Below the pieces are notes generated by a model that saw only the letters and a list, made by a program, of their open reading frames with translations, was not told the origin of the DNA and did no database searches. From the NCBI GenBank assembly GCA_050250255.1, contig JBFWOZ010000004.1:43557-107556 (forward strand): a stretch of DNA of 64,000 bases, given 5' to 3'. The translations under genes and the position numbers were made by a program. Source of the DNA: Bdellovibrionales bacterium (GTDB taxonomy: Bacteria > Bdellovibrionota > Bdellovibrionia > Bdellovibrionales > DASUEL01). Positions 1 to 64,000 of this stretch are shown one piece after another (position 1 is the first letter of the stretch; each line of letters begins with the position of its first letter).

Positions 1-1
1 T

Positions 2-280
2 TATCAAGAGATCCTTGGAGATCTTCATAACCTCTTTGGAGACACCGATGCCGTTCATATCAACATCACCGAAGCGGGTTACACCGTTGAGGATGTTGTA
101 GAAGGTGATTCCGTAGCCGAAGTTCTTTCTTACGTTCAGTACGAAAGATCAGAACTAGTCGACAGCATTCGTCGTGCAGCTGAGGCGGGGATTCAGCGCG
201 GAACGATCACAAAACAAGAAGCTCGCCTCCTCTTAAAGCATTATGAGGAAGGCTTAGCAGGCTACACTTACTTGGAATAA
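2..280 (+). CDS. speA: Biosynthetic arginine decarboxylase, 3' end (partial at window edge)
   Basis: Frame 2 reads YQEILGDLHNLFGDTDAVHI...GYTYLE*, the characteristic SpeA C-terminus; immediately upstream of agmatinase. Not in ORF track. Confidence 0.9.
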   Translation, partial: YQEILGDLHNLFGDTDAVHINITEAGYTVEDVVEGDSVAEVLSYVQYERSELVDSIRRAAEAGIQRGTITKQEARLLLKHYEEGLAGYTYLE

Positions 281-282
281 GA

Positions 283-1335
283 ATGAGCTTTAACCCTAAC
301 GATGTCGCTTCAGCAGATTCAGGTATTTTTGGTCTTCCCTACACGGAAGATGAAGCGAAGCTCGTAATTGTGCCGATCCCCTGGGAAGCTACGGTTTCTT
401 ACGGCGGCGGCACTTCACGCGGACCAGAACTTGTTTTACAGGCCAGCAAACAAGTCGATCTTTTCGACCTTGAACTTCAAAATGCTTTTGAAGTTGGCTA
501 CTACATGGAGCCCATCTCTCACGAAGTAGATTCCATGAACGAGCGGGCAAAATCTCGCGCGCAACTCGTGATTGAAGCGGCCATACATCCCGAATCTCAC
601 AAGAACAAATCAGAAATCAATGAGGCCTCAGAAGAAGTAAACGTTCTTGGCGATAAACTGAACACTTGGGTTTACGAACAAACTAAAAAATGGCTCAAAA
701 AAGATAAGCTCGTCGGCCTTTTAGGGGGAGATCACTCCACTCCTTACGGAGCCATTCGTGCCATCAGCGAAAAATATAAAGGTGACTTTGGGATTTTACA
801 TATCGATGCCCATGCGGATCTTCGTGATGCCTATGAAGGCTTCACTTGGTCTCACGCGTCCATCATGTTCAACGTCATGCAAAGTGATTTCAAACCCAAA
901 AAACTTGTTCAGATAGGAATCAGGGATTTTTGTGAAGAGGAATATGAGCTTATTCGCTCTCGTGATGATATTAAAAGTTATTTCGATACTGAAACTCAAA
1001 GAAAACTTCTAGCAGGCAAACCTTGGGCTGAACTTGCCGAAGACATGATTTCTCAACTTCCTGAGAATGTTTATGTTTCATTCGATATTGATGGTTTGGA
1101 TCCCAGTCTTTGCCCCAATACAGGCACACCAGTTCCTGGTGGATTAAATTTCCACCAAGTTCTTACTCTCTTGCGGCTCCTTCACGAAAAGAAAAAACGC
1201 ATCGTGGGTTTTGACCTTAACGAAGTCTCTGGCGGTTCTGAGAGCATTGAATGGAACGGCAACATTGGAGCTCGTATCCTCTACAAACTTTGTGGTTGGA
1301 CCGTGATCACAAATCAACTCTATAAACCCACATGA
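283..1335 (+). CDS. speB: Agmatinase (arginase/ureohydrolase family)
   Basis: GGDHS, DAHADL, SFDIDGLDP and GTPVPGG motifs; follows speA. Confidence 0.9.
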   Translation: MSFNPNDVASADSGIFGLPYTEDEAKLVIVPIPWEATVSYGGGTSRGPELVLQASKQVDLFDLELQNAFEVGYYMEPISHEVDSMNERAKSRAQLVIEAAIHPESHKNKSEINEASEEVNVLGDKLNTWVYEQTKKWLKKDKLVGLLGGDHSTPYGAIRAISEKYKGDFGILHIDAHADLRDAYEGFTWSHASIMFNVMQSDFKPKKLVQIGIRDFCEEEYELIRSRDDIKSYFDTETQRKLLAGKPWAELAEDMISQLPENVYVSFDIDGLDPSLCPNTGTPVPGGLNFHQVLTLLRLLHEKKKRIVGFDLNEVSGGSESIEWNGNIGARILYKLCGWTVITNQLYKPT

Positions 1336-2279
1336 GAGTAACGCCTAAGGCTCAAGCTGAGAAATTTGCTACTAAGCTCATCTCAGATCCGGTCAAAAGA
1401 GAGCAGTTTCTCGAATTTCTTTTTCAAGATTGTGAACAAACAAGTCTCATCTGCCTTTCTCCAGAAACTCAGAACTTACCATTTGAAACCTTGGAACCCT
1501 TCCCGCAGCAACCCTCCTTTATTCAAAGACCAAAGAGTAAATCAGAAGCCACCAAAAGTCCGCTCCATGAACAAGGCGCCTATTACTGTCTCGATTATTC
1601 CTCGGTCTTAGAAGCCCTACCTTTAACTGCGTTAAAGCTTCATCATCCTGTTGTTCTCGATCTCTGTGCCGCACCTGGAGGAAAATCTCTCTTTGCGTGG
1701 CGGGCACTACAACCAAGTCTTCTCCTTTCAAACGAAGTGACTCAATCTCGCGTGAAGATGTTAATCTCGAATATCAAACGCTGTGGTGTGAAGCCCGTAA
1801 AGATTCTTTCGCAAGCCCCACAGAAACTTGTGGAACGCCTTGAAAGCTCCGTGAACGTCCTCTTGATCGATGCTCCTTGCACCGGCCAATCCCTCGTCGC
1901 CAAAAAACAATCGGCACCAGGCGCGTTTAGCACTCACCAAATTAATGGAAATGCCATGAGACAAAGAGGCATTATTTCGAGCGGCGGCCAAATGCTTGCA
2001 AGCGGCGGCTATCTTCTTTACACGACTTGCACCTACTCGAGAGAAGAAAACGAAGATATTATCGAATGGTTCTTAAAAAAGAATGACGACTTCGAGTCGG
2101 TTGCGGTCCCAGCACTTTTAGAATTTCAGTCGGAATTTATGAAAGAAAATTGTTATCGTTTTTGGCCCGATCCTCAAAGAGGTGCCGGTGGATTCTCTTG
2201 CCTCTTGCGACGAAAAGGGGATGCTCCCGAGGCTCTTCCAGATCTCACAGAGCTTCCACATGTCTGGGCAAATATTTAA
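1332..2279 (+). CDS. RsmB/RsmF (NOL1/NOP2/Sun) family RNA m5C methyltransferase
   Basis: DLCAAPGGKS, DAPCTG and YTTCT..EENE motifs; ATGA overlap with speB. Confidence 0.85.
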   Translation: MRVTPKAQAEKFATKLISDPVKREQFLEFLFQDCEQTSLICLSPETQNLPFETLEPFPQQPSFIQRPKSKSEATKSPLHEQGAYYCLDYSSVLEALPLTALKLHHPVVLDLCAAPGGKSLFAWRALQPSLLLSNEVTQSRVKMLISNIKRCGVKPVKILSQAPQKLVERLESSVNVLLIDAPCTGQSLVAKKQSAPGAFSTHQINGNAMRQRGIISSGGQMLASGGYLLYTTCTYSREENEDIIEWFLKKNDDFESVAVPALLEFQSEFMKENCYRFWPDPQRGAGGFSCLLRRKGDAPEALPDLTELPHVWANI

Positions 2280-3227
2280 TTATTGCGTGAGAAGCTCTTG
2301 AACCGTTTCTGAAGTTTCAAATTTTCGACCAATCTCAATCATTGGATAGTAAGAGCTAGGAAGTCGATTGTACTCATTTTCATCTCTTCGCGCCTGCTCC
2401 CATATATTACGAATTTCAGTCGCCTCTTTTAAAACCGTAGCAATGAGAGCTTTATTATTTTTATTTTTTAAAATGAGAGCCGAATAAAGTTTTTTATCTT
2501 TCGCCTGAAAATCAATCAAATATTCCATTAGGACATTTCGTCGATGGATCATTTCAAGAGGAGTTAACGAAACCGTATTGGTTCTCCAATCAAGCCATGG
2601 AAATTTATTTTGGATGTTGACCTTAACGCTTGAGATATGGAGCTTTTCTAAAAGGTATTGCAGTTCGAGATCTTTAGATTTTTCATCATTTCTTTTAAGC
2701 ATGGCCATATCGACTTCTTGTAGAGCCGCCGTATCGGTTTTGAGGTTGGTATTCACACGCGGAAATTCTGATTTCTTTTCTAAGCAACCCCACTTATCCG
2801 TCTTGGGTAAATACATGCATTCTTTGGAACCCAAGTCGAAATGCACATCGCCCGCGGAGTGAGCAAGCTCGGTGTACACATCGGCCTGATCAATATCACC
2901 GCATTTTAATGTTCGATCTAAACCCGCCAGAGGATTATTGGTTTTATTTTTTTCGTTAAAACGCTTCACAAGATTGCGGATGACTTGAAGATCATGCTTC
3001 TCGATCACCGCTAGCATATCGGCACGGCATTTTTTTACCTCAGCCTGACTCACTTTCTCTTTTTGAGCATCGGCTAAATTGAAAATTTTTTGAGTGGTTG
3101 TGCAACCTGTAAAAACCAATAAGCTTATAGCAACAGTGAATTTCACGAGCTTTTCCTTATTCTTATTGTTCAAATGCATAGGCCGCAGAAAACAAAAAGG
3201 CCGAGTTATAAATTTCGTAATTCTCAC
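2280..3227 (-). CDS. Hypothetical lipoprotein
   Basis: Long ORF; lipobox-like AISLLVFTGC. True start is probably downstream of 3227. Confidence 0.55.
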   Translation of the reverse strand: MRITKFITRPFCFLRPMHLNNKNKEKLVKFTVAISLLVFTGCTTTQKIFNLADAQKEKVSQAEVKKCRADMLAVIEKHDLQVIRNLVKRFNEKNKTNNPLAGLDRTLKCGDIDQADVYTELAHSAGDVHFDLGSKECMYLPKTDKWGCLEKKSEFPRVNTNLKTDTAALQEVDMAMLKRNDEKSKDLELQYLLEKLHISSVKVNIQNKFPWLDWRTNTVSLTPLEMIHRRNVLMEYLIDFQAKDKKLYSALILKNKNNKALIATVLKEATEIRNIWEQARRDENEYNRLPSSYYPMIEIGRKFETSETVQELLTQ

Positions 3228-3798
3228 TCACAGAAACCAAGCCACGAAGATATTGAAGACTTACAATAAAACTAGAGTCCTGATCTTGAATCCATCTCTT
3301 ACCCACACTCACTACGGCTTGGAAATCATAGTCTCTCGTTTTTAAGTGATACGTTTCGCTTACCTGTCCATCACTAAGATTAAGATGTTTAGAAAAAGCA
3401 TAGGAGGGTAAAATAGACGCTTTTACGAACCATGGATTAATTGGAGTGAGTTCATACTTCACACCAAGGGGAATGGCGAAATATCCGATGTCATAGTTAA
3501 TACTCAAGTTCTCGAATTTACCCCTAGAGCCGAGTTGGCGATAAAGAAAACCCGTTTCAAACGTCGCCTGTGTAGATCCAAATTCTATCAAGGCCCCAAC
3601 CCCATAACCAAATTTTTGACTTTGTTCGTAGTTGATATCACCTTGAAATGAACTCGTAACTAAGCTCAGCTCAGGACTAAAGCGACGTGTAAAACCCTTT
3701 TCTTTCTGAAGCATTTGGAGCGCTGGACTCACCGAGGCTGGATTTTCCGATGACCACGACAGACAAGTGGATAGGAAAAGACTTAAGAATAAAAACAT
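3163..3798 (-). CDS. Outer-membrane beta-barrel (porin-family) protein
   Basis: Signal peptide MFLFLSLFLSTCLSWS, alternating aromatic beta-strands, C-terminal AAYAF. Confidence 0.6.
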   Translation of the reverse strand: MFLFLSLFLSTCLSWSSENPASVSPALQMLQKEKGFTRRFSPELSLVTSSFQGDINYEQSQKFGYGVGALIEFGSTQATFETGFLYRQLGSRGKFENLSINYDIGYFAIPLGVKYELTPINPWFVKASILPSYAFSKHLNLSDGQVSETYHLKTRDYDFQAVVSVGKRWIQDQDSSFIVSLQYLRGLVSVSENYEIYNSAFLFSAAYAFEQ

Positions 3799-3932
3799 AT
3801 ATATCCCTCTTTGAAGGCTCATTTCTACTCAAAGGAGACTTAGGAATAAATATAAGAGATCGAAAATGAACTCTTTTCTATGAAAACTTTCCTCGGTTGA
3901 CCCTTAGGAGGGCCTTCTATAGCTAAATAGGT

Positions 3933-5135
3933 ATGACAAAAAAGTATCTGGTTTTATTTTCTATCATACTAGGCAGTTTCAAAGTGGCTTTCGCCCAAAT
4001 GCCTGCTTCTAAGATTCAACCCTTCTCTCCACTGACGGGTCCTTATGCGGTCGGTACAGTTCAATTTGAGTGGACGGATTTGGACCATGAAGAGATTTTT
4101 ACAAGCAAAGTGGGCGACAAAAGAGTGGTCGTCGCTCAGATTTGGTATCCCGCCAATAAGACCAACACTTCGCCCAATGCCCCTTATCTTTTGAGTCCAT
4201 TAGAATTTTCAGGTGTCACCAAAGATGCAAAACGACTTCAGATTGCCAATTCTCTAGTTCAAACTCGCTCCCATATAAATGTTCCGGTCGCCACCGCTCA
4301 ATCTCAATATCCGATATTAATCTATAATCCCGGCGGTGCGAACACTCGATTTCTTAGTTCCTTCGTAACAGAGCAACTTGCTAGTCATGGTTTCATTGTT
4401 GTTGCGATTGAGCATTACGGCAATAGCATGGCGACTCATTTTCCAGATGGTAGCCCCATGAATTTTGATCGCCCACCGGTCAAGCACTATCCAGAAGATC
4501 GTCCGCTTCCGTCTCCAGAGCAATACGAAAAAGAAGCTCTCGAGAGCATAAAGGAACGCGATGAGAACCTGATGCCGATTTATCTGCAAGATACTCATTT
4601 TATTATAAGTAAAATTCGAGAACTTCATCGAACAAATAATCTTTTTCGTGGTCGATTTAATTTCGATAAATTAGGAGCACTCGGATGGTCTTTCGGAGGT
4701 GCTACTTCGATACAACTTCTTGTAAACGACAGAAGGTTTAAAGCTGCCGCAAATCTCGATGGCCAACTCTCAGGAGTCGGTAAAGAATCAATGGAAACTC
4801 ACAAACCATTTCTCCTGCTCACAAGCTCACCAACAGAGTATTCGAAAGACCCAATGGGAAAGGTGATGGCTCGGCTGGATAAAATGACCGCACGCTGGAC
4901 CACCTGGCTCTTAAACTACTCAACAGGCCCTCGCTACCATTCGGCCGTAGCAGGAACGGATCACGGGAGTTTTTCTGATTGGAATATCCTTCTTGCGTTC
5001 GCTGATTGGCAATTCAAAATCCCTTCTAAAGATACGGAAGCCATCGAAGCTGCACGCAAAAAATACGAAGTTCAAAAAAATCGTGAGCAAACGATCAGTG
5101 ATTTAGTAGTAAAGTTCTTCCTCAGACACCTTTAG
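3933..5135 (+). CDS. Secreted alpha/beta hydrolase (PAF-acetylhydrolase-like)
   Basis: Signal peptide; GPYAVG, QIWYPA, LASHGFIVVAIEH, GWSFGG nucleophile elbow, NLDG, HGSFSD. Confidence 0.8.
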   Translation: MTKKYLVLFSIILGSFKVAFAQMPASKIQPFSPLTGPYAVGTVQFEWTDLDHEEIFTSKVGDKRVVVAQIWYPANKTNTSPNAPYLLSPLEFSGVTKDAKRLQIANSLVQTRSHINVPVATAQSQYPILIYNPGGANTRFLSSFVTEQLASHGFIVVAIEHYGNSMATHFPDGSPMNFDRPPVKHYPEDRPLPSPEQYEKEALESIKERDENLMPIYLQDTHFIISKIRELHRTNNLFRGRFNFDKLGALGWSFGGATSIQLLVNDRRFKAAANLDGQLSGVGKESMETHKPFLLLTSSPTEYSKDPMGKVMARLDKMTARWTTWLLNYSTGPRYHSAVAGTDHGSFSDWNILLAFADWQFKIPSKDTEAIEAARKKYEVQKNREQTISDLVVKFFLRHL

Positions 5136-5167
5136 CCCAAACCCTAGATAATAAAATATTAAAACGC

Positions 5168-6043
5168 TTATTTATATTGCAAAACTTTTTGCGAGCTCAC
5201 ACTCAACATCGTTTCGATTTCTTGGTTGGTAAAACCAATTTTTCGTAAATTCTCAAGAGTCGACACCATTGTGTTCGTCAAGATAGAGTCTGAGCCAAAC
5301 ACCGTGTTCTCAACACCCCATTTACGCACGTACCAGAGCAAAACATTTTTTTCGATATGGTCTTTATAGGCGTCACTAATCCAGCTTAGCTCCAAAAAGA
5401 CATTTCTTCGCGCATTAGGAGTGCGGTCATAGTAATTAAGCGCATAATCAAGACCACGGTAGTTATGAAAATACGTGTGAAAGAATACAAATGGAGTGTT
5501 CGGAAAACCTCTCGCTAGAACGGATAAGAAAATATCTGAAAACGGGTCGTAGAAAGCGGAGTGAACCAGGACAATCATATCTAAAGCATCGACTTTTGCG
5601 AAATAAGTACGAAACAACTGCTGTATTTCGACGCTTTGAAAATTCATTTTTTTCGAGTTCCCAAATGGATGAACTTTCACCGATTTTATTTTGAGCTCTG
5701 TATGGCAACGCTCAAGTTCTTCATGGGCCCACGTCACGTTCAGCGGAACCCCACAAGCTGCAATAAATTTATTAGGGAATTTTTCCGCCTGCTGTGCAAC
5801 GAATTCATTTTCGATTTGCGATTTAGCTCGCTCTGTCTCTTCTGTCAAATAACCCGAGCTAATGAGAACAGCTTTTGCGAGACCCGCTTCTTGCATTTTC
5901 GCAAGCACATTGTCGATATAGTCTGCGTCTTGAGGAGTCGCTGTCGATCTTACGTGTACATGAAAGTCCACCGACTCTGCTAGAGCTGGGAGCGCAAACA
6001 AATGAAAAGCCAAAAAGAAGTAACCAACTAATGTTTTATTCAT
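5168..6043 (-). CDS. Amidohydrolase_2 family metallohydrolase, secreted
   Basis: DFHVH, VKVHP, VLVH and FGSD motifs; signal peptide. Confidence 0.8.
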   Translation of the reverse strand: MNKTLVGYFFLAFHLFALPALAESVDFHVHVRSTATPQDADYIDNVLAKMQEAGLAKAVLISSGYLTEETERAKSQIENEFVAQQAEKFPNKFIAACGVPLNVTWAHEELERCHTELKIKSVKVHPFGNSKKMNFQSVEIQQLFRTYFAKVDALDMIVLVHSAFYDPFSDIFLSVLARGFPNTPFVFFHTYFHNYRGLDYALNYYDRTPNARRNVFLELSWISDAYKDHIEKNVLLWYVRKWGVENTVFGSDSILTNTMVSTLENLRKIGFTNQEIETMLSVSSQKVLQYK

Positions 6044-6283
6044 AAGTTCGATCTATGGGGATACACATTTTCTGTCAATAAAAGTTATTGACCCACCGAG
6101 CGGTGCGCACTGCCCGAGCGCGGCGATTCTCATGATCCGACCTTCGATAAGATAGTCTGCTCCATCTACCGTTCATTTTCTTTAAGCTTCGATTTTATTT
6201 TGCAACCTCCTCGAATGCCGCAGTCTGCAAGGTGCAAACTGGGATTCAAGGATAGAACCTCCTACTGAGAATAGGAGGAAGGT

Positions 6284-6409
6284 ATGAACAACCAACACAT
6301 TGTTCGTATCGTAAAAGACCGAAGAAAACTGAAGGCCTGGATTCGTAGAACGTATGTGATTTTATCTTGGTTGAAGCTTCTTTGGTTCATCTGGACTTTG
6401 TTCCGTTAG
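6284..6409 (+). CDS. Small cationic/hydrophobic peptide, 41 aa (MNNQHIVRIVKDRRKLKAWIRRTYVILSWLKLLWFIWTLFR)
   Basis: Strong SD AGGAGG (6273-6278) 5 nt before ATG; hydrophobic, Trp-rich C-terminal half; below the ORF-track cutoff. Confidence 0.55.
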   Translation: MNNQHIVRIVKDRRKLKAWIRRTYVILSWLKLLWFIWTLFR

Positions 6410-6616
6410 TTGAAGATCTCTTGTGGGTGGCTTTTTAAGCATTAGCATGGAAGGTGCTTTGAGGGCTGCGGCGCCTTCTTTGCGGTTCGAAATTCTACGT
6501 TTACACGAACAGTCCTCAGGTTAAAAGCATTGGAATTGCGACCATCAGTTTTAAAACTCATTTACTTCTCTTCCTCTTTTTGAATTATTTTTATACTACT
6601 AAGCATGCAGCATTAG

Positions 6617-7504
6617 ATGCTGCAGTTTGCAGCGCGAACTGTAGCGCTTATGGGGGTTCGTGTGTATATTCCGCCCATGACATCAGACACAACCCAAATT
6701 CAGGTAGAGGATTTTCGATTTCTTCTCCAGCAAGAGCTCTTGAAGAGAACAACTAAAAATCCAAAGTACTCCATGCGCGCTTTTGCTCTTCATTTGGGAG
6801 TTAGCTCTCCTGTTTTGTCACATCTATTGGCTGGCCGAAGACCTTTGACTGAAAAACTAATTTTTAAATTTAGCCAATCCCTGGGACTTCCTCCAAATCA
6901 TGTTCATTTTTATATTTCAATGCTGCAAAAAAATACTTCTTCATCAGGTAAAGAGGCTATGCCCTTTTCCACATTGTCTCTTGATACATTTCATGTGATT
7001 TCTGATTGGTATCACGACGCCATTCTTGAGCTCACCCACATTCCTCATTTTCAACCAAAACACAAATGGATTGCCCGAGCGCTTGGAATTTCAGTTAACG
7101 AAGTGAGTGTAGCTGTAGAGCGTCTTGTACGCCTAAAATTGTTGTCAGTAGATCAAAATAATAAATGGCAAGACAACTCTAGGGACAACACCACTCAAGC
7201 ACATCCTGACATCAGTTCTGTTGCCTTAAGAAAATATCAAGAAAAAATTCTTGAGCTTTCGCTGGAGTCACTTCGTAATGTTCCTAAATCTCAGAGAGAT
7301 CATACTTCAACTATGACAGCTATCGATAGCTCCGATCTTGATGAAATAAAAAATCGCATTAAGAGATTTCGAAAAGAATTAAGTGATTTTCTGCAAAGAG
7401 ATGGCATAAAGCCTAATCAAATTTATCAACTTTCTGTTTCTTATTTTCCATTAACCAAAATTGAACAAGAAAACCCAGGAGAACAAAATGAATACATTGG
7501 TTAA
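6617..7504 (+). CDS. TIGR02147/DUF4423-type HTH regulator-like protein
   Basis: NPKYSMRAFALHLGVSS..LS.LL.GRR HTH, ISDWYHDAILEL, and C-terminal YQLSVSYFPLT. Start is probably 6677 (MTSDT). Confidence 0.75.
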   Translation: MLQFAARTVALMGVRVYIPPMTSDTTQIQVEDFRFLLQQELLKRTTKNPKYSMRAFALHLGVSSPVLSHLLAGRRPLTEKLIFKFSQSLGLPPNHVHFYISMLQKNTSSSGKEAMPFSTLSLDTFHVISDWYHDAILELTHIPHFQPKHKWIARALGISVNEVSVAVERLVRLKLLSVDQNNKWQDNSRDNTTQAHPDISSVALRKYQEKILELSLESLRNVPKSQRDHTSTMTAIDSSDLDEIKNRIKRFRKELSDFLQRDGIKPNQIYQLSVSYFPLTKIEQENPGEQNEYIG

Positions 7505-8072
7505 GCTGCTAAGTCTTGCGATCATATTTACCAGCATAGTTCCCGTTCATGCTCAAAGAAGTAAGGATCGAGGTGGACAACTTATTAAGAATCCAATACC
7601 AAATCTCCGATTTGAATATAACTGTAACCTCAACTGGATGAACTTAGAACCCACCTTAAAGGGATTTGCAGTGGGACAGACAAGCTTTAAACTTAGCAAT
7701 TCAATTCACGAAGTAAGCTCTGAAGATTTCATGTGGCGCTATGGATATACATCTTCGCCTGTCTATCGCGACGATATGAAAGTTCAGTGGAGTGAGACTG
7801 GTAACCCATTACAAAATTTGAGGCTATTTTCAGCAAGTGTATTTATTCATCAACTACAAGAGACAACTACAAACGTAATAGATCTTCAAAACTTCGCTGT
7901 AGATCTCACTTTACTTTTTCTTGTTCAGCGCGGCTCCACAGTGCTCCAGGTACGAAGTGGAACTAGAGGCTCCTTGGCTGATTTAGTTTTAAGAGCTATT
8001 GTGGGTGTTGACTCGTTTGAGTCTAACCAGCGACAAGGATCTTATTCTTTCAATCTAATTTGTAAACAGTAG
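7488..8072 (+). CDS. Secreted hypothetical protein
   Basis: AGGAG RBS before ATG 7488; signal peptide ending VHA. Confidence 0.65.
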   Translation: MNTLVKLLSLAIIFTSIVPVHAQRSKDRGGQLIKNPIPNLRFEYNCNLNWMNLEPTLKGFAVGQTSFKLSNSIHEVSSEDFMWRYGYTSSPVYRDDMKVQWSETGNPLQNLRLFSASVFIHQLQETTTNVIDLQNFAVDLTLLFLVQRGSTVLQVRSGTRGSLADLVLRAIVGVDSFESNQRQGSYSFNLICKQ

Positions 8073-8105
8073 TTCTAAAAACAATAACAAGTGAATGGAA
8101 AATGT

Positions 8106-8624
8106 ATGTTCAAAATTAACTTAGGCATCCTAACAACTCTTTGTTTGCTTACAGTAAGCGCAAAGGCTGACAAATATGGAGATCTTGAAAAACTTTATCA
8201 AACTGGAAGTCTACCTAGCTACGCTTCCATTGCAAACGGTTACAGTGGCCGTTGTTACTTAGTTGGTAATAATGTCGGTGCCGGTGCATTATCATTTGGA
8301 CTGTTTTCGAATGGTGCTCAAAAAGCTGTATTTTATTCTGAAAAAAGCTTGGCCCCTGATTACTTTGATGTCCTGACCATTGAAACGGTTGAACTTGTTA
8401 GAAGACTCACGGTCTCTATTTACCCATACAACAGCCAGACTATGAACAATAGTATTTATAGCGAGAGTGCTCTCTACAACACAGCAATGGGAGAAATTGT
8501 CACAAGGGCTTGGTGGAGAATGACGAGCGAAGGATTTGTAACCAAAGTGGAAGATACTATTAAAAATATTTCTGGATCAACGACTCAGAAATTCTTTTGT
8601 CAGTTTATAAAAAGAATTAACTAA
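8106..8624 (+). CDS. Secreted hypothetical protein
   Basis: Signal peptide ending AKA; Cys near both ends. Confidence 0.65.
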   Translation: MFKINLGILTTLCLLTVSAKADKYGDLEKLYQTGSLPSYASIANGYSGRCYLVGNNVGAGALSFGLFSNGAQKAVFYSEKSLAPDYFDVLTIETVELVRRLTVSIYPYNSQTMNNSIYSESALYNTAMGEIVTRAWWRMTSEGFVTKVEDTIKNISGSTTQKFFCQFIKRIN

Positions 8625-8679
8625 ATATATTTTAAAACTATGAATTTTGTCGTCGAGATACACTTGATGAGGAGTAAAT

Positions 8680-9213
8680 GTGAAAATTATGATTGTAGTT
8701 CTTTTAAGTGTTTTTATTCATCTGTCTTACGCCTCTGCCGAGAGTGGAAGCTTTCGTTGCATTGACGAAATTGATCAACCTGGTGAAGTTGGCAAGTCTC
8801 TCGAACTAAGGGTGGAAAAGGGATGGGGAGATGCATCGATGGTTTTCATAACACCCTCAATCCTCGGGTCAACTGAGCTTGTTGAATTGTTTCGAATTCT
8901 AGAACCTGACCCTTACCCGCGTGATGCGTCCTTACGTTTTGACGGAGGTCTGGAAAACTCTGACTGCCAAATTACTTCTGATAGTAACGGTGAAATTCTA
9001 GGCTTTACTTGTGACTATCGACTTCGCGGAGCTGGCTTCTTTAATTTAGTTCCTGGCAATGGAGTCGATATTGCGAATGTACTCGTTCGTGGGGAAAAGG
9101 TTAATAATTCAATGGTAATTACTCACGATATGGTTTTTACAAAAATCGATGACACCGCCTCGCAACCTCTTACATTTGTGTTTAGAAGCATGAACAAGTG
9201 TATCCTTCTATAA
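8680..9213 (+). CDS. Secreted hypothetical protein
   Basis: GAGGAG RBS, GTG start, signal peptide ending ASA, four Cys. Confidence 0.65.
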   Translation: MKIMIVVLLSVFIHLSYASAESGSFRCIDEIDQPGEVGKSLELRVEKGWGDASMVFITPSILGSTELVELFRILEPDPYPRDASLRFDGGLENSDCQITSDSNGEILGFTCDYRLRGAGFFNLVPGNGVDIANVLVRGEKVNNSMVITHDMVFTKIDDTASQPLTFVFRSMNKCILL

Positions 9214-9258
9214 ATAATGGACGCTGAGTAGGCAATTTAGAAAATACTAATTAAGGAT

Positions 9259-10017
9259 ATGGAAGATATTATGAGAACTTTAGGAATATTAATTTCAGTT
9301 TTGGTCGCTTCAACTAGTTTTGCAGGTAACTTTCAGAAAATAAAAGAGATTCCAAATCGCGATCCAATTTTATTTGGACCCGGTTGCGCAACTCCAGGTC
9401 AACATGCTCCAAAACTGCAATTTGACCCTCGTCTTCAAAATGGGTCGGTTCATGAATATAAGTATGTCCAGACGGATGCTTCGGGATTATTTAAATCTGC
9501 TAACTATGTAGTGACAGCCCAAAATATTTCATTGCAGAAGCTTGAAGAAAATTACAATTTAATATCGGTAAAGGGTATTAATTATAGCGGTCAAACTTCA
9601 GGTTCGGCAACGTGTTGGATGAATGAGAGTAACACATGCCAGTTTATTCCTTCAGCTTCGAATGAATTTGCAATGTTAGTTTGGGATCATGACTACATTT
9701 TTAGGCCGGAGTTTTGCACAGTTACTAATACCCTTAGTTACACTTTGAAAACGTTTAAGGGAGTTTACATGTTCCCTAGTGGAAAAACTGTGGAGGCATT
9801 CCAAATTATTCAAAATACAAATGCTGAAATTTTCTGCCTTGATGGATACATCGGCGTGGCGTCCGAAATATATTCTGAAGTTGTATCTAACGTAGTACCC
9901 AGTCGTCCTAAGGATCGAAACTTTTGCGGCGGAGTAAAACTCCTTACTTCGACTGAAATCAAGGTTGGCAGTAATTCGAAGTCTCATAAATCTTTAGAGC
10001 TTCTCTCTCAAAGATAG
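9259..10017 (+). CDS. Secreted hypothetical protein
   Basis: Signal peptide ending SFA; six Cys. Confidence 0.65.
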   Translation: MEDIMRTLGILISVLVASTSFAGNFQKIKEIPNRDPILFGPGCATPGQHAPKLQFDPRLQNGSVHEYKYVQTDASGLFKSANYVVTAQNISLQKLEENYNLISVKGINYSGQTSGSATCWMNESNTCQFIPSASNEFAMLVWDHDYIFRPEFCTVTNTLSYTLKTFKGVYMFPSGKTVEAFQIIQNTNAEIFCLDGYIGVASEIYSEVVSNVVPSRPKDRNFCGGVKLLTSTEIKVGSNSKSHKSLELLSQR

Positions 10018-10050
10018 GTTGCTTGGGTTCATAAAACACTAGTTTGAAAC

Positions 10051-10079
10051 AAAAATGGCGCTCAAGATCTCGAGCGCCA
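10051..10079. terminator. Stem-loop, probable intrinsic terminator
   Basis: TGGCGCTC-N8-GAGCGCCA preceded by an A5 run (U tract on the minus strand). Confidence 0.5.
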
Positions 10080-10345
10080 GATGATTCTACTAAGCTAAAA
10101 CATTTCTCATGATCTCAAAAGCTCACCTTTCTTGGCTAGCTTGAATAAAACACAGTGTTAACTGTGTAATTCATAAAGGCTGTTTATTGTTCTGTCTTGA
10201 GCGTAGGTAACATTTTTATCGGGCGGTCTTCGTTAGAGACTTTAAATCGAAATTTAGTGATCATTCGGCCAAGTTCATAATTGTTGCCACGGATATAGTT
10301 TATTTGCATGAAATGGGGTACAGGATTACCAGGAGGAACTTTTAT

Positions 10346-10864
10346 ATGAGATTCGTCTTAGGATTTATTCTTCTGGCTTTACAGGTGAATGCAAGCGGGG
10401 CCGAATTCTCTTTCGACTCCACATCATACAAGTGTTTGAACATAAACGACGAAGTAGGGTTAAATACTTATGACCAAGCCACACTCCCTATACCCTGTAC
10501 TGACTTTCGCGGAAAAGCGTTGGTTTATAAGACCTGGGACAATTTAGATCTGAGGGGCTCTCGTTTTGGCAGCAACATTACTTATGGCAATGCTTTAGAG
10601 ATAACGAACTCAGATCTTCGATATGCCACATTTGAAGCCTTAGCGCCTGGTCAAGGCTTCTCGCTCGAGGGGTCAGACCTCAGAGGGACTGATTTGAGCA
10701 CAGTGGAAACCCGCTTTGTTAATCCAGGGAGTGGAACTCCACCCGAAATAATTATTCGATTGAATGGATGTCAGTTCGATTCTTCAACAAAGCTTCCGAA
10801 GCTCGATGGAGCAGCGATTAGCCAGAAACAGGCAATCTCTTGTTTTGGAATGATTCAACTCTAA
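10346..10864 (+). CDS. Secreted pentapeptide-repeat protein
   Basis: AGGAGG RBS; signal peptide; LDLRGSRF, SDLRYATF and SDLRGTDLS repeats. Confidence 0.65.
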   Translation: MRFVLGFILLALQVNASGAEFSFDSTSYKCLNINDEVGLNTYDQATLPIPCTDFRGKALVYKTWDNLDLRGSRFGSNITYGNALEITNSDLRYATFEALAPGQGFSLEGSDLRGTDLSTVETRFVNPGSGTPPEIIIRLNGCQFDSSTKLPKLDGAAISQKQAISCFGMIQL

Positions 10865-10936
10865 ACAAAACAAAATATCAATTGAATTAGCTACGTTTAT
10901 AAATACGCGACCACGAATTTCGGAAGCGCTTTTTAG

Positions 10937-10952
10937 TGGTATATTTGTTGCT
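10937..10952 (+). promoter_or_regulatory. Sigma54 (RpoN) -24/-12 promoter candidate
   Basis: TGGTAT-N5-TTGCT, 25 nt upstream of ATG 10978. Confidence 0.55.
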
Positions 10953-10977
10953 CATGATCTCTCGGTAAGAGGTCGAA

Positions 10978-12216
10978 ATGGCGAAATCAATTCTGTCAAT
11001 TTTCTTGTTCATCGGAATGACTATGTCATCGACAGCTGTTTTCCCAATTTTGGCAGATGCAGCAGGTGGATCTGGCTGGATACAGCTGGCGGCTCAGGGT
11101 AAGGATCGAAAGGCCGCAGCAGACCTCGCCGAGTTCAATGGAACTCTTTCTTCCAAAACTGATCCTGCTTTTAAAAATATGCTTGTCGAAACTGCAGCGG
11201 CTCTCGAACAAGGAATGTCAATCGCTCCTAATGATGCCAAAATCACTCTATTTCGAGGAATAGATTTAATTAAGGATCAATTATCAGACTATAATTACGG
11301 TTCAAATCGAAGGCCCTTTTTTGCGGCTCGACTTTTTCGCGGTGGAGAACGGAATGGTACATTAAGGACAACTGGATTGCGAAAAATATCAGAAATCGGA
11401 GTTTTCGAAGCAAGTTCAAGGCACGCTCAAAATGCATATAAGTTTCAGAATACTCCTTTTATTTCGACATCCTTTAGCTTTGACGTAGCTGCTGCAAGTT
11501 CCGCTGTTTTAGTACTTCGGGTTGCTCCACAAAGGGTGTTAGTGGCAGCTTCTACGAGAGGTGAGTATGAGGTGCAATTACCCTTTTTTATCCATCCGAG
11601 TGAAATCGTCGGTGTGCTTGAGAAGGTAGACTATGAGGAAGCAGGATCTCGAGAATTGAGTGAATATAAACTAACAAAAATTTATAATGATCTTGAGGGG
11701 ATGTCAGATAGAGAAGCCCAAAACCAAATCCAAAGTTGGGCACGAGAAAATCAACGAATTCTAAAACCTCTTGGCAGCCGTAATGACTTTGGAATACCTT
11801 TTGATGACCTTGTCCGGAAGAAGTTGAAAAACCCTCTTGTAAAAGTTCTTAGGGAGGAATCTCCCACTCGCGCTGAAATTGAGGCCATGGTCAAAGATAT
11901 GAACTTGTTGCGCTCAAATTTCCGAAAGGCTCTCAAAGGGTATCAAGGTCAAGTTGATAGAAATTGGGGAACTAAGTTTATCAATGGTCTCATACCCTAC
12001 GGAAAAACGGATATTAAGATTCAGGAATTCCTTGTTGATTTAGCGAATGATCGAAAATTTGATTCGTTACCTTACGACTGGTCTGACACGGCTCTCGAAG
12101 CACTACGAGTGATTTACAAAGGCGATAGAACTGCGTTGCGTGTACTTCGCCGATCAGAAGCTATCATTCCAAATCCTCCGTTCGGTGTAAATAAATCCTG
12201 TAAGATGTTATTTTAA
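10978..12216 (+). CDS. Secreted protein with a putative R-S-E class ADP-ribosyltransferase domain
   Basis: Signal peptide; LFRG ... FISTS ... GEYEV in canonical order. Confidence 0.55.
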   Translation: MAKSILSIFLFIGMTMSSTAVFPILADAAGGSGWIQLAAQGKDRKAAADLAEFNGTLSSKTDPAFKNMLVETAAALEQGMSIAPNDAKITLFRGIDLIKDQLSDYNYGSNRRPFFAARLFRGGERNGTLRTTGLRKISEIGVFEASSRHAQNAYKFQNTPFISTSFSFDVAAASSAVLVLRVAPQRVLVAASTRGEYEVQLPFFIHPSEIVGVLEKVDYEEAGSRELSEYKLTKIYNDLEGMSDREAQNQIQSWARENQRILKPLGSRNDFGIPFDDLVRKKLKNPLVKVLREESPTRAEIEAMVKDMNLLRSNFRKALKGYQGQVDRNWGTKFINGLIPYGKTDIKIQEFLVDLANDRKFDSLPYDWSDTALEALRVIYKGDRTALRVLRRSEAIIPNPPFGVNKSCKMLF

Positions 12217-12539
12217 AGTTAGTAAAGTAGAAATCCATATCTAGGTGGACGGATTTCAAACGATTCTGGCACATCAAAATCTGAAAGACAGTGTTATGCG
12301 GCCACACCAACTCAAGTGATTGAATTCAACTATTGGAAGTTATGGAGAATTTGATGGAATAAATGCTCTGCAGACTAATGTTCCATTCAAGTTTTTTAGA
12401 AAATTAGTGCGTTTTTCATGTCGGGACAAGATCATATTAACGCTGACCTGTGAGTCAAATTTTTCAGGCTCAAAAGAATGGCCATCATGCTCTTCATTTC
12501 CAGTCACTGTCTGACCAGGAGCTCACATAAATAACGTCT

Positions 12540-13799
12540 TCAAGTGAGGCTTTTCGCTTTTTCGGCGAGCCCTTGAATGACAGAGTGGAAGTTCTTGAAT
12601 TGCTCAATCGTCGCCTTACCAAAACGAGCCTCGAGACCTCGAGTGATTTCGGGGACTTTTGCGGTTCCTCCCGTGCAGCAGACAAGATCAATATCAGAAT
12701 TTTCAACACCAGCGGCTTTCACCGTTTCATCCATCGAAGCAAATATTTTTGCAATGTTCGCGGCACTCATTTGATGGAATTCGTCAGGCGTGAACTCAGT
12801 CTTAATTTCAATATCAGGATACGGAAAATCGAAAATGGCTTTCAGCCCTTGGCAGACATCACGCTTCAGAGTTTCAATCGATTCATAGATACGAAAGCCT
12901 AAGTTGTCTTCGATAAGCGTAAAAAGCCGATCGATTTTTTGTTTATCCGTGTCGTTAAGAGCGGCTTTTTGAACGCTCTTTAAAAAACTCATCACCTCCA
13001 CTTTGGTCATTAAAGCAATGTCGGGAGGAGAACCCAGTTTATATTTTATATCCGCAGGCATCGTGAGAATGTTTGAACTGAGCGGCAAGCGGTACTTGGC
13101 TTCGCTCCCAAAGTAGGGAGCAATTTTTCCCGTCATAATGGAACTATCAAGGGCATCACCCGCTACCGGAGTTCCACCCACAGCAAGAACATCTGAAGGT
13201 TTAAAAGGTTTCGGTCCGAGCTTCAACACCGTAAAGTCAGAAGTTCCTCCACCCAAATCCACAACGAGAACCATTTTCTCCTCTGTGAGATGTTTTCGAA
13301 ATTCATGAGCTGCCGCCAAAGGCTCGGGATAGAATTCAATATGCTTAAAGCCGGCGAACCTGGCCGCTCGCTCAAGACGCTCTTGCGCCAAACGATCATC
13401 TTCGTCGTTAAGAGAGAAGCGGGCCGGTCGTCCCAAAATAACGGAATCAACATTTTGATCAAAATAAGTATCCGCGCGAGATTTCATTTCCCGCAAGAAG
13501 CGACCGATTAATTCTGAGAGTTCATAAAAATCAGAGCCCATCATCGTTCCGCGAAAACTTTGTATCGGCAGAAACTTTTTAACAGAGCGAAATAGTCGCC
13601 CTTCCGCGCGCTTCTCATCGTAAGCCCGAATGGCGGCTTTGCCAAAGACCGCCCCTCCTTCATTGGGGAAGAACATGAGGCTACGAAAGACGGTTGGATC
13701 AGCGTTGTCCCTATCTAAAGGAATGGGATCAACGGATTTACCATCTTTTACTGCCGCTAACAGAGAATTTGAAGTTCCATAATCGATGGCATAGATCAT
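12540..13799 (-). CDS. yegD: Hsp70-family protein (YegD-like)
   Basis: IDYGTSNS, EPLAAA, VDLGGGTSDF and TGGTAKVP; no substrate-binding domain. Confidence 0.85.
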   Translation of the reverse strand: MIYAIDYGTSNSLLAAVKDGKSVDPIPLDRDNADPTVFRSLMFFPNEGGAVFGKAAIRAYDEKRAEGRLFRSVKKFLPIQSFRGTMMGSDFYELSELIGRFLREMKSRADTYFDQNVDSVILGRPARFSLNDEDDRLAQERLERAARFAGFKHIEFYPEPLAAAHEFRKHLTEEKMVLVVDLGGGTSDFTVLKLGPKPFKPSDVLAVGGTPVAGDALDSSIMTGKIAPYFGSEAKYRLPLSSNILTMPADIKYKLGSPPDIALMTKVEVMSFLKSVQKAALNDTDKQKIDRLFTLIEDNLGFRIYESIETLKRDVCQGLKAIFDFPYPDIEIKTEFTPDEFHQMSAANIAKIFASMDETVKAAGVENSDIDLVCCTGGTAKVPEITRGLEARFGKATIEQFKNFHSVIQGLAEKAKSLT

Positions 13800-13807
13800 T
13801 ACTCTAT

Positions 13808-14458
13808 TTAGTTCTTCTTCACTTTTGATTCATCGACAGAAATTTGTATTTCTACACGACGATTTTTTGCACGGCCGTCAGTCGTTTTATTATCTGCAAC
13901 CGGTTGTGAAGGTCCAAGACCCGCAAACGTTACGGTTCCTGCAGGAATACCCTGAGACACCATGTGAGTTTGTACGGCTTGCGCACGTTTTTCGCTTAAC
14001 GTTTTGTTGATAGCAGTACTTCCCGTGCTATCTGTATGACCTGTTACGTGTAAAAGATCTTCGGGATATTTTTTGATGATTGCCGCAATTTGATTAAGGT
14101 TATTTATCGCATTTTGTTTTAATACTGCCGAGCCTGTGTCGAAAAGAATATCACCCTTGAGTTTGGTGATAATTCCATTTTCGGTGCGCTTCGTTTCAGC
14201 CAAAGCTTCTAATTCTTTAGCTTGTTTATCAAGGCGATTACCAATGCTTCCACCAAGAAGAGCGCCTGCGGCCGCACCCCAAAGAGCACCTTTACCAGCG
14301 TTTCCTGTTTGATTACCAATGATCGCACCAAGACCCGCGCCGGCAGCAGCGCCGATACCTGCACCAGCCGCTGTTTTTTTCCCAGGACTTGTACAAGCGC
14401 CCGCTGCGAAAAGTGTAAACACAGAAAGTAGAATGGATTTTTGAAGTAGTTTAGACAT
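13808..14458 (-). CDS. OmpA-family lipoprotein with glycine zipper
   Basis: Lipobox AAGAC, Gly-zipper, GHTDSTG, NRRVEI; AAGGAG RBS before ATG 14458. Confidence 0.9.
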   Translation of the reverse strand: MSKLLQKSILLSVFTLFAAGACTSPGKKTAAGAGIGAAAGAGLGAIIGNQTGNAGKGALWGAAAGALLGGSIGNRLDKQAKELEALAETKRTENGIITKLKGDILFDTGSAVLKQNAINNLNQIAAIIKKYPEDLLHVTGHTDSTGSTAINKTLSEKRAQAVQTHMVSQGIPAGTVTFAGLGPSQPVADNKTTDGRAKNRRVEIQISVDESKVKKN

Positions 14459-14512
14459 GAGTTGCTCCTTTGCTAAAAAGCAATGGTAGCAACTCGTCAG
14501 GAAATACAAAAC

Positions 14513-14884
14513 TTATTTTGCGTATCGTCTACCCATGGCTTCACGAATTTCAGCACCTTCAATGCTGAGTCGTGTCCATGGAATCGCAAGGAGTCGATCC
14601 GCTTCGATCAGCTCTTCTGTCTCTTCGCAAATACCGTAATTACCGTTTTCAATACGGGACAACGCCATTTCAATTTCTAATAAATTGTGACGAAGTCGTT
14701 CTTGATTTGCGATGAACTCGCTCTCCTGAAGCAGACGTGCTGTTTGATCAGCCTCATCTCCACCCTCAGGTTCCGAGTTCGTTAGAGCTTCTCGACCTTG
14801 CTTTACGCGGTTAAGAATATTCGCCTTCGCTTCCAAGAGCTTTCTTTTACACTCTAAGAAGACATCCCCTCTTTTTGTTGCCAT
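14513..14884 (-). CDS. DksA/TraR family transcription factor
   Basis: GDEADQ coiled-coil tip; ALSRIENGNYGICEETEELI..RLLAIPWTRL. Confidence 0.85.
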   Translation of the reverse strand: MATKRGDVFLECKRKLLEAKANILNRVKQGREALTNSEPEGGDEADQTARLLQESEFIANQERLRHNLLEIEMALSRIENGNYGICEETEELIEADRLLAIPWTRLSIEGAEIREAMGRRYAK

Positions 14885-15136
14885 ATCCCCTCCCATGGCA
14901 TTTTCACTTTTCTCGCTTTAGACATTTCCCCAAATGCCTCAGCGCACAAAACGAAAAGTGAATGATCTATTTAGACATAGAGTTTGGACCCTGCGCAATC
15001 ATTTTCTTAAAAAAACTTACACGCCGTATCCAATTGAAGTTAAAGAGGAAACCAGACTAGATCAAAGTACAGATTTGGCTCATTTTGAGATCTTAAATTC
15101 TCTTACTTTTAGCGGCTTGGTCGAGCTTCGAAAGCC

Positions 15137-15586
15137 CTAAATCTGGGGGCTTTCAGAGGATATGGAGGCAGTCTCGAGATGAATTTGCTCCACCTCAATT
15201 CCGACCTGATTCAGGAAGGTCACACTGTCCTTAAGCCTGTAGGGGTGAAGAAAGAAAACCTTCCTCACGCCACCTAAATTGATCAAACGCTTAGCACACA
15301 TCACGCAAGGAAGATGAGTGACAAAGACATGTTTTTCCCAAGTACGAGGTGAATCGCAATTAATAACGGCGTTTTCTTCTGAATGAAGACACCCACAATT
15401 CCCGACTTCATCCCGATCACATTTGTTAGCAAGACCCGAAGCATTCCCGTTGTAACCAACCGCCAATACCTTTCGATAATCGAGACTCGTGATCACCGTA
15501 CCCACTTTCAAGCGCATGCAAGTGGAACGCTCGGCGAGACTGAGCGCAAGCTTCATGTATATGGATTCAAAACTGGGGCGAGCCAT
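15137..15586 (-). CDS. dCMP/cytidine deaminase family (ComEB-like)
   Basis: RSTC.RLKVG, GYNG, HSEENA and PCVMC zinc motifs. Confidence 0.85.
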   Translation of the reverse strand: MARPSFESIYMKLALSLAERSTCMRLKVGTVITSLDYRKVLAVGYNGNASGLANKCDRDEVGNCGCLHSEENAVINCDSPRTWEKHVFVTHLPCVMCAKRLINLGGVRKVFFLHPYRLKDSVTFLNQVGIEVEQIHLETASISSESPQI

Positions 15587-15596
15587 TTTTTCTCCT

Positions 15597-16364
15597 TTAA
15601 GACGACAAAGTTAAAACAATAGGGCAATGGTCGGAGCCCTCGACTTGATCAAGTATATCTGCGGACTGAATTTTTTTTTCTAAATTTTTTGAAACCGAAA
15701 TGTAATCAATACGCCAACCGCGATTTCCCACCCGTGCTAGCTCTCGGTAAGACCACCAGGTGTACTTGTCTTTTACATTGGGATGAACATGACGGTAGGT
15801 ATCGATAAAGCCTGCTTCTAAGAAGCTTGAAAACCATTTTCTTTCCTCAGGCAAAAAACCGCTGATTTTAGAAAGACGTACGGGATCGTAAACATCCACT
15901 TCTTTATGAGCGACGTTGTAATCTCCCAAAACGATCACTTTTTCGCCTCGCTTAACGCGCTCCTGTAGATGCTTTAAAAAATCGGCGAGAAAGCGTTGTT
16001 TGTAGAGATGCCGCACATCTCCCGAACCACCGTTAGGAAAATAGACATTGTAGATCCAAATATCTTCATGCTGAGTGACAACAAAACGTCCCTCCGTATC
16101 ATATTCGGCAATATCAATTCCATAGAGTGTATCATCGGCAGGGCTACGGCAAAATGTCGCCGTACCCGAATAGCCCTTGCGCAGAGCGGAGCTCCAATAG
16201 CTCTCACGATTATCTAGACGAATAATACTGGGCTCTAGCTGTTCACGATGCACTTTCGTTTCTTGCACACAAAATACGTCGGGCGATTCCTTTTGGACGA
16301 AATCAAGAAGACCTTTTTTATAGCAAGCACGAATGCCGTTCACGTTCCAAGAAATAATCTTCAT
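15597..16364 (-). CDS. xth: Exodeoxyribonuclease III / AP endonuclease
   Basis: ISWNVNGIRA, QETK, YFPNG, GDYNVAH, GWRIDY and SDHCP; start MKIISW at 16364. Confidence 0.92.
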   Translation of the reverse strand: MKIISWNVNGIRACYKKGLLDFVQKESPDVFCVQETKVHREQLEPSIIRLDNRESYWSSALRKGYSGTATFCRSPADDTLYGIDIAEYDTEGRFVVTQHEDIWIYNVYFPNGGSGDVRHLYKQRFLADFLKHLQERVKRGEKVIVLGDYNVAHKEVDVYDPVRLSKISGFLPEERKWFSSFLEAGFIDTYRHVHPNVKDKYTWWSYRELARVGNRGWRIDYISVSKNLEKKIQSADILDQVEGSDHCPIVLTLSS

Positions 16365-16487
16365 CGGGGCCTCTGGTTCACCTTTTCCATGTCTTGCCGA
16401 GACTCCTATTTTGTGGCACACATGTAGGAGTCTTAACAAACCAAACTCGAATTTACGCGTTAAGCCATTTTAGAATAAGGAGCACTT

Positions 16488-17009
16488 ATGCCAATGATCG
16501 GTCAACCAGCACCCCAGTTTAAAGCCCCAGCTCTCGTCAAAGGTGATTTCAAAGACATCAGCCTTTCTGACTACAAAGGTAAATGGGTTGTACTATTCTT
16601 TTATCCCCTCGATTTCACATTCGTATGTCCTACAGAAATCACTCAATTCCGTGATCGCCTAGAGTCTTTCAAAAAAGCGGGCGCAGAAGTGATCGGCGCG
16701 AGCGTAGATTCCGTTCACTCTCATAAGCGTTGGTGCAAAGACGATCTTGGTGAATTAAATTATCCACTCATCGGTGACATTACAAAACGTGTGTCTCGTG
16801 ATTACGGCGTTCTTTTTGAAGACAAAGGAATCGCAACTCGCGGAACTTTCATCATCGATCCAGAAGGTGTTCTTCAGTACATGGGAATTCATAACTTAAA
16901 CGTAGGTCGCGATACCGACGAAATTCTTCGTGTTCTCTCAGGTCTTCAATCTGGCGAACTTTGTGGCGCTGGCTGGAAACCAGGTGCAAAGCACGTGGTA
17001 CCTAAATAA
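16488..17009 (+). CDS. ahpC: 2-Cys peroxiredoxin (AhpC/TSA)
   Basis: FYPLDFTFVCPTEI and a C-terminal ELC.AGWKPG resolving Cys. Confidence 0.9.
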   Translation: MPMIGQPAPQFKAPALVKGDFKDISLSDYKGKWVVLFFYPLDFTFVCPTEITQFRDRLESFKKAGAEVIGASVDSVHSHKRWCKDDLGELNYPLIGDITKRVSRDYGVLFEDKGIATRGTFIIDPEGVLQYMGIHNLNVGRDTDEILRVLSGLQSGELCGAGWKPGAKHVVPK

Positions 17010-17032
17010 AGGACTCGAACGTTTCTAGCTTA

Positions 17033-17062
17033 AAAAAAGGGAAGCATGCGCTTCCCTTTTTT
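17033..17062. terminator. Bidirectional intrinsic terminator
   Basis: AAAAAAGGGAAGC-ATGC-GCTTCCCTTTTTT. Confidence 0.8.
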
Positions 17063-17081
17063 ATTTTACCAAAAGGATCTC

Positions 17082-18263
17082 ATGACAAAACAAATGCAAC
17101 TGAACGCTTACCTCAAAACGAAATGCCCGACTCTGACAACAGATCTGAGCGGATATGTGATTTCTCCTTTTCATCTGCAGTTGCCAGAATCCGTTTTGAC
17201 CCAAGCAAAAAAATCCGTCGAAGCTTTTTTTAGACTTAGAAACAATCCGACTTATCAGGCCTACGTCAATGAGCAACGACCGAATCTCGAAGTGAAAAAA
17301 AATTACGCCGTGTTAATGAGCTATGACTTTCATCTGACCGAAAACGGTTTAAAGATGATCGAGATCAATACCAACGCATCTTCTTCTCTTCTCTTTGCTT
17401 ATCTTTATGAAATGGAAAATCTTAAAGAATTGGGAACATCACCATTTCTCAATCAAATTCATCAATCTTTTAAAGAAGAACTACAACTCTGCTCAATGAA
17501 CACAGAAGGTGTGAACGCCTGGATTATGGATGAAGACCCCGCTCACCAAAAAATGTATGTAGAGTTTCAGCTTTACCAACAGCTCATGAAATCCTGGGGA
17601 TGGCATGCCGAGATCGTGGATACCAAAACCTGGAGCACGAAAAAAGATGTCGATCTGGATCAGAAAAAAGACGCCGTTCAAATGATTTATAATCGTTCAA
17701 CGGATTTTTATTTCGACAAGAGTCCATTTTTAAAAAATCTTTACCACAGCGGGCGCGTTTGCTTTTCTCCTAACCCGCACGAATATTCTTTGCTAGCCGA
17801 CAAACAAAGAATGATCGACATGAGTTTAAAAACCAATCACGAAAAGTGGGGAATGAGTGCAGAAGACAGCGAAATACTTCTTCAGGTTTTACCAGAATCT
17901 TACGATTCTTCTCACACCGAGCTAGAGGTCCTCTGGGAAAAAAGAAAAAACTTATTCTTCAAACCTAAAAGTTCCTATGGAGGAAAAGCCGCCTATCGAG
18001 GATCTTCCATTTCAAGAAAAGCTTTTGAAGCCATGCCAAAGGGAGAGTTTTTAGCGCAAGAATACATCACGGCTCCTTCCATTGAAGCCTACTGCGATAA
18101 AGCCCGCCTCGGAGTGGAAGCAGATCTCCAAGAGTATAAATTTGATTTACGTTTTTACGCTTACCAAGATCAAATTCAACTCGCCGGTGCACGAGTCTTT
18201 AAAGGACAACTCACGAATTTTCGTGAGCCACACTCAGGACTCGCAACAATCGACTTTCAGTAG
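17082..18263 (+). CDS. ATP-grasp ligase-like protein (circularly permuted / glutathione-synthetase-like)
   Basis: YDFH...IEINTN, IYNR, FKPKSSYGGKAAYRG, AQEYI and DLRFY; AAGGA RBS before 17082. Confidence 0.65.
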   Translation: MTKQMQLNAYLKTKCPTLTTDLSGYVISPFHLQLPESVLTQAKKSVEAFFRLRNNPTYQAYVNEQRPNLEVKKNYAVLMSYDFHLTENGLKMIEINTNASSSLLFAYLYEMENLKELGTSPFLNQIHQSFKEELQLCSMNTEGVNAWIMDEDPAHQKMYVEFQLYQQLMKSWGWHAEIVDTKTWSTKKDVDLDQKKDAVQMIYNRSTDFYFDKSPFLKNLYHSGRVCFSPNPHEYSLLADKQRMIDMSLKTNHEKWGMSAEDSEILLQVLPESYDSSHTELEVLWEKRKNLFFKPKSSYGGKAAYRGSSISRKAFEAMPKGEFLAQEYITAPSIEAYCDKARLGVEADLQEYKFDLRFYAYQDQIQLAGARVFKGQLTNFREPHSGLATIDFQ

Positions 18264-18370
18264 CTGAAACAGAAATGTGATGAGCCCAGACTTTGGAAGA
18301 GCGCATATGTCTCTCTCCGGGAAACTTCGCGAAAAATTCAATGAATTCGCAGTTTTCTCGAGCTATTTCA

Positions 18371-18397
18371 TAAAGTGATGCCCCACGACACCGATAC
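18371..18397 (+). promoter_or_regulatory. Sigma28 (FliA) promoter candidate
   Basis: TAAA-N15-ACCGATAC, 9 nt upstream of ATG 18407. Confidence 0.6.
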
Positions 18398-18406
18398 CTA
18401 GTCTAG

Positions 18407-20278
18407 ATGGCTAAACAACCGGTGTATCGCGCACTTAATCCAGACCTTGCCCCATCGACCCACAGACTTCCTCAACCGAAGCCTGCTTCGGATCCTTATG
18501 CCAATTTTCAGAAGATTCAAGGGTTTCACGAGTTACAAGAATGTCTGCCGGAAGCCGTTGTTCCTTACAAGGTTCGCGAGCTCGAGAATGGAAAAATCGC
18601 TTACTTCAACTACGAACTCGCAAAAGAAATGGGATTGATTCCCGCTCAACACCCGCATCGTTTGAATAAACAACTTGAAGCTAAAATTCTTTCGACGTTC
18701 GCGATTCAAATCATCAATGAATACGATCTCAAAAATAAAAAGAAATTTGATTCTGAAAAAGTAAAGCAATATGCCTACATGGCCACTCGTTATTTACAGC
18801 TCCAACACGTGAACAAAAAAGGTCAGACGTCTGGAGATGGCCGCAGTGTTTGGAATGGTCAAATTTCCTTCAAAGGTAAAACTTGGGACGTCAGCAGTCG
18901 TGGAACAGGTGTCACTTGCCTTGCGCCAGGTGCTGTCGATGCTGGAAAGCCCGTCAAAACGGGTGATACCAGTTTTGGATATGGATGTGGAACAGCCGAC
19001 CTCGACGAACTCATGGGCTCAGCTCTCATGTCAGAGATTTATCACCGTCAAGGATTACGTACCGAACGCGTTCTCACCATTATCGATCTCGGCAAAGGAG
19101 TTGGGATCGGTGTACGTGCAGCTCACAATCTTCTAAGGCCCGCACATATGTTTTCTTTTTTAAAACAAGAAAAGCGTGAGCCTCTACAGAGAGCTGCGGA
19201 CTACTTGATAAAACGCCAATACAAAAACAAGGAATGGCCCGTCTCTCTTAATGCTTCTTCTAAGTACGACAAAATGCTCATGGAAGTTTCCAAAAGTTTT
19301 GCCGAGTTTGTGGCCTGGCTTGAAATCAATTACATGTTTGTATGGCTCGATTGGGATGGCGACAATGTGCTCGCAAACGCGGGTATTATCGATTACGGCA
19401 GCGTTCGCCAGTTTGGTCTCTGCCATAATTTTTATCGCTACGATGATGTGGATCGGTTTTCAACTTCTCTCCCCGAACAGAAGTACAAAGCGCGTGAAAC
19501 CGTACAGGTTTTTGCTCAGCTTGTAGACTTTCTTAATACCGGTCGCAAAAAGCCAGTGGGCAAATACAAAAAGTCACCCGCACTTCGATACTTCGATGAA
19601 GTGTTCGTAAGCACCTACGATCGCCTTTTCCTATGGAGAATGGGCTTTGATGAAACCCAAAGCGCTTATTTAATTCAGAATCACCCCGAGGGGTTCGCAC
19701 AATTTAAAAAAAGCTTTCACTATTTTGAAAACAAAAAAACTCAAAAAAAGGTAGAAAAGCTACCGGACGGAATTAATAAAAATCCCATCTTTAATATGAG
19801 AAGTTTCTTGCGTGAATATCCCGTGCTTCTCGCTGAAAATGGGGTACAAATTTATCCCGTAGAGGAAATTTTCCACCTGTTACTTGCGGGTTCAGCTACG
19901 GGACGCGACACTCAGTTTAAGAAGAGTTACAATAAACCATTGGAACAGCTCCAAGCTCTTTATATGGAGCTTCTCCTTTCTTTGCCGGGTTCTCTCCTTA
20001 AAAATGTAGAGGCCATAAAGACACGCAGCGCTTCCATCAATAAAGCAAATCGCATTACCGGAAATTCTATCGAATGTACCGTGGAAGAGCTTCTTAAGGC
20101 GCGCCGCAAGGGACTTTCCTACTCCGAAATCCAAAAAGTGATGGAAATTTTCATCCAAAACCAAAGCCTTTCCGATCGTGTACCCACTCCCGTCCTACGC
20201 CTCTTTTCGGACGAACGCTCAAAACGTTTATTGGATAAGGTTCTCAACCTCGTCTCTCACTACTCGGAAGACATCTAA
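18407..20278 (+). CDS. Divergent SelO/YdiU-like protein adenylyltransferase
   Basis: SGDGRS, WDVSSRGTG.T, SE..H..G..T.R.L, DGDN and IIDYG motifs in SelO order. Confidence 0.6.
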   Translation: MAKQPVYRALNPDLAPSTHRLPQPKPASDPYANFQKIQGFHELQECLPEAVVPYKVRELENGKIAYFNYELAKEMGLIPAQHPHRLNKQLEAKILSTFAIQIINEYDLKNKKKFDSEKVKQYAYMATRYLQLQHVNKKGQTSGDGRSVWNGQISFKGKTWDVSSRGTGVTCLAPGAVDAGKPVKTGDTSFGYGCGTADLDELMGSALMSEIYHRQGLRTERVLTIIDLGKGVGIGVRAAHNLLRPAHMFSFLKQEKREPLQRAADYLIKRQYKNKEWPVSLNASSKYDKMLMEVSKSFAEFVAWLEINYMFVWLDWDGDNVLANAGIIDYGSVRQFGLCHNFYRYDDVDRFSTSLPEQKYKARETVQVFAQLVDFLNTGRKKPVGKYKKSPALRYFDEVFVSTYDRLFLWRMGFDETQSAYLIQNHPEGFAQFKKSFHYFENKKTQKKVEKLPDGINKNPIFNMRSFLREYPVLLAENGVQIYPVEEIFHLLLAGSATGRDTQFKKSYNKPLEQLQALYMELLLSLPGSLLKNVEAIKTRSASINKANRITGNSIECTVEELLKARRKGLSYSEIQKVMEIFIQNQSLSDRVPTPVLRLFSDERSKRLLDKVLNLVSHYSEDI

Positions 20279-20331
20279 AGCCATCTCTTTACAGGGTAAA
20301 TCAGTTATGTTCTGATGGAACAACTGTAGGA

Positions 20332-21309
20332 GTGGCTATGTATATCGTGACTGGTGCAGCAGGATTTATTGGAAGTGCTCTCGTTTGGGAACTTAATCAA
20401 CGCGGAATCAAAGACATCATCTGCGTTGATAATTTTCGCCAAAATGCGAAGTGGAAAAATCTCGCCAAAAGATCCTTTCTTCATTTTGTTTTAAAACAAG
20501 ATTTGTTCGACTTTTTAGCCCAAACGGATGTGATCGAAGACGTTAAGGGCGTGTTTCACATGGGCGCCTGCTCGAACACGACTGAAAATGATGTCGATTT
20601 TTTATTAGTAAATAATTATTATTATAGCCAACAACTCTTCAAGTGGTGTGCAAAACATCAAAAACGTTTTATCTATGCAAGTAGCGCTGCGGTTTATGGG
20701 GATGGCGAAAACGGCTACGATGATAATGCCGACTCACAAAAACTCGTACCTCTCAATCCTTATGGATATTCGAAGATTCTTTTTGACCGCTGGGCCCTTC
20801 AACAGACCAATACCCCTCCACAATGGGTCGGCTTAAGGTTTTTCAACGTATTTGGACCAGGGGAATATCACAAAGAAGAAATGGCCAGTGTTGTCTTTAA
20901 AGCCTTTCAACAAATACAAGAAAACAAATCCTTAAAACTCTTTAAGTCCTACCGTGAAGAATACGAAGACGGCAAGCAAATGCGCGACTTTGTTTACGTG
21001 AAGGATGTGACACGTTGGATGTGGGACATCTATCAATACACAAAGGGTAGCGGGATTTATAACATTGGTTATGGTAAAGCCCGCACCTGGGTAGATTTAG
21101 GTGAAGCGGTTTTTCAAAACATGGGCGTAAAGAAAAAAATAGAAATGATCGAAATGCCTGAAAGCATTCGTGACCAATACCAATACTTTACTCAAGCCAA
21201 ACTGGATAAGTTACTAAGCCTCGGCCTTACAGGTCCACAGTGGCCGCTCGAAAAAGCTATCGAAGATTATGTCGTAAATTATTTAATGAAAAAAGATTCC
21301 TATCTTTAA
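20332..21309 (+). CDS. hldD: ADP-L-glycero-D-manno-heptose 6-epimerase
   Basis: TGAAGFIGS, HMGACS.TT, YASSAAVYG, PLNPYGYSK, EYHK..MAS and YQYFTQA. Confidence 0.92.
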   Translation: MAMYIVTGAAGFIGSALVWELNQRGIKDIICVDNFRQNAKWKNLAKRSFLHFVLKQDLFDFLAQTDVIEDVKGVFHMGACSNTTENDVDFLLVNNYYYSQQLFKWCAKHQKRFIYASSAAVYGDGENGYDDNADSQKLVPLNPYGYSKILFDRWALQQTNTPPQWVGLRFFNVFGPGEYHKEEMASVVFKAFQQIQENKSLKLFKSYREEYEDGKQMRDFVYVKDVTRWMWDIYQYTKGSGIYNIGYGKARTWVDLGEAVFQNMGVKKKIEMIEMPESIRDQYQYFTQAKLDKLLSLGLTGPQWPLEKAIEDYVVNYLMKKDSYL

Positions 21310-21318
21310 GGAGAATTT

Positions 21319-22212
21319 ATGAAACTCTTATGTTCACTATTGATTCTTTTAGCAGCACTCCCCGTTTTCTCATTCGCTTCACCCATCTGGAACCAAACAC
21401 CACTGAACTATAGGACCAAGAATTTCCATATGGGTTACTACATGAGCAGTGTCACCAACACCCAAAAGAAATTTATCGTGCGTGTACCTAAGCGATATGT
21501 TCCAGGTCAACCTGTTGAGCTCGTTTATTTCTTAGCGGGTGGATCTGGTGAGGCAGAAAATATGGCCACGGCTTTAGAATATCTAAGCCCCTACCTCGAC
21601 AATCCTATTTTTGATAACGTCCTCTTCGTTGCACCAGACGCTAAAAACGCGGGATTATGGTCTGACACTCCTATCTTTAAAAATGAACAGATGGTTTTTG
21701 AACTCATCGAATATATCGAAAGAAACATTCCACATACTCCAGGAAGAAAGCTGATTGGCCATTCACTCGGAGGAACTGGAGCTCTTCATTTCGCCTACAA
21801 ATATGGAAATAAATTTGATGCGATGGCCTCTATTAGCCCCGCGATCTTGAAATGGTCACCTTTTGAGGTTACCGACGAGTTGATCAAAAATTATATTCGT
21901 GATCACGCACCCAATATCGATTTCGACTACTTCAAAATGTTCATACTTTCCATCCGCGATTCTTTCGCCATGCCAGAATATTGGAAAAGATATGACTTTT
22001 ATGAGCGTCTTCCCACGCAAAATCTTCCTAAATGCTACGCGATTTTTACAGGCGCAAAAGATTCTTTAGGCTTTGCATTTCTTGGGCGTGAATTCATAAG
22101 GATCGCGAGAACCTACAATAAAAATGTTCTCTATTATGAAGATCCTAGTCGTGATCATGCGGTCGACAAATCAATTCTCGAAGTCATGCAGTTCTTCCGA
22201 ACCTGCCAGTAG
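21319..22212 (+). CDS. Secreted esterase (alpha/beta hydrolase)
   Basis: Signal peptide; GHSLGG; C-terminal Asp/His. Confidence 0.75.
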   Translation: MKLLCSLLILLAALPVFSFASPIWNQTPLNYRTKNFHMGYYMSSVTNTQKKFIVRVPKRYVPGQPVELVYFLAGGSGEAENMATALEYLSPYLDNPIFDNVLFVAPDAKNAGLWSDTPIFKNEQMVFELIEYIERNIPHTPGRKLIGHSLGGTGALHFAYKYGNKFDAMASISPAILKWSPFEVTDELIKNYIRDHAPNIDFDYFKMFILSIRDSFAMPEYWKRYDFYERLPTQNLPKCYAIFTGAKDSLGFAFLGREFIRIARTYNKNVLYYEDPSRDHAVDKSILEVMQFFRTCQ

Positions 22213-22223
22213 CCTAAAATGCA

Positions 22224-22261
22224 AGAAGCTTGAGGCAAAGGCAACTCGCTTTCAAGCTTCT
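22224..22261. repeat. 10-bp inverted repeat (possible terminator)
   Basis: AGAAGCTTGA-N18-TCAAGCTTCT right after the esterase stop. Confidence 0.6.
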
Positions 22262-22284
22262 CACTTTCAAATAAAGTATCGTGT

Positions 22285-22415
22285 TGGGTGGGCCTCTGAG
22301 AGCTTTGTGCAAAAAACGAGTTCCACAGCGTCTTCTCCATAAAACATAAAAAATAAAAACCCCTGAGCGAGGACTGTCTGAGCTTTTTTGTGCAAAGCTC
22401 TCAGAGGCCCACCCA
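22285..22415. repeat. 32-bp inverted-repeat element (REP/MITE-like)
   Basis: Arms 22285-22316 and 22384-22415 are reverse complements at 30/32 positions; the two mismatches form G-U pairs on the + strand RNA; 67-nt spacer. Confidence 0.8.
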
Positions 22416-22422
22416 CCAGGAA

Positions 22423-23526
22423 CTATTTCTTCATCCAACTCTGCCAATAATTTTTAACTTCAACAGAATCAAGAATCGGATCCACGGTTAATGGAAATCG
22501 CGTATCCACCATGACCGCATATTCTTCCGTATGAGTTTTTGTTTTAATCTTCTCCATAGCCTTAGGATGCGGTCCATGTGGAAAACCCGCGGGATGTAAG
22601 GTCATCATGCCTGCATGCAAATTGTCTCGACTGAAAAAATCCCCATCATGATAAAACAGCACTTCATCGTAATCCATATTCTGATGATAAAAAGGAACCT
22701 TCAGAGCATCGCTATCGGACTCCAAAGGTCTTGGTAAGAAAGTACAAACCACAAATCCATGAGCCACAAATGTTGTGTGCGCGCTTGGAGGTAAGTGAGC
22801 TCTATGACTCATGAGGGGCATCATATCATCGATATGGAGCGTGAAGGGAAAGAGATCTCCCTTCCAACCTAACACATCATAAATGTGTCCAGAATATTGA
22901 AATTTCGTCAGCTGATCTTGTCGTTTTACTGAAACATCGATAATAGGCTGCTTGTTTTTTTCAAAGTAAGCCTGTTGAGCATCGAGATCCGGCTTCGCAA
23001 TATTCGCAATATCATAAACCGCATGACGTCCCACCATTCCACGATCTGGCTCACTAAAATAACCTTCTCGTGCTTCGATCACAAAAAACTGAGAAGCCAT
23101 TGTTGGAACAATAGTATGGGTCATACATTTACGAATCACAATATAGTGACCTCGACGATATTCGAGCATCCCGTAATCCGTTAGGATAACTCCCTCACCT
23201 TGATGACAAAAATAAAGGGTATCGCCATCTGAGTTGCGAAACGCTTTGTGAGCTTCTTGCTTCGGATGGGACCACATTTGGTAAATCGCCACTTCGCGGT
23301 TGTGAACCACTCGTTGCATTTTGTCTTCTTTAGGAAGCTCCACAAGGTCATAAAGACGTGGCTTTAAGTTTCCTTCAATATTCACCCAATGAGTACTGGG
23401 ATTTTTACGAATCAAATGAGAAACAGGTCCGAAAAAACCGCCTCGTCCTTGCTCTTCTTCGTAATAACCCTCGGGAATTCCTTTATGAGCCTGCTTCGTA
23501 TGTCTCCCTTGCGAATAATGATGCAT
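22423..23526 (-). CDS. hmgA: Homogentisate 1,2-dioxygenase
   Basis: NSDGD, DVLGWKGDL, HLPPSAH, PFYHQNMDYDEV.FY, HP.GFPHGP and AVMVDT; coupled to hppD. Confidence 0.88.
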   Translation of the reverse strand: MHHYSQGRHTKQAHKGIPEGYYEEEQGRGGFFGPVSHLIRKNPSTHWVNIEGNLKPRLYDLVELPKEDKMQRVVHNREVAIYQMWSHPKQEAHKAFRNSDGDTLYFCHQGEGVILTDYGMLEYRRGHYIVIRKCMTHTIVPTMASQFFVIEAREGYFSEPDRGMVGRHAVYDIANIAKPDLDAQQAYFEKNKQPIIDVSVKRQDQLTKFQYSGHIYDVLGWKGDLFPFTLHIDDMMPLMSHRAHLPPSAHTTFVAHGFVVCTFLPRPLESDSDALKVPFYHQNMDYDEVLFYHDGDFFSRDNLHAGMMTLHPAGFPHGPHPKAMEKIKTKTHTEEYAVMVDTRFPLTVDPILDSVEVKNYWQSWMKK

Positions 23527-24572
23527 TAGAGAACTCCTCGCGACTCTTGATCTCTTTCAATCGCGTCGAAAAGTGCCTGAAAATTTCCGTCTCCGAAACC
23601 GTCATGACCCTTTCGCTGAATCACTTCAAAGAAAATAGGCCCAATCACGTTCTTCGTAAAAATTTGCAAGAGATACCCGTGATCATCACCGTCCACGAGA
23701 ATTCTTAATTTCTTCAGACGATCAATCGGCTCAGTCACATTCGGCACACGATCTGGAATCATGTCAAAGTACGCATCTGGGGCGTCGAGAAAATCAACAC
23801 CCTCATCTCTCACCGAAGAAACCGACTGACACACATTCGTGGTTAAAAGAGCAACGTGCTGAATGCCCGAACCCTGATATTCGTTAATGTATTCCTGAAT
23901 CTGAGATTTCTGATCGGCAGGCTCGTTGATCGGAATCATGATTTTCCCACATGGAGAAATCATCACCTTAGAAATGAGTCCCGTTTTTGTTCCGCGAATA
24001 TCGAAATAACGTCTTTCCGTAAAGTTAAAAACTTTCTCGTAGAAATCACACCATTTTTGCATTTCACCCACTGGAACATTGTTCGTCATGTGGTCCACTC
24101 GCAAAAAGCCTTTGCCCGTAATGGTATTTTTATTTGTTACGTTAAAGTGAGAATCGTAGATCGTATTGGTTTTATATTGATCAATAAAATAAACGAGAGA
24201 ATCACCGATTCCATAAATCGTTGGGAAATCTCCGATTAATTTAGAGCGATCACCGGTGTAAGGTTTTGCGCCACGAGCTACTGCCGTTTTGAAAGCTTCC
24301 GCCGCATTCTTCACCCGAAAGCCTGCAGAAGAAATACTTGGACCATGAAGCTTGTGAAAATCTTCTCCGAAAGAGCCAGCCTGTTTGTTCATCAAAAAAT
24401 TAATGTCGTTTTGGCGATAAAGATCAATTTTTTGATTTTTGTGTTCGCCGACTTTTTCAAACCCGAGTTTTTTAAAAAGAGGTTCCAGCGGTTTATCTGC
24501 AGGCGAGCTGTACTCTAAAAACTCAATACCATCTAAACCCACAGGGTTATAACTTTGATCTACTTGACCCAT
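23526..24572 (-). CDS. hppD: 4-hydroxyphenylpyruvate dioxygenase
   Basis: DHMTNNV, SQIQEY, GIQHVAL, LLQIFT and FFEVIQRKG..GFGDGNF.ALF.AIERDQ. Confidence 0.95.
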   Translation of the reverse strand: MGQVDQSYNPVGLDGIEFLEYSSPADKPLEPLFKKLGFEKVGEHKNQKIDLYRQNDINFLMNKQAGSFGEDFHKLHGPSISSAGFRVKNAAEAFKTAVARGAKPYTGDRSKLIGDFPTIYGIGDSLVYFIDQYKTNTIYDSHFNVTNKNTITGKGFLRVDHMTNNVPVGEMQKWCDFYEKVFNFTERRYFDIRGTKTGLISKVMISPCGKIMIPINEPADQKSQIQEYINEYQGSGIQHVALLTTNVCQSVSSVRDEGVDFLDAPDAYFDMIPDRVPNVTEPIDRLKKLRILVDGDDHGYLLQIFTKNVIGPIFFEVIQRKGHDGFGDGNFQALFDAIERDQESRGVL

Positions 24573-24755
24573 AAAGATTCTCCTCTGTTTTTAACCCGAG
24601 CAGTTTAGAGCTGATCCTCTCTCGAGACAACCCTCCTTGAAGGAAGCTCGATTTTAGAGGAAAAACGTAATGCAATTGGCAAAAAACCCGTTTCCTCCCT
24701 CGAAACCCATAAGAATGTTGACTTTGCGCATCGCATTTTCGATATTCCGGGACCT

Positions 24756-25937
24756 ATGAGTACATCTTATTGGTTAGATAGATCGAGCGATCTTTCAAAA
24801 AAGTCCGCTGAAACAAAAACCTTCGACATTCTCATTATCGGAGCCGGCCTCTCAGGTCTCTCCACTGCCTACTGGCTAAAGAAGGAAGACCCCAACCTAA
24901 AAGTCGCGATTGTGGAAAAAAGCCGAGTCGGCTTTGGAGCCAGTGGCCGTAATGCCGGTTTTATCACTTGCGGATCGGTAGAACATTTTAATCGTCTCCA
25001 CCACAAATATGGCGAGAAGCTCGCGGCTGAAATTTGGAAGTTCTCAGAAACCAATCTTGAACTTCTCAAAGAAAACATCATCCAAGATCAGCAAGATGTG
25101 ATTCATTTTGAACAAAAAGGAACTTTCTCCCTCGCCTCTACACCTCCTGAATGTGAAGAACTTCGTGGCTCTGCCCAACTCATGAAAAGTCTTGGCATCG
25201 AAGTGGAAGAACTCGACGAAGCCGCCATTACAAGCCGCCTTGGAGTCCAAGGTTTCGTTGGCGGGATTAAATACCTTCGCGATGCCTGCGTGAATCCGGC
25301 AAAGCTCCTCGAACTTCTCCGCAAAAGAGCTAACGTCGAAATTTTTGAAAGCACTGAAGTGTTTAGCATCGAAAGAAATGGCGATTCTCGTCTCGTTAAA
25401 ACCGATAACGGAACTTTTGACGCCTCCATGGTCGTGGCTGCTCTCAACGGTTATTCCTCAAGCCTCTTTCCATATTTTGAAGACAAGATTTTTCCAACCC
25501 GCGGTCAAATCCTCGTCACAGAACCTACAGAACGTTTTATGGAAGGCCCGTGCTACGCCAATTTCTATTTAGATTACTTCCGCCAACTCACAACGGGTGA
25601 AATTCTCATTGGCGGCTTTCGTCAGCTCGAAAAAGAAACAGAAGTCGGCTACTCCGACCATATTACAAAGTTGATTCAGACAAATTTAGAGCAATTTATT
25701 CGCGAACATATCCCGGCGATCAAAGATAAGAAAATCACTCACCGCTGGGGTGGTGTGATGGGCTTCTCGGTAGATGGCCAGCCTATGGTGGGCTCTCTCC
25801 CGGATGATCCACAAATTCTTTTTCACGGAGGATTTACCGGACACGGCCTAGGACTCGCGTTCTATACTGCAAAGTGTCTTGTGGATATGATGTTTGAGAG
25901 AGAAATTCCTTCCTTTGTTTCCGCACGTAGATTTTAA
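24756..25937 (+). CDS. FAD-dependent oxidoreductase (DAO/PuuB family)
   Basis: IIGAGLSG, GASGRNAG, WGGVMG and GFTGHG. Confidence 0.85.
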   Translation: MSTSYWLDRSSDLSKKSAETKTFDILIIGAGLSGLSTAYWLKKEDPNLKVAIVEKSRVGFGASGRNAGFITCGSVEHFNRLHHKYGEKLAAEIWKFSETNLELLKENIIQDQQDVIHFEQKGTFSLASTPPECEELRGSAQLMKSLGIEVEELDEAAITSRLGVQGFVGGIKYLRDACVNPAKLLELLRKRANVEIFESTEVFSIERNGDSRLVKTDNGTFDASMVVAALNGYSSSLFPYFEDKIFPTRGQILVTEPTERFMEGPCYANFYLDYFRQLTTGEILIGGFRQLEKETEVGYSDHITKLIQTNLEQFIREHIPAIKDKKITHRWGGVMGFSVDGQPMVGSLPDDPQILFHGGFTGHGLGLAFYTAKCLVDMMFEREIPSFVSARRF

Positions 25938-25946
25938 TAGGGACAT

Positions 25947-26291
25947 ATGACATTTAAATTTGAAAATGCCGACAGCTCTTTTGGAATCCTTGAAGTAGAA
26001 CCTTCTGAAGTTTTTGAAAACCTCAAAAACGTGAAGATTGTAGATGTAAGAACCACCGAAGAGTTTACCGATGAGCTCAACCACATTGAGGGCGCTGATC
26101 TCATTCCCCTCGACACCCTTCCAGAACAAATCGTTCAGCTGCCAAAAGAAGAGGCGATTGTATTTGTATGTCGTTCCGGCGGCCGCTCCGCAAGAGCCAC
26201 AGCTTTTGCATTAGAAAACGGCTTTGAAAATGTCTACAACATGCGCGGGGGCATGATGCTCTGGAACGACCTCGGCCTCAAAACAGAATAA
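25947..26291 (+). CDS. Rhodanese-like domain protein
   Basis: VDVR..EF...HIEGA, CRSGGRS and GGMMLW. Confidence 0.9.
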   Translation: MTFKFENADSSFGILEVEPSEVFENLKNVKIVDVRTTEEFTDELNHIEGADLIPLDTLPEQIVQLPKEEAIVFVCRSGGRSARATAFALENGFENVYNMRGGMMLWNDLGLKTE

Positions 26292-26301
26292 GAGCTCAAA
26301 A

Positions 26302-27675
26302 ATGCACCCAAACATCTTCGTTAACCGCACACTGAATCTTAAAAAAATTAAATACATTGGATTTGATATGGACCACACCTTGGTTCGCTATCATTCTAAA
26401 AACTTTGAAAAGCTCGCTCACACAACCCTCATCGAGAAGCTGATCAAAAACCTGAATTACCCGAAGGAGCTTAAAAAGCTCCCTTTTGCGTTTGATCGTG
26501 CGATTCGTGGGTTAGTGATCGACAAAAAAAACGGAAACCTTTTAAAGCTCAGTCGTTGGGGTGCCATCCGCATCAGCTACCATGGTACACAGAGAATTGA
26601 TTTCGATAAACAAAAAGAATTTTATAAGAGCACCTACATCGATTTACGAGATCCACATTACTCTTCTATCGATACCGCCTTTTCTATCGCCTTTGCCGTT
26701 CTCTACGCACAGCTTGTCGATTTTAAAGATAAAAATTTGGATGTTCTCCCTGATTACGAGAGTATCGCCAACGATTTAAATGCGAGTCTCGATGCCGCCC
26801 ATCGTGATGGCAGTTTGAAAAATGCGGTAGAGAAAGATCTCGCTCATTACATCAAAAAAGATGCCCAAACGGTGAAGGCGCTGGAGCGCTTTAAGAAACT
26901 AGGTAAGACACTTTTTGTTCTAACGAATTCCGATTTTTACTACACCAAGCTTCTTCTCGACTACGCGATCAATCCTTACTTAAAAGATCACAAGTCGTGG
27001 CACCAACTTTTTGAGTACACCTTTACTCATGCAAGAAAACCGCGCTTCTTCTTTGATAAGCAGGATTTCTTAAAAGTGAATATCAAAGACGGTTCTCTGA
27101 CCAATCACTATGGCCCTCTCGGACAGGGTGTTTATCAGGGCGGCTGTGCGAATGATTTTACAACCGGTCTCGGCCTCAATGGTGACGATGTTCTTTACAT
27201 CGGAGACCATATTTATTCTGATATTTTAAGAATCAAAAAAGACTGTAATTGGCGTACGGCTCTCGTGGTCGAAGAACTCGATTACGAAATCGAAAAGCTC
27301 AATAAAGCCCAACCCATTGACGAGAAAATCGCACAACTCATGGACGAAAAGGAACCGTTCGAAGACGAAGTGGTGAAACTTGTCACCTTGGCAAAAGAGC
27401 AAGGAAGAAAAACTCTCGACGATAAAAAGATCATAGCTCTTCAAGAAAAAATCAAAACGATTGATAAAAAGATCAGTCCCCTGATTCAAAAGCATGAAGA
27501 ACTCTTCAATCCTTATTGGGGAGAAGTCATGCGCGCCGGAAACGAAGAAAGCTACTTCGCCCGCCAGATGCAGAGCTTTGCCTGCATCTACATGGCGGAC
27601 ATTCTTCATTTCCTCAACTGCTCACCGCGCATTTACTTCCGCGCGCCTCGTCGACTCATGCCTCACGAGCTGTAG
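26302..27675 (+). CDS. HAD-IG 5'-nucleotidase (cytosolic cN-II-like)
   Basis: IFVNRTL, GFDMDHTL, TNS, KP.FF and YIGDHIYSDI. Confidence 0.9.
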   Translation: MHPNIFVNRTLNLKKIKYIGFDMDHTLVRYHSKNFEKLAHTTLIEKLIKNLNYPKELKKLPFAFDRAIRGLVIDKKNGNLLKLSRWGAIRISYHGTQRIDFDKQKEFYKSTYIDLRDPHYSSIDTAFSIAFAVLYAQLVDFKDKNLDVLPDYESIANDLNASLDAAHRDGSLKNAVEKDLAHYIKKDAQTVKALERFKKLGKTLFVLTNSDFYYTKLLLDYAINPYLKDHKSWHQLFEYTFTHARKPRFFFDKQDFLKVNIKDGSLTNHYGPLGQGVYQGGCANDFTTGLGLNGDDVLYIGDHIYSDILRIKKDCNWRTALVVEELDYEIEKLNKAQPIDEKIAQLMDEKEPFEDEVVKLVTLAKEQGRKTLDDKKIIALQEKIKTIDKKISPLIQKHEELFNPYWGEVMRAGNEESYFARQMQSFACIYMADILHFLNCSPRIYFRAPRRLMPHEL

Positions 27676-27678
27676 TCT

Positions 27679-28416
27679 CTATAGAGTTTTATAGAGGAAC
27701 ATAACGTAGTCATCTTGGCCAAAAAGTTCTAGCGCTCCAGCGAGCGCCGTAGGTTTTTGATCTTTGAGCTCTTTATCGAACTTGCTCTGCTTTAAGAGAT
27801 AAGAACATCCCAATGCCTCCATCGAATCATATGTGAAATCTCCTTCACACATCTGTGTCTTACGAAGAGATTCGAGTTGTTCGGAGTTTCTTTCGAGCAT
27901 GGAAATGGAAATAAACTTCAGCTCAGTTTCTTTCGTGAGTTTTTCACTCATTGTTCCAGCAAAGAGACGTGAAACGGTCTGAGTTGGTAAATAGAGAATC
28001 GCTCTTTCACCTCTATTGAAAACTTCTTGGAGCTGAGATTCAAGTGCCGCAAGATCTATAGGTTCAGCCAGGTTAACGACTCGAGCGTCTGAAAACTCGA
28101 GCGATTTTGCCGAAAAAATGGTCGAATAGTTTTGCCCATCACTCCGAGCCGTGCGTACAAAGGCTTTTAAAACTTGATCGTGTTGTGAAGATTTTGGGTC
28201 ATAACCTAAAAGCAATAAGTTCATGCGGAAAAGGCGCTGCCGGAGCTGCCGATAGGTCCAAAACCCCATATCCCCGGCCTGTTCAAAATGGGAGGGTCTG
28301 ATCACCCCAACCGACTTCGATTTCATTCCATAATTCGCCAAAAAGAGAGCTATCCCGATAAGGGTGAAAATAGGGATACTCCAGATGGCCATTTTCAGAA
28401 ATTTGGATGAATTCAT
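27679..28416 (-). CDS. Hypothetical membrane-anchored protein
   Basis: 245-aa ORF with an N-terminal TM helix. Confidence 0.6.
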   Translation of the reverse strand: MNSSKFLKMAIWSIPIFTLIGIALFLANYGMKSKSVGVIRPSHFEQAGDMGFWTYRQLRQRLFRMNLLLLGYDPKSSQHDQVLKAFVRTARSDGQNYSTIFSAKSLEFSDARVVNLAEPIDLAALESQLQEVFNRGERAILYLPTQTVSRLFAGTMSEKLTKETELKFISISMLERNSEQLESLRKTQMCEGDFTYDSMEALGCSYLLKQSKFDKELKDQKPTALAGALELFGQDDYVMFLYKTL

Positions 28417-28510
28417 GCCCCTTTAGTAACAGTCTCAAGTCTTTTTGGGAGCAGTTATTTTGACCTTGATCCATAGCATCAAGTATATAATTTACCTGAA
28501 TTAACTAGGG

Positions 28511-28606
28511 TGCTCCTGGAGCATGGACTTTTACTCTCCATAGTTTACTGCTATTTTATTCATTCATGCATTGAGCCTCAAAAACCAATGACATGCGTGC
28601 TGCACG
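28511..28606 (+). promoter_or_regulatory. Structured leader/operator region upstream of the pan/coa operon
   Basis: Palindromes TGCTCC-T-GGAGCA (28511-28523) and CGTGC-T-GCACG (28596-28606); hairpin CATGCATTG/CAATGACATG with a bulged A (28565-28595). Confidence 0.35.
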
Positions 28607-28643
28607 TTTAAGATTGTTTTTACTTTAAAGAAGGACTTGATCC

Positions 28644-29438
28644 ATGGGACAGGTACCAGTGAACAAAAACTCTTTTTCTTTTACTCCCTCTTACGGAATT
28701 ATTGGCGACGGTCGAATGGCCCAACACATGGCCCATTACTTTCGCTTACGAGAAATCCCATTTAAATTATGGTCCCGCAAACTGTCTCAAGTTTCGCCTC
28801 ATGAAGAACTTTTTGAGCAGGATATTCTTTTAGTTCTTCTTCGCGACAGTGCGATTGAAAATTTCATCGAACAAAATCCTGAGCTGCAAAAAAAGACTCT
28901 CATTCATTTCTCGGGAAGTCTGGTTGCCGAAAAAGCTTACGGTATGCATCCGCTCATGACTTTTGGAAATGAACTCTATGACCTGGAGACCTACGAACGC
29001 ATTCCGTTCGTGCTCGAAAAGGGACGTCAAAATTTTTCTGAATACCAATTTCAACAACTTTTTCCACGACTGAAAAATCCCCACTTTGAAATCTTGGCTT
29101 CACAAAAGCCGCTCTACCACGCTCTCTGTGTGATGGGTCAGAATTTTACCAACCTTCTATGGCAAAAGTTTTTCAAATCCATGAACGCCGAGTTTTTACT
29201 TCCTGAAGAAGCCCTAAAGCCTATCTTAGAACAAACGTTTATTAATCTTTTAAAAGATCCTTACAAAAATCTCACAGGCCCCATTGCACGTGGAGATACA
29301 AAAACGATTAAGGCCAACCTCGAAGCACTTCGTGATGATCCTTATTACGATGTCTATGAAGCGTTCCTCGCTGCCTGGACCAAAGAACAAAAAAAATCTC
29401 CACCCACTTACGTTTTTCAAAAGGAGATCTCACAATGA
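28644..29438 (+). CDS. Rossmann-like + DUF2520 protein, PanG-type ketopantoate reductase
   Basis: IIGDGR, HFSGS, HPLMTF, YHALCV..NF and LTGPIARGD; first gene of the pan operon. Confidence 0.8.
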   Translation: MGQVPVNKNSFSFTPSYGIIGDGRMAQHMAHYFRLREIPFKLWSRKLSQVSPHEELFEQDILLVLLRDSAIENFIEQNPELQKKTLIHFSGSLVAEKAYGMHPLMTFGNELYDLETYERIPFVLEKGRQNFSEYQFQQLFPRLKNPHFEILASQKPLYHALCVMGQNFTNLLWQKFFKSMNAEFLLPEEALKPILEQTFINLLKDPYKNLTGPIARGDTKTIKANLEALRDDPYYDVYEAFLAAWTKEQKKSPPTYVFQKEISQ

Positions 29439-30223
29439 ACGTCTTAGATTTTCTCCAGTATAAAAAAATAAATAAAAAAATATCGATGGTCACTTCCTAC
29501 GAAGCCTGGTCTGCAAAAATTATCGAAGCCTCCCCCATCGATTGCATTTTAGTGGGCGACAGCGTCGCGATGGTCGTTCACGGCTTCGACTCGACTTTAC
29601 ATGCGACTCCCGAAATGATCGCAACTCATGTAGCCGCGGTCCGAAGAGGAGCTCCTAAAAAATTCATCGTGGCCGACATGCCCTTTCCTTGGTTTCGAAA
29701 AGGAATTCCTGAAGCCATGAATTGTGTCGATCTCTTCATGAAGGCTGGTGCCAATTGCGTAAAAATCGAAGGCGTTATTGGACATGAAGATGTGATTCAA
29801 AATATCGTTCAGTCGGGCGTACCTGTGATGGGCCACTTAGGACTCACGCCTCAAAGCATTCATGCTTTGGGTGGATTTAAAGTGCAGGGCCGCAGTGACG
29901 AAGCCGCACGCTCCATTATTGAGCAAGCGATTAAACTCGAAGACCTCGGTGCTTTTTCCGTCGTACTTGAGTGCGTGCCACAAATGGTTTCTAAAACCAT
30001 CACTAAATCTCTTGAAATTCCTACGATTGGAATTGGTGCCGGTATCCACGTGGATGGCCAGGTGCTCGTTCTCCAGGATCTTCTCGGCCTCAATGGAGAG
30101 TTTCATCCAAAATTTTTAAAAAAATATCTCAATGGTTCTGAAGCCGTAATTAAATCCCTCGCAAACTACGACACAGAGGTTAAGGGCTCTCTCTTTCCGA
30201 CGGAAAAGGAAAGTTATGTCTAA
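29435..30223 (+). CDS. panB: 3-methyl-2-oxobutanoate hydroxymethyltransferase
   Basis: ILVGDS, ADMPF, VKIEG, GHLGLTPQ and TIGIGAG..DGQVLV. Confidence 0.97.
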   Translation: MNVLDFLQYKKINKKISMVTSYEAWSAKIIEASPIDCILVGDSVAMVVHGFDSTLHATPEMIATHVAAVRRGAPKKFIVADMPFPWFRKGIPEAMNCVDLFMKAGANCVKIEGVIGHEDVIQNIVQSGVPVMGHLGLTPQSIHALGGFKVQGRSDEAARSIIEQAIKLEDLGAFSVVLECVPQMVSKTITKSLEIPTIGIGAGIHVDGQVLVLQDLLGLNGEFHPKFLKKYLNGSEAVIKSLANYDTEVKGSLFPTEKESYV

Positions 30224-30992
30224 TCCCCTTCTTCGTCTTGTGGAATCTGTTTCTGAAATGCGTGAACTCTCGGCTCTTTATCGAGCAGAACAGTTAAGTA
30301 TTGGTTTTGTTCCTACCATGGGTGCTCTTCACGAAGGTCATCTTTCTCTTTTAAAGAAAAGCTTAAAGGAAACCGACGTCACGATTTGTAGCATCTATGT
30401 GAACCCCACCCAGTTTAACGATAAAAAAGATTTTGAAAACTACCCGATCACTCTCCCTGAAGATCTTGAAAAATTAAAATCTCTCGGGGTGCAGATTGCG
30501 TTTTGTCCTTCCTACCAAGATATGTATCCAGATGGTTATAAATATCGCGTGAGCGAATCAGATCTTAGCCAAATTCTCTGCGGCGAACATCGTCCCGGAC
30601 ACTTTGATGGGGTTCTCACTGTAGTCATGAAGCTTTTTAATATTACTCAGCCACATAAAGCTTACTTCGGTGAAAAAGATTACCAACAGCTTTTGCTTAT
30701 TAAAAAAATGGCGAAAAGCTTTTTCATGAATGTGGAAGTCATCGCTTGTCCCACACTTCGTGAAGAGGATGGACTCGCTATGAGTTCAAGAAATCGCCTT
30801 CTTCCCTCGGAGGATCGACGTCTCGCTCCTCAATTTTCGAAACTTTTAAAGTCTTCTCAATCTACAGAGAAAATTTCATCCGAATTAGAAAAACTAGGTT
30901 TTAAAGTAGATTACATCCAAGAGGTTTTGGGCCACCGCTTTGGAGCAGTCCGACTAGGCCAGGTGAGGTTGATTGATAATGTCCAAATCTAA
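30216..30992 (+). CDS. panC: Pantoate-beta-alanine ligase
   Basis: VPTMGALHEGH, RPGHFDGV, FGEKDYQQ, GLAMSSRN and RLIDN. Confidence 0.97.
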   Translation: MSNPLLRLVESVSEMRELSALYRAEQLSIGFVPTMGALHEGHLSLLKKSLKETDVTICSIYVNPTQFNDKKDFENYPITLPEDLEKLKSLGVQIAFCPSYQDMYPDGYKYRVSESDLSQILCGEHRPGHFDGVLTVVMKLFNITQPHKAYFGEKDYQQLLLIKKMAKSFFMNVEVIACPTLREEDGLAMSSRNRLLPSEDRRLAPQFSKLLKSSQSTEKISSELEKLGFKVDYIQEVLGHRFGAVRLGQVRLIDNVQI

Positions 30993-31578
30993 ACCCACCC
31001 GCATTCTTTTCGCACTGACTGGTTCCATCGCTTGCTTTAAAGCCTGCACACTCGTTTCGCGTCTCGTACAAAATGGGTTTGAGGTTCAATGTGCGGTTAC
31101 GGATTCGGCTCTCCAATTTGTAGGCGAAGCCACTCTCGAAGGCCTCACCGGAAATCCTATCTTTAAAAACGTCTACGAAAATAGCCGCATGATGGATCAT
31201 ATCCATCTCAGCAAGTGGGCTGATGCGATGATTGTATGTCCAGCCACAGCAAACATGATCAATAAATTGGCGACAGGGTTAGGAGACGATCCCGTTTCGA
31301 CACTTGCCTTGGCACATGACTTTCAAAAACCCCTCTGGATTGTGCCAGCCATGAACCAAAATATGTTTTCTCATCCCGCAACCCAACAGTCTTTGAAAAC
31401 TCTTAAATCTTGGGGCGCACGCGTGATCGATACCGACAACGGGCACCAAGCTTGCGGAGACGTCGGGCCTGGCCGAATGAAAGAACCCGAACAAATATAC
31501 TCTTTAATTATGCAGTGGAACTTAATGAAAAGTGGGAGCGGCCCTTCACCGCTTGTCACCAGTGAGGTAGAAGTATGA
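30979..31578 (+). CDS. coaC: Phosphopantothenoylcysteine decarboxylase (stand-alone CoaC)
   Basis: TGSIA, HIHL, PATAN, PAMN..M and ACGDVGPGRM.EP. Confidence 0.9.
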   Translation: MSKSKPTRILFALTGSIACFKACTLVSRLVQNGFEVQCAVTDSALQFVGEATLEGLTGNPIFKNVYENSRMMDHIHLSKWADAMIVCPATANMINKLATGLGDDPVSTLALAHDFQKPLWIVPAMNQNMFSHPATQQSLKTLKSWGARVIDTDNGHQACGDVGPGRMKEPEQIYSLIMQWNLMKSGSGPSPLVTSEVEV

Positions 31579-32240
31579 AGATTTTAATAACGTCTGGGGC
31601 TACTCGAGAGCCGATCGATCAAGTACGATTTATTACGAATATGAGTACCGGCAAAACCGGGGCTAGCCTGGCAGAGAAATTAGCTCGCCAAGGTCACAAG
31701 GTGACTTATCTTCATGGACAAGGTGCACACATCCCAGATGGTGCTGCCGAAACTGTCGAATACAGCACTTTTTCTGATTTAGATCAGAAGCTACAATCTC
31801 TCCTTTCAAAAACAACTTTTGATCTAGTTTTGCATGCTGCAGCTGTCAGCGATTTTTCTGTGGCTTCCGTTCGTAGCAGTAAATCGAACATTGAATTGGA
31901 TGCTCATTCCAAGATCAATTCAGCTGAAAAGCTTCAGGTTGAACTGAAGCCTAATTTTAAAATTCTCAATCAAATTAAAGACTATTCCCAAGAACGTCAC
32001 CCTCTCGTTATAGGATTTAAATTAACTTTCACTGAATCCGAAGGCGAACAACAAGAAGCCATCAAGCGGCTTTTTGATGGTGGTAGTGTCGACTACGTGA
32101 TTCACAACGACTTAAAAGATATGAGAGAGAAAAATCGACATATTTTTAGAATTCACAATGAAAGTGAATTTTTAAGTGTTGCCGATTCCGTGGAGACTTT
32201 AGCCAACAAAATATCAGAAATTGCGGAGGCCCGTATATGA
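31575..32240 (+). CDS. coaB: Phosphopantothenate-cysteine ligase (stand-alone CoaB)
   Basis: [30 protein letters not shown] and GFKL. Confidence 0.9.
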
Positions 32241-33007
32241 TCATGACTCTGGATGTAGGAAACAGCCAAATTTATGGTGGAGTATTCGTTAACGATAAAA
32301 TGAAACTTCAGTTTCGAAAAACCTCAAAAATGGGTTCTTCCTCCGATGAGTTTGGACTCTTTTTAAGAAGCGTTTTAAGAGAAAACGACATCGATCCAAA
32401 GATGATCGTGCAGATTGCCTTTTGCTCGGTCGTGCCTGATATCGTCCACTCCTTAAGAAATGCCTGCAAAAAGTATTTCAATTTAAATCCCTTTATTCTT
32501 CAAGCTGGCGCCAAAACGGGTTTAAAAATTAAGTACCGTAATCCTGTAGAAGTAGGAGCTGATCGTATTGCAAATGCCATCGGAGCAGTAAACCTTTATC
32601 CAGGTAAAAACTTAATCATTATCGATTTCGGAACGGCGACCACTTTCTGCGCCATTACCGCCGAGAAAGATTACCTCGGTGGATTGATTGTACCGGGCTT
32701 GAGATTATCTATGGAAGCGCTTGAAGCACAGACGGCAAAACTCCCTGCCGTGGAAATCGTGCCCGCTGCCGAAATCATTGGCCGCTCTACAGTTGAAAGC
32801 ATTCAATCGGGACTTTATTTTGGTCACTTAGCGATGGTAAGGGACATCACCCAACGTATTAAAAAAGAGCATTTTGAAAATAAAAATACTGTCATTATCG
32901 GAACAGGCGGTTTCTCACGACTTTTTGAAAAAGAAAAAGTTTTTGACGATCTCAACCCTGATCTTGTTTTGACAGGACTGAAGCTTTCACTAAAGATGAA
33001 CACCTGA
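32237..33007 (+). CDS. coaX: Type III pantothenate kinase
   Basis: LDVGNS, SVVP, VGADR, DFGTATT, GGLIVPG and TGG. Confidence 0.95.
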
Positions 33008-33014
33008 GGTTGAT

Positions 33015-33368
33015 ATGCAAATTACAATGTTGAAATCTAAAATACATAGAGCCACTGTTACCGATGCGGATCTTAACTACGAAGGCTCTATTTCAGTTGA
33101 CCCGGCACTCTTAGATGCCGCCAAACTGATTCCTTTCGAAAAAGTCGAAATTTATAACGTGAACAACGGTGAGCGATTCGCGACTTACGTTATTCTAGGC
33201 AAAAGGGGCGAAATTTGTCTTAACGGCGCTGCAGCTCGACTGGTTCACCGTGGCGACCTTGTGATTATCGCGGCCTTCGCGAGCTTCACACCTGAAGAAG
33301 CCATGAAGCACAAACCAACTCTTGTTTTCGTAAACGAAAAAAATGAGATTAAAGATTGGAAGGGTTAA
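33015..33368 (+). CDS. panD: Aspartate 1-decarboxylase
   Basis: [17 protein letters not shown] self-cleavage site, NGERF.TY and NGAAAR. Confidence 0.97.
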
Positions 33369-33530
33369 TACCATAACCAACTGGCTTAAAAGTTAACTGC
33401 TTTATTTTATAAATTATTTTTATTTACTGTAAACAACTTAGACATCCCTTCTCCTCATTAATTTGATTAGAAGAAATTCGCCCGTGTAAACAATAAATGG
33501 TTGACATACAGCCCTGTAACATTTAAAAAT

Positions 33531-34253
33531 ATGTCACACATGGCCACAGAACCAATTAGCAATAACATCCAAACAGTTCATCTCAATAAAGATAGTTTAG
33601 ATATTGATTATGTTTACGAGCTTTCTACGCTTCTGAACCAGTTTTGTGAGTTGATCAAAAAAAAGAACATTTATCTTATTCCTACTACAAGTGAGTTCAG
33701 TCTTTATCGAAAACTAAACCCAGAAAAACAACGCGCCATTTATGATGGCTTCCTCGCATATTATACTGGCTGCCTAGGAGCTTTGAATTCTGGTGCCCAT
33801 CTAGATGATGACAGAACATTAGCTTTGTGGGTTCTTAAAAGTCTTAATTGGCGCTTTCATCCAGACTTATTTGGTCATTTGACAAAAAATGATGTGATCG
33901 AAATATACAACAAAGATTCTGTCCAAATCTTTCGTACATTCAATTTTTTCAATCTTATTAGCTACACACTTGAAGAAATACTTTGTTATGAATGGTGGGA
34001 GCTCTATCGACGACCCGAATTTATTCAAAAGGAATTAGTAACTCAAGGTACACGTATCTTAGAGAAAAAAGTCGAAGAAACTCTCTTTAATTTCGCTCCC
34101 AATCATGAAGTAGAAGAAATCTTCTCCGTTAAAAGAAACATTGCTGAGATTTCTGAAAAGCTTGTTTCTCCACCCTACTTACCGTCGGGACAAATTACTG
34201 GATTTATACACGCATTTGAAATCGTAAACGTACGTCCCGCTCATCCTAATTAA
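33531..34253 (+). CDS. Hypothetical protein with a PAS-like C-terminal region
   Basis: DVIEIYNKDSVQIFRTFNFFNLISYTLEEILCYEWWELY resembles the PAS core pattern. Start 33531 or 33540 (the track's TTG at 33501 is part of a TTGACA box). Confidence 0.55.
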   Translation: MSHMATEPISNNIQTVHLNKDSLDIDYVYELSTLLNQFCELIKKKNIYLIPTTSEFSLYRKLNPEKQRAIYDGFLAYYTGCLGALNSGAHLDDDRTLALWVLKSLNWRFHPDLFGHLTKNDVIEIYNKDSVQIFRTFNFFNLISYTLEEILCYEWWELYRRPEFIQKELVTQGTRILEKKVEETLFNFAPNHEVEEIFSVKRNIAEISEKLVSPPYLPSGQITGFIHAFEIVNVRPAHPN

Positions 34254-34263
34254 GAGGTCCAAA

Positions 34264-34566
34264 ATGGCAAAAAAAACTGGTGCATCTACAGAACTATCTA
34301 ATTACCTTTCAGACAAACGCGAGAAATCTAACCTTTCCCAGCTAGACTTAGGTACACAGCTTGGATTTACATCTGCTCAGTTTGTATCCAATTGGGAGCG
34401 CGGCATCTCTCTCCCTTCACCATCTTGCTTACCTAAACTTGTCAGCCTTTTAAAGCTGGATAAACGAAAATTGATCTCTTTAATTCTCAAGCATCAAGAG
34501 GAAGTATTTTTGGCCAAATTTAAAGAGGCCGAAAAGACTCCTAAAAACACTAAGCGACTTGCTTAA
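34264..34566 (+). CDS. XRE-family helix-turn-helix regulator
   Basis: REKSNLSQLDLGTQLGFTSAQFVSNWERGISLP. Confidence 0.88.
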   Translation: MAKKTGASTELSNYLSDKREKSNLSQLDLGTQLGFTSAQFVSNWERGISLPSPSCLPKLVSLLKLDKRKLISLILKHQEEVFLAKFKEAEKTPKNTKRLA

Positions 34567-35209
34567 GCTGACCCTTAAGAGCCTGCTGTTTCAATCTCGT
34601 CAATAATGACTCATAAAGGGAACAGCTAAGCTCTAAGTTGGCAACAATCTGTTGGGTCTCTTCCCAGCCTATATTTTTGAGAATTTCAAACGCATGAGTA
34701 AAGTGAGCAACATCCACTTCGGCATGCAGATCTAAAAACGTGGTGCAATTTTTAGCTTTTAAATGTTTATTTACTGCCTTTGAAATATCCCCCGCTTTTT
34801 TTACTGCGAGTCCTTCAAAACAAAAAGAGTACCCGAAGTGAGCAAAGGGATGAAGATAATCAATAGCGTAATATTGAGAACGAACAATGGCTTGAGTTTC
34901 AGGTAATTCAGGAAAATCTGTCGTCTCATAACCAATATTCTTTAAGTCGTCAGCTGCCATTCGATCATGACCTTTTTCTTCTCGAAAATGATTTACTAGA
35001 TCGTAGTGAATATCGTTTCGCTCAAACGGCATGCGCGCCGATGTCAAAGCAATGAAACGAGTGGTATGCTTTACTAGATGGAATGTTTGCACGAGCCACG
35101 CTGCATAAGCTTCCTTGAGATGCCATGGAAATTCATCGCAAGATTTCATGAGCTGAGACAAGTTTTTCTCATAAATCTTCTTCCACTCTTCAGAAGAAAA
35201 AGTTTTCAT
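34550..35209 (-). CDS. Heme-oxygenase-like di-iron enzyme (iron-containing redox enzyme; PqqC/TenA/CADD fold)
   Basis: Helical protein with H..EE.GH, FEG and H.EVD..H ligand motifs; GGAGG RBS before ATG 35209. Confidence 0.75.
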   Translation of the reverse strand: MKTFSSEEWKKIYEKNLSQLMKSCDEFPWHLKEAYAAWLVQTFHLVKHTTRFIALTSARMPFERNDIHYDLVNHFREEKGHDRMAADDLKNIGYETTDFPELPETQAIVRSQYYAIDYLHPFAHFGYSFCFEGLAVKKAGDISKAVNKHLKAKNCTTFLDLHAEVDVAHFTHAFEILKNIGWEETQQIVANLELSCSLYESLLTRLKQQALKGQLKQVA

Positions 35210-35220
35210 AATCAACCTCC

Positions 35221-35910
35221 TTAGGCTGCTTTTTTTTCGTATATTCTTTGATCCATCATACTTATTCGTCCGCTCCATAACATTTTGACCATGCGATTTA
35301 AATTTTCGTCAGGGTGCCATTTAATTTGGTTTTTAGAACAAGCGATAAGTTGACAAGGAGTATTGTGTTTTACAATTCCTGTTTGAACAGCGTAATAACC
35401 CCAGCGATATGCCATTTCATGGATTTTTACGTCCTCTCTTACTATAGCTACAGCCGCATCTACATCTAGACTTCTAAAGAGCTGTATCTGCAGACCAACA
35501 ATCACCTCAGCTATGGAGATTTTCGTAGACCTGGCAATTTTTCTCCATGATGGAGCAACCGTCAGATACTCTGCAGAAACACAGCTTGTGACTCCACGGG
35601 CACGAAGGCTTTCAATATATTGTTGATTAAATGACGATTGGAAATAAGGGTGCTCTGTCGCCGAGTCCTGCTCAAGATGAAACAATGTAGAGCTATATAA
35701 CCCCACAATCTCCTGATCATGAGTTAAAATACCTATGTAATTTTGCCTGAAAAAATCCTCGATTTTTATAATCGATTGTGCACCGTTGTCTTTATAAACT
35801 TTCTGCCAAAAACTTTTCCAATAATGAAATGTTTCATTGTGGAGCGCCATATCTACGTCATAATTAGTACAATTACCAGGTAGTATGTAATGCTTTAAAT
35901 TCATGCTCAC
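35221..35910 (-). CDS. GNAT-fold acyltransferase, N-acyl amino acid synthase (FeeM)/LuxI-like
   Basis: EYLTVAPSWRK motif-A-like segment, AVAIVR.D..H.M..RWG; size and layout match acyl-amide synthases. Confidence 0.5.
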   Translation of the reverse strand: MSMNLKHYILPGNCTNYDVDMALHNETFHYWKSFWQKVYKDNGAQSIIKIEDFFRQNYIGILTHDQEIVGLYSSTLFHLEQDSATEHPYFQSSFNQQYIESLRARGVTSCVSAEYLTVAPSWRKIARSTKISIAEVIVGLQIQLFRSLDVDAAVAIVREDVKIHEMAYRWGYYAVQTGIVKHNTPCQLIACSKNQIKWHPDENLNRMVKMLWSGRISMMDQRIYEKKAA

Positions 35911-35942
35911 GCTCTCATATAGATAAATAAACTATATTTAGT

Positions 35943-35969
35943 TGATCGACAGACCTGCCAATTACTTAA
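35943..35969 (-). promoter_or_regulatory. Sigma28-like promoter candidate
   Basis: Minus strand TTAA-N15-GTCGATCA upstream of the 35910 gene. Confidence 0.4.
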
Positions 35970-36054
35970 TAAGCCTAAAACAATTATTTTTTAGATGCGC
36001 TGCTTACAGCACAGCCCTTGGTCCCCTTTATTAAAGGCATAGAAATGGCGAAAA

Positions 36055-37155
36055 ATGAGCATGTTAAAGCGTAAAATATATGAGATTTTAGACCGTGGAC
36101 TCAGCAAAGCTGTCTTAAATTTAGAAAAAATGCGTTGGCACTTAGGCACTCCATCGCCGATCGTGGAGGCAGTTAGTAACCGAGCCATTGTGTCTAGAGC
36201 CATTTTTACTCTCGTAAAGCTCAAGATTGCTGATCAGCTTCTTATTAAAAATCAAACCTCTTATCAGCTAGCGAATACACTTAATTTTAATACCGAGAGC
36301 TTAGACAGATTTCTACAATTCCTAACAACCTACGGAGTTCTTCGACGTCATAAGGATGAGACTTTTAGTCTCACACCAACGGCCCGTCTTTTTCTCACTA
36401 CGTCTTCGCCGAATAGTCTTACAAACTGGGTGGAGTACGCTGGGTCAAATTGGCTTTGGGAGTCTTGCTCTGAACTCACAAAATGCATACAACAAGGGAA
36501 ATCTTCATTTCAAACTCGTTTTCAAAAGGAATATTTTCAATGGCTAGAAGAAAATCCGGAAGCGAGCCAAATTTTTAATCGGGCTATGCAAAGCCGTACG
36601 CGAAGTCTTAATATGGCAATTTTAGGTCACTACGATTTTTCTTCGTACAAAAATGTCGTGGATATTGCTGGTGGACACGGTGGATTTTTGTGTGCTGTTT
36701 TAGAAAAATATAAAGAAGCGAAAGGTGTTCTCTTTGACCAAAAGCACGTCATTGGAGAAATGGCGAAAGATGCCAAGTTAGAATCCATAAAATCTCGTAT
36801 TCAATGTGTGGGTGGTGATATTCTCTCTTCCATCGACGCTCAAGGTGATCTTTTTGTTCTACGGCATATCCTACACAATTGGAGCGACGAAGACGTAAGT
36901 CGAATTCTGAAAAATTGTCGCGTGGCTATGGGATCCCAAGGTCGCCTACTGATTATAGAAATGCTCACCGGCGAAAAACATGATCATTTTGCACGCAGTA
37001 TGGATATGGTAATGCTACTTCTCTTCGGTCCAGCCAAAGAAAGATCTTCTCGTGAATTTGAACAGATTTTGGAAACTGCAGGTTTAAAATTAAATCGAGT
37101 GATCGAAACTGGCAGTCCGATGAGCATTCTGGAAGTTGTTCCTAAAGCCGCTTAA
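36055..37155 (+). CDS. SAM-dependent O-methyltransferase (Methyltransf_2, dimerisation domain)
   Basis: VVDIAGGHG, GVLFDQ, VGGD, LRHILHNWSDE and ER...EF..IL..AG. Confidence 0.9.
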   Translation: MSMLKRKIYEILDRGLSKAVLNLEKMRWHLGTPSPIVEAVSNRAIVSRAIFTLVKLKIADQLLIKNQTSYQLANTLNFNTESLDRFLQFLTTYGVLRRHKDETFSLTPTARLFLTTSSPNSLTNWVEYAGSNWLWESCSELTKCIQQGKSSFQTRFQKEYFQWLEENPEASQIFNRAMQSRTRSLNMAILGHYDFSSYKNVVDIAGGHGGFLCAVLEKYKEAKGVLFDQKHVIGEMAKDAKLESIKSRIQCVGGDILSSIDAQGDLFVLRHILHNWSDEDVSRILKNCRVAMGSQGRLLIIEMLTGEKHDHFARSMDMVMLLLFGPAKERSSREFEQILETAGLKLNRVIETGSPMSILEVVPKAA

Positions 37156-37799
37156 GAAACGATGTAAACATCAAATCGTGAGAGCTTTCCTTCCTGAGAA
37201 TGGCGCGGTTTCGAAAGTTTTGGCGCCCACAGAGGCCTTTTTAAAACTACTCGCTTTTTTGATTTTTCAAGAGCGAGTGTTAAAAGCTGAGTCGTATCTT
37301 CGTCGGTTTGCTCGAAAGTTTTTTCATCCACATGAAGGAGCTCACGAAGAACCTGCATTTCCTTTTTGGGAAGTGCAGAGGATTCTCGCTGTGGGTACAT
37401 AGGATCTAAGTAAATGGCGTCAAACTTCTTCTCTTTGAGTTTTTGCAGAAACTCAAAGCTGTTCTCATTCAGATGTTCCAAAAATTTCAAGGCTTCCACT
37501 TTTCCATTCGATCTTGCAATCGCATCTTGTACGAGAAGAAAAAGAGATTTGTTTTGCTCTAAAGCGGTCACGTGATGACCTTTTAAAGCCATGAGAAATG
37601 CATCTTTTGCTAGACCCGCTGTTGCATCTAACACGAATGGAGAGTCTTTGAGCGAGCCTAGAGCCTTGAGAAGAGGTTGCTTTGAAAGCGGTTGCATCTT
37701 CAGTTTTCTCAATTGAAGTTCAAAATCCAAACGAATGCCCTCTAGCTCAAGGCCTTCATCTGTTTTGCGCAGCTTTAATTCTTCTTTTCTCTCACTCAT
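37152..37799 (-). CDS. rsmJ: 16S rRNA m2G1516 methyltransferase (RsmJ-like)
   Basis: VLDATAGLAKDA, YLDPMYP and RVVLKRP. Confidence 0.85.
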   Translation of the reverse strand: MSERKEELKLRKTDEGLELEGIRLDFELQLRKLKMQPLSKQPLLKALGSLKDSPFVLDATAGLAKDAFLMALKGHHVTALEQNKSLFLLVQDAIARSNGKVEALKFLEHLNENSFEFLQKLKEKKFDAIYLDPMYPQRESSALPKKEMQVLRELLHVDEKTFEQTDEDTTQLLTLALEKSKKRVVLKRPLWAPKLSKPRHSQEGKLSRFDVYIVS

Positions 37800-37852
37800 G
37801 CTTGATATTTTATAGTGTCATAGAGTAGAAAGCTCAATCAAAGAGGTGTGTC

Positions 37853-38518
37853 GTGGAAAAATCTTTTGGGACTTCTGACGGAAAAATTGGTGAATACGCT
37901 GAAAAGGTCTTCCAGCCTGTCGATGCCATTTTAGAAAAAGTGGTAGAACGCACCCAAAAAGAAGGCATTCCCCTTATTCAAGTGGGTGGCATGGATGGAC
38001 TTCACTTAGAAGTTCTCACGCGAGCCTTTGGTGCAAAAAAGATTGTAGAGATTGGTACTCTCGCTGGCTACTCCGCGATTTGCATGGCAAGAGCCCTCCC
38101 CGAAAATGGAAAAATTTATTGTTTTGAAGTCAGTCCCGAAAGTGCGGCCATTGCCCAAGAGCATTTCAAAATGGCAGGCGTCGAAAAGAAAACAGAAATT
38201 CATGTAGGTCCTGCTCTAGAAAAGCTCTACGCCATCGAAAACCAAGGGCCCTTTGATCTTGTTTTTGTCGATGCAGATAAAGGGAACTACACGGAGTACA
38301 TGAAATGGGCCGAGAAAAATCTGCGTATTGGCGGCGCCCTCTTGGCCGATAACACGTTTGCCTGGGGTCTTATTGCTGATGAATCGATCACACCTGAACA
38401 AAAGCCTTCCGTGACCGCTCTAAGAAAATTCAACCAAGCCGTGGCGGATAGCCCCCGTTTTAGGTCGACGATTCTACCGACAGGAGAAGGCCTCACTCTC
38501 GCTGTGAAAATCTCCTAG
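37853..38518 (+). CDS. O-methyltransferase (Methyltransf_3, caffeoyl-CoA type)
   Basis: VEIGTLAGYS, FDLVFVDADK and ADN. Confidence 0.88.
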   Translation: MEKSFGTSDGKIGEYAEKVFQPVDAILEKVVERTQKEGIPLIQVGGMDGLHLEVLTRAFGAKKIVEIGTLAGYSAICMARALPENGKIYCFEVSPESAAIAQEHFKMAGVEKKTEIHVGPALEKLYAIENQGPFDLVFVDADKGNYTEYMKWAEKNLRIGGALLADNTFAWGLIADESITPEQKPSVTALRKFNQAVADSPRFRSTILPTGEGLTLAVKIS

Positions 38519-38625
38519 ATCACGTAGAAATGACAGGGTGGCTATTCCTTTGTCAGCATAGCTTCTATAAATAAATTCCTTCTAGAATAAGCATATACTA
38601 GAGACGTTACTGCTACTCAGCCAAA

Positions 38626-38641
38626 TGGAACACCTTTTGTA
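38626..38641 (+). promoter_or_regulatory. Sigma54 promoter candidate
   Basis: TGGAAC-N5-TTGTA upstream of ATG 38680 (-12 is GT rather than GC). Confidence 0.35.
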
Positions 38642-38679
38642 TTCCTCCAAACCATATCAATGATTCTTTGGAGGAATAC

Positions 38680-39636
38680 ATGCGTTTAAAGTGGAATTTA
38701 TCTTTAGCTTTGGGACTTATTCTTTTGAGTCACTTAGCGATGGCCCAGTCAGCTTTCAAACCCGCTGATATGAGTAAAGCCACCTCTGCCCTCCGTACAG
38801 CTTGTGACAACAGCCGGCATGACATGACTCAGATGGTTTATCAGCAGCATGCCTCTCCCCTCAGCCAACAATTGAATTTTCTCTTGTCGGTTTTAACTCC
38901 CTCTGAAAAATCCTTTCTTGAAAACTATAACGTGAATTTAGAAAAAGACGTTGAGGTCAGATCTACGGAGACCCTGGCTAAACTCAAACCACTAATGGAG
39001 AGTTGGAAAGAAAGAGTGGCTTCCAAGGGCATTCAAACTGAAATCGAAAAAACTGGGTATTCTGTACAATGGTGGAATGTTGAGCCAAAGAATCCTAACG
39101 CTCGTCCTATGGGCGGTAAGCCTGCAGTAAAAATTGTTAAGGCGGTACAGGATATGCTCGTCGCAAGAATCAGCCTAAGATACGATGCAGATATTACGAA
39201 GCCAACTAATGGATTCAGCAAAGAATTATCTTTTGAGTGTGATCGTGGAGATTTGTGCACGTCCCCTCTCTCAACAATTGAGATGAGCGATTTCATCGAA
39301 CAACAAATGCCTTTAGTTTGCCAAACACTCAAGATGGAGGACTTGCGCGAGCAATTCACAAAGCAAACTGGATTTCCGTTAGAGTGCAAAGACACTGTTA
39401 TGTCTTGCCAAAAAGGGATCAAAGCTCTCATTAGCGTTGCTCAAGATATCAAACTTTTAAAGACTGTCGCGCCGATTCTTTTACATACAGACAATCAAGT
39501 TTCTGAAATTTCTCTCTCAACGAATCCAAATCAATACAGAACTTCGACCTCCAATGCGCAATACTTCGCACATCCAAATACGAATAAGAGATTGAAATTA
39601 AAGATTGAACAAATCAATCGTGGGGATATTTACTAA
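38680..39636 (+). CDS. Secreted hypothetical protein
   Basis: GGAGG RBS, signal peptide ending AMA, six Cys. Confidence 0.65.
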   Translation: MRLKWNLSLALGLILLSHLAMAQSAFKPADMSKATSALRTACDNSRHDMTQMVYQQHASPLSQQLNFLLSVLTPSEKSFLENYNVNLEKDVEVRSTETLAKLKPLMESWKERVASKGIQTEIEKTGYSVQWWNVEPKNPNARPMGGKPAVKIVKAVQDMLVARISLRYDADITKPTNGFSKELSFECDRGDLCTSPLSTIEMSDFIEQQMPLVCQTLKMEDLREQFTKQTGFPLECKDTVMSCQKGIKALISVAQDIKLLKTVAPILLHTDNQVSEISLSTNPNQYRTSTSNAQYFAHPNTNKRLKLKIEQINRGDIY

Positions 39637-39639
39637 AAA

Positions 39640-40170
39640 TTATTTCTGAACTTCAGGAGTTTTTGCAGTGTCGCCCACGCGAATCGCAATACCGAGATCC
39701 ACCGCTTGGCTTCGAATCGGCATCGAGTGAACCAACTTCTGTTGAAGCTTCAAGAAGATCGGCTCGCGAATGGCGAGGTCGTTATCTTGTAAGACACACT
39801 GACGAGCAATGCGCTTATCCACATTCAAAATGACTGGCGCTTTTAAGTTTGCAGTCATGAGAGTGGGATCTTCAGGAATCGTGATGATGCTGAAAGAACG
39901 AATGCGTTCGGTGTTTTTGATTTGTAAAAGCTCGAGTTCGTTTTTGGAGAGATTCACTTTGTAATCATCTGCAAACAGTTCGGGCTCGAGAACAGGAAAT
40001 GCGATATCTGGTTGATCACAGCTTTGCAACCAAGCAAAGATTTCATCATCAGGGTCATCAAGAAGCACGAATGTCTTCAGTTGATTGAAACCAAGCAAGC
40101 CCTCAGGAAAAGCAATTTTATCCTCTTCGCTGATAGTTACTGTTCCAAACCGCCCTGTTTTTATGAGCAT
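39640..40170 (-). CDS. fliW: Flagellar assembly factor / CsrA antagonist FliW
   Basis: T.RFG, FPEGLLGF, FAWLQS and TANLKAP; adjacent to csrA. Confidence 0.92.
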   Translation of the reverse strand: MLIKTGRFGTVTISEEDKIAFPEGLLGFNQLKTFVLLDDPDDEIFAWLQSCDQPDIAFPVLEPELFADDYKVNLSKNELELLQIKNTERIRSFSIITIPEDPTLMTANLKAPVILNVDKRIARQCVLQDNDLAIREPIFLKLQQKLVHSMPIRSQAVDLGIAIRVGDTAKTPEVQK

Positions 40171-40290
40171 AGCGAGCCCCCCTCGACAATTTCAGAATGC
40201 CACATTTCTTAGACACAACAACACAAATTTTCGGTCCAAATGTTTGAAAATTTATGCGGGGCATTGGTTTTTAGGGGGTCTAGTAATCGG

Positions 40291-40518
40291 TTAGGTTTTA
40301 AGGAGCTTGGCCACGCGTCGTGAACCCTCAGCAGTTGCTGCTACAGAAGCCTTATTTTGCTCCTGGATCGCGATATAAACCTCTTCACGATGAATTCTGG
40401 TGTCCTTAGGGGCTTGGATGCCAAGGCGTACTTGCTTACCTTTGATTTGAACAACGGTGATTTTGATATTGTCGTCGATGGCTATACTTTCGCCAAGCTT
40501 ACGGGTGAGCACTAACAT
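40291..40518 (-). CDS. csrA: Carbon storage regulator CsrA
   Basis: [14 protein letters not shown]...VRLGIQAP...IHREE with the C-terminal extension typical of FliW-partnered CsrA; start 40518. Confidence 0.95.
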
Positions 40519-40630
40519 GGATAATCCCTCAAATCTTTCTTCAACATCCCAGTCAAAGCCCCAATCCATTTAAAGGACTGGCTACAAATACAAGTTCGGA
40601 TTGAACCGAGTGAAACTGTAGCTAAACTTT

Positions 40631-41683
40631 CTACTTTAGAAAGTCAAGGAGACTTGGCTGGATCAGTCGACCAGACGTCGTAAGGGTTGCATCTAGGGCA
40701 GTTTGAGCTTTTTTGATGTCAGTCATGAGCTCAAAGGTGTCGGCGTCTTCGTAGTTAGACTCCAGAACCTTGGCGTCGACATTGTTTTTCTGAATCGACT
40801 CAAGCGTTGACTGAACGTTCATCGATCTCGCCCCTAACTTTGATCGGGCAAGAACAACTTGGTCGATGGCCGTATCAATTCGATCGAGCGTGTTTTGAAT
40901 TGTCTGCTTATCATTGGACCTGAGTCCAATACTGAGCTCTTTAAGAACATCAAAAATATTTACGCCCTTAAGACCATCCGTAGGATCCGCATCTGGCGTT
41001 TTCGCCATTTCGTTCTGTGAAGAACGCACATCTAAACTTTTGCCCTCTTCTACGGTCGCGGGACCACGGAGCACAGGCTTTTGTAAATCCAAAGCGTCTT
41101 CTTTTGTCTTCTTCCATGCAGCCTCACCATCAGCCTCACGGCCTAGGAAAACCATCACACCAGGAAGGTTGATGGGCATGTAAACGCCCTTATTGATCTC
41201 GATCTGAATCTCACCATCATCACCAGTATAATCACCGTTCGGCGCAAAGACCCCGCGGTCAGTTTGGTAACCACCAAACAAGAAGCGTTCACCAAACTTG
41301 CGATTGGCAACATTCACGATACCCGAAAAGATTTGATCGACTTCAACTGCGGAGGTCCGACGAGTAAGAGCGTTGGAGCTCGCATCGCTGGATTGACCCA
41401 GGGCTAACTCTTTCACTCGCAAGAGGGCTTCACCCACATCACCGAGAGCTTGCTCTGAAGCATCTAAATTGGACTTCGCCACATTGATATTTTTAATAAA
41501 TTGTTCGCCGATATAGCGTTCTGTCCGCGAACTCTGCGTGCGCATGAGCCCCACCGGATCGTCAGAAGGTTTCGTGATCCTCTTCATGGTGGCCGCTTGA
41601 TTTTGAAGGTTAGACATCTCCGAGCGAGTCTTATTGACCCCTGCTTGAACTCGGTTTGTGCCAACCTTATCTGCGATCCTCAT
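40631..41683 (-). CDS. flgL: Hook-associated protein FlgL
   Basis: KRITKPSDDP N-terminus and SLLDFLK C-terminus. Confidence 0.9.
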   Translation of the reverse strand: MRIADKVGTNRVQAGVNKTRSEMSNLQNQAATMKRITKPSDDPVGLMRTQSSRTERYIGEQFIKNINVAKSNLDASEQALGDVGEALLRVKELALGQSSDASSNALTRRTSAVEVDQIFSGIVNVANRKFGERFLFGGYQTDRGVFAPNGDYTGDDGEIQIEINKGVYMPINLPGVMVFLGREADGEAAWKKTKEDALDLQKPVLRGPATVEEGKSLDVRSSQNEMAKTPDADPTDGLKGVNIFDVLKELSIGLRSNDKQTIQNTLDRIDTAIDQVVLARSKLGARSMNVQSTLESIQKNNVDAKVLESNYEDADTFELMTDIKKAQTALDATLTTSGRLIQPSLLDFLK

Positions 41684-41696
41684 GAATTACTCATCC

Positions 41697-43118
41697 CTAT
41701 CGTTTAAGGCTCAAAACTGTTTCTAACATTTCGTCAGCTGTACGAATCACTTTGGCAGAAGCATCGAAGGCTTTTTGGTATTCAATCATCTTGATGGCTT
41801 CTTCGTCCAAGTTAACACCGCTGATATTTTCACGAATATTTTTAAGCTGCTGAACAATGCCCACCTGGTGTTCATAGTTCGAATTCGCGTGGCGAATACC
41901 CACCGCTAATTCTGAAACGATCCCGTTGTAGAAATCGTTATAGGTGGCGGTTTTATCTCCCATCCATTTTTCATGTTGGAGTGAGGAGATAAAGTTAGCA
42001 ATTCGGTTATCCCCAGGGGCATCGGGCGCTGCCGCGGCGGCAATCTTCCAAACGTCACCATCTAATTCTGAAGAAATACGAAGACGTTCTGCAGAGTTTG
42101 CAACAGGTCCTTCTAGATCAAAAAAATCATGACCCGATTGTCCGTACTTATCAAATCCCATACGGTGGGCTCGGTTCACATTCGTGGCCATGCTATGAGC
42201 TAGCGTATCGATTTTTTCAAGCACGCGGTTGATGACTTTGTCTCGAACTTGTAAGGCTCCGCCGATTTCACCACCGGTGATTTGATCGGTGATCACAACC
42301 GCGGGTGAGAATTCATATTTAAAAGTGATATCAAAATTTCCGGTTCGTTTTTGTCCACGCTCTTCTGTGGGAACAGCATCGAGCTTAGCGCTTGACCCAC
42401 CAGAGACAAGTACCGCATTATTCCCTGCAGTTACTGTAACACCACCATTATCTCCTTCGGAGTAACGGATGTTCATCTTTTGACCGATCTTTTTTAAGAT
42501 TTCATCTCGACGATCGCGCTCGTCGTTCGCAGGAGTTCCTGCAAATTCAACGTGCTCCACCATTCCATTGAGAGTCGCAACTTCCTTCAGGAGGCTGTTG
42601 ACCTCTTCAACCTCAGCTTTGACTTGAAGATCGATATCTCCCTGAATGCCCTTCATCTGGTCATTCACTCGCTTGAAATCTTGAGATACGGCCATCGCTG
42701 TTTGTTTCACCAAATCACGAGTGGCTTGGCTGTCAGGACTATTTGCTAATTCACGAAAGGCATTAAAAAAGTCGGTTACAAATTGATTTAAGCCCGTTCT
42801 CATTTGTTCGTTGAAAGCGTTTTCTACGCGCACGAGATTGTCAGCTTGGCCTTTATTTGTACCAAGCTTACCCATCTCACCTTGAATTTGTTTTTCGAGG
42901 AATTCGTCGTTGGTCCGCGTGATACGCTTTGTTCGAGTGCCTGTACCAAAACGAAGATTTCCTTCACCTACCGCAGGAGCCGTTTCAAATTCCGCTCGTT
43001 GTCTCGAAAAGCCTTCAACATCTTTTGAGGAAATATTGTGAGACACAGTCTGAAGTGCATTCTGACTGTTCATCAGGGCGCGCTTTCCAATGTCCATGAC
43101 CCCAGCAATTTTGCCCAA
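41697..43118 (-). CDS. flgK: Hook-associated protein FlgK
   Basis: SHNI...GFSRQR and SGVNLDEE...YQKAF.ASAKV. Confidence 0.92.
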   Translation of the reverse strand: MGKIAGVMDIGKRALMNSQNALQTVSHNISSKDVEGFSRQRAEFETAPAVGEGNLRFGTGTRTKRITRTNDEFLEKQIQGEMGKLGTNKGQADNLVRVENAFNEQMRTGLNQFVTDFFNAFRELANSPDSQATRDLVKQTAMAVSQDFKRVNDQMKGIQGDIDLQVKAEVEEVNSLLKEVATLNGMVEHVEFAGTPANDERDRRDEILKKIGQKMNIRYSEGDNGGVTVTAGNNAVLVSGGSSAKLDAVPTEERGQKRTGNFDITFKYEFSPAVVITDQITGGEIGGALQVRDKVINRVLEKIDTLAHSMATNVNRAHRMGFDKYGQSGHDFFDLEGPVANSAERLRISSELDGDVWKIAAAAAPDAPGDNRIANFISSLQHEKWMGDKTATYNDFYNGIVSELAVGIRHANSNYEHQVGIVQQLKNIRENISGVNLDEEAIKMIEYQKAFDASAKVIRTADEMLETVLSLKR

Positions 43119-43619
43119 TTAGATTTCCTTGCTCACAAATTTTCCAGGCGCCTGATTCGTCTCAAGCGTACCTTGTTTTTTATAAGTTGTATTTGAAGCT
43201 TGTTCCGGACTTGAATTCAGATTGTGTTTAATAATCTTTAAAGCATTCTGAGTCAGTCGTTCGTTTTGTTTATTATAATCCCGCACTCGAGTGAGAGTGA
43301 TATCAAGTGCGACTTGAACACCCCGAAGCTTAGCACCCTGATCTTTCGGGAGAATATCTACCAACTGAGTCAGATTTATTGTTTTTCCTGCTAAGTTCAA
43401 AGAAGAGAGAAAGGTCTCAACACGTTCTTGACGTATTTTCTCAAGAGCTTTTGTTTTGGTAATGAAAGCTTCTTTTGTTTGATTGATTTCCGTGATGCGA
43501 CCCAGGTCAAAAGAAATGAGAGCCGTCTTTTCTTCTTCAAGAGTATTGAAAAAGACATTATAGACAGAAACAAGTTCTTCCAAGATTTGAATTAAACTTT
43601 GATAAGCATCTTGTTTCAT
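43119..43619 (-). CDS. flgN: Flagellar chaperone FlgN
   Basis: Helical, E..AL, N..N..L and TY...G; lies between flgM and flgK. Confidence 0.75.
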   Translation of the reverse strand: MKQDAYQSLIQILEELVSVYNVFFNTLEEEKTALISFDLGRITEINQTKEAFITKTKALEKIRQERVETFLSSLNLAGKTINLTQLVDILPKDQGAKLRGVQVALDITLTRVRDYNKQNERLTQNALKIIKHNLNSSPEQASNTTYKKQGTLETNQAPGKFVSKEI

Positions 43620-43666
43620 TTATTCCGTCCATGGAATCAATGTTAACTGACTAAAAATCTAAGAAA

Positions 43667-43993
43667 CTATTCTTCGCTTCCGTATTCGTTGAGTAACATT
43701 TCGTCGACCATTTTATCCGCAACCTTTGCAGAGTCGACTTTGTATTTTCCGCTATCGATTAAACCCTGATACTTTGCCACTTTTGCTTCATCAACATCAG
43801 GAGCTTTTTTAGCAATATCAAAAGATTTTTTAATATCTTGAGATCTGCTGGAAATATCAACTTTCGCGGAACTTCCTAAATCTGCTAGTGGATTTGCCGC
43901 TTTTCCATCAACTTTTGTTTTTGTAGACTTCGCAGATTGACTTGCGTTTTCTGCTGAATATGTTCCGTTTGTAGCTTTTGGAGTTATCTTCAT
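43667..43993 (-). CDS. flgM: Anti-sigma28 factor FlgM
   Basis: V.IS, PDVDEAKV....I.SG.YKVD..KVADKM. Confidence 0.9.
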   Translation of the reverse strand: MKITPKATNGTYSAENASQSAKSTKTKVDGKAANPLADLGSSAKVDISSRSQDIKKSFDIAKKAPDVDEAKVAKYQGLIDSGKYKVDSAKVADKMVDEMLLNEYGSEE

Positions 43994-44060
43994 AACATCT
44001 CCTATTTCCTCATTGTATCATATCGAGACATCGAGACAAAGCGGCTTATAAGCACTTGAC

Positions 44061-44744
44061 CTATGTCTTTGTTTCCATTGACCAAAAGATTCCTTTTGAT
44101 TCAGGGCTCAAGCTTCCCATCTTTTGGCCAGCTTCCACTTGGCCTCCTGTTCTTAAGTCTGCAGATTTCATGCCTTCAAAACGTAGTCGTGATGAAACCC
44201 CGTTGTCGTGATCTATGCGTAATTGAATAAAACCATCGCCCTCTTGCTCATAAGCGACTTTTCCTGCCCAAGGGGAAACCACGTCTTCTGCAGCTTTACC
44301 TGGAGACGTAGAAAGTCTTTCTAAGAACAAATTTGCGCCTTTGGCAGGAGCTAAACCAGCTGCTGGCGTAGTTCCCTGTTGCAATCTAAATTGTCCCTTG
44401 GATTCAAGAGGCATAGGCCCTACTGGCTTTGCCATCCCAGAAGAGTTCGAAAAATATTTTTCCATGATGTGACTGTAGATCATATCCGCAAGACCTACTC
44501 CACCACGCTCACCCCATTTTTCAACATAGTGATGATCCATTTGTTCGCGATAAATTCTTTCACCCTGACTTGTAGGTATGAGATCACTCTCTTGCACGGT
44601 ATTTCTCATTGCTTTGAGCATCTCTCTTAAGAATTGCTGCTCATACATCTGAGCCGCCTTCATCACCTTCTCATTTTTTCGAGGCTGAGTAACCTGAGAA
44701 GGATCGAGATTCAATTTTGGTTTTACATTATTGATGGACGACAT
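44061..44744 (-). CDS. flgJ: FlgJ rod-binding protein with a degenerate M23-like C-terminal domain
   Basis: AAQMYEQQF...MLKAMR.TV and GVGLADMIY; start MSSINN at 44744. Confidence 0.75.
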   Translation of the reverse strand: MSSINNVKPKLNLDPSQVTQPRKNEKVMKAAQMYEQQFLREMLKAMRNTVQESDLIPTSQGERIYREQMDHHYVEKWGERGGVGLADMIYSHIMEKYFSNSSGMAKPVGPMPLESKGQFRLQQGTTPAAGLAPAKGANLFLERLSTSPGKAAEDVVSPWAGKVAYEQEGDGFIQLRIDHDNGVSSRLRFEGMKSADLRTGGQVEAGQKMGSLSPESKGIFWSMETKT

Positions 44745-44965
44745 TTCGTACGTCCATCTTCTTGAAGAAAAAAGAAAGGGGAGTTGAGCCATCCAGTCCG
44801 TGCATCCTGCACTTCACTCCGCACAACGAGCTCTCAACCAATCCTTGGCCAAAGCTTTCATCATGCAACTGTTTCCTGCAAAAACAGTATTCGGTCGCCC
44901 ATCCATGGTTCGTGACCTTCGACTCACCCTCCCCCGGATCCCAACACTTCCATGTGTTGGTAACG
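44745..44965 (-). ncRNA. Candidate CsrB/RsmZ-like GGA-hairpin RNA between flgI and flgJ
   Basis: 11 GGA trinucleotides on the minus strand within 44753-44951, several in hairpin loops (CCAACAC-AUGGAA-GUGUUGG, GUGC-AGGAU-GCAC, CCA-AGGAU-UGG, CC-AUGGAU-GG). Confidence 0.55.
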
Positions 44966-45011
44966 TACACTTTAAGTCTAAATCTATTTTCATTAACTAC
45001 GAAAATCTTTT

Positions 45012-46034
45012 TCACAAAATTTCTAGCTCTCCCTGTAAGGCACCGGATGCTTTGATGTTTTGTAGAATCGTGATCAAGTCCTTCGGCGAGACACCGAGTG
45101 CGTTCATTGCACGGACTAGTTCACCTATACTCGCCTCGCCCTCGACTATAGCAATGCGATCACCCTTCTGGTCTTTACTTTTGTTACCATCTGGGCCGCC
45201 GACTTTTACAGTAAGATTGCCGTGACTGATAGCGACCTTCGACACTTTCACTCCGTCGCCGATGACAACCGTTCCAGTCTTCTCGTTGACGACAACTTTT
45301 GCTCTCTTATCAGGAACGACGTTGAGAGTTTCGATCGTGGCCATTAGCTCCACCGCGTTTCCTTCATAAGAGAAAGGAACAACCACATCAACCGTACCAC
45401 TATCTTTTGCTACAGCGTATTTCCCACCAAGATCGGTGTTGATCATTTTTGCAACACGCGCTGAAGTCGTAAAATCTGGTGAATGTAGTGTGAGTCGAAA
45501 CATTTTTTGGCTCGCAAAATCCACATCTAAATCTTTTTCGATAATCGCTCCGTTAGGAATTCTTCCTGCAGTCGTGTGAGCTTTTGCCTGACCCTCACCA
45601 CCACCGATTAATATATTCCCTTGAGCGACAGCATAAACCTGTTGGTTCGCGGCTTTTAGAGGCGTTTGAATGAGCGTTCCGCCCTCTAAGCTTGAGGCTT
45701 CACCAATGGAATGAACAGCGATATCTAATTTATTTCCTGATCGTGCAAAGGGAGGAAGACTTGCAGTTACCAAAACCGCGGCCACATTTTTGCTGGCAAC
45801 ATCTGTCCCTTCTAATTTAATTCCAACGGCATCAAGCATCCGAGAGAAACTTTTGTTCGTGAATTCCGCTTTTCCATCTCCGGTACCTTTCAGGCCCACA
45901 ACGAGACCATAACCGATGAGTTGGTTTTCTCTTACCCCACGGACATTGGCGATGTCTTTGATCCGAGCCGCTTGTGCTCTCAATGCCATCGCTACGAATA
46001 CGAGAATAATTTGTAAAACGATAAAGGCCTTCAC
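45012..46034 (-). CDS. flgI: Flagellar P-ring protein
   Basis: RIKDI..VRGVRENQLIGYGLVVGL.GTGD, NVAAV and GALQGEL. Confidence 0.97.
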   Translation of the reverse strand: MKAFIVLQIILVFVAMALRAQAARIKDIANVRGVRENQLIGYGLVVGLKGTGDGKAEFTNKSFSRMLDAVGIKLEGTDVASKNVAAVLVTASLPPFARSGNKLDIAVHSIGEASSLEGGTLIQTPLKAANQQVYAVAQGNILIGGGEGQAKAHTTAGRIPNGAIIEKDLDVDFASQKMFRLTLHSPDFTTSARVAKMINTDLGGKYAVAKDSGTVDVVVPFSYEGNAVELMATIETLNVVPDKRAKVVVNEKTGTVVIGDGVKVSKVAISHGNLTVKVGGPDGNKSKDQKGDRIAIVEGEASIGELVRAMNALGVSPKDLITILQNIKASGALQGELEIL

Positions 46035-46810
46035 TTGACCTCCTTTTTCATACTGACGATATCGAATCGTGAATCAAGAATGCGGGAAGATTGAACTGCA
46101 TCGTCTCTGATATCGCTGGGACGCACAATACCTGTTGCGATGACTTTATACTCTCGCTTGCCAATCATAAAAGTTTGGCTTCCTTTAAGTCGGTAACTTC
46201 CATCGCTTGATTGCTCGATGATACGGCTTGGAATTCTGGCCACATCAAATTGGCTCGCTTTTTCTTCGGCTTCTTCTTGTTTTTCAGCTGGATCCGCTTT
46301 CGCCGCCGCGCCCTTTGCTTCAGGAGCTTTCTTCTCTCCGTCTTTCGCTTCAGGAGCGCCTTCTGCAGGCTGTTGAGCAGCCAATGTTCTCTGACTCTTG
46401 CGGTTCTTTTCTAAAAGACTTTTTATGATTTCAACTTTTTTCTCTAATTGAGTTTTCGGTGAGCCCTCTAAATCAATGTTAACGATGTCACCCGTAAGGC
46501 GGTTGGTATTTTGAGAGAACAAATAAGCTGTTTGTCCTTCCATAGGCCATAAAGATCCCGCTCGGTCGTCGAGCATTCCTTCTTTTTCAAAAATTTCTTT
46601 ATTCACTCTTCGATAGAGCCGGCCGTTATCGTTCGCGTTCATGTTAGCATTTTCTGAAAACTTCGCTTTTCCTGACGAAGATTTATTTTGTGTCGCAGGC
46701 GCCTCAGAGCCACCCAAAAAAGATTTCATTTTCTTCCCGAGACTTCCACATCCCGTAAGAGCTAAAAAAAGGCTGAGAAAAGTTATTTGATTTATCCACT
46801 GTCTCATCAT
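46031..46810 (-). CDS. flgH: Flagellar L-ring lipoprotein (divergent)
   Basis: Lipobox LTGC, GSLW, GDIV.I and GIVRPSDI; lies between flgA and flgI. Confidence 0.8.
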   Translation of the reverse strand: MMRQWINQITFLSLFLALTGCGSLGKKMKSFLGGSEAPATQNKSSSGKAKFSENANMNANDNGRLYRRVNKEIFEKEGMLDDRAGSLWPMEGQTAYLFSQNTNRLTGDIVNIDLEGSPKTQLEKKVEIIKSLLEKNRKSQRTLAAQQPAEGAPEAKDGEKKAPEAKGAAAKADPAEKQEEAEEKASQFDVARIPSRIIEQSSDGSYRLKGSQTFMIGKREYKVIATGIVRPSDIRDDAVQSSRILDSRFDIVSMKKEVK

Positions 46811-47781
46811 TTTACCTCAACGACCCCTTCAGCTACGACAACACCCACAACAATCTTTTTGGTCTCTGGGTTTTGAACTTTTACTAAGTCTCCAATGTAT
46901 CCTTCATCTTGAGCCACACCCTTCATGCTAACAGACCAAACTTCATGCCCTGAAGTCAGCACGACGTTTTGTCCACGATTAAGAGCGGGTTGTCTTTTCA
47001 CTTGAGACTTCAAAAGAACTTGATTCGCTCGAACGGGTACCTTCAATACTAAGCCTACGATTTCTTTTTCGTCGGGGCTCGCATCAAGGGCAAAAGTCAC
47101 ATCGCGCTTACCCATGATAAAATCGTTTGGCTGAATACGGATTCCCGGTTGCAAATTATGAGAGATCACAGGAACCAATTTTTTCACCGACACTCTGCCA
47201 GAAAGCCAATAAACTTTTTTATTTTGATGAGGTTCAAAAATCTCAACCGCGATTTGGAAAGTCCCTCTAAGCCGCGAATAATCCGCACGAATTTCCCAGC
47301 GTCCCTTGGGAGAAAGTTCATCCATTGTAGGAACACGTAGCTCCATGATTTCCACATCACAGCCGCTACAAGTTTCAGAAATACCGCTGACAAGCTTTTC
47401 TTTGACTTCAATTTCGGTAATTGATTGTCCCTTGCCGATAATAGTTATGGTTGCAGGAATTTGTAATTTCAGAGGAGCTTTTTCACTCGTCTCTGCCGAC
47501 AGACCCACGCCTCGCATTCCCGATCTCAACGCTTCGGCAATACTGCTATTAGAAAACTGGCGCGACTCACCATAGGCAGGAGCATCTCCAAGGGGAACTG
47601 AACTTAATTGCTTTTTCTGCATCTCGCTCATTCCGTTAATTTCTGCCACATCGCCTAAAAATAAAGTTGGACCATTCACTCGTGATACTTCACGAATGAT
47701 GATGCTGATCTGGCGAGCTTCAGCAGCGGTTGCCATGAGATAAAAAGCTAAAATGAGGAGGGGTTGAATCGCTGTTTTCAT
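46807..47781 (-). CDS. flgA: P-ring assembly chaperone FlgA
   Basis: SAF-like region and G.A..G..GD.VKV.N..TKKIV.G. Confidence 0.85.
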   Translation of the reverse strand: MKTAIQPLLILAFYLMATAAEARQISIIIREVSRVNGPTLFLGDVAEINGMSEMQKKQLSSVPLGDAPAYGESRQFSNSSIAEALRSGMRGVGLSAETSEKAPLKLQIPATITIIGKGQSITEIEVKEKLVSGISETCSGCDVEIMELRVPTMDELSPKGRWEIRADYSRLRGTFQIAVEIFEPHQNKKVYWLSGRVSVKKLVPVISHNLQPGIRIQPNDFIMGKRDVTFALDASPDEKEIVGLVLKVPVRANQVLLKSQVKRQPALNRGQNVVLTSGHEVWSVSMKGVAQDEGYIGDLVKVQNPETKKIVVGVVVAEGVVEVK

Positions 47782-48566
47782 TATCTCAAATTATTAATGG
47801 TTTGTAACATCTGGTCTGCCGCCTGCATCGTCTTAGAGTTCGTCTCGTAAGCTCGTTGCGCCGTAATCATATTGACCATTTCTTCCACGATATTGACGTT
47901 GCTGGTTTCCAGCTGACCTTGAGCCAACGCACCCAATCCGTTTTCACCGGGGTTACCCTGTAAAGGAGCTCCACTCGCATTGCTCGGCATATACAAATTT
48001 TTACCTACGGATTTGAGGCCCGCTGGGTTTACAAAATTCACAATTTGAATTTGTCCCAAAGTTTGAGGTTCTGGATTTTCCGCCACAATCACGGTCACCG
48101 TGCCCGAAGCACCGATATCAATACCACTTGTTCCTGGAGGAATAGTGATTTCTGGCTGAAGAACGTTTCCGTTTTTATCCATCAATCTACCGTTAGAATC
48201 TTTCTTGAAAGATCCATCACGTGTGTAGGCAATTTGTCCAGAGGGCAACTGCACTGGAAAAAATCCATTCCCTTCAATTTGAAGATCGAGAGCATTTTTT
48301 GTCATAGCCGCAGAGCCCATTTCAAAATCTTTAGTCACAGAAGCCGTACGCACCCCTAAACCCACTTGTACGCCAGTCGGCGATACGGAATTGGCCCCAG
48401 TTTGTGCGCCCGGTTCTTTCACTGTTTGATAAAGAAGATCTTCAAATTCGGCTCTGGATTTTTTAAAGCCCGAGGTGCTCACATTCGCGATGTTGTGAGA
48501 AATCACATCCATATTTGTTTGCTGTGCCTGCATTCCTGTGGCCGCTGTATTAAGTGCCTTAATCAT
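47781..48566 (-). CDS. flgG: Distal rod protein FlgG
   Basis: AATGMQAQQ...NIANV.T.GFK, FEDLLYQ, YTRDG and LETSNVN.VEEMV. Confidence 0.97.
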   Translation of the reverse strand: MIKALNTAATGMQAQQTNMDVISHNIANVSTSGFKKSRAEFEDLLYQTVKEPGAQTGANSVSPTGVQVGLGVRTASVTKDFEMGSAAMTKNALDLQIEGNGFFPVQLPSGQIAYTRDGSFKKDSNGRLMDKNGNVLQPEITIPPGTSGIDIGASGTVTVIVAENPEPQTLGQIQIVNFVNPAGLKSVGKNLYMPSNASGAPLQGNPGENGLGALAQGQLETSNVNIVEEMVNMITAQRAYETNSKTMQAADQMLQTINNLR

Positions 48567-48576
48567 TCATTCCTCC

Positions 48577-49389
48577 TTACAACTTCGGAATCGTGTTAAC
48601 GAGCTTGTCATTCATTTGGTCGTAAGCTTGAATAGCCTTCTGTAAGCTTTCAAATGTTCGTGTAGCCGAAATCATATCTGTCATTTCTTGGATCACGTTC
48701 ACATTACTCATCTCAAGAGAAGCTTGGTGGATTTGTGAATCGGTCGCTGGAGTGAGCACAACCGGAACTGTGTCTAATAATTTATAATTAGAGGTTCCTA
48801 CTTTTTGTAAGCCATCAAGATTAGAAACACTTACGAAAGAAAGAGCACCAACGCGGTTTACACCTTGGAATAACTCTCCTGTTTTCGTCACTCTTAAGTC
48901 ACCACCCGGCTGCAGACGAATTTCTCTGCCAGCAGCAGCTGTTCCAGGAGCTCCAGGCTGAAGCACGGTAAAACCGTCCTTCGTGACAAGCCTGCCTTCT
49001 CCATCGACGGTAAAGGAACCATTTCTTGTTAAGCGCACACCTTGAGGAGTGCCAACTTCAAAAAAGCCGGAACCTTCGATAGCAAAATCCAAACTATTGC
49101 CAGTAGGTTTTACTGACCCTTGCTTGAAATCCGTATAGGAACGATCAGTTTCAACATAACCCTTGTCAGCACCTTGCATGTTGTAGAAGCTTTCCGGTTC
49201 CGCTAAATTTTTTGGGACCTGAATCACTTCTGATGGACGCTCATGAGAAGCGAGATACTCTTTAAAGATCTGGCTGTCTTTCTTAAAAGACGGTGTGTTC
49301 ACGTTTGCGATATTGTTCGCAATTGTCTCGAGGCGAGAGTTTTGAGCCATTGCTCCACTGACGGCAGTAAAAATTCCCTTTGTACTCAT
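48577..49389 (-). CDS. flgF: Proximal rod protein FlgF
   Basis: ANNIANVNT..FK, TGN.LDFAIEG.GFF, TRNG.F and LE.SNVN; upstream of flgG. Confidence 0.88.
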   Translation of the reverse strand: MSTKGIFTAVSGAMAQNSRLETIANNIANVNTPSFKKDSQIFKEYLASHERPSEVIQVPKNLAEPESFYNMQGADKGYVETDRSYTDFKQGSVKPTGNSLDFAIEGSGFFEVGTPQGVRLTRNGSFTVDGEGRLVTKDGFTVLQPGAPGTAAAGREIRLQPGGDLRVTKTGELFQGVNRVGALSFVSVSNLDGLQKVGTSNYKLLDTVPVVLTPATDSQIHQASLEMSNVNVIQEMTDMISATRTFESLQKAIQAYDQMNDKLVNTIPKL

Positions 49390-49424
49390 AGACTAGACTC
49401 CTCTCTCATAACATCAATCAAGCA

Positions 49425-49440
49425 AGCAAGAGACGTTCCA
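49425..49440 (-). promoter_or_regulatory. Sigma54 promoter of the flgF operon
   Basis: Minus strand TGGAAC-N5-TTGCT, 35 nt upstream of the flgF ATG. Confidence 0.65.
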
Positions 49441-49650
49441 TGACGCCTGGACCTCTCCTTTGGTCTATACAAATTTGTTGCGCTCAACCAATGAGAGCTC
49501 ACCGCAAAGTGGTCTCGCCTTTTGTCGAGGGGAATAGAGAACTACACCAAAATCTGTCAGATAATTGACGTGGGTCTAACGAATGATTTGACGGGACTTC
49601 GAAGCAAGAGATGATGACGAAAAATAAAAAAACTCAGATAATAAAAGGCT

Positions 49651-50601
49651 ATGAGAATGTTTTCTATTGTTCAGGTCTTCTCCTTGATGTTGGCTTGCGT
49701 GCTTCCTTGTGAGAGAAGCTCCGCTCAGCCCATGTGGGATTCTCAAAAGAAGTTGAACAAGCAAGCTTCCTATTCTCGCAGACAGACTGATCCTACCGTT
49801 ATCACCTTCGAATACCCTGTGGAATACAATCTCGCTGTCCAAAAGTGGATTCAATTTTTTCAAGGAAATGGTCGCCGCGTTTTTTCGAGCTGGTTAAGTC
49901 GATCCAACAAATATCTTCCGGCCATACAAAAAGTTTTAGTTTCTGAAGGATTACCCGCAGATCTTGCGTACATGGTGATGATTGAGAGTGGTTTCATGCC
50001 TCACGCCACGAGTTCGGCAAAAGCCGTTGGTCCTTGGCAGTTTATTAATGAAACCGGTGAGCGATACGGGCTTACTACAAATTGGTGGCTTGATGAGAGA
50101 AGAGACTTTGATAAAAGTTCGCGTGCGGCCGCAAAATATTTAAAATACCTTCATTCTCTTTTTAACTGCTGGAATTTGGCCGCAGCTGGATACAATGCGG
50201 GCGAAAACAAAATCATTCGCCTGATGGACAAACATCAAACTCGAAGCTTTTGGCAACTCGCCAAAATCAGCTCTCTCGCAACAGAGACAAAAGATTATGT
50301 CCCAAAACTGATTGCCACCATGCTGATTGCGAAAGCTCCAGGCATCTACGGTTTTCGTAATGTGAAATCACAGCAGCCCGTACGCTTTGAACATTTCCAT
50401 GTTCCCGGAGGAACACGACTAGATCATCTTGCTCAAAGCATCGGCTTTCCGCCAGACACAATGAGAGAATTAAATCCCGAGCTGATTCGTGGATACATCC
50501 CGTTTCAGGTTACAGGGCGAAACATCCGTATACCCCATGGTTCTTCTGCTAGCGTGTCCGCTTTCGTGAGAAAGCAAGTCAGCACGACCGCGAGCATGTA
50601 A
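49651..50601 (+). CDS. Lytic transglycosylase (SLT/MltD-like)
   Basis: IESG, SSAKAVGPWQF, DERRD, AAGYNAGE and ETKDYVPK. Confidence 0.9.
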   Translation: MRMFSIVQVFSLMLACVLPCERSSAQPMWDSQKKLNKQASYSRRQTDPTVITFEYPVEYNLAVQKWIQFFQGNGRRVFSSWLSRSNKYLPAIQKVLVSEGLPADLAYMVMIESGFMPHATSSAKAVGPWQFINETGERYGLTTNWWLDERRDFDKSSRAAAKYLKYLHSLFNCWNLAAAGYNAGENKIIRLMDKHQTRSFWQLAKISSLATETKDYVPKLIATMLIAKAPGIYGFRNVKSQQPVRFEHFHVPGGTRLDHLAQSIGFPPDTMRELNPELIRGYIPFQVTGRNIRIPHGSSASVSAFVRKQVSTTASM

Positions 50602-50603
50602 GT

Positions 50604-52268
50604 TTATTTGTAGGTATTTGTATTATTACTTAATTCATCAGCTAGGCTTTTAAGATCCAACATTTTACCGTTTTTCACCTTACTATTCAAAGGCGCTTCA
50701 GTTCGCGCAGCTGCAACTAATAACTGTTCTAACTTTGCTGGTGAAATCGTAAATCCTTTTTTCTTTGCAAAGCTATACGCCAGTCCCGCAGCTCCCGCCA
50801 CTAGAGGAGAAGACATAGAGGTTCCCTGACTGCGCTCATACTTGTTGTCGGGATAGGTAGAAAGCATACCAGATGTTCCCGGAGGGTGAGAGCCCGGCGC
50901 AGCTATTTCCACAAGACTTGTACTGTAATTTGTAAAAGCACTATGCTCATATTGCCCGCTCGTAGGACTGTCCTCTGTGGACGCAACAGTCACAAGCCCA
51001 TTGATCTCTGCTGAAAAAGAAGCTGGAGTTTGGAAGATCTTATTCGTTCCCGTATCACAACTGTTGTATGCATCTGCTTCTAAATTCGAAATTTCTCGCC
51101 CGTCATTCCCCGCGGCGGTCACGACAAATACACCTTTACTCACAGCATATTGAATGGCATCGCGTGTATTCACATCACGAGTACAACCACCGACACTTAA
51201 ATTAATAACGTTCGCTCCGTTATCAGCTGCATAACGAATGGCATTGTTTAAACGTGACGTTTGACCCTCAGGAGAATCACCAAACACATTCAGAGCCATG
51301 ATCTTTGATCGAAGCCCCATCACACCTGTGCCACCCAACATATTATTCCAACGAGCAGCTGCTAAACCGGCCACATGAGTACCATGCTCAGATCCGTCAA
51401 TTGCCTCTTCATCGCCATCTTCGTCTGCATCATACATCCACTGCTGAGGGCGAGGATCACCAGTTTGAGAAACGAAGTTCCAACCTTCATAATCGTCAAC
51501 ATAACCGTTACAGTCGTCATCGCGAGCATTATCGGGAATCTCTTTTGTATTCACCCATGTGTTGCTGGATAAGTCTTGATGATCAAGATCCACACCGCTA
51601 TCGATAATCGCAATGACTACATCAGAATTAATACCGGTCGAAGAGTCATAAAAAGTATCGTAGGCAAGAGACGAGCGAATCGCTGTATGATGTGTTTGGT
51701 CGTTAAAACGTGGATCGTTGGTGGTTGCCAATGTGTGATAAGTGATGCCTTCTGCTAAAGAGACAAGACACTCATCGTTTTCTGCGATTTGATTGAGTTC
51801 TGTTAAAGAAAAAGCTTGTTCCGTAGAGTAGTCATAATATTTTATTCGTTTCGCGGCCCGTGGATTTTCACAGTTTTCAATGACCGCTGCTACGAGAGGA
51901 GTTCCTTCAGGGATGATCACGTCTTCTTGCTGTACCCATTCGGATAGTGCTTGCTGAGGTTTCATTGTTAAATCAAAAATTCGCTTTGGAGAAAGTGCGC
52001 CCCCTGCAGTGCGACCTTGATAATAAACTTTTGAACCGCGTTCCCAACGAAGCGTCTCCACCAGAGCGTTGGCTTCTAGAATTTTTGTTGTTGAGGTGGC
52101 CTGAGTTGTTGCGGGATTAGGAACACATTGAAGAGCCGCTGGCTCTTTCAACTTTTGAGAGATGAGTTTGCCAAAGATATCAGAGCCACATCCACTTAAT
52201 AGAAATGGAAGCATTAATAGGACGGCCACTTCGGCGTGTCTCATTCTGATACAAGTTCGATTGTTCAA
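50604..52268 (-). CDS. S8 subtilisin-like serine protease, lipoprotein
   Basis: Lipobox LSGC; IDSG, HGTHVAG, AAGN and GTSMSSP. Confidence 0.92.
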   Translation of the reverse strand: MNNRTCIRMRHAEVAVLLMLPFLLSGCGSDIFGKLISQKLKEPAALQCVPNPATTQATSTTKILEANALVETLRWERGSKVYYQGRTAGGALSPKRIFDLTMKPQQALSEWVQQEDVIIPEGTPLVAAVIENCENPRAAKRIKYYDYSTEQAFSLTELNQIAENDECLVSLAEGITYHTLATTNDPRFNDQTHHTAIRSSLAYDTFYDSSTGINSDVVIAIIDSGVDLDHQDLSSNTWVNTKEIPDNARDDDCNGYVDDYEGWNFVSQTGDPRPQQWMYDADEDGDEEAIDGSEHGTHVAGLAAARWNNMLGGTGVMGLRSKIMALNVFGDSPEGQTSRLNNAIRYAADNGANVINLSVGGCTRDVNTRDAIQYAVSKGVFVVTAAGNDGREISNLEADAYNSCDTGTNKIFQTPASFSAEINGLVTVASTEDSPTSGQYEHSAFTNYSTSLVEIAAPGSHPPGTSGMLSTYPDNKYERSQGTSMSSPLVAGAAGLAYSFAKKKGFTISPAKLEQLLVAAARTEAPLNSKVKNGKMLDLKSLADELSNNTNTYK

Positions 52269-52300
52269 TCTAAGCTCCCTTGTGATTCATAGACATGAAT

Positions 52301-52316
52301 TGCAAGGTCGGGACCG
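52301..52316 (-). promoter_or_regulatory. Sigma54 promoter candidate
   Basis: Minus strand CGGTCC-N5-TTGCA (GG-N10-GC) upstream of the S8 gene. Confidence 0.4.
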
Positions 52317-52589
52317 AAACCTCTTTTTTCAAAAGGGATAAAAGGCTTCTCCTCCGTACCAATTTGAGCAGTGCCTAGCTATGAGACGGAGGAATCTGAG
52401 ATGAATCCATAGAATAAATTAAATATCAATGATTTCAATAGGATACAAAATGTTAAAGATTGGTCAATTGTCATCCCATTTGGGGCCAAACCAAGGGGCT
52501 CCCTGTAGTAAAAACAGGCCTCCTTTTTTTACGGGCCATAACTCCTTTTTTTATATAGACTCCACGCATCATTTTTATGAGGAGAGACT

Positions 52590-53912
52590 ATGAAGTGTCT
52601 ATTAGCACTCTGTGTGGCTTTGTTTGGAACAATTGTGCAAGCCCAAGAAAAAGCTGCTGTGAAAGCAAAACTGATTAAGCCTGCTTCTGCGGTAAAACGT
52701 ATAAATTACCTCTCGCAAGCGCAAGTTTGGAAATCCCAAAACATTGAAGCTCTTGATCTCATCGCTGGTCCTACTATTTCAAATGCGTTTCAGTTTGATG
52801 AATCTATCAAATGCCAATATTCAAAATCTGGTCGACTCGCTTCAAACGGAAACAGCAGAAAGTTCGAATGCCTTGATAACAATCAAAAGAAATTAAAAAT
52901 TAAGTACACTATCACCGAACAAGATCTCACTTATTTTTCTGGCCTCACAGATCCTAATCCTAAAGCAAAAGGCCGTAAGTTTTTGGCCTCCGAACAACTG
53001 GTCGCTCTTAAAGATCAGACAAACAAAGAAGTTTTTGCGGAAGTCGCAGCGACGAGATTGCTTTGGGCCCTCGGTTTTGGCGTTGATAATATGTATGCAG
53101 TTCAAGTGAGCTGCGTCGGTTGTCCCTTGGATCCGATGGAAGGTGTGGGACCAGGTCTTAATGCCCCTATGAGTTTCGTTTCTCGTTACGCGGCTATCGA
53201 AAGAAAATTGCCCGCACTCGAAATCGGCATGAAAGAAGATCAAGGTTGGACATGGGAAGAGCTCGAAGCTAACGCCGGTGTTTTCCCCGCTGCCAACGAA
53301 CCTGCCAACAAAAGAGTTCACTATGAAGCTCTTAAGCTTGTCGCCGCTTTCATTCAACACGGAGATCGTAAAGCTGAACAACAACGCCTCGTCTGTGAGC
53401 AAACGACGACCAAAGATTTGATGGGCGATTCAAAGGGAATCTTCGCTGAACAGAACGAGCCTGTATGTACATCAACTCTTGCTTACATTCACGACTTAGG
53501 AGCGACCTTTGGTGGAGCTGGCTCTACAACAAACGGTAATTCTGCAAAAATGAATCTGAAGCAATGGTCAGGCAAAAGCGTATTTAATGAAGCTCTCTAT
53601 CAAAAAACTAAAAAAGTACGTAACGGTGTAGAGAACGGCGTGTGCCGTGCGACTCTTGGCATCTCTATGGCCGCTAGTGGCGGAATGGGTGATCCTCTCA
53701 TTCGCGAAGAAGGTCGCGCTTTCTTAGGAGAACTTCTCAAACGTTTCCGTGACGCCGGAAAAGTAAAAGATCTCTTTCGCGTTTCGCGCGTAGAAGGTGT
53801 CGGCGACACTGTAGAAGCTTGGGAAATGGCTTTTAATAACAAAGTCGATCAAATCTTAAGCAAAACTTGTTGTGTGCCCAATGCCCTTGGCGACGCTTGC
53901 TTGAATAACTAA
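52590..53912 (+). CDS. Secreted protein with an atypical kinase-like motif set
   Basis: Signal peptide; KIKY, EVFAEVAATRLL, HGDRKAEQ and IHDLG. Confidence 0.5.
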   Translation: MKCLLALCVALFGTIVQAQEKAAVKAKLIKPASAVKRINYLSQAQVWKSQNIEALDLIAGPTISNAFQFDESIKCQYSKSGRLASNGNSRKFECLDNNQKKLKIKYTITEQDLTYFSGLTDPNPKAKGRKFLASEQLVALKDQTNKEVFAEVAATRLLWALGFGVDNMYAVQVSCVGCPLDPMEGVGPGLNAPMSFVSRYAAIERKLPALEIGMKEDQGWTWEELEANAGVFPAANEPANKRVHYEALKLVAAFIQHGDRKAEQQRLVCEQTTTKDLMGDSKGIFAEQNEPVCTSTLAYIHDLGATFGGAGSTTNGNSAKMNLKQWSGKSVFNEALYQKTKKVRNGVENGVCRATLGISMAASGGMGDPLIREEGRAFLGELLKRFRDAGKVKDLFRVSRVEGVGDTVEAWEMAFNNKVDQILSKTCCVPNALGDACLNN

Positions 53913-53931
53913 GTCCTCGTACAATCAGCTC

Positions 53932-54336
53932 ATGATTCACCTCCTAGAAAACGAACTTCAATTTTTTGCTGTCAGAAGTCGTGGCCCGGGAGGACAAAAC
54001 GTGAATAAAGTGTCCTCCGCGGCTCTTCTCGTATGGAATTTCGAAAACTCCTCTGTTCTTTACCCTGAACAAAAGCAGCTCATCCGACAAAAATTAGCCA
54101 ACAAAATTAATAAAGAGGGCGAACTGCTTTTACGCTCCGATGAATTCAGAGATTTAGAAAAAAATAAATCTCGCTGCAAAGAGAAGTTGGCCGAATTCCT
54201 TGCTCAAGCTCTCCATAAACCAAAACCTCGCAAAGCCACCAAGCCTACCCGTTCTTCCAAAATGAGAAAGCTAGAATCCAAACATCGTCGTGGCGAAGTC
54301 AAAAGCACTCGTCGCAAAGTTCGGTACGAAGACTAA
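53932..54336 (+). CDS. arfB: Alternative ribosome rescue factor ArfB (YaeJ)
   Basis: RSRGPGGQNVNKVSS and the basic tail PKPRKATKPT.SS...KL..K..R. Confidence 0.92.
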   Translation: MIHLLENELQFFAVRSRGPGGQNVNKVSSAALLVWNFENSSVLYPEQKQLIRQKLANKINKEGELLLRSDEFRDLEKNKSRCKEKLAEFLAQALHKPKPRKATKPTRSSKMRKLESKHRRGEVKSTRRKVRYED

Positions 54337-54380
54337 TTAACATGCTGTAGCCAGAAAAAAGGGTCAGAGACCTTTTCGAA

Positions 54381-54410
54381 AAAAAAGCCGCTTCGAAAAG
54401 CGGCTTTTTT
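54381..54410. terminator. Bidirectional intrinsic terminator between arfB and recA
   Basis: AAAAAAGCCGCTT-CGAA-AAGCGGCTTTTTT. Confidence 0.85.
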
Positions 54411-54432
54411 GTTTCTGACTTTAGAAAAAGGA

Positions 54433-55545
54433 TTAGTGCGGTTTTGCAGGCTTCGCTTTTTCTTTAGCGGCTTCTTTTGCCGGCTCTTTAGCTGACTCTT
54501 TCGTCGCATCTTTTGCTTCTGCCGAAGCTTTCTTTGGACCAATGTTGTAGGTCTCAAGAAGTTTTGCGCGAAGTTGCTCTGTGAGTTTTGGATTATCTTT
54601 CAAGTATTGTTTTGCATTGTCACGACCTTGACCGATGCGTTCACCTTGATAGCTATACCAAGCGCCAGATTTTTCAACCAAGTTTTTAGCAGCGGCTAAA
54701 TCCAAAATATCTCCCTCGCGAGAAATACCTTCGTTGAACATCAAATCAAATTCAATTTTCGCAAATGGAGGAGCCATTTTGTTCTTCACAACTTTTACAG
54801 AAGTGCGGTTCCCAACAACATCTTCACCATTTTTGATCACGGCTGCACGGCGTACATCTAAACGAACAGAAGAGTAAAACTTCAACGCGTTTCCACCTGT
54901 TGTGGTTTCTGGGTTACCGAACATCACACCAATCTTCATACGAATTTGGTTAATGAAAATCACAGTTGTGTGGCTACGGCTAATAGAAGCAGTGAGTTTT
55001 CTCAACGCTTGTGACATCAAACGAGCCTGAAGACCCATGTGGCTATCACCCATTTCGCCTTCGATTTCTGCACGCGGAGTTAATGCCGCTACAGAGTCGA
55101 CAACAAGAATGTCAACGGCGCCAGAACGAACAAGTGTTTCTGTGATTTCGAGTGCTTGTTCACCCGTGTCTGGTTGAGAGATCAAAAGATCTTCTGTGCG
55201 CACACCAAGTTTACGAGCGTAAGAAACATCAAGAGCATGTTCTGCATCTACGAACGCTGCGATGCCGCCTTGTTTTTGAGCTTCTGCAATAGCTGTAAGA
55301 GCCAGAGTTGTTTTTCCTGAACTTTCTGGTCCATAGATCTCAACAATTCTGCCACGTGGATATCCACCAATTCCAAGACCGATATCAAGGCTCAAAGAAC
55401 CAGTGCTAATCACAGGAATATCTGCGAAAAGAGTTTCTTTGCTGCCAAGGCGCATGATGGAACCTTTGCCGAATTGTTTCTCAATATTCGCGAGTGCGAG
55501 ATCGAGTGCTTTTGTTTTATCTGAACCAGTGTCTGTTGTTGCCAT
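54433..55545 (-). CDS. recA: Recombinase A
   Basis: [27 protein letters not shown] and GGNALKFY. Confidence 0.99.
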
Positions 55546-55567
55546 TTATGGGCTCCTTATTAAATCG

Positions 55568-55589
55568 AGTTATTAAACTTTTAATAACT
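55568..55589. promoter_or_regulatory. Perfect 10-bp inverted repeat upstream of recA
   Basis: AGTTATTAAA-CT-TTTAATAACT. Confidence 0.45.
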
Positions 55590-55652
55590 GCTGGTTTTAG
55601 TTAACTGTGTTTCTTTTATTAAACTCTTTTATTTTTCGTTCCTGCTTCAATT

Positions 55653-56123
55653 TTACTTCGCGTTTTGTAACAAGAGTTTCAGTGCATGCTCTACTGCTTG
55701 ATCTTGAACTTTTTCGCGATCTCCTTTGAAAACTTGGTGATCCGTCACTTCACATTCGGGACCACTGATTGCAAACCATACGGTGCCTACAGGCTTATGG
55801 GCGTTTCCGCCCGTCGGACCTGCAATTCCCGTCACGCCAATGGACCAAGAACTTCCCAAACTCTTTCGTACATTTTGGGCCATGGCAAGTGCTACCGGAC
55901 CGCTTACTGCGCCTAATTTTTCAATCATTTCTGCAGGCACTTGAAGTGACTTTGATTTTACAGAATTGGCGTAACTCACCACGCCGCCCAAAAAATAAGC
56001 AGAACTTCCGGCTCTGCGAGTCAATTTTGAACAGATCAAACCACCGGTACAACTTTCAGCAATCGCAAGCGTCCATTTTCTTTGAATAAAGAGCTCTTGT
56101 AATTGTTCTGTGAGCATTGACAT
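55653..56123 (-). CDS. cinA: CinA C-terminal / PncC NMN deamidase
   Basis: AESCTGG, GSS.YF.GG..SY.N..K, GAVS, TGIAGP.GG and KPVGTV. Confidence 0.9.
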   Translation of the reverse strand: MSMLTEQLQELFIQRKWTLAIAESCTGGLICSKLTRRAGSSAYFLGGVVSYANSVKSKSLQVPAEMIEKLGAVSGPVALAMAQNVRKSLGSSWSIGVTGIAGPTGGNAHKPVGTVWFAISGPECEVTDHQVFKGDREKVQDQAVEHALKLLLQNAK

Positions 56124-56590
56124 CAAAAGTCTCCAAGCCACAGTGTTCTTAGAACTATGTATTGTAAAATCAAATTGGCAAGGAGCCCGGCGAAAAGATC
56201 ATCAAAAACAACTCCATATCCGCCCTTAATATTTTTATCGAAATAGCTAATCGGAAATGGCTTCACCATATCCAAAATTCGAAACAGAACAAATCCCGCC
56301 ACCAAGGTCTTCACGGTGAGCGGAATGAGCGCCATGGTAAGGAAAAATCCTACGATTTCATCGATGACCACTTCAGATTGATCATGCGTTTTGTGATAAG
56401 CCTCGTAAATTTCGGCCACATAAATGGCTCCAACAATCGACGCGAAGGTCAGAAGCAAGTAGGACAAAGGTCCAAGCTCATTTAAAATCCAAACAAGAGG
56501 AACAGCGAGCAGCGTTCCGCACGTGCCTGGGAAATAAGGGCTTTTTCCAACGTAGAGTCCAGTCGCAAGGGCTGTAAAGAGGGGCCTCAT
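56123..56590 (-). CDS. pgpA: Phosphatidylglycerophosphatase A
   Basis: PGT.GT, D.SEVVIDE.VG, FR.LD..KP.PI and GV.FDDL.AG. Confidence 0.92.
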   Translation of the reverse strand: MRPLFTALATGLYVGKSPYFPGTCGTLLAVPLVWILNELGPLSYLLLTFASIVGAIYVAEIYEAYHKTHDQSEVVIDEIVGFFLTMALIPLTVKTLVAGFVLFRILDMVKPFPISYFDKNIKGGYGVVFDDLFAGLLANLILQYIVLRTLWLGDF

Positions 56591-56595
56591 ATAAA

Positions 56596-56634
56596 AACTC
56601 CGAGTTCAGAGCTCCGAGTTCGGAGCTCTGAACT
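56596..56634. repeat. Heptamer-repeat 14-bp perfect hairpin
   Basis: AACTCCG AGTTCAG AGCTCCG AGTTCGG AGCTCTG AACT; arms 56603-56616 and 56621-56634. Confidence 0.75.
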
Positions 56635-56747
56635 GTTGATATCAGATATCTGGTTGAAGTCTGCCTTTGGCCCAGTGCCGCATTTTTCTCCTCTGAAAAC
56701 CTTGGGAATTCTTAAGAAAAATCCGAAAAATAAGAGGGGGAATTTGC

Positions 56748-58001
56748 ATGGTGAACATAGATGACGTTCTGACGAAAGCGGTAGCACTCGGCGCAAGCGA
56801 TATTCATCTCAAAGCCGGCCTCGCACCCATCATTCGTAAAAACGGCCAACTCATGCCCCTTGAAAGCGTCACCGATATCTGCGATCCCACAGACTTAAAA
56901 GACATTTTTTTCCTTATGACCACGGCTCAACAGAGGGCTCATTTTGAAAAGTTTCGAGAACTTGATTTGAGCTATGGAGTGACAGGCCTTGGGCGCTTTC
57001 GCGTGAGCGTTCTCCAACAACGGGGCTCGATTCGAATTGTGATTCGTCACTTGTCGCACAACATTCCTGCTCTCGAAGAACTCCATCTTCCTCCTGTATT
57101 AAAGAAAATTGCAGAGTATGAACGTGGATTGGTTCTTGTAGCTGGGGTCACAGGTTCTGGGAAATCCACCACCTTGGCCTCTATGGTGGATTACATCAAT
57201 CGCAATCACAGCAAGCATATAATTACTTTAGAAGATCCCATTGAATATGCGCTTAAAGATCGTAAAAGCTTAATTACCCAAAGAGAGTTGGGCTCCGATA
57301 CGAACTCCTTTTCTTCTGCCTTAAGAGCAGCACTCCGACAGGATCCTGATGTGATTCTCATTGGAGAAATGAGAGATCTCGAGACAATCAACATCGCACT
57401 TCTCGCAGCAGAAACGGGACATCTTGTTCTTTCCACTCTTCATACAACAGATGCCACCGAGACCATTAACCGTATTCTCGCGGCCTACCCACCCTTACAG
57501 CAAACTCAAATTCGTTTACAATTAGCAACATCTCTTAAAGCCGTGGTTTGCCAACGCCTCGCTCAACGAGCCGATGGTGAAGGCCGTGTTCCTGCGGTGG
57601 AAATCATGGTGAACACGCCTCGCACGGCAGAAATGATCAGCGAGCCCTCGAAAACAAAAAATCTCATCAATGCGATTGAAGAAGGTTTTGAGCCTTACGG
57701 GATGCAATCTTATGATCAATCTTTAATGAAGCTTGTTACCGAAAAAATAATTAGCCAGTCAGAAGCAACGAAGCTTTCTACTCATCCTGAGAACTTCACT
57801 CTTCGCATGAAGGGTATTACTTCTATGGATGGGAAGAAGTGGAACAAATTCGATGTTGGGGGCAGGGCCAATACTGCCGAAACCATTGAGAGCGCCAAAA
57901 TCGAGCTTGATTTAGAGATCGAAAAGAATGACAAATCTGAGAAGATAGATGGACAAAAAGCATCGTACTTCTCCAAACTCAAAAAGATCAAGTCCTCCTG
58001 A
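56748..58001 (+). CDS. pilT: PilT/PilU-family type IV pilus retraction ATPase
   Basis: ASDIHL, GVTGSGKSTT, TLEDPIE, ALRQDPDVILIGEMRD, AETGHLV.STLH and GMQ. Confidence 0.9.
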   Translation: MVNIDDVLTKAVALGASDIHLKAGLAPIIRKNGQLMPLESVTDICDPTDLKDIFFLMTTAQQRAHFEKFRELDLSYGVTGLGRFRVSVLQQRGSIRIVIRHLSHNIPALEELHLPPVLKKIAEYERGLVLVAGVTGSGKSTTLASMVDYINRNHSKHIITLEDPIEYALKDRKSLITQRELGSDTNSFSSALRAALRQDPDVILIGEMRDLETINIALLAAETGHLVLSTLHTTDATETINRILAAYPPLQQTQIRLQLATSLKAVVCQRLAQRADGEGRVPAVEIMVNTPRTAEMISEPSKTKNLINAIEEGFEPYGMQSYDQSLMKLVTEKIISQSEATKLSTHPENFTLRMKGITSMDGKKWNKFDVGGRANTAETIESAKIELDLEIEKNDKSEKIDGQKASYFSKLKKIKSS

Positions 58002-58479
58002 TTTCAAAGAAAAATCAGATTCCGCAGAGCTCGCTCTTGAGCGCTGCATGCAGTATATGGCTGCCCGTGATCACAGCGAAAAAGAACTCCAGAAAAAATT
58101 AAAACGTCGATTTACTCCAGAAGCTGTCGAAAGTGCACTCGCTACCATGAAAAAACATAACTGGCTCCCCGAGCCGGAAATCCTTGCTCAGAGAGTCACA
58201 GACACCTTGCATCGTAAGAAAAAGGGCCATTTATACATCAAAAATTATCTCCAGCAGATTGGCCTCAAGGCCACTGCGAGAGATTCTGAAAAAGAGATCC
58301 AAAAAGCCCAGCAAATTTTAGAAAAAAAATTTCCTAAGGTTGAGGCTGGCTCACAATCTGATAATCTAGATTTTACGGCCCATCAAAAGCTAATTCAGAA
58401 AATGATGAGGTTTCTCAGCGCCCGAGGATTCGACAGCGAGATTGTGCGAAAGGTTGTATATGACTGGTCACGAAATTAG
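57949..58479 (+). CDS. recX: Regulatory protein RecX
   Basis: RDHSEKEL..KL, KG..YI...L...G and RFL.ARGF; upstream of alaS. Confidence 0.8.
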   Translation: MDKKHRTSPNSKRSSPPDFKEKSDSAELALERCMQYMAARDHSEKELQKKLKRRFTPEAVESALATMKKHNWLPEPEILAQRVTDTLHRKKKGHLYIKNYLQQIGLKATARDSEKEIQKAQQILEKKFPKVEAGSQSDNLDFTAHQKLIQKMMRFLSARGFDSEIVRKVVYDWSRN

Positions 58480-61126
58480 ACGAGCTTTCATTGGCTACTT
58501 TAAAAAGCATGGGCACACTGCTGTTCCCAGCAGTCGCCTCATTCCAGAAAACGACGACACACTTCTTTTCGCAAATGCGGGGATGAATCAGTTTAAAAAT
58601 ATTTTTTTGGGTCTCGAGAAGCGCGACTACAACCGGGCGGTCAGTTCCCAGAAATGTGTACGTGCTGGTGGTAAACATAACGACTTAGAAAACGTCGGTC
58701 ACACCGCTCGTCACCATACCTTTTTTGAAATGCTCGGTAACTTTTCATTTGGAGATTATTTCAAAAAAGAATCCATTCATTTTGGCTGGGAACTCCTCAC
58801 AAAAGAATTGGGAATTCCTAAAGACAAACTCTACGTCACTGTTTACACCGACGATGATGAGGCCGCAGATGTTTGGCACAAACAAGAAGGTGTCGCGAAA
58901 GATCGTATCTTTCGTTTTGAGGACGATAATTTTTGGATGATGGGTGACACGGGCCCTTGTGGACCCTGCTCAGAAATTTTTTACGATCACGGCCCTAAAG
59001 CCGGTTGTGGTAAACCGACTTGCAATGTGGGTTGCTCGTGCGATCGTTACGTAGAAATTTGGAATCACGTTTTCATGCAATTCAATCAAAGTGCAAGTGG
59101 ACGTACTCCCCTCCCTAAACCTTCGGTGGATACCGGGGCGGGCCTTGAGCGCTTGAGTGCTGTTCTTCAAGGTGTACACAACAACTACGATACGGATTTG
59201 TTCACGCCGTTGATTGAAACAGCTCTCAATAAAAATAAAAGTGTCATCACAAAAGAAAATAAAGCGGATCTCATTGCCGCTTGCCGAGTTCTGGCGGATC
59301 ACAGCCGCGCGACCGCTTTTTTGATTGCGGACGGAGCTCTTCCTTCTAACGAGGGTCGCGGCTACGTTCTACGCCGAATCATGAGACGCGCGATTCGTTA
59401 TGGCCGCAAGCTCAACGAATCAGATTCTCTGCTTTTACCCGTAGTGAAAGAAGTCATTAGCACCATGTCGAGCACTTATTCGGAATTAAAAGATCAATCT
59501 TCGCTCATCGAAAAAACCGTGAAGATGGAAGAAGAGCGTTTCTTACAAACTCTGGATCAAGGAACCGCGATTCTTAATGACGAGATGAAGAAGCTGGTAA
59601 AAGCCGGCCAAAAACAAGTGAGCGGCGAAGTTCTCTTTAAACTCTACGATACTTTTGGATTTCCAATGGATCTCACTCGCGTGATCGCTACGGAGAATTC
59701 TTTAGGAGTGGACGAAAAAGGTTTTGAAAACCTTATGGAAAAAGCTCGTCAAACAGCGAAAGCTTCCTGGAAGGGCTCCGCCATTTCGAAAAATGAAGGC
59801 CATTTGATTCAGCTCACTCAGCAAGCCAAGAAGACCGAGTTTACCGGCTACGAAGAAACTCAGACAAAAGCGTCTGCCCTCCTTCTTTCTAATGGGGAAA
59901 AAGTTGTGGATCAGTTGAAGGCGGGAGAATCAGGCTTTTTGATTGCCGACAAAACTTGTTTCTACGCTGAAAGCGGCGGTCAGATTGGTGACAGCGGCGA
60001 AGTCTCTCAAGAAAAAAGCAAAGCTCAAGTTTTAGACTGTACAAAAATCAACGATATCCACCTTCATCATGTTCGCGTAACTGAGGGTGTGTTGAGAACT
60101 GGTCCGGTCTTGTTGAAGGTCTACGACTCCACAAGAAGATCCACGGCTCGTAACCACTCAGCCACCCACCTTATGCATGCGGCTCTCAGAAAAGTGCTCG
60201 GCACTCATGTGACTCAAGCCGGAAGTTTAGTGACGGATGACCGGACCCGTTTTGACTTCACTCATACAGGCCCACTCACTAGCGACCAGATTGCAAAAAT
60301 CGAAGAACTTGTAAATCACGAAATTTCTCTCGCGCGACCGGTACAGAACGAAGTGATGGGTTATAAAGAAGCGATCGCTGCAGGAGCCATGGCTCTTTTT
60401 GGCGAAAAGTACGGGGATAGGGTGCGCGTATTAAAAATGGGAGATTTCTCAACGGAACTTTGTGGAGGAACTCACGTTCACAACACGTCGGACATTCGCC
60501 TTTTTAAAATTGTCTCGGAATCTGGAGTGAGCGCAGGTGTCCGTCGTATCGAAGCGATCACTGGCGATATGGCCTCAAAATATTTATTCCTTAATACGCA
60601 GGAAGCACTTCAGGCTCGTAAAAGCTTGGGAGCTAATGTGAGCTGGACCAAACAATTGGGACTTGAAGAAACTGAAGCTCCAAAAACCCTCGAAACCCAA
60701 GTCAATGAGCTCCAGGAGCAAATCAAAAAACTTCAAAAAGAAATCAAATCTATTAAGGGTGGCAATATTGATATCGCCTCCATTGCGCAAACGGCAAAAG
60801 AGATTGCTGGTGGGCATTTTGTTTTTGCCACACTAGATTTAGATGATCGCGAAGTTTTGAGCCAACTCACCGACAAAGTAAAAGACAAAATTCGCTCTGG
60901 TGTTGTGATCATCGTGGGCAAAGGTCAAGATTCTCATCCGATCATCGTTACGGTGACAAAAGACCTTCAAGGAAAGTTCAACGCGGGTAAATTACTTCAA
61001 GCCGTAGCGGCTGAGATGGGCGGAAAAGGTGGCGGTCGCCCTGATTTCGCTCAAGGCGCCGGCAAGGACCTGAGCAAACTCGCTCAAGCCCAAAAAGCCG
61101 CTGAAGGATTACTGGGATTGCATTGA
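58460..61126 (+). CDS. alaS: Alanine-tRNA ligase
   Basis: LLFANAGMNQFK, RHHTFFEMLGNFSFGDYFK, HSATHL, ELCGGTH and GGKGGGRPDFAQG. Confidence 0.99.
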   Translation: MTGHEIRRAFIGYFKKHGHTAVPSSRLIPENDDTLLFANAGMNQFKNIFLGLEKRDYNRAVSSQKCVRAGGKHNDLENVGHTARHHTFFEMLGNFSFGDYFKKESIHFGWELLTKELGIPKDKLYVTVYTDDDEAADVWHKQEGVAKDRIFRFEDDNFWMMGDTGPCGPCSEIFYDHGPKAGCGKPTCNVGCSCDRYVEIWNHVFMQFNQSASGRTPLPKPSVDTGAGLERLSAVLQGVHNNYDTDLFTPLIETALNKNKSVITKENKADLIAACRVLADHSRATAFLIADGALPSNEGRGYVLRRIMRRAIRYGRKLNESDSLLLPVVKEVISTMSSTYSELKDQSSLIEKTVKMEEERFLQTLDQGTAILNDEMKKLVKAGQKQVSGEVLFKLYDTFGFPMDLTRVIATENSLGVDEKGFENLMEKARQTAKASWKGSAISKNEGHLIQLTQQAKKTEFTGYEETQTKASALLLSNGEKVVDQLKAGESGFLIADKTCFYAESGGQIGDSGEVSQEKSKAQVLDCTKINDIHLHHVRVTEGVLRTGPVLLKVYDSTRRSTARNHSATHLMHAALRKVLGTHVTQAGSLVTDDRTRFDFTHTGPLTSDQIAKIEELVNHEISLARPVQNEVMGYKEAIAAGAMALFGEKYGDRVRVLKMGDFSTELCGGTHVHNTSDIRLFKIVSESGVSAGVRRIEAITGDMASKYLFLNTQEALQARKSLGANVSWTKQLGLEETEAPKTLETQVNELQEQIKKLQKEIKSIKGGNIDIASIAQTAKEIAGGHFVFATLDLDDREVLSQLTDKVKDKIRSGVVIIVGKGQDSHPIIVTVTKDLQGKFNAGKLLQAVAAEMGGKGGGRPDFAQGAGKDLSKLAQAQKAAEGLLGLH

Positions 61127-62686
61127 AGGAAGAAGTCTCTGCACGAGCGTTCTTCCGGCTTCGATTTGTCCCATGATTTGAAGAGACGCGGCGATGATCG
61201 ACTTATTAGCGCCTTCAATTCCCGGCTTTACTTGCGCATTGGCCGACTTCGAAACTTCTTTGGTAATAAAATTTGTCAGCAACTCATAATTTGGCAAATA
61301 CCTTGAGCACCACTCCACACCACTCAAATCTTTTTTGCAGGTCATATAGGGAATTTCACTTCCAAAAACAGTAATCAAATCCGAAAGCCAAATATCTTCT
61401 TTTTTTATTCTCACGACGGCCGACACTCGAGAAAGCTGTGGATCCATCTCGATAGTTTCAAACGTCGGATATTTCTTATTAAGTGCTTCATCCCAAGACA
61501 TGGCTGGTCTTTTTAAACGCAAATAAACTTTATGAATCACCAAATCTACTTTGTATTTATTGAGATTACTATTTAGCCAAGACAATTTTGGATTTTGAAG
61601 ATGAATATATCCGCGAGCCAAAAGAGCGGCATTGGCATCAGAAAAATCCATTTGTGGGTGGGGTGAGTGAGCCACGGGTTTTGCTAAATTTCCAAATTCT
61701 AATGACAGGCCTAACTCATCCTGCTTTCTAAAATCTTTTTCTAATTGAACACGCATCATTCGCGGCGCACCCCATGTGGGGATTTCGTATCGATCTTCAT
61801 TAAGAGAGACTCGATCGATGACAAGTGGGTCAGACACCATCGCTCCACCCTGCTTCTTAAGATCATAGATGAAAGAACTCATAAACCACGTTGCTGGATC
61901 TTTCGGATTTACACTTGTATCTAAAATTCCAGGGGATGGAAAATACATCGTATGTCTTAGACTACTTCGTTTCTCGTAGAGATTGGAAGCTTGTGCCATT
62001 CTGACAGAAGGACGAAAGCGCATGGGGACCAAAATCCTTTCGTGAAGTGCGAGCCGGTTTTCAAAATAAATGGGCTCTAAAGAACCTAGCGCATAAGGTA
62101 TTTGATCTTCAGGGCCGCGCGGAGCGTGATGAGGAAAACGTCTCTGAAGAGCATCGTTCATGCCGTTAAAAAGTTGTTCTTTAAAAACAGGATCGAAATC
62201 TTTTTTCTCATTAAAGGACTTCACGTTATGCTGGAACGCAGGCGCGATAAATGTGAGCCATTGCCCCAAACTTTGATCTGTCGGGTTGAGCTCAAGCTTT
62301 GGCATTCGATCGATGAGACCCTGTCTTGCCGCGGCCGCCGTTAGCCTTAAAAGACCACCTGCAGGGTATTGATTTTCTAATTCCTTCACACGATGGGTGA
62401 AATAGAGGTCAAACAGCGACATCACCCGAATAGCTTGATCCACCAAACCTTGAGCTTCCGCAGGTGCTGCAAAAAACTGATCTCCACTGCCGTTGATAGT
62501 TCCGTTGATGGTTAGTGCGTACAGAGCTGAGTTGTTATAGGTATTCACTAGGTCATAACGAAGATTACGATCTTCCGGTAAATCCAAGAAGAGCGCTCGC
62601 TGCTGAGGCCCACGGTAATCTTTTGGCAACTGAGCAAGAGCATTGTTAGCAACAAGTATCAGACTCAGCATCATTATGGATTTCAT
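61109..62686 (-). CDS. Secreted hypothetical protein
   Basis: GGAGG RBS and ATGA overlap at 62686; signal peptide ending ALA. Confidence 0.65.
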   Translation of the reverse strand: MKSIMMLSLILVANNALAQLPKDYRGPQQRALFLDLPEDRNLRYDLVNTYNNSALYALTINGTINGSGDQFFAAPAEAQGLVDQAIRVMSLFDLYFTHRVKELENQYPAGGLLRLTAAAARQGLIDRMPKLELNPTDQSLGQWLTFIAPAFQHNVKSFNEKKDFDPVFKEQLFNGMNDALQRRFPHHAPRGPEDQIPYALGSLEPIYFENRLALHERILVPMRFRPSVRMAQASNLYEKRSSLRHTMYFPSPGILDTSVNPKDPATWFMSSFIYDLKKQGGAMVSDPLVIDRVSLNEDRYEIPTWGAPRMMRVQLEKDFRKQDELGLSLEFGNLAKPVAHSPHPQMDFSDANAALLARGYIHLQNPKLSWLNSNLNKYKVDLVIHKVYLRLKRPAMSWDEALNKKYPTFETIEMDPQLSRVSAVVRIKKEDIWLSDLITVFGSEIPYMTCKKDLSGVEWCSRYLPNYELLTNFITKEVSKSANAQVKPGIEGANKSIIAASLQIMGQIEAGRTLVQRLLPSMQSQ

Positions 62687-63999
62687 TGAGCACCTCCGCC
62701 TTGGCGAGAAAGCTGATACAGCGCAAGAGTTTCTACCAGAGCCGTTAGAAAAGCTTTGCGAGGAAATGTGTGTACGTAAAATTGAGAGCTCACTTTTGGA
62801 TCTGGTCGATACACTTGTTCGAAAGCTGAATCCCAATGCGTGCCTCTTAAATCCCCGAGATCAATAAAGTCTAAGTTTTGAGGATTTTGCAAAGCGCGAA
62901 GCACTTTAAATCGAGGGATACTTCCGAGATCTTCGAGAGAGGTCTTTCCCCAATTTCGCAGCTCCATCATCAGACTCTCGATTTTTTCGGCCGGCAAAGC
63001 TTCTTTAAGCTCCCTCGCAAGAAGCTTAATTTGTTTTTCAGTTAAGCTTTGAGAAATGGGTCTGCGATCAAGATCCATGGACTTCGTATCCAGCCATGCG
63101 ACTTGAGTGTCAAACATACCACCTGCAGCCGAGGAGAACCCCAGTCTCGAAGTGATGTAGAGAAAAAAGTTATCTCGACTAAAAAGTGTGTGTTCAATTC
63201 CACCTTGAGGCAGAGGTTGCGGAATGATGGTAGGTGGACATAGTTCTTTCAAGGGAGACACGGGACAAGGGAGTAACAAGTCCTTCTTGTCTGTTATCGC
63301 ACTTAAGTTCATCACAGCCAAAGGTTGATCAAAATTAGAATCATTGAGATTGATTAAATTCCATTTGATACGTTCGTAATTTGTCAGCGCCACAACGCCA
63401 TCAAAGGCCGTGTTGAGACGAGCGGTATCTTGACTATCGATACCCATCAATCCCATTTCAGCGGCGGCTGGTCCCGCTAGAGCCTTTAAAAAAGATGTCG
63501 CCAGATTATATTCATAAGGAGAGAGCCCAAGTAATTTTTCGACGATACCAGAGAGGGCCGCAGAACCATTCTCAGCCTTGCTAATGATTTTTTGCTTCGC
63601 CTGCTCAGGCGTTTCGATATTATCGTTGGGGTGAAGCTCTTGTTCAACCTTTACAAGTTTATTGATTCCATCTTGAGCAGCAATTGAACCTTGAGTCGCC
63701 CCAGCAATGGTAATCAATGCTAATGTTCTTTGTCGTATAGAGGGGTGAAGAGCCACGAGCGCATGAGTGATGGGAGCGCCCTTGCTGTATCCTAAAAATA
63801 CTAATTTCTTATTCGCATAAGCTGGAGGTAAACCTTCTACCCATTTTTTAAGACAGAATGCGGAATCTGCATCTTTACCCATAGAGTTACCAAGTTCGTA
63901 ACCACTGGGATGCACTACATCGAGACCAATTTCGATCCCTGACTTAGGAGTATAAAATTTAACAGGAGTTTTTCCACACTCTTCAAATTCGTTCGTACC
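62683..63999 (-). CDS. Alpha/beta hydrolase (lipase-like), 5' end outside window
   Basis: GYSKG elbow, ITIAGA..GS, D.QV and THW; the frame stays open to the window edge. Confidence 0.65.
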   Translation of the reverse strand, partial: GTNEFEECGKTPVKFYTPKSGIEIGLDVVHPSGYELGNSMGKDADSAFCLKKWVEGLPPAYANKKLVFLGYSKGAPITHALVALHPSIRQRTLALITIAGATQGSIAAQDGINKLVKVEQELHPNDNIETPEQAKQKIISKAENGSAALSGIVEKLLGLSPYEYNLATSFLKALAGPAAAEMGLMGIDSQDTARLNTAFDGVVALTNYERIKWNLINLNDSNFDQPLAVMNLSAITDKKDLLLPCPVSPLKELCPPTIIPQPLPQGGIEHTLFSRDNFFLYITSRLGFSSAAGGMFDTQVAWLDTKSMDLDRRPISQSLTEKQIKLLARELKEALPAEKIESLMMELRNWGKTSLEDLGSIPRFKVLRALQNPQNLDFIDLGDLRGTHWDSAFEQVYRPDPKVSSQFYVHTFPRKAFLTALVETLALYQLSRQGGGAQ

Positions 64000-64000
64000 C

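Follow-up and report, generated by a model that had tools for sequence, protein, structure and literature searches.

The window considered here, a 64,000-nucleotide stretch of a Bdellovibrionales genome, carries a block of five genes whose flanks, panD and rsmJ, were confirmed by family scans. The five open reading frames are real genes, and ORF calls and Pfam agree with the layout and strands given in an earlier note on this DNA: a GNAT-like and heme-oxygenase (HO)-like pair on the minus strand (35910->34550), an O-methyltransferase (OMT) divergent from it and a PAS-XRE pair converging on it. The features are as follows.

33408..33428, unstranded: operator-like dyad upstream of the PAS-XRE operon; 16.6 bits, the top site in the whole genome
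33485..33530, plus strand: weak dyad (8.6 bits) overlapping a sigma70-like promoter, TTGACA-N18-AAAAAT (promoter match 10/12)
33531-34253, plus strand: PAS-like gene, 240 aa, or 237 aa with ATG 33540 as start
34264-34566, plus strand: XRE gene, HTH_3 E 1e-7
34550-35209, minus strand: predicted HO-like di-iron oxidase (HDO) gene, PF14518 E 2e-18
35221-35910, minus strand: GNAT-like gene, no match in the Pfam scan
35922..35942, unstranded: operator-like dyad that directly follows the FliA-like -10 box of the GNAT-HDO operon; 15.6 bits, a score reached by 6 genome sites
35969-35944, minus strand: sigma28/FliA-like promoter of the GNAT-HDO operon, TTAAG-N15-TCGATC, a weak match (score 8.5 of 11)
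35975..35995, unstranded: operator-like dyad immediately ahead of the FliA-like -35 box, where the upstream regions of the operon and the OMT gene coincide; 14.4 bits, a score reached by 17 genome sites
36055-37155, plus strand: OMT gene, PF00891 E 1e-36, also PF08100

The block is AT-rich, as had been remarked, with 38.6% GC against 43.8 +/- 1.7% for 2777 same-sized windows of the genome, among which it falls in the lowest 0.6%. The further suggestion of an insertion between panD and rsmJ is supported for the flanks but not as a simple insertion: in G401, the only genome of the same family, rsmJ is followed by genes matching 25947-27675 of the window, on the opposite strand, and thus the block lies in a rearranged segment. 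Misassembly is unlikely, since the contigs of sequencing run X1, possibly the source of the assembly, span the block without differences and run X2 bridges both junctions; the two runs belong to the same study and hence are not independent support.

Pfam and NCBIfam scans left the GNAT-like protein unassigned, and a PDB search by profile returned chance matches only. Its AF2 model (pLDDT 92.4), however, has EsaI and FeeM at Foldseek ranks 1-5 (EsaI E 3e-6), with LasI and BjaI also matched, and VIA returns RpaI (Z 15.3, rmsd 3.1 over 192 aa) and FeeM (2g0b; Z 14.7, rmsd 3.2 over 177 aa), with which ordinary GNATs tie in the same list (1xeb, Z 15.6; an insect aaNAT-like protein, Z 15.3). The nearest named family in the Atlas is FeeM, at TM 0.66 to PF21926 clusters, and Acetyltransf_5 clusters are also among the nearest named families. 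The LuxI/FeeM-like fold anticipated for this product is therefore borne out by AF2, Foldseek, VIA and Atlas, and the product is predicted to be an acyltransferase of GNAT fold that resembles LuxI and FeeM structurally and belongs to an unclassified family. At the sequence level, Pfam, PDB profile and hhalign searches found no link to LuxI or FeeM: none of 23 family members matches PF00765 (at E 0.05) or PF21926, and hhalign of the GNAT profile against 8 FeeM-like proteins gave a probability of 0.3, with no profile similarity. The sole PF21926 match in the source genome sits on contig C25, not in the block. The N-terminal R-x3-F-x5-W motif, a signature of LuxI AHL synthases, is found in 0 of 144 members. 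The CoA P-loop motif is present in one of the 144 and absent from 143, and P-loop loss is a trait described for carrier-protein-dependent GNATs (PMC11685415). The family comprises 1017 clusters at 50% identity and is found in 124 of 401 genomes from this phylum; a word-index search for homologues came back empty, which other searches showed to be a sensitivity artefact. A 242-aa protein encoded beside an Acidobacteriota HDO (L214) shows no detectable relationship to the family.

For the second gene of this operon, the proposed HO-like di-iron ligand pattern is upheld by residue conservation in homologues. The six ligands of the 3-His/3-carboxylate set (E78, H81, E132, H162, D166, H169) are 98-99% conserved across 83 sequences; among 55 homologues E78, H81, H162, D166 and H169 are invariant, and H74, E77 and E132 are at least 90% conserved. 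Together with PF14518, these ligands mark the 34550-35209 product as a predicted heme-oxygenase-like di-iron oxidase. Its PDB matches by sequence are 3dde (E 8e-20), MboA (E 8e-10) and, just, UndA (E 0.01). The same three-His/three-carboxylate ligands are found in the HDO family (UndA, BesC, SznF, CADD, MboA, PolF), whose review, in its available text, lists no HDO using an N-acyl amide from a GNAT (PMC13108848). The closest characterised sequence match is the desaturase MboA, with identity to characterised HDOs too low for assigning a reaction. The divergent gene encodes, by PF00891 and PF08100, a class II SAM-dependent O-methyltransferase, whose closest match in a set of 400 other genomes belongs to an identically arranged cassette of G135. 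Since this OMT occurs in 2 of 101 GNAT loci, it is ruled out as a core cassette gene; it is an accessory gene, divergent from the GNAT-HDO operon, and methylation as a core step, which the earlier note had assumed, is unsupported.

The PAS-like protein also went unassigned in Pfam and NCBIfam scans, with chance matches only in a PDB profile search. It has an N-terminal helical region (~aa 27-104) and a C-terminal PAS domain (~aa 118-235), and no membrane-spanning stretch was found in it. For the AF2 model (pLDDT 91.5) all top matches listed by Foldseek and VIA are PAS/LOV (best Z 10.1, rmsd 2.6 over 115 aa), and the VIA list includes the RpfR PAS domain with BDSF (6dgj, Z 8.0). The PAS fold that had been expected is thus there, with the helical region in addition, and the 33531-34253 product is likely a stand-alone receptor of helical plus PAS fold, as a putative assignment from these models. 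PAS is a generic fold; this family has no Pfam family (3 of 65 members match PAS_9 weakly), no MLTR_LBD match is listed for the 65, and MltR is not among the fold-search structures listed. Family members occur in 140 of 401 genomes, with up to 7 matches per genome. The XRE gene, of an HTH_3 subfamily with consensus QFISNWERG, starts 10 nt after the PAS gene; across genomes an XRE lies within 600 bp of 59 of 124 PAS ORFs and is co-directional in 51. Forty further PAS loci comprise 8 XRE-PAS pairs without enzymes, 21 PAS genes alone and 11 with GNAT, and by analogy the enzyme-less PAS and XRE-PAS genes resemble LuxR solos.

Its gene content makes the block one instance of a cassette of four genes that is conserved in the predatory Bdellovibrio lineage. 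The co-occurrence that the earlier note had predicted is seen in 101 GNAT-centred loci, where HDO is present in 83, PAS in 78, XRE in 59 and all four in 47, with gene membership kept and order shuffled. A separate search gave 43 HDO-centred loci (12 sharing 80% identity or more with loci collected before), with GNAT in 37, PAS in 38 and XRE in 18; 36 more distant HDO loci have none of the three. Over 110 modules the oxidase slot holds HDO in 80, HDO plus desaturase in 9, desaturase in 10 and a VAO-type enzyme in 3, with none within 1.5 kb in 8. PAS is present in 86 modules and XRE in 63; 27 of the 86 have no XRE within 2.6 kb, the main locus of B. bacteriovorus among them. A histidine kinase adjoins 10 of the 24 modules without PAS, compared with 11 of the 86 that have it, and the notion that the kinases of PAS-less loci are fused PAS homologues was rejected. 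GNAT and PAS distances are weakly correlated (rho 0.22; within-family permutations mean 0.09, with 1 of 200 reaching 0.22), and oxidase type changes 15 times over PAS clades and 16 times over GNAT clades, so that PAS tracks it no better in this comparison, made without a shuffle control. Since the genomes are kin, none of these locus counts represents independent events. All 26 genomes sampled from genus g9 have the cassette, as do named strains of B. bacteriovorus.

A conserved dyad, TAAAyA-N5-TrTTTA, precedes both operons; the bit scores listed above come from a matrix trained without the window. Its core, TAAA-N9-TTTA, was found in 41 of 235 module regions versus 11 of 411 controls, and held-out loci gave 19 of 55 versus 6 of 60 (shuffles mean 5.4, maximum 9). 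Of 26 GNAT plus PAS loci that have no XRE nearby, 12 carry the dyad too. Its sequence is AT-rich, and module regions have more AT than controls do (62% against 58%). The sequence to which the earlier note had drawn attention, TGTAAACAA, does occur twice, starting at 33428 and 33485; this 9-mer has 28 occurrences in the 3.09-Mb genome. The palindrome described at 33485-33505 over a TTGACA box is present, with TTGACA at 33501, but is a weak dyad instance at 8.6 bits, with 548 genome sites as high. As an operator, TGTAAACA was ruled out, being in 3 of 111 and 4 of 153 upstream regions. The sigma28-like promoter was likewise located as claimed, but the match is weak, with a spacer of N15 against the N16 of the published FliA consensus, TTAAG-N16-CCGATA. 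FliA-like scores of at least 9 are found at 21 of 94 GNAT operon heads versus 40 of 467 controls. A scan for sigma70 promoters and terminators gave no excess over shuffles at the block.

Strain HD100 of B. bacteriovorus has Bd2465-Bd2464 as its orthologous enzyme operon and Bd2467 as its PAS gene, on the basis of gene order, sizes and a near-identical promoter in the named locus L172; the cassette probably also maps to Bd2496-Bd2497. Bd2465-Bd2464 is attack-phase specific (RPKM attack/growth 6883/145 for Bd2465 and 5645/14 for Bd2464), with a mapped start site marked FliA "yes," and Bd2467 is ~100-fold higher in growth phase than in attack phase (16/1626). A second expression dataset has the same direction with smaller changes. 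The HD100 cassette genes are annotated only as hypothetical, and neither a description of the cassette nor a main-text mention of Bd2463-Bd2467 was found in the freely readable literature searched, bioRxiv supplements excepted.

Since two enzymes with a predicted role in making an oxidised fatty-acid amide recur beside a likely ligand-binding protein and a DNA-binding regulator, the cassette is likely a chemical signalling system of these predators. On balance, we lean slightly toward a particular form of it, in which attack-phase cells make an oxidised N-acyl amide that is read by the stand-alone PAS receptor via the XRE regulator. The GNAT would transfer an acyl chain, probably from acyl-ACP, to an amino acid or amine, and the HDO would oxidise the product to an enamide or dehydro-amide, with oxidative decarboxylation or desaturation as the most likely reaction. 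Other copies would use a membrane desaturase or VAO/PCMH-type flavoprotein for this step; here the OMT would add a methyl group to a hydroxyl, as would suit a head group of the tyrosine type. The product would then enter the PAS pocket, and the PAS protein would alter XRE binding to the TAAAyA-N5-TrTTTA dyads that flank the enzyme promoter and the PAS-XRE promoter both. HD100 transcripts show that free-swimming attack-phase cells express the enzymes, from a FliA promoter, and that the PAS genes are expressed in growth phase; given this opposite-phase expression, the molecule would carry information from hunting cells to those in growth, or from one stage of a single cell to another. The GNAT and PAS folds and cross-genome co-occurrence had been named beforehand as points on which the signalling-island reading could fail, and both favoured it, as do the enzyme-less receptors, the shared dyad and HD100 life-cycle expression; what falls away is methylation as its core.

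The same expression data would also suit a bioactive metabolite made in attack phase against prey, competitors or grazers, with PAS and XRE serving only as local feedback or self-protection; PAS might, for instance, switch off the pathway during growth phase through contact with its product or with the synthase. In HD100 the enzymes are specific to attack phase, and the PAS gene is strongly expressed precisely when they are silent. PAS joins GNAT oftener than XRE does, and a PAS-like domain inhibits a signal synthase in RpfR-RpfF. N-acyl tyrosines are described as antibacterial (PMC11959600). A pure pathway inhibitor, however, would not need the 29 of 40 further PAS loci that have no enzyme within ~4 kb, 8 of them with XRE; kinases stand beside many PAS-less modules, and no exporter or resistance gene recurs among module neighbours. 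We regard this explanation as rather unlikely. If PAS-XRE instead sensed an outside or metabolic cue, such as a prey-derived fatty acid, an acyl chain or redox state, and controlled the enzymes but did not sense their product, the growth-phase bias of PAS genes, when prey lipids are abundant, the many PAS copies that stand alone and the weak GNAT-PAS co-divergence would be accommodated. Such a scheme fits poorly with PAS adjoining the enzymes through many rearrangements and with the strong divergence of both GNAT and PAS within one genus, as matched signal/receptor pairs would diverge, and it seems improbable.

Aminolipid N-acyltransferases are GNATs, tailored by desaturase-type enzymes, and with Acetyltransf_5 among the nearest Atlas families and a desaturase swap in the oxidase slot, the enzymes might serve the attack-phase envelope by producing or altering one of its membrane lipids, an amino-acid-containing one comparable to ornithine or glycine lipids, with the regulators controlling envelope remodelling. 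There is, however, no O-acyltransferase among 107 scanned neighbours or recurring clusters, the pathway is patchy across the phylum and highly diverged, and VAO-type and OMT partners suit small aromatic products, all of which makes this account quite improbable. The idea of a protein or peptide substrate for the GNAT and HDO, or of a toxin-antitoxin-like unit that includes XRE, draws on the use of peptides by some HDOs (MboA) and on NCBIfam antitoxin models, which XRE matches weakly and in every case far below cut-off. No precursor peptide or ligase recurs among neighbour ORFs of at least 90 aa, GNAT and XRE belong to different operons, and GNAT is often without XRE; hence we give this idea very little credence.

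The signalling reading can be extended to the phylum, as a conjecture in which our confidence is less than even. Bdellovibrionota may own a form of cell-to-cell signalling in which hunting cells would release lineage-specific oxidised N-acyl amides, their structure varied by swaps of HDO, desaturase, flavoprotein and methyltransferase, and a two-part helical-PAS plus XRE receptor would read them in growth-phase cells; solo receptors might hear other predators, tuning division, prey exit or prey-independent growth to predator density. The word "quorum" is absent from a 2026 review of Bdellovibrio biology (PMC13689555), as is "Bdellovibrio" from a 2026 quorum-sensing perspective (PMC13419125). 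HD100 is genetically tractable and carries the cassette, so it is directly testable whether predators perceive one another or their own density, a question that bears on the use of Bdellovibrio as living antibiotics. The cassette also defines two unclassified protein families (GNAT with ~1000 clusters) and a likely new HDO substrate class.

Among known systems, LuxI/LuxR AHL quorum sensing (EsaI, LasI, BjaI, RpaI) likewise has a GNAT-fold synthase beside a putative ligand-binding regulator, and in both systems a dyad precedes the synthase gene and receptor-type genes also occur without enzymes, LuxR solos being described in PMC13419125. The block differs in a synthase family without a PF00765 match (23 members), in a putative receptor that is a separate helical-PAS protein plus XRE and not LuxR, and in its oxidative tailoring slot; it departs from LuxI/LuxR-type autoinduction because the HD100 enzymes and PAS gene peak in opposite phases. 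PF03472 (LuxR Autoind_bind) has no match in the source genome (99% complete), its positive control having matched in E. coli; a PF00765 search of this genome was also empty, but so was its positive control. FeeM/FeeG, Hye/CndG, TyzA/TyzC and the stieleriacines likewise use an N-acyltransferase and then an oxidase, there a flavin-dependent oxidative decarboxylase or desaturase, and the available pathway descriptions have no cognate PAS-XRE pair (PMC11959600, PMC10404671, PMC7293339). In the block, by contrast, the GNAT lies outside PF21926 and the usual oxidase is an HDO. The VAO/PCMH-type flavoproteins in the oxidase slot of 3 modules are of the family to which FeeG belongs. N-acyl-cyclolysine (ACL) signalling in Bacteroidota (PMC13419125) uses, as the putative cassette system would, a phylum- or genus-specific non-AHL signal, in a different lineage. 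The same applies to leudiazen (mgo) signalling in Pseudomonas. An XRE with a PAS-like putative ligand domain recalls the XRE-PAS one-component regulators of the MmyB/MltR type and the PAS receptors RpfR and VqmA; here, by contrast, the PAS protein has an extra helical region, and XRE and PAS are separate genes in all but one locus. Fusions were seen of GNAT to HDO (L127), of HDO to a methyltransferase (L174) and of XRE to PAS (L158), the last seen once, in a draft genome, where it reads like a lost stop codon.

The block is flanked by the pan-coa operon and rsmJ, and all five of its ORFs were recovered where the earlier note had placed them:

29435-33368: panB-panC-coaC-coaB-coaX-panD operon, with CoaBC split over two genes
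33531-34253, plus strand: PAS-like protein
34264-34566, plus strand: XRE regulator (Pfam HTH_3)
34550-35209, minus strand: heme-oxygenase-like di-iron oxidase (HDO; Pfam PF14518)
35221-35910, minus strand: GNAT-like protein
36055-37155, plus strand: O-methyltransferase (OMT; Pfam PF00891)

Pfam and NCBIfam scans gave no family match for the 33531-34253 and 35221-35910 products. The block is indeed AT-rich, at 38.6% GC against 43.8% for the genome, and ranks among the lowest 0.6% of windows of that size. By its named homologues the genome belongs to Bdellovibrionota. Its position between panD and rsmJ stands from the flanking genes, but a plain insertion there is not shown, because in the one genome of the same family (G401) rsmJ adjoins genes that the window carries at 25947-27675 on the opposite strand. 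When window 25947-37799 is set against locus L254, the segment from the genes for a rhodanese and a HAD nucleotidase to rsmJ is inverted relative to G401, and the inverted segment includes both the pan-coa operon and the cassette. A second O-methyltransferase (Methyltransf_3; 37853-38518) adjoins rsmJ and is probably a host gene, because it lies beside rsmJ in G401 too; a homologue sits ~2 kb from the cassette of another surveyed genome, G135. Two further window ORFs, 27679-28416 (245 aa) and 38668-39636 (322 aa), had no Pfam or NCBIfam match.

An AlphaFold model of the 35221-35910 product, built from a 23-sequence alignment, was confident (pLDDT 92.4), and the LuxI/FeeM-like GNAT fold proposed for it was borne out: Foldseek placed EsaI and FeeM at the top, with LasI and BjaI following in the company of ordinary GNATs, and VIA matched the model to RpaI (192 residues, Z 15.3) and to FeeM (Z 14.7), scores that ordinary GNATs equalled. 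Among named Atlas clusters, FeeM and Acetyltransf_5 come closest. Of 144 family members, 1 has the CoA P-loop motif, whose loss, according to PMC11685415, typifies carrier-protein-dependent GNATs. At the sequence level nothing links this GNAT to LuxI or FeeM, so it forms a family of its own, with ~1017 clusters at 50% identity; in a FastTree tree (support 96) the window's member pairs with the GNAT of G135, a genome of a different family. A distant second GNAT-like subfamily (E ~1e-6 to the family profile) fills the synthase slot in six otherwise complete cassettes (L157, L159, L162, L200, L204, L205). Fold searches likewise upheld the PAS assignment of the 33531-34253 product, as a C-terminal PAS domain (model pLDDT 91.5) behind a helical N-terminal region without an assigned family. 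The HDO retains the three-His/three-carboxylate set, the motif described for di-iron HDOs in PMC13108848, and its closest characterised sequence relative is MboA, a desaturase (PMC13185094).

Across the phylum, the GNAT was detected in 124 of the 401 genomes, all 26 from genus g9 among them; for the PAS family the figure is 140, with at most seven matches in any one genome. From 150 GNAT matches listed, 100 regions of at most ~12 kb were taken best-first, some near-duplicates being skipped. In the 101 loci that include the window, the expected co-occurrence of the core genes was found, with HDO in 83, PAS in 78, XRE in 59 (a count that takes in a few distant HTH hits) and all four in 47; gene orders vary widely. 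Named genomes were also searched separately with the HDO as the anchor, which gave 79 loci; the 43 closest carry GNAT in 37, PAS in 38 and XRE in 18, several being cut by contig ends and 12 sharing 80% identity or more with loci collected before. None of the 36 more distant HDO loci contains the GNAT, PAS or XRE genes, and some of these HDOs adjoin true FeeM-family genes. The OMT, which the earlier note had counted as part of the system, drops out of the core: it is found in 2 of the 101 loci. It is a part of this cassette version, because G135 carries all five genes in identical order, with different flanks, and the G135 OMT is the best match to the window's among 400 genomes.

Under stricter distance limits 110 modules (cassettes with a GNAT) were counted, 10 of them found via PAS matches, and their oxidase slot holds an HDO only in 80, an HDO plus a desaturase in 9, a desaturase only in 10, a VAO/PCMH-type flavoprotein in 3 and none in 8. 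Seven of these eight lack PAS as well; in L116, likewise one of the eight, the HDO lies just past an inserted kinase. FeeG is itself VAO-type, and the desaturase-like UndB decarboxylates. According to PMC11959600 and PMC10404671, FeeG, CndG and HyeB are flavin oxidases that convert N-acyl tyrosine to the enamide, and TyzC acts with an N-acyltransferase as its desaturating partner. That three unrelated oxidase families share one slot suggests one kind of reaction, which would be C=C bond formation in an N-acyl amide. Fusions join GNAT to HDO (L127), HDO to a methyltransferase (L174) and, in a single case that is possibly a lost stop, XRE to PAS (L158). Of 124 PAS ORFs, 59 have an XRE gene no more than 600 bp away, in 51 cases in the same direction. 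Forty further PAS loci comprise 11 with GNAT, 8 XRE-PAS pairs without enzymes and 21 with PAS alone. A histidine kinase abuts 10 of 24 PAS-less modules versus 11 of 86 with PAS, the genomes being kin. The kinases of PAS-less GNAT-HDO loci (L099, L107, L108, L111, L118, L120; L115, L116) fall into two types, each of ~470 aa: the N-terminus of one is hydrophobic and probably multi-pass, and that of the other is a soluble region that has no Pfam match and looks HNOB/V4R-like by eye; they are candidate alternative receptors. At L034, L035, L063, L123 and L125 the cassette has occasional extra neighbours, among them an AMP-binding ligase, class I methyltransferases, an acyl-CoA dehydrogenase and a flavin halogenase-like protein; these may add variety to the product.

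Upstream of these genes, TAAA-N9-TTTA was enriched in two sets (29 versus 3.8 expected; 23 versus 5.0) and was present in 41 of 235 module regions; in intergenic regions elsewhere the figure was 11 of 411. Spacer lengths of 5 and 10 were raised as well. With a dyad matrix (TAAAyA-N5-TrTTTA) trained without the window, the window's four best sites all fall within the block (33408, 35922, 35975 and, inside the PAS gene, 33581), and 33408 is the top-scoring site genome-wide; at 31 held-out loci the matrix found 19 of 55 module regions versus 6 of 60 controls, with a shuffle average of 5.4. The palindrome noted at 33485 proved to be an instance of this dyad, but a weak one, with stronger sites elsewhere in the block. 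FliA-like sites are commoner before GNAT operons than in controls (21/94 versus 40/467), but the window's own site, the sigma28-like promoter, is weak. Two dyad sites flank this FliA-like promoter, one covering the expected start, a placement that would suit a repressor. Among 26 GNAT+PAS loci that lack an XRE nearby, 12 have the dyad too, and there the predicted XRE action would require a distant one. Other high scores in the window's genome (G000) lie at C1:2050, C5:23487, C13:20837, C52:15570, C45:9515 and C45:9532, with genes behind them named by eye as flagellin-like, rpsJ, two response-regulator-like and one of 546 aa; they are possibly a regulon, possibly AT-rich noise. A close pair of TGTAAACAA copies also stands at C5:2441 and C5:2464.

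The order trx-PAS-GNAT-HDO-x-slt-rodA of B. bacteriovorus YOA24 (L172) recurs, with matching sizes, in the HD100 table of PMC3627812, and the mapped HD100 Bd2465 promoter is nearly identical to that of L172. There, Bd2465 (GNAT) and Bd2464 (HDO) form one operon, marked FliA-driven, with attack/growth RPKM of 6883/145 and 5645/14, against 16/1626 for Bd2467 (PAS). A surface-antigen gene precedes Bd2496 and Bd2497, as it does an XRE-PAS pair in L133, L144 and L145, and the sizes are similar; by gene order the two would be such a pair, with attack/growth RPKM of 134/1746 and 2325/6524. The PMC2797640 data point the same way: after prey entry Bd2465 falls to 0.6 and Bd2464 to 0.77 with Bd2467 unchanged, and in prey-independent growth Bd2467 and Bd2496 are ~twofold up.

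On balance we lean towards the cassette being a chemical signalling system, in which the GNAT would transfer an acyl group, the oxidase would oxidise the amide, and the PAS protein would bind the product and act through the XRE regulator, perhaps between cells. It would work like a LuxI/LuxR pair coupled to FeeM/FeeG-type tailoring; sequence tests for LuxI, LuxR and FeeM membership were negative for all three, and literature searches, with most subscription papers outside their reach, found no published description of the cassette. With the cassette, predator-to-predator signalling becomes testable in a model strain.

Counting against signalling are the weak co-divergence of GNAT and PAS (rho 0.22) and the lack of a nearby XRE in 27 of 86 modules with PAS, as well as the opposite-phase expression, for which a life-stage relay or shut-off is a better fit than autoinduction of the classical kind. 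That the product is bioactive and the feedback local is a less probable account that we nevertheless take seriously, and a PAS-XRE pair responding to some unrelated cue is rather doubtful. We consider a membrane lipid product improbable, and a protein-modifying or toxin-antitoxin unit very improbable indeed.

Related pairings also lie beyond these modules. Outside Bdellovibrionota, related HDOs adjoin FeeM-family GNATs, four with PF21926 matches, or FeeM-like ORFs at eight loci (L215, L241, L247, L249; L230, L234, L242, L245), and the GNAT-HDO combination seems to be a more widespread biosynthetic pairing, as yet uncharacterised. The next gene encodes an MMPL protein in Frankia (L230), and in Mycobacterium (L234) a gene of similar size takes that place. 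In the window's own genome, at L250 (G000:C25:6813-13369), an HDO gene is transcribed divergently from that of a 577-aa protein containing a true FeeM domain (PF21926), and next come a GAF-adenylate/guanylate cyclase and a membrane histidine kinase; this may be a second, parallel acyl-amide signal with a different output.

Follow-up and report, generated by a model that had tools for sequence, protein, structure and literature searches.

A conserved structured RNA between flgI and flgJ in Bdellovibrionales as a candidate CsrA sponge working beside FliW

We analyzed a 64,000-nt stretch of a Bdellovibrionales genome (GenBank assembly GCA_050250255.1, contig JBFWOZ010000004.1, forward-strand positions 43,557 to 107,556), referred to here as the window, which contains a flagellar gene cluster on its minus strand. 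The genes flgG (47781-48566), flgA (46807-47781), flgH (46031-46810) and flgI abut or overlap, and a gap of 267 nt then separates the flgI stop codon from the flgJ start codon (the ATG at 44744, as used here), an arrangement that agrees with the original prediction of overlapping genes followed by roughly 270 nt of intergenic DNA. The same prediction placed csrA and fliW 4 kb downstream; both pass NCBIfam cut-offs and lie ~4.2 kb from the gap in the same cluster (Table 1). Read from its translation, CsrA has R6, R31, R44 and N55 together with a C-terminal extension; among PDB structures, 5dmb_D matches it best (residues 2-74). For the FlgJ-like protein, the N-terminal rod-binding part alone matches FlgJ models and the C-terminal half looks unrelated. 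The nearest relatives of the window's flgI belong to the Bdellovibrionales.

Table 1 Predicted elements of the flgI-flgJ gap and the neighboring genes, in coordinates of the window
Feature	Position	Strand	Details
flgI	45012-46034	-	Upstream neighbor of the RNA; NCBIfam PRK05303, 382.5 bits, over cut-off
flgJ-like gene	44061-44744	-	Downstream neighbor; TIGR02541, E = 2.6e-12, N-terminal part, below cut-off
csrA	40291-40518	-	75 aa; NCBIfam over cut-offs; predicted ligand of the RNA
fliW	39640-40170	-	NCBIfam PRK13285, 133 bits versus cut-off of 130; PF02623, E = 3.9e-39; CsrA protein antagonist
Candidate CsrA-sponge sRNA, ~200 nt	44765-44969	-	Covariance model 145.6 bits; ends inferred from ortholog APsRNA1
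Predicted sigma70-type promoter	44975-45003	-	-35-like TTCGTA (45003-44998), 17-nt spacer, -10-like TAGACT (44980-44975)
H1, AUGGAA hexaloop, 5' of the long-range stem	44941-44960	-	GGA unpaired, p = 1.0; two-sided changes at 7/9 pairs
P0 5' arm, G-rich half of the long-range closing stem	44919-44934	-	Pairs with 44778-44792, p 0.93-1.0 except at a 2-nt bulge
H2, short hairpin, AUGGAU loop	44899-44908	-	GGA unpaired, p 0.98-1.0; GGA in 44/44 rows
H3, conserved hairpin, loop ending in GCAG	44869-44887	-	GGA mostly paired, P(unpaired) 0.48/0.06/0.03
H4, AAGGAU/AGGAU loop at the tip of a long arm	44836-44850	-	GGA unpaired, p = 1.0; GGA in 39/44 rows; two-sided changes at 5/5 pairs
H5, AGGAU pentaloop	44800-44812	-	GGA unpaired, p = 1.0; GGA in 43/44 rows
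P0 3' arm (C-rich, 44792-44778) and U-tract (44777-44765)	44765-44792	-	Predicted intrinsic terminator; conserved in relatives

The minus strand of the gap carries 11 GGA motifs (44951 to 44755) compared with two on the plus strand. These counts match the original prediction exactly, but the number itself does not exceed expectation, as dinucleotide shuffles contained 8.2 on average (p = 0.12), and the bare GGA count was therefore dropped as evidence. For the ANGGA form the comparison was 5 versus 2.3 in dinucleotide shuffles (p = 0.06), and 11 GGA were reached in 101 of 615,088 overlapping 200-nt segments of the genome. Four GGA lie inside hairpin loops, compared with a shuffle mean of 0.55 (matched by 1 of 500 shuffles), and the folding energy of the region had a z-score of -3.67 (0 of 200 shuffles). 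The hairpins in question are the four that had been named from the letters alone (H1, H2, H4 and H5), each recovered in place on folding the minus strand with its GGA unpaired at a probability of 0.98-1.0, and the U-rich tract noticed at the same time is also present. Of the 11 motifs, six are incidental and a further one, at 44876, is conserved and mostly base-paired.

The two arms of the long-range stem, P0, pair around H2 to H5, giving the terminator-like stem a multibranch 'loop' of ~140 nt; the loops of H2, H4 and H5 are enclosed by it and H1 stands outside. We predict that transcription starts at 44969, 43 nt past the flgI stop codon, because the mapped start of an ortholog described below is also 43 nt past the stop codon of its flgI and a -10-like hexamer is placed accordingly in the window; the hexamer also falls in the -10 column of the relatives. 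A consensus scanner for promoters and terminators reported neither element on the minus strand here, with a terminator rule that covers loops of 3-8 nt only. The covariance model, whose training set includes the window's own sequence and hence the RNA scored in Table 1, matches the genome once, with the next best hit (12.4 bits) giving no sign of a paralog.

The flgI-flgJ gap holds a conserved, structured, non-coding sRNA gene. We aligned 44 of 63 Bdellovibrionales loci with MAFFT, without fitting to the model, leaving out 19 loci that were duplicates (n = 4), truncated (n = 3), unparsed by the anchors (n = 7) or set aside by choice (n = 5, one near-duplicate and four divergent). In this alignment 86.6% of cells pair, compared with 78.6% after shuffling and 39-45% after sliding, the shuffles ignoring relatedness. 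Changes on both sides of a pair occur at 24 of 42 pairs in the unfitted alignment and at 36 of 42 in the model-fitted one (relatedness again ignored), and in the P0 stem they occur at 8 of 14 pairs in the unfitted alignment, with 91.5% of its cells paired. The H1 GGA is kept in 44 of 44 rows, and its commonest form, ACAUGGAUGU, is found in 21; because rows were chosen by anchors, the conservation of H1 and H3 in this set arises partly by selection. At the second pair of H5, U-A (30 of 44 rows) alternates with C-G (12 of 44).

H3 is a different kind of element. With its GGA mostly paired in the folding model, it is not a canonical CsrA site as modeled, and its loop CAG is present in 44 of 44 aligned rows, which were anchored on CAG. 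In divergent members with a retained GAGCAG loop, both strands of the stem have changed, and two of these members (L051 and L056) lose the GGA. In one divergent lineage, that of L051, L056, L057 and L058, the H1 GGA is lost, two or three sites are kept and H3 is retained. As a separate observation, the GCAG-ending loop and covarying stem of H3 persist in these four loci even where the GGA is lost or buried.

An open frame of 95 aa (44728-45015) spans the gap in the window, and we considered whether it might be a real gene in which the RNA motifs are incidental. Across the core, 18 of the 44 rows keep this frame open and the other 26 have it closed, and the spacing from H1 to H5 modulo 3 is spread over 11, 16 and 17 rows (one of them, L005, mis-anchored), so the reading frame is not kept. 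The ORF has no NCBIfam match either, and substitutions in the RNA region keep base pairs. The coding interpretation is largely refuted by these sequence comparisons, and we give it almost no weight. Conservation of this ORF, or loss of the GGA loops among relatives, had been put forward as grounds for giving up the original prediction; the ORF is not conserved, the GGA loops are kept and their stems covary.

Applied downstream of flgI, the covariance model matched all 63 Bdellovibrionales loci, including the 19 outside the alignment, the weakest being L028 at 26 bits. Among 56 distinct full-length matches, 32 have four GGA loops, 21 have three and 3 have two. Searches of whole genomes of the order found the RNA in 48 of 61; the 13 without a match comprise nine in which flgI was not found, three with a flgI fragment only and G011, the genome of locus L028. 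All 48 RNA-bearing genomes encode csrA and 46 encode fliW, the two exceptions having csrA at a contig end. No match was obtained in 37 flgI loci of Nitrospirales/Desulfobacterales type (L064-L100), or in 120 sampled genomes from other orders of the phylum under strict filters that also missed G022, a genome in which the search within the order had found the RNA. Four small genomes (G004, G009, G018 and G020; L138-L141) keep csrA, with fliW beside it in three; neither flgI nor the RNA was found in them, and the model had no match near csrA (the G018 stretch stops at a contig end). The presence of the RNA thus follows the flagellar locus more closely than it does csrA. Because kin are not independent, all of these counts overstate the support.

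Judged from sequence and position, the window RNA is an ortholog of APsRNA1 of Bdellovibrio bacteriovorus HD100, a 207-nt transcript (499,375-499,581, plus strand) in the accessible part of Karunker et al. 2013 (PMC3627812). APsRNA1 lies between flgI (498,325-499,332) and flgJ (499,642-500,349) in Table S1 of that report, and it shares with the window RNA its place, its relative strand, a similar size and the order of motifs. Its printed sequence is, by eye, the stretch of locus L029 that starts 43 nt past the flgI stop codon and ends in the U-tract, and L029 scores 154.5 bits against the model. Expression values in the same source, with attack- and growth-phase columns assigned from the flagellin and rpoD rows, are 50,451 and 3,181 RPKM for APsRNA1, 15 and 9 for flgI, 7.7 and 41.5 for flgJ and 92 and 1,344 for flgM. 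APsRNA1 is a discrete transcript, since the flanking flgI and flgJ are near background level, and the report marks it with its own mapped start and no FliA promoter. A 175-codon gene at the fliW position, probably fliW judging by position and size, has 41 and 3,077 RPKM, and the five main flagellin mRNAs sum to ~15,100 RPKM in attack phase (PMC3627812).

The 2013 account, as far as it was accessible, gives APsRNA1 no function, suggests that it acts by base pairing and reports no homologs outside B. bacteriovorus; csrA does not appear in the main text. The order-wide conservation, covarying fold and link to CsrA are new relative to that study. The name APsRNA1 occurred in this single paper of the literature searched, and no paper tying a Bdellovibrio sRNA to CsrA was found in a search with most subscription papers and bioRxiv supplements outside its reach. 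We found the L029 stretch in 14 RNA sequencing runs, and the four examined are flat-depth contigs, which cannot show ends or level. By eye, the massively expressed merRNA in Fig. S1 of PMC3627812 also contains several GGA motifs.

The surroundings of the start site vary among relatives. In 14 of 51 upstream regions, no more than 30 nt separate H1 from the flgI stop codon, and there the promoter is, by eye, apparently inside the last flgI codons. The loci with a promoter seemingly embedded in the 3' end of flgI are L019, L020, L021, L022, L024, L027, L035, L039, L044, L046, L049, L050, L060 and L062, and in these the flgI stop codon seems to form part of a -10-like hexamer. Of the 51 upstream regions, 14 have a palindrome, TGTYTYR-N3-YGARACA, over the -35 region, compared with 0 for the reversed control; it is not recognizable in the upstream region of the window's own RNA. 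The palindrome looks like a regulator site, and no literature on it was found, most subscription papers being outside the search. Genome-wide, TGTYTCR-N3-YGARACA has 32 matches at one mismatch, 22 of them outside long ORFs, a portion that makes up only 17% of the genome, and five genomes have the palindrome in excess of the reversed control. Two copies lie in the window, at 44014-44030 (upstream of flgM) and at 52237-52253; the palindrome precedes flgM and a pilin-like gene, and partial copies are visible by eye upstream of two flagellins.

The RNA resembles the Csr/Rsm sRNAs of Gammaproteobacteria (CsrB, CsrC, RsmX, RsmY and RsmZ/PrrB), which are likewise non-coding with several A(N)GGA loops; they are also abundant and have an intrinsic terminator, features published for APsRNA1 and predicted for the window RNA. 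Differences are that the host has FliW as well as a long-tailed CsrA with N55, that the gene lies inside the flagellar cluster near csrA, and that the predicted terminator stem is long-range and encloses the sites. Rfam gave 0 matches at gathering score in the window, and no hit to CsrB, CsrC, RsmX, RsmY or RsmZ appeared at E values up to 10 in 12 loci. The consensus of a GacA/UvrY-type box was absent from all 51 upstream regions at two mismatches and from the vicinity of the RNA at three. The RNA probably works like CsrB/RsmZ while standing outside those Rfam families.

The cluster is also comparable to the CsrA-FliW-flagellin switch of Bacillus subtilis, Campylobacter jejuni and Geobacter sulfurreducens, in which fliW lies beside csrA, CsrA has N55 and a C-terminal extension, and flagellin leaders carry GGA hairpins; the Geobacter sulfurreducens operon flgJMNKL-csrA-fliW even has the gene order of the window. 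Such systems have been described without characterized sRNA antagonists, whereas the window's cluster holds a dedicated multi-site RNA. For Geobacter, the accessible part of a 2026 paper states that there is no characterized CsrB/C-type sRNA, and the three sRNA candidates in that genus are predictions at other loci. One review treats the FliW and sRNA mechanisms as mutually exclusive (PMC7366521), and a 2020 review, in its accessible part, describes joint action of FliW and an sRNA on CsrA as still to be determined in any species (PMC7652899).

We regard the RNA as probably a CsrA sponge that works beside FliW, a reading built on the forms of its loops, the repression of hag by CsrA and the presence of GGA sites near flagellins. 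High-affinity CsrA sites have the form A(N)GGAX on a stem (PMC4005645, accessible part), which the window's loops match, and H1 follows the SELEX consensus RUACARGGAUGU (PMC7652899, accessible part). CsrA of B. bacteriovorus represses a hag reporter in the accessible part of PMC13443453, which also cites a transposon screen that implicated csrA in predation; a mutant form of the reporter was inhibited as well, so the GGA dependence of this CsrA may be loose. Five of six flagellin upstream regions in the present genome have, by eye, a GGA with short hairpin-forming flanks ahead of the ribosome site. The abundance of APsRNA1, far above the flagellin mRNAs, fits titration. As a predicted function, the operon-embedded sponge beside FliW that was originally proposed is thus well supported by conserved GGA loops, covarying stems, co-occurrence with csrA and fliW and an abundant discrete ortholog. 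Weighing against it are the loss of the H1 GGA in one lineage, the four genomes with csrA in which neither flgI nor the RNA was found, the lack of a Csr/Rsm match in Rfam and the possibly loose GGA dependence of B. bacteriovorus CsrA.

Under this proposal, the sigma70-type promoter would start the RNA ~43 nt past flgI, and its G-rich 5' and C-rich 3' arms, paired so as to enclose the clustered hairpins, would together with the U-tract end transcription. The four loops could bind about two CsrA dimers, and titration of CsrA would free leaders with GGA hairpins, such as those of the flagellins, during the swimming phase. The two antagonists would act at different times, FliW running an assembly checkpoint in the growth phase, when its mRNA is high, and the RNA acting in the swimming phase, when its own level is high; this timing is drawn from a single mRNA data set.

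A multi-site translational switch for flgJ-M-N-K-L had been offered as the other option, and it is unsupported in this order. The terminator-like stem and U-tract intervene before flgJ, no GGA hairpin lies at a fixed distance over the flgJ ribosome site, the distance from the RNA to flgJ ranges from a few to hundreds of nucleotides among relatives, and the flgJ level in HD100 is thousands of times below that of the RNA. The window RNA differs from a hag-type operator, which has two GGA stem-loops in a 5' leader, in its four loops, its terminator and the lack of a fixed tie to a start codon.

A related possibility is that the element is a CsrA-sensing attenuator, acting in cis as the leader of flgJ-M-N-K-L-csrA-fliW, with CsrA occupancy setting read-through and the abundant RNA as a terminated by-product. 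The enclosure of CsrA sites by the terminator stem would suit this mechanism, as would flgJ start codons within ~10 nt past the U-tract in L004, L016, L020, L047 and L051, and a leader with GGA hairpins occurs at the same position in a sister class. In the accessible HD100 data, moreover, flgJ amounts to ~0.015% of the RNA in attack phase and to a higher share, 1.3%, in growth phase (18 and 29 reads). However, the closing stem forms at p 0.93-1.0 with or without all five sites forced open, a result of equilibrium folding only, and no antiterminator or alternative fold appeared when sought by the same approach. Both the variable distance to flgJ and the level of flgM, far above that of flgJ in HD100 and with its own promoter-like site in the window, count against a leader role, and we judge attenuation improbable.

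It is likewise unlikely, in our assessment, that the RNA binds CsrA while having another main job, as an RNP scaffold or a trans-acting sRNA whose H3 loop binds a second factor or target and for which CsrA is a stabilizer or chaperone. The invariant CAG of the H3 loop and the pairing of the H3 GGA would fit such a role, as would retention of that loop in the divergent lineage matched by the model only, in which H1 loses its GGA; base-pairing sRNAs bound by CsrA also exist (McaS, GadY and SR1). Against it, the conserved unpaired positions are mostly the GGA loops, the alignment contains no other long conserved single-stranded seed, and an abundance far above that of the flagellin mRNAs fits titration.

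For a candidate CsrA sponge located between flgI and flgJ, the corresponding gap in other classes bears on its origin. In the sister class represented by G067 (one family, f20; L142-L171), the gap is mostly ~80-140 nt and contains a -10-like hexamer and a short leader, with AGGA hairpins 40-150 nt past the flgI stop codon. Under a strict four-pair rule, two GGA hairpins are present in 14 of 30 loci, a single one in 11 and none in 5, compared with 0.12 per shuffle, and the layout is that of a hag-type operator. In 17 of 30 loci the last hairpin covers the ribosome site, 2-9 nt ahead of where the next long ORF starts, a signal that is partly the ribosome site itself. By eye, the upstream loop is similar to H4 and the downstream one to H5. 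These features make the sister-class flgJ leader a candidate for a translational operator bound by CsrA. Among the loci listed for the class of G064, flgJ begins at or just past the flgI stop codon.

Because the same gap holds a candidate cis operator of flgJ in one class and a terminated multi-site RNA in another, the sponge may have evolved from the flgJ leader. Convergence on the CsrA motif is a possible alternative to such an origin.

A broader reading joins these points, and we offer it tentatively, as a possibility that we hold to be doubtful in its full form. Bdellovibrionales would be the first case of a dedicated sRNA sponge for CsrA alongside FliW. The sRNA would have arisen independently of CsrB/Rsm and in place, from a CsrA-binding flgJ 5' leader that gained hairpins and a long-range terminator; it would succeed FliW in attack phase under the control of the conserved palindrome at its promoter, and a second factor would be recruited by the invariant loop of H3. 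A sponge role, if correct, would give the orphan sRNA APsRNA1 a function, would add a layer of post-transcriptional control to the attack/growth switch of a predator that is being studied as a living antibiotic, and would offer a visible route from mRNA operator to free sponge. Joint action of FliW and an sRNA on CsrA becomes directly testable in B. bacteriovorus, where the mapped ortholog ranks among the most abundant attack-phase RNAs.

Finally, a scan of the window's genome for clusters of GGA hairpins found no second sponge and returned an inverted-repeat element and one mRNA leader. The element (G000:C28:11862-12070) consists of two tandem inverted-repeat units, each with GGAUG hairpins, between convergent-side genes and downstream of an SMC-like ORF, and partial copies are present on contigs C9 and C16. 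The leader (G000:C67:5225-5293) belongs to a gene of 259 aa and has three consecutive GGA hairpins ahead of the start codon, making it a likely CsrA target.
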